A stretch of DNA of 1,601 nt, taken from assembly GCF_003334335.1 (NCBI RefSeq), contig NZ_QOWQ01000101.1. The stretch is one strand, 5' to 3'. Below the pieces are notes generated by a model. The model made no database searches. It was given only the letters and a program-made list of their open reading frames with translations, and had not been told where the DNA came from. This document shows, piece after piece, positions 1 to 1,601 of this stretch. This DNA is from Escherichia coli (GTDB lineage: Bacteria; Pseudomonadota; Gammaproteobacteria; Enterobacterales; Enterobacteriaceae). The translations under genes and the position numbers were made by a program. The stretch's first letter is position 1, and each line of letters opens with the position of its first letter.

Positions 1-1601
1 GAACTGGCCTACGCTCTCTGGCCTGGTGATGTGGATGCCGGAAACATTGACGGCAGCATCCATCGCTGGGCAAAAAAAGAAGTTATCGACAACGACCGCG
101 AAGACTGGAAGCGTATCTCGGCATCAATGCGCAAACAGCCTGATGCCCTTCGCTACGACCGCCAGACTATTTTTGGCCTTGTCCGTGAACGTCCGATCGA
201 CATTCACAAAGACCCTGTGGCACTGAACAAATACATTACTGAATACCTGACTACAAAGGGCGTGTTTGAAGATGAAGGAACAAATCAGAGCGCAACTGAT
301 ACTCTCTCGTCGCCAGTACCAGAAACTGATGCAGTGGAAACGGCAATTCCAGACAACGAAAAAACCGAATGCAAAGTGGAAGTCGAACCATCTGTAGAAC
401 GTGAGGGGCCGTTCTACTTCCTCTTCACCGACAAGGATGGCGAAAAATACGGTCGCGCAAACAAACTTTCTGGTCTGGATAAGGCGCTGTCTGCTGGGGC
501 TACTGAAATCACGAAAGAAGAATATTTCGCCCGCAAAAACGGTACATACTCAGGTTCACAACAAAATACTGGTGCATCTGACACGACCGCACAACCAGGG
601 TCAGTAAAAGTTACCGCTGACGAAGTAAACAAAATTATGCAGGCAGCCAATATCAGCCAGCCTGACGCCGATGAACTGCTTGCAGTATCACGTGGTGAAT
701 TTGTTGAAGGGATTAGCGACCCGAATGATCCGAAATGGGTTAAGGGGAACCAGACCCGCGATTCTGTGAACCAGAACCAGCAAGAAACGGAACAGAACGA
801 CCAGAAAGCGGAACAAAACAGCCCAAATGCGTTACAAAACGAGCCAGAAACGAAACAGCCTGAATCAGTGGCGCAACAGGAAGTGGAAAAAGTCTGCACC
901 GCCTGCGGTCAGACCGGCGGCAACTGCCCTGATTGTGGCGCGGTAATGGGCGACGCAACATACCAGGAAACATTCGATGAAGAGTATCAGCCTGAAGTTC
1001 AGGAAGATGATCCGGAGGAAATGGAAGGCGCTGAACATCCACACAAGGAGAACACTGGCGGCAATCAGCATCACAATAGCGATAATGAAACTGGCGAGAC
1101 GGCAGATCACCCAATTAAGGTGAACGGTCATCACGAAATCACATCCACCAGCAGGACGTGTGACCATCTAATGATCGACCTTGAAACCATGGGAAAAAAT
1201 CCTGATGCCCCGATCATCTCAATAGGTGCAATATTTTTCGATCCGCAAACCGGAGATATGGGACCGGAATTTAGTAAGACTATCGATCTGGAAACTGCTG
1301 GCGGAGTCATTGATCGGGACACCATTAAATGGTGGCTTAAGCAATCACGCGAAGCGCAATCTGCCATTATGACCGATGAAATCCCGTTAGATGATGCACT
1401 GTTACAATTGCGGGAATTTATCGACGAAAACTCCGGTGAATTTTTTGTTCAGGTTTGGGGAAATGGAGCCAACTTCGACAACACGATTTTGCGCCGTTCA
1501 TACGAACGGCAGGGGATCCCCTGCCCGTGGCGTTACTACAACGATCGCGATGTACGCACAATCGTTGAGCTGGGGAAAGCCATAGACTTCGATGCCAGAA
1601 C
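1..1601 (+). CDS. recE: Internal fragment (partial at both ends) of a large prophage RecE-like exonuclease (exodeoxyribonuclease VIII family) carrying a zinc-ribbon linker and a DnaQ-like 3'-5' exonuclease domain
   Basis: Frame 1 is open across the entire window (533 codons, no stop), while every other frame is broken by stops. Translation reads ELAYALWPGDVDAG...[25 protein letters not shown]...CTACGQTGGNCPDCGAVMGDATYQETF...DPEEMEGAEHPH...MIDLETMGKNPDAPIISIGAIFFDP...WGNGANFDNTILRRSYERQGIPCPWRYYNDRD...AIDFDAR. The segment from codon ~224 to ~348 closely resembles the RecE (Rac prophage) linker region as I recall it ([24 protein letters not shown]...CNACGQTGG.NCPDCGAVMGDATYQETF...DPEEMEGAEHPH). 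Symbol given as recE-like; the domain after the linker differs from canonical K-12 RecE. Confidence 0.6.
895..936 (+). other. Four-cysteine zinc-ribbon-like motif (C-x2-C-x6-C-x2-C) in the linker of the CDS
   Basis: Codons 299-312 read C-T-A-C-G-Q-T-G-G-N-C-P-D-C, with Cys at codons 299, 302, 309 and 312. It is embedded in otherwise acidic, Q/N-rich low-complexity sequence, typical of a small metal-binding knuckle. Confidence 0.55.
1171..1601 (+). other. DnaQ-like (DEDD superfamily) 3'-5' exonuclease domain within the long CDS, continuing past the window end
   Basis: Exo I-like motif M-I-D-L-E-T-M-G (nt 1171-1194, acidic D393/E395 in window codon numbering). Exo II-like motif W-G-N-G-A-N-F-D-N-T-I-L (nt 1456-1491, D493). 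Candidate Exo III Y-x3-D in W-R-Y-Y-N-D-R-D (nt 1528-1551). Spacing and hydrophobic beta-strand context (PIISIGAIFFDP) fit the RNase T / DnaQ / Rv2179c-like fold. Confidence 0.7.

Follow-up and report, generated by a model that had tools for sequence, protein, structure and literature searches.

The stretch of DNA analysed here (the window, 1,601 nucleotides in full) encodes part of a putative nuclease, and the question it raises is which residues complete the active site of that enzyme. A sequence-only reading of nt 1171–1551 had proposed a complete catalytic motif set, with D393-x-E395 as Exo I, D493 as Exo II and Y513-x3-D517 as a possible DEDDy-type motif III. We assign this segment with high confidence to a DEDDh 3′-5′ exonuclease domain with a DnaQ fold, from the Rv2179c-like/T4 DexA family. 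It encodes the N-terminal three quarters of this domain, whose active site would consist of D645, E647, D745, H795, and D800 in full-length numbering (window residue n + 252). The features are listed in Table 1.

Table 1. Features of the window and of the gene to which it belongs. Motif residues in the first column carry window numbers.
Feature	Full-length numbering	Window position (nt)	Strand	Basis
Internal part of the 822-aa prophage gene	codons 253–785	1..1601	+	frame 1 free of stops
RecE-like middle region, not nuclease	residues 262–624	28..1116	+	BLASTP against K-12 RecE residues 278–591
C299-x2-C302-x6-C309-x2-C312, zinc-ribbon/knuckle-like		895..936	+	direct reading; K-12 RecE has it as CNACGQTGGDNCPDC
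Rv2179c-like/DexA-like DEDDh 3′-5′ exonuclease domain, first ~145 of ~172 residues; overruns the window end		1165..1601	+	
Exo I, D393-L-E395, putative metal ligands	D645, E647	1177..1185	+	homologue columns; DexA/RNase T alignment
Exo II, W486-G-N-G-A-N-F-D493, putative metal ligand	D745	1456..1479	+	homologue columns; DexA/RNase T alignment
Y513-N-D-R-D517, not Exo III	Y765, D769	1537..1551	+	column counts; DexA alignment; model secondary structure
R519-T520, nearly invariant signature of the family, opening the helix that follows strand β5	R771, T772	1555..1560	+	129/131 each

The best match to the window was a 2,469-nt CDS of NZ_AP022815.1 (L001:4245-6713; WP_097518794.1), which is 99.8% identical and annotated as 'exonuclease'. 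Other copies of the gene carry the label '3′-5′ exonuclease'. The window was matched in 4,744 of 5,426 complete E. coli genomes, at a median of two places per genome, and in 30 phage records. In NZ_AP022815.1 the gene lies in a lambdoid prophage at ompW, with dicB and ydfD upstream and excisionase and integrase genes downstream. There it runs 112 nt beyond the window and ends with the C-terminus ...DARTAIPFEGERHNALDDARYQAKYVSAIWQKLIPNQADF before the stop codon (also quoted as ...FEGERHNALDDARYQAKYVSAIWQKLIPNQADF). Its residues 1–256 (L001:4245-5012) are 99% identical to the Qin-prophage pseudogene ydfE of K-12, indicating that the gene is the intact form of ydfE. The K-12 copy is cut off by IS2E, and the window starts four codons ahead of the truncation point. 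Minus-strand and off-frame open reading frames within nt 1171–1551 were rejected as mechanical, since the coding region that contains them is strongly supported.

The 822-aa protein was searched against domain families. Pfam PF16473 ('3′-5′ exoribonuclease Rv2179c-like domain') matched residues 641–812 over model positions 2–177 of 177 (E 5.9e-67, 225 bits). Pfam RNase_T, a DEDDh family, gave a weak match over residues 643–806 (E 0.0012), the PADLOC 'DEDDh' model covered residues 642–806 (E 1.6e-5), and PHROG 2082 ('exonuclease') matched end to end. None of the DEDDy Pfam families matched the protein. The closest solved protein by sequence was T4 DexA (8KEL/8KEN), found with E 7.5e-8 by the single sequence and 2e-22 by the family profile. 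The family profile also matched DnaQ, the PolC exonuclease, Orn, and RNase T among PDB sequences via the same motifs. When the domain alone was compared with PDB sequences by phmmer, DexA was aligned only up to the RDIRT block, which leaves out motif III; the family profile placed that motif. Literature searches on PF16473 and on ydfE as an exonuclease returned nothing concerning the 822-aa protein.

For conservation analysis, relatives were collected from 1.84 billion cluster representatives (50%-identity clusters), yielding 12,170 sequences. The query and 130 whole-domain homologues from the best 150 of these were used for column counts (n = 131). Frame-1 translation placed D393, E395, D493, Y513, and D517 exactly where the sequence-only reading had located them. 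MIDLETMG starts at codon 391, with D393 at nt 1177–1179 and E395 at nt 1183–1185; ANFDNTIL starts at codon 490, with D493 at nt 1477–1479; and RYYNDRD starts at codon 511, with Y513 at nt 1537–1539 and D517 at nt 1549–1551. The assignment of Exo I and Exo II was also correct. D645 was conserved in 130/131 sequences and E647 in 128/131. For Exo II, the counts were 129/131 for D745, 130/131 for the Trp, and 126/131 for the Asn, and the Asp stands in the N-x2-F-D context expected of DEDDh enzymes. Exo I was aligned with D7/E9 of DexA and D23/E25 of RNase T, and Exo II with D119 of DexA and D125 of RNase T. Judged by the PF16473 match that contains them and by conservation in 128–130 of the 131 sequences, the two motifs are far above chance.

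The window itself holds neither the fourth acidic residue nor the general base, and the motif set is thus not complete within it. The sequence-only reading had advised checking whether the true motif III lies past nt 1601, and it does: H795-N-A-L-D-D800 was read from the 99.8%-identical full gene, 26–44 nt past the window end. H795 corresponds to window-equivalent nt 1627–1629 and D800 to nt 1642–1644, which are 10 and 15 codons past the last complete codon of the window. Near-identical copies suggest that the same motif follows in the source genome of the window. H795 was present in 131/131 sequences and D800 in 129/131, within a block reading G-x-x-H-N-A-L-D-D-A-x-x-Q.

The family profile aligned HnaldDA with H186-D-S-I-H-D191 of DexA. 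An hhalign comparison with E. coli RNase T (probability 64%) put H181/D186 on H795/D800, D23/E25 on D645/E647, and D125 on D745. The comparison with epsilon (probability 37%) covered Exo I to strand β5 and ended ahead of Exo III. No alignment was obtained with the Klenow exonuclease domain or RNase D (probability 0.2% and 0.1%, respectively). For DexA, the catalytic residues have been given as D7, D119, D191, and H186 and equated with D12, E14, D103, D167, and H162 of epsilon (PMC12153337). The Exo I glutamate of DexA appears as E12 in the text of that paper and as E9 in the sequence.

The 3D structure of the domain was modeled using AlphaFold 2. With the 77-sequence alignment A2, the model reached a pLDDT of 95.3 and a pTM of 0.90; single-sequence modeling was unusable (pLDDT 50). 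The model has a DnaQ/RNase H-like fold. H795 is located in the loop that leads into the last, long helix (helix 156–174 of the model), whose first turn contains D800. A loop His followed by an Asp in the first turn of the last helix is the usual layout of DEDDh enzymes; in DEDDy enzymes, the Tyr and Asp of Exo III share one helix, spaced by a single turn. The model had no conserved Y-x3-D in its Exo III helix. In fold comparison, the DEDDh structures were DexA (18.3), RNase T (17.3), Cap18 (16.7), the PolC exonuclease (15.6), REXO2 (15.5), epsilon (14.4), and Mtb 4hec (13.9), and the DEDDy structures were well below them (T7 polymerase, 10.1; Klenow, 9.1; RNase D, 8.2).

These data bear directly on the DEDDy proposal, in which Y513-x3-D517 would be Exo III and the Tyr would serve as general base as in the Klenow exonuclease or RNase D. 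The string does sit 20 residues past Exo II, and the D517 position is fairly conserved, with Asp in 103 of 131 sequences (79%). However, Tyr occupied the Y513 column in only 23 sequences (18%), and the other residues there were W in 60, R in 16, F in 7, A in 5, and S in 5. At the D517 column, Cys was found in 25 sequences (19%), including a 189-aa protein that is probably EcD, a nuclease reported active (PMC12153337). The two positions were not conserved as a pair. Y-x3-D is also expected by chance: at least one turned up in 29% of composition-preserving shuffles of the domain part (145 aa) and in 70% of those of the whole window (533 aa). It occurs once in the protein, as does H-x4-D (HNALDD), but the latter is the invariant one. 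In the model, Y765 is part of a three-residue helical turn and D769 ends a β strand, so the two do not share one helix as DEDDy residues do. Together with the missing profile alignment to Klenow or RNase D, the absence of DEDDy Pfam matches, and the low rank of DEDDy folds, these results leave the DEDDy proposal with next to no probability. The reference alignment puts the catalytic pair at H795/D800, downstream of nt 1601, and leaves Y513/D517 at non-catalytic positions. This is the outcome that the sequence-only reading had itself named as refuting its motif III, and the DEDDy proposal is refuted by it.

The sequence-only reading had added that a Tyr-type motif is more typical of DNA exonucleases than of RNase T-like enzymes. 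This argument is unsound, as many DEDDh enzymes act on DNA. The DEDDh class includes the DNA exonucleases epsilon, TREX1, Exo I, Exo X, and DexA. Because it holds so many of them, the presence of His or Tyr does not predict whether the substrate is DNA or RNA.

The alignments offered other roles for the two residues. Y513 was aligned with W152 of T4 DexA. This is a variable aromatic position, and by analogy with DexA, Y513 probably stacks against a base of the substrate, possibly reaching across a dimer. D517 was aligned with D156 of DexA, D150 of RNase T, and D129 of epsilon, which is the Asp of a 'D-[ST]' element ending strand β5. It closes this strand and is probably structural. Y513 and D517 should not be listed as catalytic residues.

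The residues that follow, R771 and T772, were more conserved than either Y513 or D517. T772 was invariant in alignment A2, and the pair opens the next helix in the model. RNase T and epsilon have the D-[ST] element, whereas the PF16473 family has R-T in its place. The DEDDh catalytic scheme leaves this pair unexplained.

T4 DexA, the closest solved relative, is ~21–23% identical to the domain in structural alignments; for RNase T and epsilon, classic DEDDh enzymes of a different Pfam family, the identity was ~17–18%. DexA is a stand-alone protein of 227 aa with extra loops, whereas the domain here is the C-terminal part of a protein of 822 aa. MD led to the proposal that W152 of DexA contacts 5hmC from the partner subunit, and the W152A enzyme was no longer active on T4 DNA but still acted on unmodified DNA (PMC12153337). 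The corresponding residue here is Tyr (Y765). D169 of DexA corresponds to A779 by profile alignment, in a loop that aligns with low confidence. D90 of DexA, a tetramer contact, corresponds to D717, so the Asp is kept here; EcD has A78 at this position.

EcD is an E. coli 'HREX' anti-T4 defence nuclease that was reported active and degrades DNA (PMC12153337). Using the published forward primer, we found a 189-aa stand-alone DEDDh protein in viral contigs L012, L013, L016, L019, L026, and L027 that is probably EcD. The identification is based on a 17/17-nt match of the forward primer, a match of the reverse primer minus one extra A, and A78, rather than on an accession. The reverse primer as published had no match in the viral contigs; compared with the loci, its printed sequence contains an additional A. 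The protein begins with MIDTET and ends at the reverse-primer site; its residue 78 is Ala, in agreement with the report on EcD (PMC12153337). It is 38% identical to our domain over its whole length (BLASTP E 1e-37) and keeps Exo I, Exo II, and H-x4-D (H-T-A-L-G-D). It reads PWCYWNERCMRP, compared with PWRYYNDRDVRT here; Trp thus replaces Y513 and Cys replaces D517, and R-P is found where R771-T772 stand in the 822-aa protein. If the 189-aa protein is EcD, Asp at the D517 position would be dispensable for catalysis, because this protein has Cys there and EcD was reported active.

HREX (EcD-like) nucleases are defence enzymes specific for 5hmC DNA, which they degrade selectively, and protect against T4. 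They are defined by Trp at the DexA W152 position and an acidic residue at the D169 position, which serve 5hmC recognition (PMC12153337), and by loss of the D90 tetramer contact. The 822-aa protein has Y765, A779, and D717 at these positions, respectively. With the residues for 5hmC recognition not conserved, it is not demonstrably of the HREX type.

In the DEDDh mechanism, two Mg2+ ions would be bound by the carboxylates of D645, E647, D745, and D800, as in epsilon, RNase T, and DexA. H795 would be the general base and would activate the water that removes the 3′-terminal nucleotide. The rest of the protein, a YdfE-type N-terminus followed by the RecE-like middle region, would serve as a non-catalytic scaffold.

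A domain of this kind could instead be a degenerate, inactive pseudo-nuclease that is retained as a binding module. Its home would fit, as cryptic prophages are often decaying and the K-12 copy is an IS2-truncated pseudogene, but the open reading frame was intact in the copies examined. The five DEDDh residues were intact as well, and so were the neighbouring motif residues T648, W738, N740, G741, F744, A797, A801, and Q804. We regard loss of activity as very unlikely. The sequence-only reading had considered the domain competent rather than degenerate; as judged from its residues, this view holds once the full gene with H795/D800 is read, whereas the inclusion of Y513/D517 in the catalytic set does not. 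By all sequence and fold criteria tested, the domain is a catalytically complete DEDDh member of the known PF16473 family. It is an ordinary feature, already annotated as an exonuclease in RefSeq. The arrangement of its catalytic residues is the textbook one for DEDDh enzymes, and the feature is of little importance beyond correct annotation.

The substrate would most likely be DNA, judged by the genomic slot and by the DexA and EcD relatives. This is not certain, because the founding member Rv2179c is named an exoribonuclease in the Pfam description. The same DEDDh chemistry could act physiologically on RNA, as in an Rv2179c-type exoribonuclease. The Pfam family is named after this 3′-5′ exoribonuclease of Mtb, RNase T and Orn rank among its nearest neighbours by fold, and several phage homologues are annotated as 3′-5′ exoribonucleases. 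However, T4 DexA, which comes nearest among solved proteins in sequence as well as in fold, is a DNA exonuclease, and the related EcD of E. coli degrades DNA (PMC12153337). The gene also occupies the recE slot and shares the RecE scaffold. We consider RNA the less probable substrate, though one that keeps some weight.

The middle region connects the protein to RecE, the exonuclease VIII of the Rac prophage. BLASTP of this region against residues 278–591 of K-12 RecE gave E 1e-59 and 39% identity, and by inspection the last ~150 residues were much more similar. No similarity to RecE residues 606–866 was found by BLASTP. The PD-(D/E)XK nuclease domain of RecE occupies the C-terminal part beyond the aligned region. 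The NCBIfam exoVIII model (NF007259) matched positions 271–602 only, with 267 bits against a cut-off of 1269, and the protein is therefore not a member of the RecE family by this model. The C-terminal nuclease of RecE is a 5′-3′ enzyme of the PD-(D/E)XK type, whereas the DEDDh domain here belongs to another superfamily and would have the opposite polarity, 3′-5′. Within the prophage, recE is placed much like the gene of the 822-aa protein, close to xis and int.

A sister protein, P0002 (805 aa, L030:5001-7418), has RecE residues 1–592 at 88% identity, followed by this DEDDh domain where RecE has its C-terminal nuclease. Its gene belongs to a Rac-like prophage and comes after sieB, kilR, and ydaE; an excisionase-like gene and an integrase are directly downstream. 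No recT followed the gene in the three loci examined (L001, the P0002 locus, and phage HannyBb). The RecE-like scaffold is thus found with nuclease modules of opposite polarity, and in these loci the DEDDh version lacks an annealase partner. A literature search for a RecE scaffold with a DEDDh domain found no paper on this combination. A very common E. coli prophage gene that joins a RecE-like scaffold to a DexA-like nuclease of opposite polarity, with no RecT, could merit a separate look.

A wider interpretation, speculative and on balance improbable, is that the RecE-type scaffold is a carrier for nuclease modules of opposite polarity, and that the DexA/EcD-like version without RecT acts as a prophage anti-phage nuclease discriminating modified or foreign DNA ends. 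If this were true, Y765, a Tyr in place of Trp at the base-contacting position, would give a specificity unlike that of EcD. The HREX-defining residues are not conserved in the 822-aa protein.

Two further observations concern the middle of the gene. A low-complexity linker rich in Q, N, and E (...NQNQQETEQNDQKAEQNSPNALQNEPETKQPE..., about nt 760–890 of the window) lies between the conserved block and the cysteine cluster. The cluster may bind a metal. In a comparison with phage HannyBb, 86 of 374 codons differed in the middle of the gene (residues 257–630, window 13–1134), compared with 1 of 256 in the N-terminus and 6 of 192 in the nuclease domain, where dN/dS therefore has just these six differing codons to draw on. 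This pattern suggests mosaic recombination inside the gene.

Follow-up and report, generated by a model that had tools for sequence, protein, structure and literature searches.

RecE (exonuclease VIII), encoded by the Rac prophage of E. coli K-12, and the free-standing exonucleases of several phages are the described systems closest to the gene analyzed here. The nuclease domain of RecE has been placed at residues 564-866 (PMC11611040). "RecE-2" proteins, in which the nuclease domain is absent, have been described, and DnaQ-like 3'-5' nucleases occur in lambdoid Rec modules (PMC12315714). Free-standing exonuclease genes of the family studied here are widespread and encode proteins of approximately 180-190 aa. 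Examples are mEp460 gp26, ST64B Sb30, the exonuclease of Salmonella phage NM-3 and Vibrio CP-T1 gp02, which contain the same domain as the gene analyzed here at 45-61% identity; T4 DexA is a distant likeness (21-23% identity). These genes often adjoin xis-int or lie in a Rec module.

The composite prophage gene

The window, by which is meant the whole 1,601-nucleotide stretch of E. coli DNA analyzed, contains codons 253-786 of an 822-aa prophage "exonuclease" gene. It is 99.8% identical to an annotated 822-aa CDS located between ydfD and xis-int-ompW (locus L001). The encoded protein matches phrog_2082, a family with the generic name "exonuclease", from end to end (residues 1-822 against profile positions 1-823, 1857.6 bits), and no difference from this family was found. 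Of 5,426 complete E. coli genomes, 3,599 had a match to at least 80% of the window, and the sampled rows showed a single CDS. The fused architecture, which is old and widespread, has already been catalogued under phrog_2082. The fusion gene is common in E. coli prophages, and ydfE of K-12 is an IS2-truncated remnant of it. No study of, or experimental data on, a RecE-N/exonuclease fused protein was found in the literature searched for PF16473, Rv2179c and RecE.

The gene is a composite of a RecE-like N-terminal region and a C-terminal Rv2179c-like (PF16473) DEDDh 3'-5' exonuclease domain. The ORF is kept continuous in relatives with an unstructured linker between the modules, and the parts are found independently or with other partners, as in a multidomain fusion. 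The modules and the segments around their junction are the following:

1..1116, plus strand: RecE-like N-terminal region, non-catalytic, aa 253-624; a mosaic whose final ~100 codons closely resemble Rac recE
1087..1116, plus strand: last segment shared with RecE, ETGETADHPI, with a sharp module breakpoint at its 3' end
1117..1158, plus strand: linker specific to the fused family, KVNGHHEITSTSRT, 42 nt, with conserved NGHH and TSTSR motifs
1156..1164, plus strand: hypervariable three-codon patch T-C-D, defined by entropy and ungapped alignment
1165..1601, plus strand: Rv2179c-like (PF16473) DEDDh 3'-5' exonuclease domain, the first ~146 of its ~172 residues in the window
1165..1188, plus strand: beta-strand 1 of that domain, HLMIDLET, residues 54-61 of the AlphaFold2 model

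The N-terminal module is related to RecE over a limited range. BLASTP against K-12 RecE aligned aa 262-624 to RecE residues 278-591, and the point at which homology ends lies next to where the RecE nuclease domain starts according to PMC11611040. The NCBIfam RecE equivalog NF007259 scored 267.2 bits against a cutoff of 1269 and matched only profile positions 271-602 of 877, so that the whole-protein score places the protein outside the RecE/exodeoxyribonuclease VIII family. No similarity to RecE, and hence no PD-(D/E)XK nuclease domain, was seen past RecE residue 591, and a BLASTP search with RecE 601-866 gave no match to the fused representatives. The two proteins have a Cys4 motif in common, and their genes occupy the same early-left operon position in a lambdoid prophage, upstream of xis-int. 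However, the C-terminus of the 822-aa protein is a DEDDh 3'-5' exonuclease, whereas that of RecE is a PD-(D/E)XK 5'-3' nuclease. In addition, no recT-type annealase gene lies beside the fused gene; in L001 xis and int follow it directly, unlike in Rac, where recE is followed by recT.

The C-terminal module was identified by Pfam PF16473 (E = 5.9e-67, aa 641-812, model positions 2-177 of 177). A reading made from the sequence alone had placed the start of this domain exactly at Met643. Neither the Pfam match, which begins two residues earlier at aa 641, nor the AlphaFold model, in which beta-strand 1 is H641-T648, agrees with this placement. Mean pLDDT of the model is 84.6, with values of ~95 from model residue 51 on and above 90 over the domain, and a disordered tail lies upstream. 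The best Foldseek matches were T4 DexA (8KEL, E = 2.5e-11) and RNase T, that is, proteins of the DnaQ-type fold. All five DEDDh residues are present: D645 (1177-1179) and E647 (1183-1185) of Exo I on beta-strand 1, D745 (1477-1479) of Exo II, and H795 and D800 of Exo III, which fall past the end of the window and were read from L001. A 62-sequence alignment shows no variation in the first four and at least 90% conservation of D800. From family membership and the intact catalytic residues, the protein is predicted to have 3'-5' exonuclease activity. Among the commonest E. coli prophage genes there would be one in which a RecE N-terminal region is paired with an exonuclease of opposite polarity.

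Stand-alone homologues and the module junction

The family search returned 7,910 matches at E <= 1e-10, and most of the 150 matches listed were ~180-200 aa. Since stand-alone exonucleases are this abundant, the general idea of the sequence-only reading holds, namely that a once-separate exonuclease gene became fused in frame to a RecE-like gene: the gene is composite, and its exonuclease domain is commonly found alone. The part of the idea that did not stand was a TAATG string as the footprint of the event, which is treated in the next section.

Stand-alone exonucleases had also been said to start typically at the equivalent of Met643. Starts were surveyed in 93 cluster representatives with a length of at most 260 aa, and the comparison contradicts this statement. 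The modal start is four codons upstream: in 47 of the 93 representatives exactly four residues precede the Met (M-N-H-[LIV]-M), and seven start at the Met itself. Annotated stand-alone examples likewise begin 4-5 codons 5' of it. The free-standing phage exonucleases share the first strand, H/N-L-M-I-D-L-E-T, and the same catalytic residues with the fused protein, but are 177-190 aa long and start from an ATG of their own, four or five codons ahead of the Met, which is served by its own Shine-Dalgarno sequence. In the window copy this start is gone, and the protein is longer by 640 N-terminal residues. In E. coli phages the stand-alone start has a GGAGG Shine-Dalgarno sequence and overlaps the stop codon of the preceding gene, for example as TGATG in mEp460 and TAATG in 720R4. 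All 80 of 80 mEp460-type IMG/VR loci read GGAGGTGAAGT[GA]ATGAA[CT]AACTTA followed by ATGATCGAC, with the start upstream of the ATG equivalent to the flagged one.

These starts are annotations backed by Shine-Dalgarno position and conservation, and some gene callers pick the second ATG. For example, loci L014 and L175 were called from the second ATG, yet an upstream ATG with a Shine-Dalgarno sequence is present in each. L175 encodes P0141, one of the seven representatives that start at the Met, and L014 encodes P0106, which is outside the seven.

The junction between the modules is real and lies 10-55 nt from the flagged ATG. Homology to recE DNA stops at window position ~1108-1116, which corresponds to RecE codon ~589-591. 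The fused locus L010 is 88-91% identical to recE DNA up to ...GCAGATCCC[T/G]TAAT and unrelated directly afterwards. P0122 and L010 combine an N-terminus resembling that of K-12 RecE (88% protein identity; 88-93% DNA identity to K-12 recE in conserved stretches) with an exonuclease domain of the window type. RecE-N-like N-termini are found in every one of the distant fused representatives, which share 57-62% identity with the query in the exonuclease domain.

Downstream of the breakpoint is the linker, which had 59 distinct variants among 83 fused proteins. It has no secondary structure in the AlphaFold model, with pLDDT of 50-65 (below 50 through model residue 36). When window positions 1112-1165 were compared by blastn with 50,697 phage records, linker DNA was found within fused genes only, and no independent source of the 42 nt was found among these records. 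The reading frames that precede the stand-alone genes of mEp460 and ST64B, when inspected, held nothing that resembled the linker convincingly. The hypervariable patch follows, with entropies of 2.27, 1.61 and 2.11 bits at positions -5, -4 and -3 and values of at most 0.6 in its flanks. In ungapped alignment, the stand-alone ATG of mEp460, 720R4, ST64B and NM-3 is aligned with TGT, CGG or TGG of the fused alleles. Judged by this alignment, TGT at 1159-1161 occupies the start-codon position of the stand-alone genes.

We infer the direction and mechanism of the original fusion, the direction from the abundance of stand-alone genes and a neighbor-joining (NJ) tree that has no support values. An ancestral free-standing exonuclease gene would have been joined in frame to a gene of the RecE-N type. 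Its start codon would then have decayed, leaving the TGT, TGG or CGG present today at 1159-1161. Later, the N-terminal module may have been exchanged by recombination, with a breakpoint near 1116, between RecE-type proteins with the 5'-3' PD-(D/E)XK nuclease and proteins of the DEDDh type. A route to in-frame fusion with an upstream neighbor is seen in loci L095 and L096, where a DUF551 gene is read through into an exonuclease gene after a 5-nt deletion turned a stop/start overlap into a fusion. There the old Shine-Dalgarno sequence and ATG are still readable as codons (AGGEV-M-NNLM), whereas in the window gene TGT now stands at the start position and the Shine-Dalgarno sequence has vanished.

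The opposite direction was also considered, in which the fused form is ancestral, at least in an enterobacterial subclade, and genes of the mEp460/ST64B type arose by fission with a new start codon at -4. In the rough NJ tree the fused domains group into a small clade that is nested within the stand-alone genes, and the mEp460 and ST64B stand-alone genes fall within that clade as sisters to the E. coli fused alleles, as fission would have it, although the tree carries no support values. Their position could reflect intragenic recombination or secondary fission. The near-identity of the C-terminal halves between E. coli fused and stand-alone alleles suggests intragenic recombination. Furthermore, the M-N-[NH]-[LIV]-M leader is the consensus of a taxonomically broad family (the 47 of 93 above), and its re-invention is therefore unlikely. 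Thus, an origin of the stand-alone genes by fission is improbable, and fusion of a free-standing gene is preferred.

A wider proposal, which we put forward tentatively and hold to be somewhat less probable than its converse, is that the RecE-type N-terminal region is a polarity-independent carrier. Recombination at a sharp breakpoint (window ~1113-1117, RecE residue ~591) would have re-paired it in lambdoid prophages, either with a 5'-3' PD-(D/E)XK nuclease and RecT or with a 3'-5' DEDDh exonuclease and no annealase. The N-terminal domain would then direct two end-processing reactions of opposite polarity to their target, be it DNA ends or a host factor. The DEDDh version would have a distinct role, for example trimming of 3' tails, anti-recombination or the countering of a defence system. 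The hypervariable patch at 1156-1164 would represent what is left of the ancestral start codon after its decay.

The in-frame ATG and the TAATG string

The interval 1159-1194 is very probably the start of the catalytic domain in a long-established two-module prophage protein, with the TAATG string as a look-alike. Two further features are needed here:

1153..1156, plus strand: AGGA, within Arg-Thr codons; non-functional as a Shine-Dalgarno sequence, being 14 nt from the ATG and missing in L010
1168..1173, plus strand: CTA ATG, encoding Leu642-Met643, a conserved hydrophobic residue and an invariant Met within beta-strand 1

The sequence-only reading had located these strings correctly. Direct reading of the window gives CTA ATG at 1168-1173, a frame-2 TAA at 1169-1171 followed directly by TGA, and AGGA at 1153-1156 with a spacing of 14 nt to the ATG.

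It was considered whether Met643 is a working internal start, in which case a free 180-aa exonuclease would be produced beside the 822-aa fusion. In favor of this, the ATG is invariant and in frame with the gene, and some annotations list a 180-aa product (P0078, P0084, P0086). However, the Met is equally invariant in the stand-alone proteins, where it is residue 5, and its conservation is therefore structural. Its equivalent is invariant in the 62-sequence alignment and present in 91 of 93 representatives, and the residue preceding it is V, L or I in 79 of 86. Leu642 and Met643 are residues two and three of beta-strand 1, and Met643 is a conserved structural residue of that strand, not a start codon. 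There is also no usefully spaced Shine-Dalgarno sequence, and the AGGA is not conserved (the L010 allele reads AGCAGAGTG at that place), which bears out the doubt already expressed about independent translation from this ATG. No promoter- or terminator-like site was found in a scan of 1000-1350, and an Rfam search of the whole window returned no RNA family. The AGGA was also rejected as a relic of the stand-alone Shine-Dalgarno sequence (AGGAcGTG against AGGAgGTG), since in ungapped alignment it is 7 nt out of register and other fused alleles are without it.

Four E. coli calls of 180-185 aa that begin MIDLET were considered as separate ORFs, and among them (P0084, P0113, P0106 and P0141) none qualified as a separate MIDLET-start ORF downstream of a RecE-like gene. 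P0084 (180 aa, MIDLET start), the sole 180-aa call with a readable locus, lies within an open 813-aa ORF in L010. The related P0113 (183 aa) comes from L006, an assembly broken by runs of N. The loci of P0106 and P0141 (L014 and L175) are truly stand-alone, but in each the call passes over an upstream ATG that bears a Shine-Dalgarno sequence. Internal initiation at Met643 is accordingly very unlikely.

Less probable still is that TAATG records a former 1-nt overlap of stop and start codons, in which a RecE-like gene in frame 2 ended where an exonuclease gene began at this ATG, the two being fused later by a frameshift. The string is present in the window, such overlaps do precede stand-alone genes, and one of them became the read-through fusion of L095 and L096. 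However, several observations stand against a fossil overlap. First, the genuine start of the stand-alone genes, with its Shine-Dalgarno sequence and stop/start overlap, lies 12 nt farther upstream. Secondly, the Leu-Met pair is internal and conserved in the stand-alone proteins; TTA ATG, which also reads TAATG, is found within the ORF in 80 of 80 mEp460-type stand-alone loci. Third, other fused alleles have CTG ATG in place of CTA ATG, so the string is not a relic specific to the fusion. Fourth, frame 1 is uninterrupted over the entire window and frame 2 is open for only 15 codons ahead of the TAA at 1169-1171, so no upstream gene could terminate at this TAA in today's sequence. An upstream partner ending there was looked for, and the RecE homology was found to be in frame 1 and to stop 54 nt earlier. 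Lastly, the TAATG string at the flagged site is no more than chance: the window contains three, compared with ~1.5 in composition shuffles, and two of the eight in-frame Met codons have the TAATG context, the second being GTA ATG at 944-948. Thus, the fossil overlap is in practice refuted by the stand-alone loci, and CTA ATG is a conserved Leu-Met codon pair opening the exonuclease domain, not the relic of a fusion junction.

That an error of sequencing or assembly produced the continuous frame and masks two genes has next to no probability, even though some database entries split the gene (L006), since that split is caused by runs of N, the complete genomes above carry the match as a single CDS where sampled, and the frame is open, with at least 270 codons upstream, in 80 of 80 fused IMG/VR loci.

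The look-alike arises automatically when a Leu codon of the form xTA or xTG stands before the ATG. Of the six Leu codons, four (TTA, CTA, TTG and CTG) yield T[AG]ATG in this position and so mimic a stop/start overlap. An out-of-frame stop that overlaps an in-frame ATG is uninformative where the codon before the ATG encodes Leu, Ile, Val or Met, and reading such a string as a fusion scar needs a check against homologues. The conserved second Met also misleads gene callers, in that stand-alone genes are sometimes wrongly started and fused genes are sometimes given as 180-aa products.

The fused gene and its two regions

Reading frame 1 is open across the window (1-1601), and the remaining five frames are interrupted. 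At 99.8% identity the window matches a portion of an E. coli JE86-ST05 CDS that is annotated as an 822-aa "exonuclease" and lies in a lambdoid prophage, flanked by dicB-ydfD and xis-int-ompW; codon 643 of this gene is window base 1171. Related copies are very common: among complete E. coli genomes (5,426), 4,744 contain a match to the window and 3,599 a match over at least 80% of its length. The fused architecture has been catalogued previously as phrog_2082, whose profile (823 positions) matches the whole 822-aa protein from end to end. The K-12 MG1655 pseudogene ydfE (Qin prophage, locus L176 5079-5999) is 100% identical to codons 1-256, the stretch of the gene that precedes window base 12. 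The IS2E cut in ydfE nearly coincides with the window start, and K-12 therefore lacks everything in the window.

The C-terminal domain is a member of PF16473 (Rv2179c-like 3'-5' exonuclease domain), found by Pfam at aa 641-812 with the full model covered (E = 5.9e-67). An AlphaFold2 model computed from a 62-sequence alignment has pLDDT >90 across this domain and a disordered tail upstream of it, and its beta-strand 1 is H641-T648 (HLMIDLET). The top solved-structure matches of the domain were T4 DexA (8KEL) and RNase T, both of which are DEDDh enzymes, and the catalytic residues D645, E647, D745, H795 and D800 are conserved in the same alignment.

The N-terminal region is homologous to K-12 RecE residues 278-591. 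The protein is not RecE, because none of the three defining RecE features tested was found; the RecE equivalog model gives it 267 bits, below the 1269-bit cutoff, and matches only over model positions 271-602. DnaQ-like 3'-5' nucleases in lambdoid phages and RecE-like proteins without the RecE nuclease have both been reported (PMC12315714). The remaining point of interest is that very many E. coli prophages pair the RecE N-terminal region with an exonuclease of predicted opposite polarity.

The TAATG string and the starts of stand-alone exonucleases

The sequence-only reading took TAATG at 1169-1173 as a possible stop/start-overlap footprint of a gene fusion, at a Met where stand-alone exonucleases typically start. 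The strings lie where it placed them: CTA ATG at 1168-1173, a frame-2 TAA (1169-1171) with TGA after it, and AGGA at 1153-1156, 14 nt 5' of the ATG. The interpretation did not hold. Stand-alone genes rarely start at this Met. Stand-alone homologues are abundant, with tblastn matches in 1,245 phage records and 7,910 proteins at E <= 1e-10 in a representative search. Among 93 representatives of at most 260 aa, only 7 start at the Met itself and 47 have exactly four residues before it. The Met is present in 91 of the 93, is preceded by V, L or I in 79 of 86 and is invariant in the 62-sequence alignment. For example, mEp460 gp26, 720R4, ST64B Sb30, 118970_sal3, NM-3 and CP-T1 all have annotated starts 4-5 codons 5' of the equivalent Met, and annotated N-termini read M-N-N-L-M-I-D-L-E-T, M-N-H-L-M-V-D-L-E-T or M-I-D-H-V-M-I-D-L-E-T.

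The Leu-Met is internal to the stand-alone ORFs, and the real overlap lies 12 nt 5'. All 80 mEp460-type IMG/VR loci read GGAGGTGAAGT[GA]ATGAA[CT]AACTTA followed by ATGATCGAC. Their true start, 12 nt 5' of the conserved Met, has GGAGG seven bases 5' and shares bases with the stop codon of the gene before it (TGATG or TAATG); their Leu-Met is TTA ATG, hence another TAATG. The TAATG at 1169-1173 thus derives from the interior of the exonuclease ORF, where it encodes a conserved hydrophobic residue and the invariant Met of beta-strand 1. Four of the six Leu codons produce T[AG]ATG when placed before Met, and other fused alleles have CTG ATG at this site. Nor is the string remarkable here: the window contains three TAATG strings, against about 1.5 in composition shuffles, and two of its eight in-frame Met codons form one (the second is GTA ATG, 944-948). 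The TAA ends a frame-2 stretch of only 15 open codons.

Independent translation from this ATG was already considered unsupported, and this was borne out, as the ATG lacks a usefully spaced Shine-Dalgarno. The AGGA was rejected as a relic of the stand-alone Shine-Dalgarno, being out of register and not conserved. No promoter-like site was found within 1000-1350, and no Rfam family matched the window. Database "180-aa" products were rejected as real short proteins and are annotation or assembly artefacts; the fused allele L010 (4001) has such a product on record despite an open 813-aa ORF.

Annotation in the family is inconsistent, and some stand-alone genes are called from the second ATG with the Shine-Dalgarno-bearing ATG skipped (L014 3001; L175 552; compare L011 2498). 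L014 and L175 were accordingly rejected as genes starting at the Met, since they have the same upstream ATG and Shine-Dalgarno. The exonuclease lies directly 5' of xis-int in the window's prophage and in mEp460 and ST64B. In Salmonella phage NM-3 (L004 1266-3346) the stand-alone exonuclease is part of a recombination module of the P22 type (erf, ssb, exonuclease, anti-RecBCD abc2).

The junction and the history of the fusion

The guess of a domain junction here was correct to within 10-55 nt, but it was tied to a string that is not its footprint. When L010, which has a K-12-like N-terminus, is compared with recE, DNA identity is 88-91% up to ...GCAGATCCC[T/G]TAAT and the sequences are then abruptly unrelated. 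This breakpoint corresponds to window ~1113-1116, or RecE codon ~591. Two features follow it.

Features of the junction (window positions)
1117-1158: linker KVNGHHEITSTSRT, 14 codons, between the breakpoint and the exonuclease domain
1156-1164: hypervariable three-codon patch between the invariant TSTSR and HLM, more variable than any other part of the region

Among 83 proteins of the fused family, 59 of them distinct, the linker is conserved as NGHH...TSTSR, and its DNA was confined to fused genes in a search among 50,697 phage records. Entropy of the patch is 1.6-2.3 bits, against at most 0.6 on either flank, and its variants include TCD, LWH, AGI, VWY, VWH and VRH. The ancestral start-codon position, taken from the stand-alone genes, falls inside the patch as TGT at 1159-1161 (TGG/CGG in other alleles).

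Comparison of homologous loci, as had been proposed, recovered stand-alone exonucleases and both parts either separate or with other partners. The gene is a fusion in this general sense. The frame is continuous in 80 of 80 close relatives, and distant fused representatives, with exonuclease domains 57-62% identical to the query, all have RecE-N-like N-termini; the fusion is old rather than a local accident. In a rough NJ tree of 62 sequences, which carries no support values, the fused domains group together in a 12-member clade that also contains the mEp460 and ST64B stand-alone genes. This pattern is compatible with a single old fusion followed by intragenic recombination. Two sequences pair a K-12-RecE-like N-terminus with an exonuclease domain of the window's type: the fused protein P0122 (88% protein identity) and L010 (88-93% DNA identity in conserved stretches). 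Therefore, the N-terminal module is still exchanged between both architectures.

L095 and L096 (around 1440-1512) illustrate how a fusion of this kind can newly arise: a 5-nt deletion, GCTACCGGAACCGCC to GCTAACCGCC, brings a DUF551 gene in frame with the stand-alone exonuclease gene downstream. The read-through product is ...HWMPLTAAGGEVMNNLMIDLET, in which the former Shine-Dalgarno and ATG can still be read as codons. The deletion occurs in two independent IMG/VR contigs, and may be a sequencing error.

Variation within the fused gene

Five proteins from other E. coli assemblies (P0094, P0109, P0117, P0087 and P0089) are deletion derivatives of the fused gene and look like decayed prophage copies. 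In three the N-terminal part runs straight into the middle of the exonuclease domain, and in the other two an unrelated N-terminus (PF17678) is attached at ...PQTGDMG.

Window 769-882 is a low-complexity, Gln/Asn/Glu-rich stretch (NQNQQETEQNDQKAEQNSPNALQNEPETKQPESVAQQE) with a 14-residue insertion relative to K-12 RecE. At 895-939 a four-cysteine motif, CTACGQTGGNCPDCG, stands within otherwise low-complexity sequence; K-12 RecE conserves it as CNACGQTGGDNCPDCG (aa ~517-533), and it may form a small zinc-binding knuckle of the RecE N-terminal region. In both phage and E. coli records, coverage by matches was repeatedly broken at window ~603, ~697, ~836 and ~1108-1116, which indicates mosaic recombination boundaries within the N-terminal region. 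What is shared with Rac recE at the DNA level is the 836-1108 segment.

Follow-up and report, generated by a model that had tools for sequence, protein, structure and literature searches.

What a long, compositionally biased stretch does in the middle of a prophage exonuclease gene is the question raised by the locus analysed here, a 1,601-nt stretch of Escherichia coli DNA that is referred to, over its whole length, as the window. Frame +1 is open from end to end (533 codons without a stop), and the window is 99.8% identical to locus JL003_RS08290 (WP_097518794) of NZ_AP022815, which lies between dicB/ydfD on one side and xis/int on the other in a prophage adjoining ompW. In the near-identical JE86 prophage copy, the exonuclease gene is followed by xis and then int, and its product differs from that of the window by four amino acids, three of them at aa 359, 371, and 378. 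When 5,426 complete genomes of E. coli were searched, 4,744 contained a match to the window, and in 3,599 the match covered at least 80% of it; the gene belongs to the lambdoid early left operon, and its product is a prophage protein that is very common in E. coli. A first-pass annotation had interpreted two low-complexity segments (codons 250-297 and 341-380) as disordered tethers between the domains of a diverged RecE, and the main value of the present analysis lies in correcting this interpretation and in providing a map of the region (Table 1).

The identity of the protein follows from its C-terminal part, or head, which matches Pfam PF16473 (E = 3e-53 with the window and E = 6e-67 with the full protein) and for which Foldseek returned T4 DexA (8KEL), DnaQ, RNase T, and Orn as top matches with a probability of 1.00. 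Direct reading against the DEDDh motif criteria (D-x-E for Exo I, D in Exo II, and H-x4-D for Exo III) located MIDLET at aa 391-396 and NGANFD at aa ~488-493 of the window, and HNALDDA beyond it. By profile, fold, and catalytic motifs, the head is a DnaQ-fold DEDDh exonuclease with predicted activity, and stand-alone exonucleases of 183-190 aa start exactly at the boundary of this domain (M-N-H-LMIDLE). The gene product joins a scaffold related to RecE to a 3'-5' exonuclease of the DnaQ type, and some phage records still list it as exodeoxyribonuclease VIII. We considered and rejected that identity on the grounds of a sub-cut-off NCBIfam score, the PF16473 head, and the lack of both PF06630 and an adjacent recT. 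The NCBIfam RecE equivalog model (NF007259) gave 267 bits vs. a cut-off of 1269 and aligned over profile positions 271-602 of 877 only; a 191-aa fragment of the window gave 220 bits over positions 452-600 of 877. BLASTP showed 62% identity to SA53 RecE over 188 aa (E = 3e-65) and, for K-12 RecE, 39% identity in a gapped alignment that spans window aa 10-374 (372 columns), with no alignment to K-12 RecE past residue 588. As judged from sequence comparison, homology to RecE is confined to window aa ~187-370 (K-12 aa ~455-590). The two segments had been described as diverged from canonical RecE; this is right only in part. The protein is not RecE, and K-12 RecE carries the same two segments in the homologous place (aa ~478-592), with two heptads fewer in the Q/N/E part and with a His part that is identical at 17 of 28 positions (window aa 341-368).

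Table 1. Features mapped in the window (nt positions and residues in window numbering unless stated otherwise).
Feature	Position (nt)	Residues (aa)	Strand	Remarks
Part of CDS for 822-aa prophage "exonuclease"	1..1601	253-785 of the 822-aa protein	+	Frame 1 open end to end
Anchor box	664..747	222-249	+	Retained by every distant relative, unlike the rest of the module
Q/N/E-rich segment	748..894		+	Seven degenerate 21-nt/7-aa tandem repeats; predicted disordered; copy number polymorphic
Four-Cys zinc-ribbon-like knuckle with conserved tail CTACGQTGGNCPDCGAVMGDATYQETFDE	895..981	299-327	+	Cys and PDCG invariant
Acidic patch EYQPEVQEDDPEE	982..1020	328-340	+	FoldIndex to -0.82 around aa 336; pLDDT 29-30
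Conserved island MEGAEHPHKENT	1021..1056	341-352	+	Common to RecE-type proteins
Hypervariable junction GGNQHHNSDNETGETADHPIKV	1057..1122	353-374	+	Includes small conserved ETGE island, aa 363-366
Head lead-in NGHHEITSTSRTC	1123..1161	375-387	+	Travels with DEDDh head, not with linker module
Chi octamer GCTGGTGG	1145..1152		-	Inside TSTS codons, at linker/head boundary
DnaQ-fold DEDDh 3'-5' exonuclease domain, Rv2179c-like (activity predicted)	1162..1601		+	Starts DHLMIDLE; runs past window end

The shared module opens with the anchor box, in which R231, G232, E233, V235, G237, I238, D240, P241, D243, K245, and G249 are invariant among 49 cluster representatives and which has a weak match to Pfam DUF4072. 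AlphaFold2 (AF2) placed helices at window aa 206-230 (pLDDT 63-72), just upstream of the anchor-box core, for which pLDDT averages about 50. The bias of the Q/N/E segment that follows was borne out, as the string NQTRDSV...QQEVEK does start at codon 250 (nt 748-891) and Q, N, and E account for 26 of its 48 residues (54%) vs. 76 of 445 (17%) in the rest of the window (Fisher p = 6e-8). The segment consists of the units NQTRDSV, NQNQQET, EQNDQKA, EQNSPNA, LQNEPET, KQPESVA, and QQEVEKV, with a TRF period of 21 nt, copies that are 75-83% alike as DNA, and a lag-7 amino acid autocorrelation of 15 matches, where no other lag gives more than 8 (range 1-8; p < 5e-5). This tandem-repeat nature had been missed in the first-pass annotation. 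Two other readings of the repeats were rejected, namely a heptad coiled coil (the repeat, x-Q-N-x-x-x-[AT], includes prolines, and AF2 shows no helix) and a prion-like Q/N domain (the segment has just 48 aa, about 29% of them charged).

Alignment of homologues bore out the indel variability expected of a linker, with length differences that are mostly whole 7-aa units. Among 90%-identity protein clusters, the W-to-Cys distance falls into classes of 31, 38, 45, 52, and 59 aa, which correspond to 4-8 units, with a mode of 52 aa; the whole-unit rule is broken by insertions of one or two codons and by a single deletion of 25 aa. This distribution was taken from protein clusters and not from the best-hit-per-genome list, which over nt 676-960 is biased to 7-unit alleles, provides no population length distribution, and contains as its sole difference a +3 nt variant (GGGN vs. 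GGN); nt 676-960 occur in ~8,100 copies in 4,097 E. coli genomes. The dN/dS values, which rest on small counts per segment (Sd 4-8) and in which repeat misalignment can inflate dN vs. K-12, were 0.2-0.5 in most pairs for the Q/N/E segment, 0.07-0.27 for the Cys knuckle, and 0.9-1.4 for aa 328-380 (vs. 0.13 for the exonuclease domain); the Stx2a_JNE160313 copy, in which the open reading frame is broken directly after DPNDPK, was excluded. Some constraint therefore remains on the Q/N/E segment.

A CxxC-x6/7-CxxC motif (aa 299-312), which the first-pass annotation had overlooked, sits between the two segments. C299, C302, C309, C312, and PDCG are invariant in the 49 cluster representatives; the window itself represents a rare allele with a Cys spacer one codon shorter than usual (GGN vs. 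GGGN). Pfam Zn_ribbon_3 gave E = 4.8 on K-12 RecE 514-535 and no match on the window, and pLDDT in the knuckle is ~47. Downstream, net charge is -12 over aa 298-340, and the genuinely acidic part is aa ~326-345 (DEEYQPEVQEDDPEEMEGAE), just upstream of codons 341-380. Those codons had been called both His- and acid-rich; the histidine enrichment is clear (7/40 vs. 3/445, p = 1.5e-6), and the acidic enrichment is not present (D+E 20% vs. 19%, p = 0.84). The string MEGAEHPH...NGHH, which had been given for this segment, does begin at codon 341 but has 38 residues instead of 40; the full run of codons 341-380 ends in ...HHEI. The His segment is tripartite, with the MEGAEHPHKEN island, a near-neutral junction (dN/dS ~1), and the NGHH..TSTSR lead-in. 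MEGAEHPH is identical in K-12 RecE and SA53 RecE; column entropy in the junction is 1.3-2.0 bits and falls to 0.3-0.8 at ETGE; and in 239-aa Klebsiella/Enterobacter relatives SGHHN is kept about 20 aa upstream of the LMIDLE motif.

Several lines of evidence are consistent with the proposal that both segments are disordered inter-domain tethers, including FoldIndex (-0.54 for the Q/N/E segment and -0.44 for the His segment), low pLDDT, whole-repeat indels, dN/dS of ~1 in the acidic and His part, and linkers of distant members that do not align. Hydrophobic residues make up 8% and 10% of the two segments, respectively, vs. 28% elsewhere, and net charge is about -24 over the linker (aa 250-380 or 250-387). 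In an AF2 model of aa 439-822 (384 aa; 88-sequence alignment), in which the exonuclease domain (pLDDT 87-95) served as an internal positive control, pLDDT was 28-32 in the Q/N/E segment and 28-41 in the acidic and His part, the upper value being reached in the lead-in, with no secondary structure and no confident predicted fold; such pLDDT values stand in for disorder and do not measure it, and the alignment is shallow and consists mostly of close E. coli relatives. A full-length AF2 model (822 aa, 43 sequences) had a pLDDT of 36 throughout, including the exonuclease domain, and was set aside as uninformative on disorder. Across 16 family members, the linker between box and head ranges from 61 to 158 aa and carries a negative net charge in every case (-12 to -25), with 19-33% D+E and 2-9% K+R; within each head class, the Cys knuckle is present in some members and absent in others, and the linkers of distant members are too different in sequence to be aligned. 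Downstream of the shared ETGE-A/S motif come four types of head, namely the DEDDh exonuclease, two RecE-type nucleases of the PD-(D/E)XK kind, and a short tail of hydrophobic residues, and divergence steps lie near nt ~600-640 and ~1020.

We thus favour, with a probability of roughly three in four, the reading that nt 748-1140 encode two disordered, net-acidic linkers that flank a four-Cys knuckle and tether the exonuclease head to the N-terminal part, with the Q/N/E segment acting as an adjustable spacer and the His segment as a head-exchange junction. In mechanistic terms, the linkers and the knuckle (aa 250-387) would connect the C-terminal 3'-5' exonuclease to the RecE-related N-terminal part. 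The Q/N/E segment would gain or lose entire 7-aa units, with slippage or unequal recombination as the probable cause, and would therefore provide a spacer of adjustable length, while the His-containing segment would be the junction at which alternative heads are exchanged by recombination. Most of the His segment appears near-neutral, and constraint would act on its composition (acidic, polar, and with few hydrophobics) and not on its sequence. That a mosaic phage protein should contain a disordered acidic linker is ordinary and unsurprising. The conserved islands (MEGAEHPHKEN, ETGE, and NGHH) and the Cys knuckle suggest binding motifs, however, and a tether that is purely passive therefore does not give the whole picture.

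These islands also underlie the strongest alternative, to which we give a minor but appreciable chance, in which the module is an interaction hub whose knuckle and EHPH/ETGE motifs bind a partner or DNA ends and whose polyanionic flanks mimic DNA, exert auto-inhibition, or serve as an arm for recruitment. Consistent with a hub, the four Cys and PDCGAVMGDATY are invariant, the knuckle has a low dN/dS, the EHPH and ETGE islands are kept across head types, and one cassette is reused with four heads; moreover, full-length RecE outperforms its nuclease fragment in linear-linear recombination, and no function is known for its N-terminal region (reviewed in PMC11611040). On the other hand, many family members have neither knuckle nor motifs and keep the acidic linker alone, the conservation seen in E. 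coli prophages may simply stem from a recent common ancestor and from recombination, and there is no adjacent annealase gene. This alternative overlaps with the tether reading, as disorder is kept in both and the role alone differs. In a more speculative extension, which we consider rather improbable, the anchor box, the acidic repeat, the Cys4 knuckle, and EHPH/ETGE would form a portable adaptor of RecE and at least three other head types that may recruit a common partner or DNA ends, with heptad number tuning its reach and the polyanionic arms serving as DNA mimic or auto-inhibitor; if true, such an adaptor could underlie the superior linear-linear recombination of full-length RecE. In this extension, the conserved Chi site between linker and head might also favour the swapping of heads.

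The proposal that the His-rich stretch is a metal-binding element, made in the first-pass annotation, fared less well and now seems unlikely. The marked excess of histidines over the other 445 residues, the HPH pair, and the proximity of the Cys4 motif would fit such an element, but only H346 (90%) and H348 (82%) are well conserved, the other five of the seven being at 43-65%; moreover, dN/dS is ~1, pLDDT is ~30, and histidine makes up 1-6% of the linkers of distant relatives. In the DnaQ family, the catalytic metals are held by the acidic residues of the DEDDh head itself. The invariant CxxC...CxxC motif is the obvious candidate for a metal site and, on conservation, a better one than the histidines.

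A further reading takes the 21-nt repeats to be first of all a DNA element that acts in cis (iterons bound by a protein, or a hotspot of recombination), with the peptide composition as a by-product; it has very little probability. The periodicity does exist in the DNA, and mosaic breakpoints and a conserved Chi octamer lie nearby; by contrast, the repeat copies are only 75-83% alike as DNA, length variants mostly differ by whole units that keep both the frame and the register of the peptide repeat, the amino acid lag-7 signal is strong, no promoter-like site was found, Rfam gave one sub-threshold match at chance level (nt 973-1016), and Chi lies outside the repeats. The Chi octamer has a chance expectation of 0.04 per window and was present in 8 of 200 shuffles; it is kept in the JE86, Evi, and HannyBb copies even though dS in the Evi exonuclease domain is 1.5. 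Finally, that one of the three antisense ORFs of 100-161 aa overlapping the region (minus strand, 414-899, 740-1114, or 865-1167) is a real gene is next to negligible in probability, as stop-free gaps of equal length arise in 13% of codon-order shuffles and 16% of synonymous shuffles, these ORFs have neither a PHROG nor an NCBIfam match, no promoter-like site was found, and RefSeq annotates the sense CDS alone. Nor is there support for the suggestion that the linkers account for these ORFs; antisense stop density is 2.8 vs. 3.3 per 100 nt outside, codon shuffles match the gap as noted, and the His segment holds 7 antisense stops.

Beyond the correction itself, the linker cassette is common to genuine RecE, where it forms part of an N-terminal region of unexplained function, and the repeats, the Cys4 knuckle, and the head-swap junction provide construct boundaries and mutagenesis targets for full-length RecE or for prophage exonucleases. 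No Pfam family and no solved structure cover the linker module, and our literature searches retrieved no paper on a zinc motif or disorder in RecE (whole-word search) and none on Rv2179c-like prophage exonucleases.

The closest known system is RecE of the Rac prophage (K-12 b1350; Rac-SA53), in which residues ~455-592 form a homologous cassette with the same order, i.e., anchor box, heptad Q/N/E repeats, CxxC-x7-CxxC with GAVMGDATYQETFDEE, acidic patch, MEGAEHPH, and ETGE. Between RecE and the window, 27-29 of 30 residues are identical in the Zn part and 16-17 of 28 in the His part (aa 341-368), and the number of heptads is seven in the window protein, five in K-12 RecE, and six in SA53 RecE. 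In RecE, the cassette is followed shortly by the nuclease that has been crystallised (3H4R begins at residue 605), a PD-(D/E)XK 5'-3' nuclease, whereas the head of the window protein is a predicted DEDDh 3'-5' exonuclease; K-12 RecE also has DUF3799 at 615-850 and PF06630 (Exonuc_VIII) at 2-178, the latter being absent from the 822-aa protein, and Rac carries recE-recT, whereas the JE86 exonuclease gene has no recT next door. DnaQ-like 3'-5' nucleases, likewise lambdoid and of DnaQ fold, have been described in lambdoid recombination modules together with "RecE-2", i.e., RecE relatives without the canonical nuclease domain (Genome Res 2025, PMC12315714); the available sections of that paper give no account of the linker cassette, the repeat polymorphism, or the Cys knuckle. 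Stand-alone prophage 3'-5' exonucleases (PF16473, 183-190 aa; the enterobacterial ones 56-63% identical) and T4 DexA (PDB 8KEL; Foldseek E = 3e-10) share the catalytic domain, but lack the linker, the Cys knuckle, and the N-terminal part. With the general class of disordered inter-domain linkers whose tandem repeats vary in length, the window linker shares low hydrophobicity, high net charge, a composition kept without sequence, whole-unit indels, and placement at domain and mosaic boundaries; it differs from this class in that its disorder, predicted here, is broken by an invariant Cys4 knuckle and short conserved motifs.

Both the Q/N/E-rich segment (aa 250-297) and the His-rich segment (aa 341-380) are real, compositionally biased acidic linker parts of a mosaic prophage exonuclease, and both are very probably disordered. 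Frame +1 is open throughout the window (533 codons), which corresponds, at 99.8% identity, to aa 253-785 of the annotated "exonuclease" WP_097518794 (822 aa, E. coli JE86-ST05). The JE86 copy lies in a lambdoid prophage with an integration adjoining ompW, where dicB and ydfD are followed by the gene and then by xis and int; neither recT nor any other annealase gene was found beside it. Window matches were identified in 4,744 of 5,426 complete E. coli genomes, 3,599 of these 4,744 with at least 80% window coverage, as well as among temperate phages (e.g., mEp460, PPompW, HannyBb, and Evi).

The sole Pfam domain found in the window is an Rv2179c-like 3'-5' exonuclease domain (E = 3e-53; E = 6e-67 on the full protein), for which AF2 gives a confident model that superposes on T4 DexA, DnaQ, RNase T, and oligoribonuclease. 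This C-terminal domain, or head, has the DnaQ fold of the DEDDh type, and its start was placed by the N-terminus of stand-alone exonucleases (M-N-H-LMIDLE). Identity as RecE was rejected, with a score of 267 bits for the NCBIfam RecE equivalog against a cut-off of 1269; the 822-aa protein is without the PF06630 N-terminal domain and without a PD-(D/E)XK nuclease.

Features of the window, including the parts (a) to (g) of nt 664-1161
Feature	Window nt	Window aa	Character
Acidic, low-hydrophobicity stretch	271-390	~91-130	DEGTNQSATDTLSSPVPETDAVETAIPDNEKTECKVEVEPSVE
Small, confidently predicted element	397-564	~133-188	GPFYFLFTDKDGEKYGRANKLSGLDKALSAGATEITKEEYFARKNG; two strands and two helices
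RecE homology		~187-370	counterpart at aa ~455-590 of K-12 RecE
(a) Conserved box			invariant at 11 positions
(b) Q/N/E segment		250-297	seven degenerate 7-aa units
(c) Cys4 knuckle			invariant CxxC-x6/7-CxxC, then GAVMGDATYQETFDE
Knuckle allele	913-924	305-308	CTACGQTGG-NCPDC
(d) Acidic patch		~326-345	after the knuckle
His segment		341-380
(e) MEGAEHPHKEN island			after the acidic patch; common to different head types
(f) Junction			hypervariable, with a small conserved ETGE island
(g) NGHH..TSTSR lead-in			part of the head
Chi octamer GCTGGTGG	1145-1152		minus strand; within the codons for TSTS, right where linker and exonuclease meet
Exonuclease domain		from ~388	DEDDh 3'-5' exonuclease

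The two peptide strings of the first-pass annotation sit exactly at its codons, although the second is 38 and not 40 aa long. The Q/N/E bias described for the first was borne out, with Q, N, and E making up 54% of residues versus 17% elsewhere in the window (p = 6e-8). The second had been called His- and acid-rich; His is indeed enriched (7/40 versus 3/445 elsewhere in the window, p = 1.5e-6), while acidity is not raised (20% versus 19% in the rest of the protein), the true acidic patch being part (d). Both segments are also poor in hydrophobic residues.

The reading of these segments as disordered tethers is supported by strongly negative charge-hydropathy values for both and by structure prediction. 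AF2 applied to the whole 822-aa protein gave pLDDT 36 throughout and was not informative. When it was run on aa 439-822 with an alignment of 88 sequences, stand-alone exonucleases among them, pLDDT reached 87-95 in the head and 63-72 in a pair of helices immediately upstream of the core of the box, versus 28-32 in the Q/N/E repeats and 28-41 in the acid/His segment; secondary structure was predicted in neither of the latter. The outcome that the first-pass annotation had named as refuting, a confident, conserved globular fold, did not appear. No solved structure over the linker region was found (RecE 3H4R begins at residue 605). Upstream, the stretch at aa ~91-130 (FoldIndex -0.27, net charge -9) is the most divergent part relative to phage HannyBb (19-22 mismatches per 60 nt) and is probably another linker; the element at aa ~133-188, which reached pLDDT ~80 despite the poor quality of the rest of the full-length model, matches no Pfam family and has no counterpart in RecE.

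Beyond the first-pass annotation, the analysis adds a 21-nt repeat polymorphism, a Cys4 knuckle that the annotation does not mention, and a head-swap junction. TRF finds a period of 21 nt in the Q/N/E segment, whose DNA includes three 24-nt copies that are 75-83% alike, and lag-7 autocorrelation gives 15 matches versus 1-8 at each other lag (p < 5e-5). In clusters built at 90% identity, the spacing between the box Trp and the first Cys groups at 31, 38, 45, 52, and 59 aa, equivalent to 4-8 repeat units, with 52 aa the most common (55 clusters). A few variants are out of register, through insertion of one or two codons or, in one case, a deletion of 25 aa. The knuckle is a putative zinc ribbon with the Cys pattern as its sole basis, given a Pfam zinc-ribbon E of 4.8 at best, on RecE, and a pLDDT of ~47. 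The window's knuckle allele is one Gly codon short of the usual GGGN spacer; over nt 676-960, at least 99% identity to this allele was seen in only 10 of 4,111 E. coli records.

Two further proposals were not borne out. Metal binding by the His-rich stretch is unsupported: good conservation is limited to H346 and H348, and a stronger candidate for a metal site is the Cys4 motif. Linker composition had also been offered as the explanation for long antisense ORFs, and this fails. The T content of the region is 12.7% versus 21.3%, and its antisense-stop density is barely lower (2.8 versus 3.3 per 100 nt), with 7 antisense stops in the His segment; stop-free gaps of at least the observed length arose in 13% of codon-order shuffles and 16% of synonymous shuffles, and no match of these ORFs to protein families was found. 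The antisense ORFs are chance, and low-complexity composition is unnecessary as an explanation.

The cassette, which comprises the conserved box, Q/N/E repeats, knuckle, acidic patch, and MEGAEHPHKEN/ETGE stretch, is rare, with a search of 1.84 billion proteins yielding 68 representatives at E <= 0.001; the box is the sole part kept in all distant relatives. It is followed by four different heads, namely the DEDDh exonuclease, the K-12-type RecE nuclease, an SA53-type nuclease, and a ~60-aa hydrophobic tail. The lead-in was assigned to the head because it is kept in more distant, cassette-less exonuclease relatives. Abrupt shifts in dS and mismatch profiles occur at nt ~600-640 and ~1020. As counts are small, dN/dS figures are indications only: 1.03, 1.36, and 1.18 for aa 328-380 (window versus Evi, SA53, and K-12, respectively), 0.2-0.5 in most pairs for the Q/N/E segment, 0.07-0.27 for the knuckle, the lowest of the cassette, and 0.13 for the exonuclease domain. 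The window and the JE86 copy differ at four amino acids, three of them in the His segment. In 16 family members, the box-to-head stretch measures 61-158 aa, is always negatively charged (net -12 to -25), occurs with or without the knuckle within each head class, and is unalignable between distant members; conservation extends to composition and position but not to sequence or length, the pattern expected where a functional, disordered linker sits at a mosaic junction.

The Chi octamer (chance expectation 0.04 per window) is retained in the JE86, Evi, and HannyBb copies despite an exonuclease-domain dS of ~1.5 for Evi, and might be linked to head swapping. P0251 and P0253, exonucleases of intermediate size (239 aa; Klebsiella and Enterobacter), carry a ~55-aa acidic, low-complexity N-terminal tail ending in SGHHN, with box and knuckle both absent, which suggests that the acidic tail and GHH lead-in are older than the fusion to the RecE-like scaffold. 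P0143 (703 aa) is K-12-type RecE through the knuckle's first CxxC and then directly RecT-like, and appears to be an in-frame recE-recT fusion or deletion.

With regard to known systems, the first-pass annotation held that RecE differs at these positions, which is only partly right. The region of RecE homology is clear, with 62% identity over 188 aa to Rac-SA53 RecE and an alignment to aa ~455-590 of K-12 RecE; K-12 RecE therefore carries both segments in the same place, with a Q/N/E part two heptads shorter and a His part with 17/28 identities over window aa 341-368, compared with 27/30 in the knuckle part. A 2023 review lists the RecE N-terminal region as a domain of unknown function (PMC11611040). 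Certain RecE-like proteins, whose cassette leads into the hydrophobic tail in place of a nuclease (...LEKLDWKRQVVIAAVYGLCANPAG...DEHMPDF; P0043, P0044, P0054, P0060, P0078, P0092, P0098, P0105, P0123, P0126, and P0164), may be the nuclease-less "RecE-2" proteins of PMC12315714, a paper that had already noted nucleases of the DnaQ type, together with RecE relatives lacking a nuclease, in lambdoid recombination modules. The linker is an ordinary kind of feature, and the example itself is new and previously undescribed.

Follow-up and report, generated by a model that had tools for sequence, protein, structure and literature searches.

The closest described system to the locus analyzed here is RecE of the Rac prophage in Escherichia coli K-12. 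Reviews published in 2023 describe the N-terminal part of this protein as being of unknown function, and report that full-length RecE, rather than its nuclease domain alone, enhances linear–linear recombination (PMC11611040, PMC11610958). Although its role has stayed unexplained since RecE was dissected, this part gives full-length RecE its value for direct cloning by linear–linear recombination. The first-pass annotation of our locus had likewise called the N-termini of RecE-family proteins poorly characterized, which agrees with these reviews. A 2025 survey of lambdoid phages further noted DnaQ-like nucleases near int, and "RecE-2" proteins that lack a nuclease domain (PMC12315714). The region studied here (nt 1–669) appears to code for the non-catalytic middle section of a lambdoid-prophage protein of 822 aa, and this section probably serves as a targeting or interaction scaffold, a role suggested by domain architecture and gene context.

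The window, i.e., the whole 1601-nt stretch of E. coli DNA that was analyzed, is a single open reading frame in frame +1 that contains no stop codon and is open at both ends. It is 99.8% identical to a coding sequence for 822 aa in E. coli JE86-ST05 (2469 nt, L001:5245–7713, annotated as "exonuclease", WP_097518794.1) and corresponds to residues 253–786 of that protein, with nt 1–669, which encode residues 253–475, being 100% identical. This region is real coding sequence and not a chance open frame; frame +1 is free of stops, and each of the five other frames contains 4–15 of them. The notion that the real feature is instead an overlapping gene, a regulatory RNA, a promoter, or a terminator on either strand is practically negligible: it can point to one terminator-like hairpin (nt 394–417) and a 161-aa minus-strand ORF (nt 414–899), but this single terminator-like site compares with 2.4 expected by chance, the ORF runs antisense to a highly conserved coding frame, neither promoter-like sites nor inverted repeats were detected in the window, and the sole Rfam match was to a snoRNA at chance level (E 0.81).

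In JE86-ST05, the gene belongs to a prophage integrated beside ompW, with the order cro/cI-like regulators, ydfB, ydfC, dicB, ydfD, exonuclease, xis, and int; no recT, annealase, or Gam gene accompanies the exonuclease in the locus order examined. The same gene is found in phage records including mEp460_ev081, HannyBb, and Tritos, and is intact in the isolated phage HannyBb. Across complete E. coli genomes, nt 1–600 were found in 3594 of 5426 (66%), with up to six copies per genome. The gene is among the commonest E. coli prophage genes, its K-12 remnant being ydfE, and as a sequence feature it is ordinary, extremely common, and already annotated, with nothing surprising about it.

Domain annotation placed the catalytic part of the protein at its C-terminus. 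The only significant Pfam domain was PF16473 (Rv2179c-like), covering residues 641–812 (E 6e-67 on the full protein, 3e-53 on the window) and matched end to end, over model positions 2–177 of 177. Reading the sequence against this match yields DLE (644–646), NFD (743–745), and HNALDD (795–800), i.e., the DxE, D, and Hx4D pattern of DEDDh enzymes. The PADLOC DEDDh model also matches the C-terminus (E 2e-5), and the sole sequence relatives in the PDB are two 227-residue chains named "Exodeoxyribonuclease", 8KEL (E 2e-6) and 8KEN. On these motif and profile matches, the C-terminus is assigned as a DEDDh, Rv2179c/T4-DexA-like 3'-5' exonuclease.

The first-pass annotation had viewed the region as a diverged version of the N-terminal portion of RecE-family proteins; an assignment of the protein itself as a RecE exonuclease was rejected. 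The 533 residues of the window scored 267.5 bits against the NCBIfam RecE equivalog NF007259, far from its cut-off of 1269, and matched only model positions 288–402 and 437–600. Along the same lines, BLASTP to K-12 RecE aligned residues 262–624 with RecE 278–591 and nothing beyond, and a phmmer search with RecE 600–866, which did match other members of the family, missed the full protein, i.e., no PD-(D/E)XK nuclease domain was found where the PF16473 domain stands. Features of the window upstream of and including this domain are listed in Table 1.

Table 1. Features of the window and their positions (residues are numbered as in WP_097518794.1, codons as in the window).
Feature	Window nt	Residues or codons	Strand	Remarks
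Domain B	1–258	residues 253–338	+	last 86 of about 97 residues; five helices
ALNKYITEYLTTKGV	220–264	codons 74–88	+	last helix of domain B
Linker L1	259–393	residues 339–383	+	acidic, T/S/E-rich, predicted disordered
Mini-domain C	394–552	residues 384–436	+	about 50 residues; GPFYF…GRANK…EITxEEYxARKNGT
GPFYFLFTDKDGEKYG	406–453	codons 136–151	+	read from sequence
T/S/Q-rich tract TYSGSQQNTGASDTTAQPGS	544–603	codons 182–201	+	read from sequence
Linker L2	553–600	residues 437–452	+	S/T/Q-rich
Segment D	601–759	residues 453–505	+	DUF4072-like motif, nearly identical in K-12 RecE (452–485 and beyond)
CxxC…CxxC zinc-ribbon-like motif VCTACGQTGGNCPDCG	892–939	residues 550–565	+	read from sequence; aligned to RecE 517–533
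Start of predicted DEDDh 3'-5' exonuclease domain	1165–1601	residues 641–786 of 641–812	+	PF16473; continues past the window end

Upstream of the catalytic domain, the first-pass annotation had seen in codons 1–223 no motif that could be assigned to a known fold, and at most a faint echo of RecE. The absence of an assignable motif was borne out: Pfam-A returned nothing for these codons beyond a non-significant DUF4072 match (E 0.26), and the two motifs and the T/S/Q-rich tract that had been quoted from this region were all located where that annotation had placed them. Further comparisons with well-characterized domain families also gave no match, in agreement with the same assessment. Specifically, no family reached E ≤ 0.001 in Pfam for any of the 53 members of the domain B alignment or the 21 members of the C alignment, when all PDB sequences were searched with profiles of B, C, and the whole-head alignment, no match scored below E 0.26, and among the PADLOC defence models the DEDDh domain was the sole match, with none for B or C.

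The "faint echo", on the other hand, was only partly accurate. It is fair as a description of pairwise identity to K-12 RecE, which reaches only about 25% over residues 262–340 (BLASTP), but it understates the relationship visible to profiles. Domain B begins at about residue 242, so that its first 11 codons precede the window; it is predicted by AlphaFold2 with pLDDT of about 90 as helices 247–257, 270–281, 286–296, 306–314, and 324–338. A local profile of B matches K-12 RecE 258–352 (E 4e-20), the NCBIfam RecE model aligns its positions 288–402 with window residues 9–123 (E 2e-13), and hhalign of YdfE-type against RecE-type B gives a probability of 100% (E 6e-41, 102 columns). Judged from these profile comparisons, domain B is the counterpart of K-12 RecE 258–352. 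It is present in essentially every member of the family and makes up the universal core of the scaffold at the RecE N-terminus.

The same relationship extends upstream of the window. Residues 1–256 are 100% identical to YdfE, the product of a pseudogene of the K-12 Qin prophage, and K-12 ydfE (L003:3079–3999) is cut by IS2 (IS2E) at residue 256; by this identity, K-12 ydfE is an IS2-truncated orthologue of the present gene. The window starts three codons before this truncation point. The Pfam families YdfE_N (PF27430) and YdfE_C (PF27432) map upstream of about residue 256, a mapping given by precomputed hits on database fragments: these hits are limited to fragments that include residues before about 153–190, and fragments spanning 186–588 carry no Pfam hit. 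Within a small local set, a profile seeded on RecE 1–255 matched residues 16–206 (E 5e-26). Judged from these matches, the whole head (YdfE_N, YdfE_C, and domain B) represents a RecE N-terminus that has diverged, and the first-pass view of a diverged RecE-type N-terminal region stands in this respect, with codons 1–86 corresponding to RecE 258–352. Two relatives (P0123 and P0248) carry the helical sub-domain equivalent to residues 104–206, i.e., the YdfE_C region, twice in tandem. A literature search on YdfE returned nothing functional.

Taken as a whole, the region does not form one diverged block; this description was rejected in favor of two folded modules, B and C, and two disordered linkers, L1 and L2, with the GPFYF module (C) having no counterpart in K-12 RecE. 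The AlphaFold2 model of residues 1–445 has a mean pLDDT of 80, which falls to about 32 over residues 344–383 in L1, a linker with a pI of 4.05 and 12 D+E against 2 K+R. Contacts between modules are not interpretable from this model given its pTM of just 0.33. Mini-domain C is predicted with pLDDT of about 90 as a beta-hairpin (strands 390–396 and 399–405), a helix (408–416), a short strand (420–422), and a second helix (424–431). Its consensus is ER.GPFY…G.K.GRANK..L…L..G..EI[TS].EEY.ARKNGT; across 21 diverse copies, R, G, P, F, Y, G, and E are invariant, and GRANK and EITxEEYxARK nearly so. The second half of C gave a sub-threshold match to SHOCT (PF09851), at E ≤ 0.1 for 5 of the 21 members (best E 0.024). 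SHOCT itself, described as a pair of short helices in which a Gly and a Glu are conserved, is a domain of unknown function (PMC3581485). The terminator-like hairpin found in the window, GTAGAACGTGAGGGGCCGTTCTAC followed by a T-rich tail (394–417, plus strand), lies within the coding sequence where C begins and is probably meaningless.

The 3' end of the studied region, nt 669, falls within segment D, where the match to DUF4072 (PF13284) covers 28 of 46 model positions with E 0.26–0.44, the match on the window lying at codons 212–239. High identity to RecE starts at residue 480 and runs on until the catalytic domains diverge, residues 480–624 (DUF4072-like motif, zinc ribbon, and acidic tail) being about 75% identical to RecE 460–591 by BLASTP. 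A second short conserved motif, PEVK[SN]LG.G.FS[IV][ED]GL.G, recurs in the linkers of many relatives (downstream of C in P0234, P0175, P0150, P0133, P0134, and P0224). It resembles the core of the DUF4072-like segment seen here, and both may derive from a single short linear motif as variants of it.

Selection acts very differently on these parts. In a single pairwise codon comparison with phage HannyBb, dN/dS was 0.06 for B and 0.04 for C (dS 0.18–0.59 for these two), against 0.70 for L1 and 0.67 for L2, and amino acid identity to HannyBb was 49% for L1 and 31% for L2. Across Enterobacterales, B and C are conserved down to 25–45% identity. Constraint is strong on B and C and nearly absent from the linkers, a partition of dN/dS that supports the division into two folded modules and two linkers. 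These data also bear on the idea that the region is a functionless spacer or the decaying remnant of a cryptic prophage, which we consider very improbable. It would fit the IS2-truncated K-12 pseudogene, the existence of frameshifted copies, and the near neutrality of both linkers, but it runs against the low dN/dS of B and C at the dS stated, the intact copy of phage HannyBb, the conservation of both modules at 25–45% identity, and their pLDDT of about 90. Decay of this kind was largely refuted for B and C by selection and conservation, and is plausible only for the exact sequences of the linkers.

Copies of the region are often mosaic or disrupted. In other phages and genomes, matches stop at about nt 549–567, or start at nt 603 or nt 470: many E. 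coli copies match nt 1–549 or 1–567 only, one matches nt 470–600 only, and four phages match nt 603–669 only (98.5% identity). By the position of these ends and starts, recombination joints cluster in or near the linkers, especially L2, and it is there that modules are shuffled. Separately, many database copies switch frame at a run of five A (window 443–447, GGC GAA AAA TAC) to …GENTVAQTNFLVWIR…, the frame produced by deleting one A, which corresponds to the window ORF 401–607, and in one Stx2a-phage record the copy is annotated as frameshifted by a 4-bp deletion. The frame switches at 443–447 indicate that disrupted copies or homopolymer sequencing errors are frequent; the window copy is intact.

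A HMMER search with residues 1–475 against 1.84 billion representative proteins retrieved only 187 relatives, and Foldseek against AFDB50 listed 50 matches, all from Enterobacterales and mostly annotated as exonuclease or exodeoxyribonuclease VIII, with no added functional annotation among the matches listed. A tblastn search of C against phage genomes hit 17 records, exclusively close relatives. Homologue searches that used the region or the profile of C gave exclusively fragments of at most about 390 aa, and are thus uninformative on other domain contexts. In a set of 57 representatives with domain B and a length of at least 500 aa, the C-terminus was DEDD, RecE nuclease, Rad52-like (a third domain), or other, and C occurred with each of the DEDD, RecE-nuclease, and Rad52-like C-termini. 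The neighborhoods of two such variants are known: a RecE-nuclease variant (P0128) has a RecT-like gene downstream, and a Rad52-like variant (P0127) lies between Gam-like and Mu-Gam-like genes. C was seen exclusively in proteins matching the A2 profile, but this association is not significant (Fisher p = 0.054), and the iterated A2 and RecE-N profiles overlap. One relative (P0122, 527 aa) carries a deletion that joins L1 to the middle of the DEDD domain, leaving it without the first DxE motif of the catalytic site as well as without C, D, and the zinc ribbon, so that P0122 is probably inactive.

The occurrence of one scaffold ahead of three DNA-end enzymes, at the same position in the early left operon, suggests a role in interaction or targeting for the B and C modules. 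In the architecture outlined here, a RecE-type head is joined to a predicted DEDDh 3'-5' exonuclease by about 300 residues of strongly acidic tether, along which C, the DUF4072-like segment, and the zinc ribbon are carried as small modules. B and C, both predicted to lie outside any active site, may then keep the catalytic domain, on its flexible tether, where it acts, for instance at a partner protein or a DNA end. A role in recombination is only assumed for the DEDD variant, because the JE86-ST05 prophage has no annealase or Gam gene.

How such a scaffold might work can be phrased more specifically, with decreasing assurance. Tentatively, B, joined by C in a subset of proteins, could be a dedicated adaptor that docks a tethered DNA-end enzyme on one common partner. 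Candidates for this partner include host proteins of replication or recombination and the DNA ends of the phage itself, and the docked enzyme might be a 5'-3' nuclease, a 3'-5' exonuclease, or a Rad52-type annealase. If true, the RecE N-terminus would gain a defined molecular function, and C would be a new partner-binding mini-domain. It is rather doubtful, by comparison, that B and/or C bind nucleic acid themselves, as a helix-turn-helix-like bundle and a SHOCT-like helix pair, and in this way anchor the exonuclease directly on DNA ends instead of on a partner protein. Self-association of B and/or C, which would bring together multiple catalytic domains on their tethers and, with them, two DNA ends, seems unlikely. 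It would account for full-length RecE favoring linear–linear recombination, the full-length protein being specifically better at end-to-end recombination (PMC11611040, PMC11610958), and B is the one module common to all family members; however, Pfam and PDB profile searches with B and C detected no coiled-coil or known oligomerization fold, the RecE nuclease domain alone is already a tetramer (PMC11611040), and initial experiments by the authors who described SHOCT did not support its oligomerization (PMC3581485). For the targeting scaffold that we favor, as for these more specific versions, the two constrained modules and two free linkers delineated here provide precise constructs for probing the role of the RecE N-terminus.

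Set beside the systems already described, the protein resembles each of them in part. K-12 Rac RecE and this protein share a beads-on-a-string layout, a position in the early left operon near xis/int, and a functionally undefined N-terminal part. Unlike RecE, which has a PD-(D/E)XK 5'-3' nuclease domain and an adjacent recT, the present protein has neither; its predicted catalytic polarity, 3'-5', is the opposite of that of RecE, and the RecE alignment shows a gap at mini-domain C. In its second half, L..L…G..EIT.EEY.ARK, this mini-domain is SHOCT-like, whereas as a whole it differs from SHOCT in its extra N-terminal beta-hairpin (GPFYF…GRANK) and its internal location, SHOCT being C-terminal. 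With respect to K-12 YdfE, nt 1–669 are exactly the part missing from that truncated product, and from Pfam. Finally, the likeness to Rv2179c-like/T4 DexA-type DEDDh exonucleases resides in residues 641–812, encoded by a gene that adjoins int as do those of the lambdoid survey (PMC12315714), while stand-alone PF16473 members (227 aa, PDB 8KEL), unlike this protein, come without the RecE-like scaffold.
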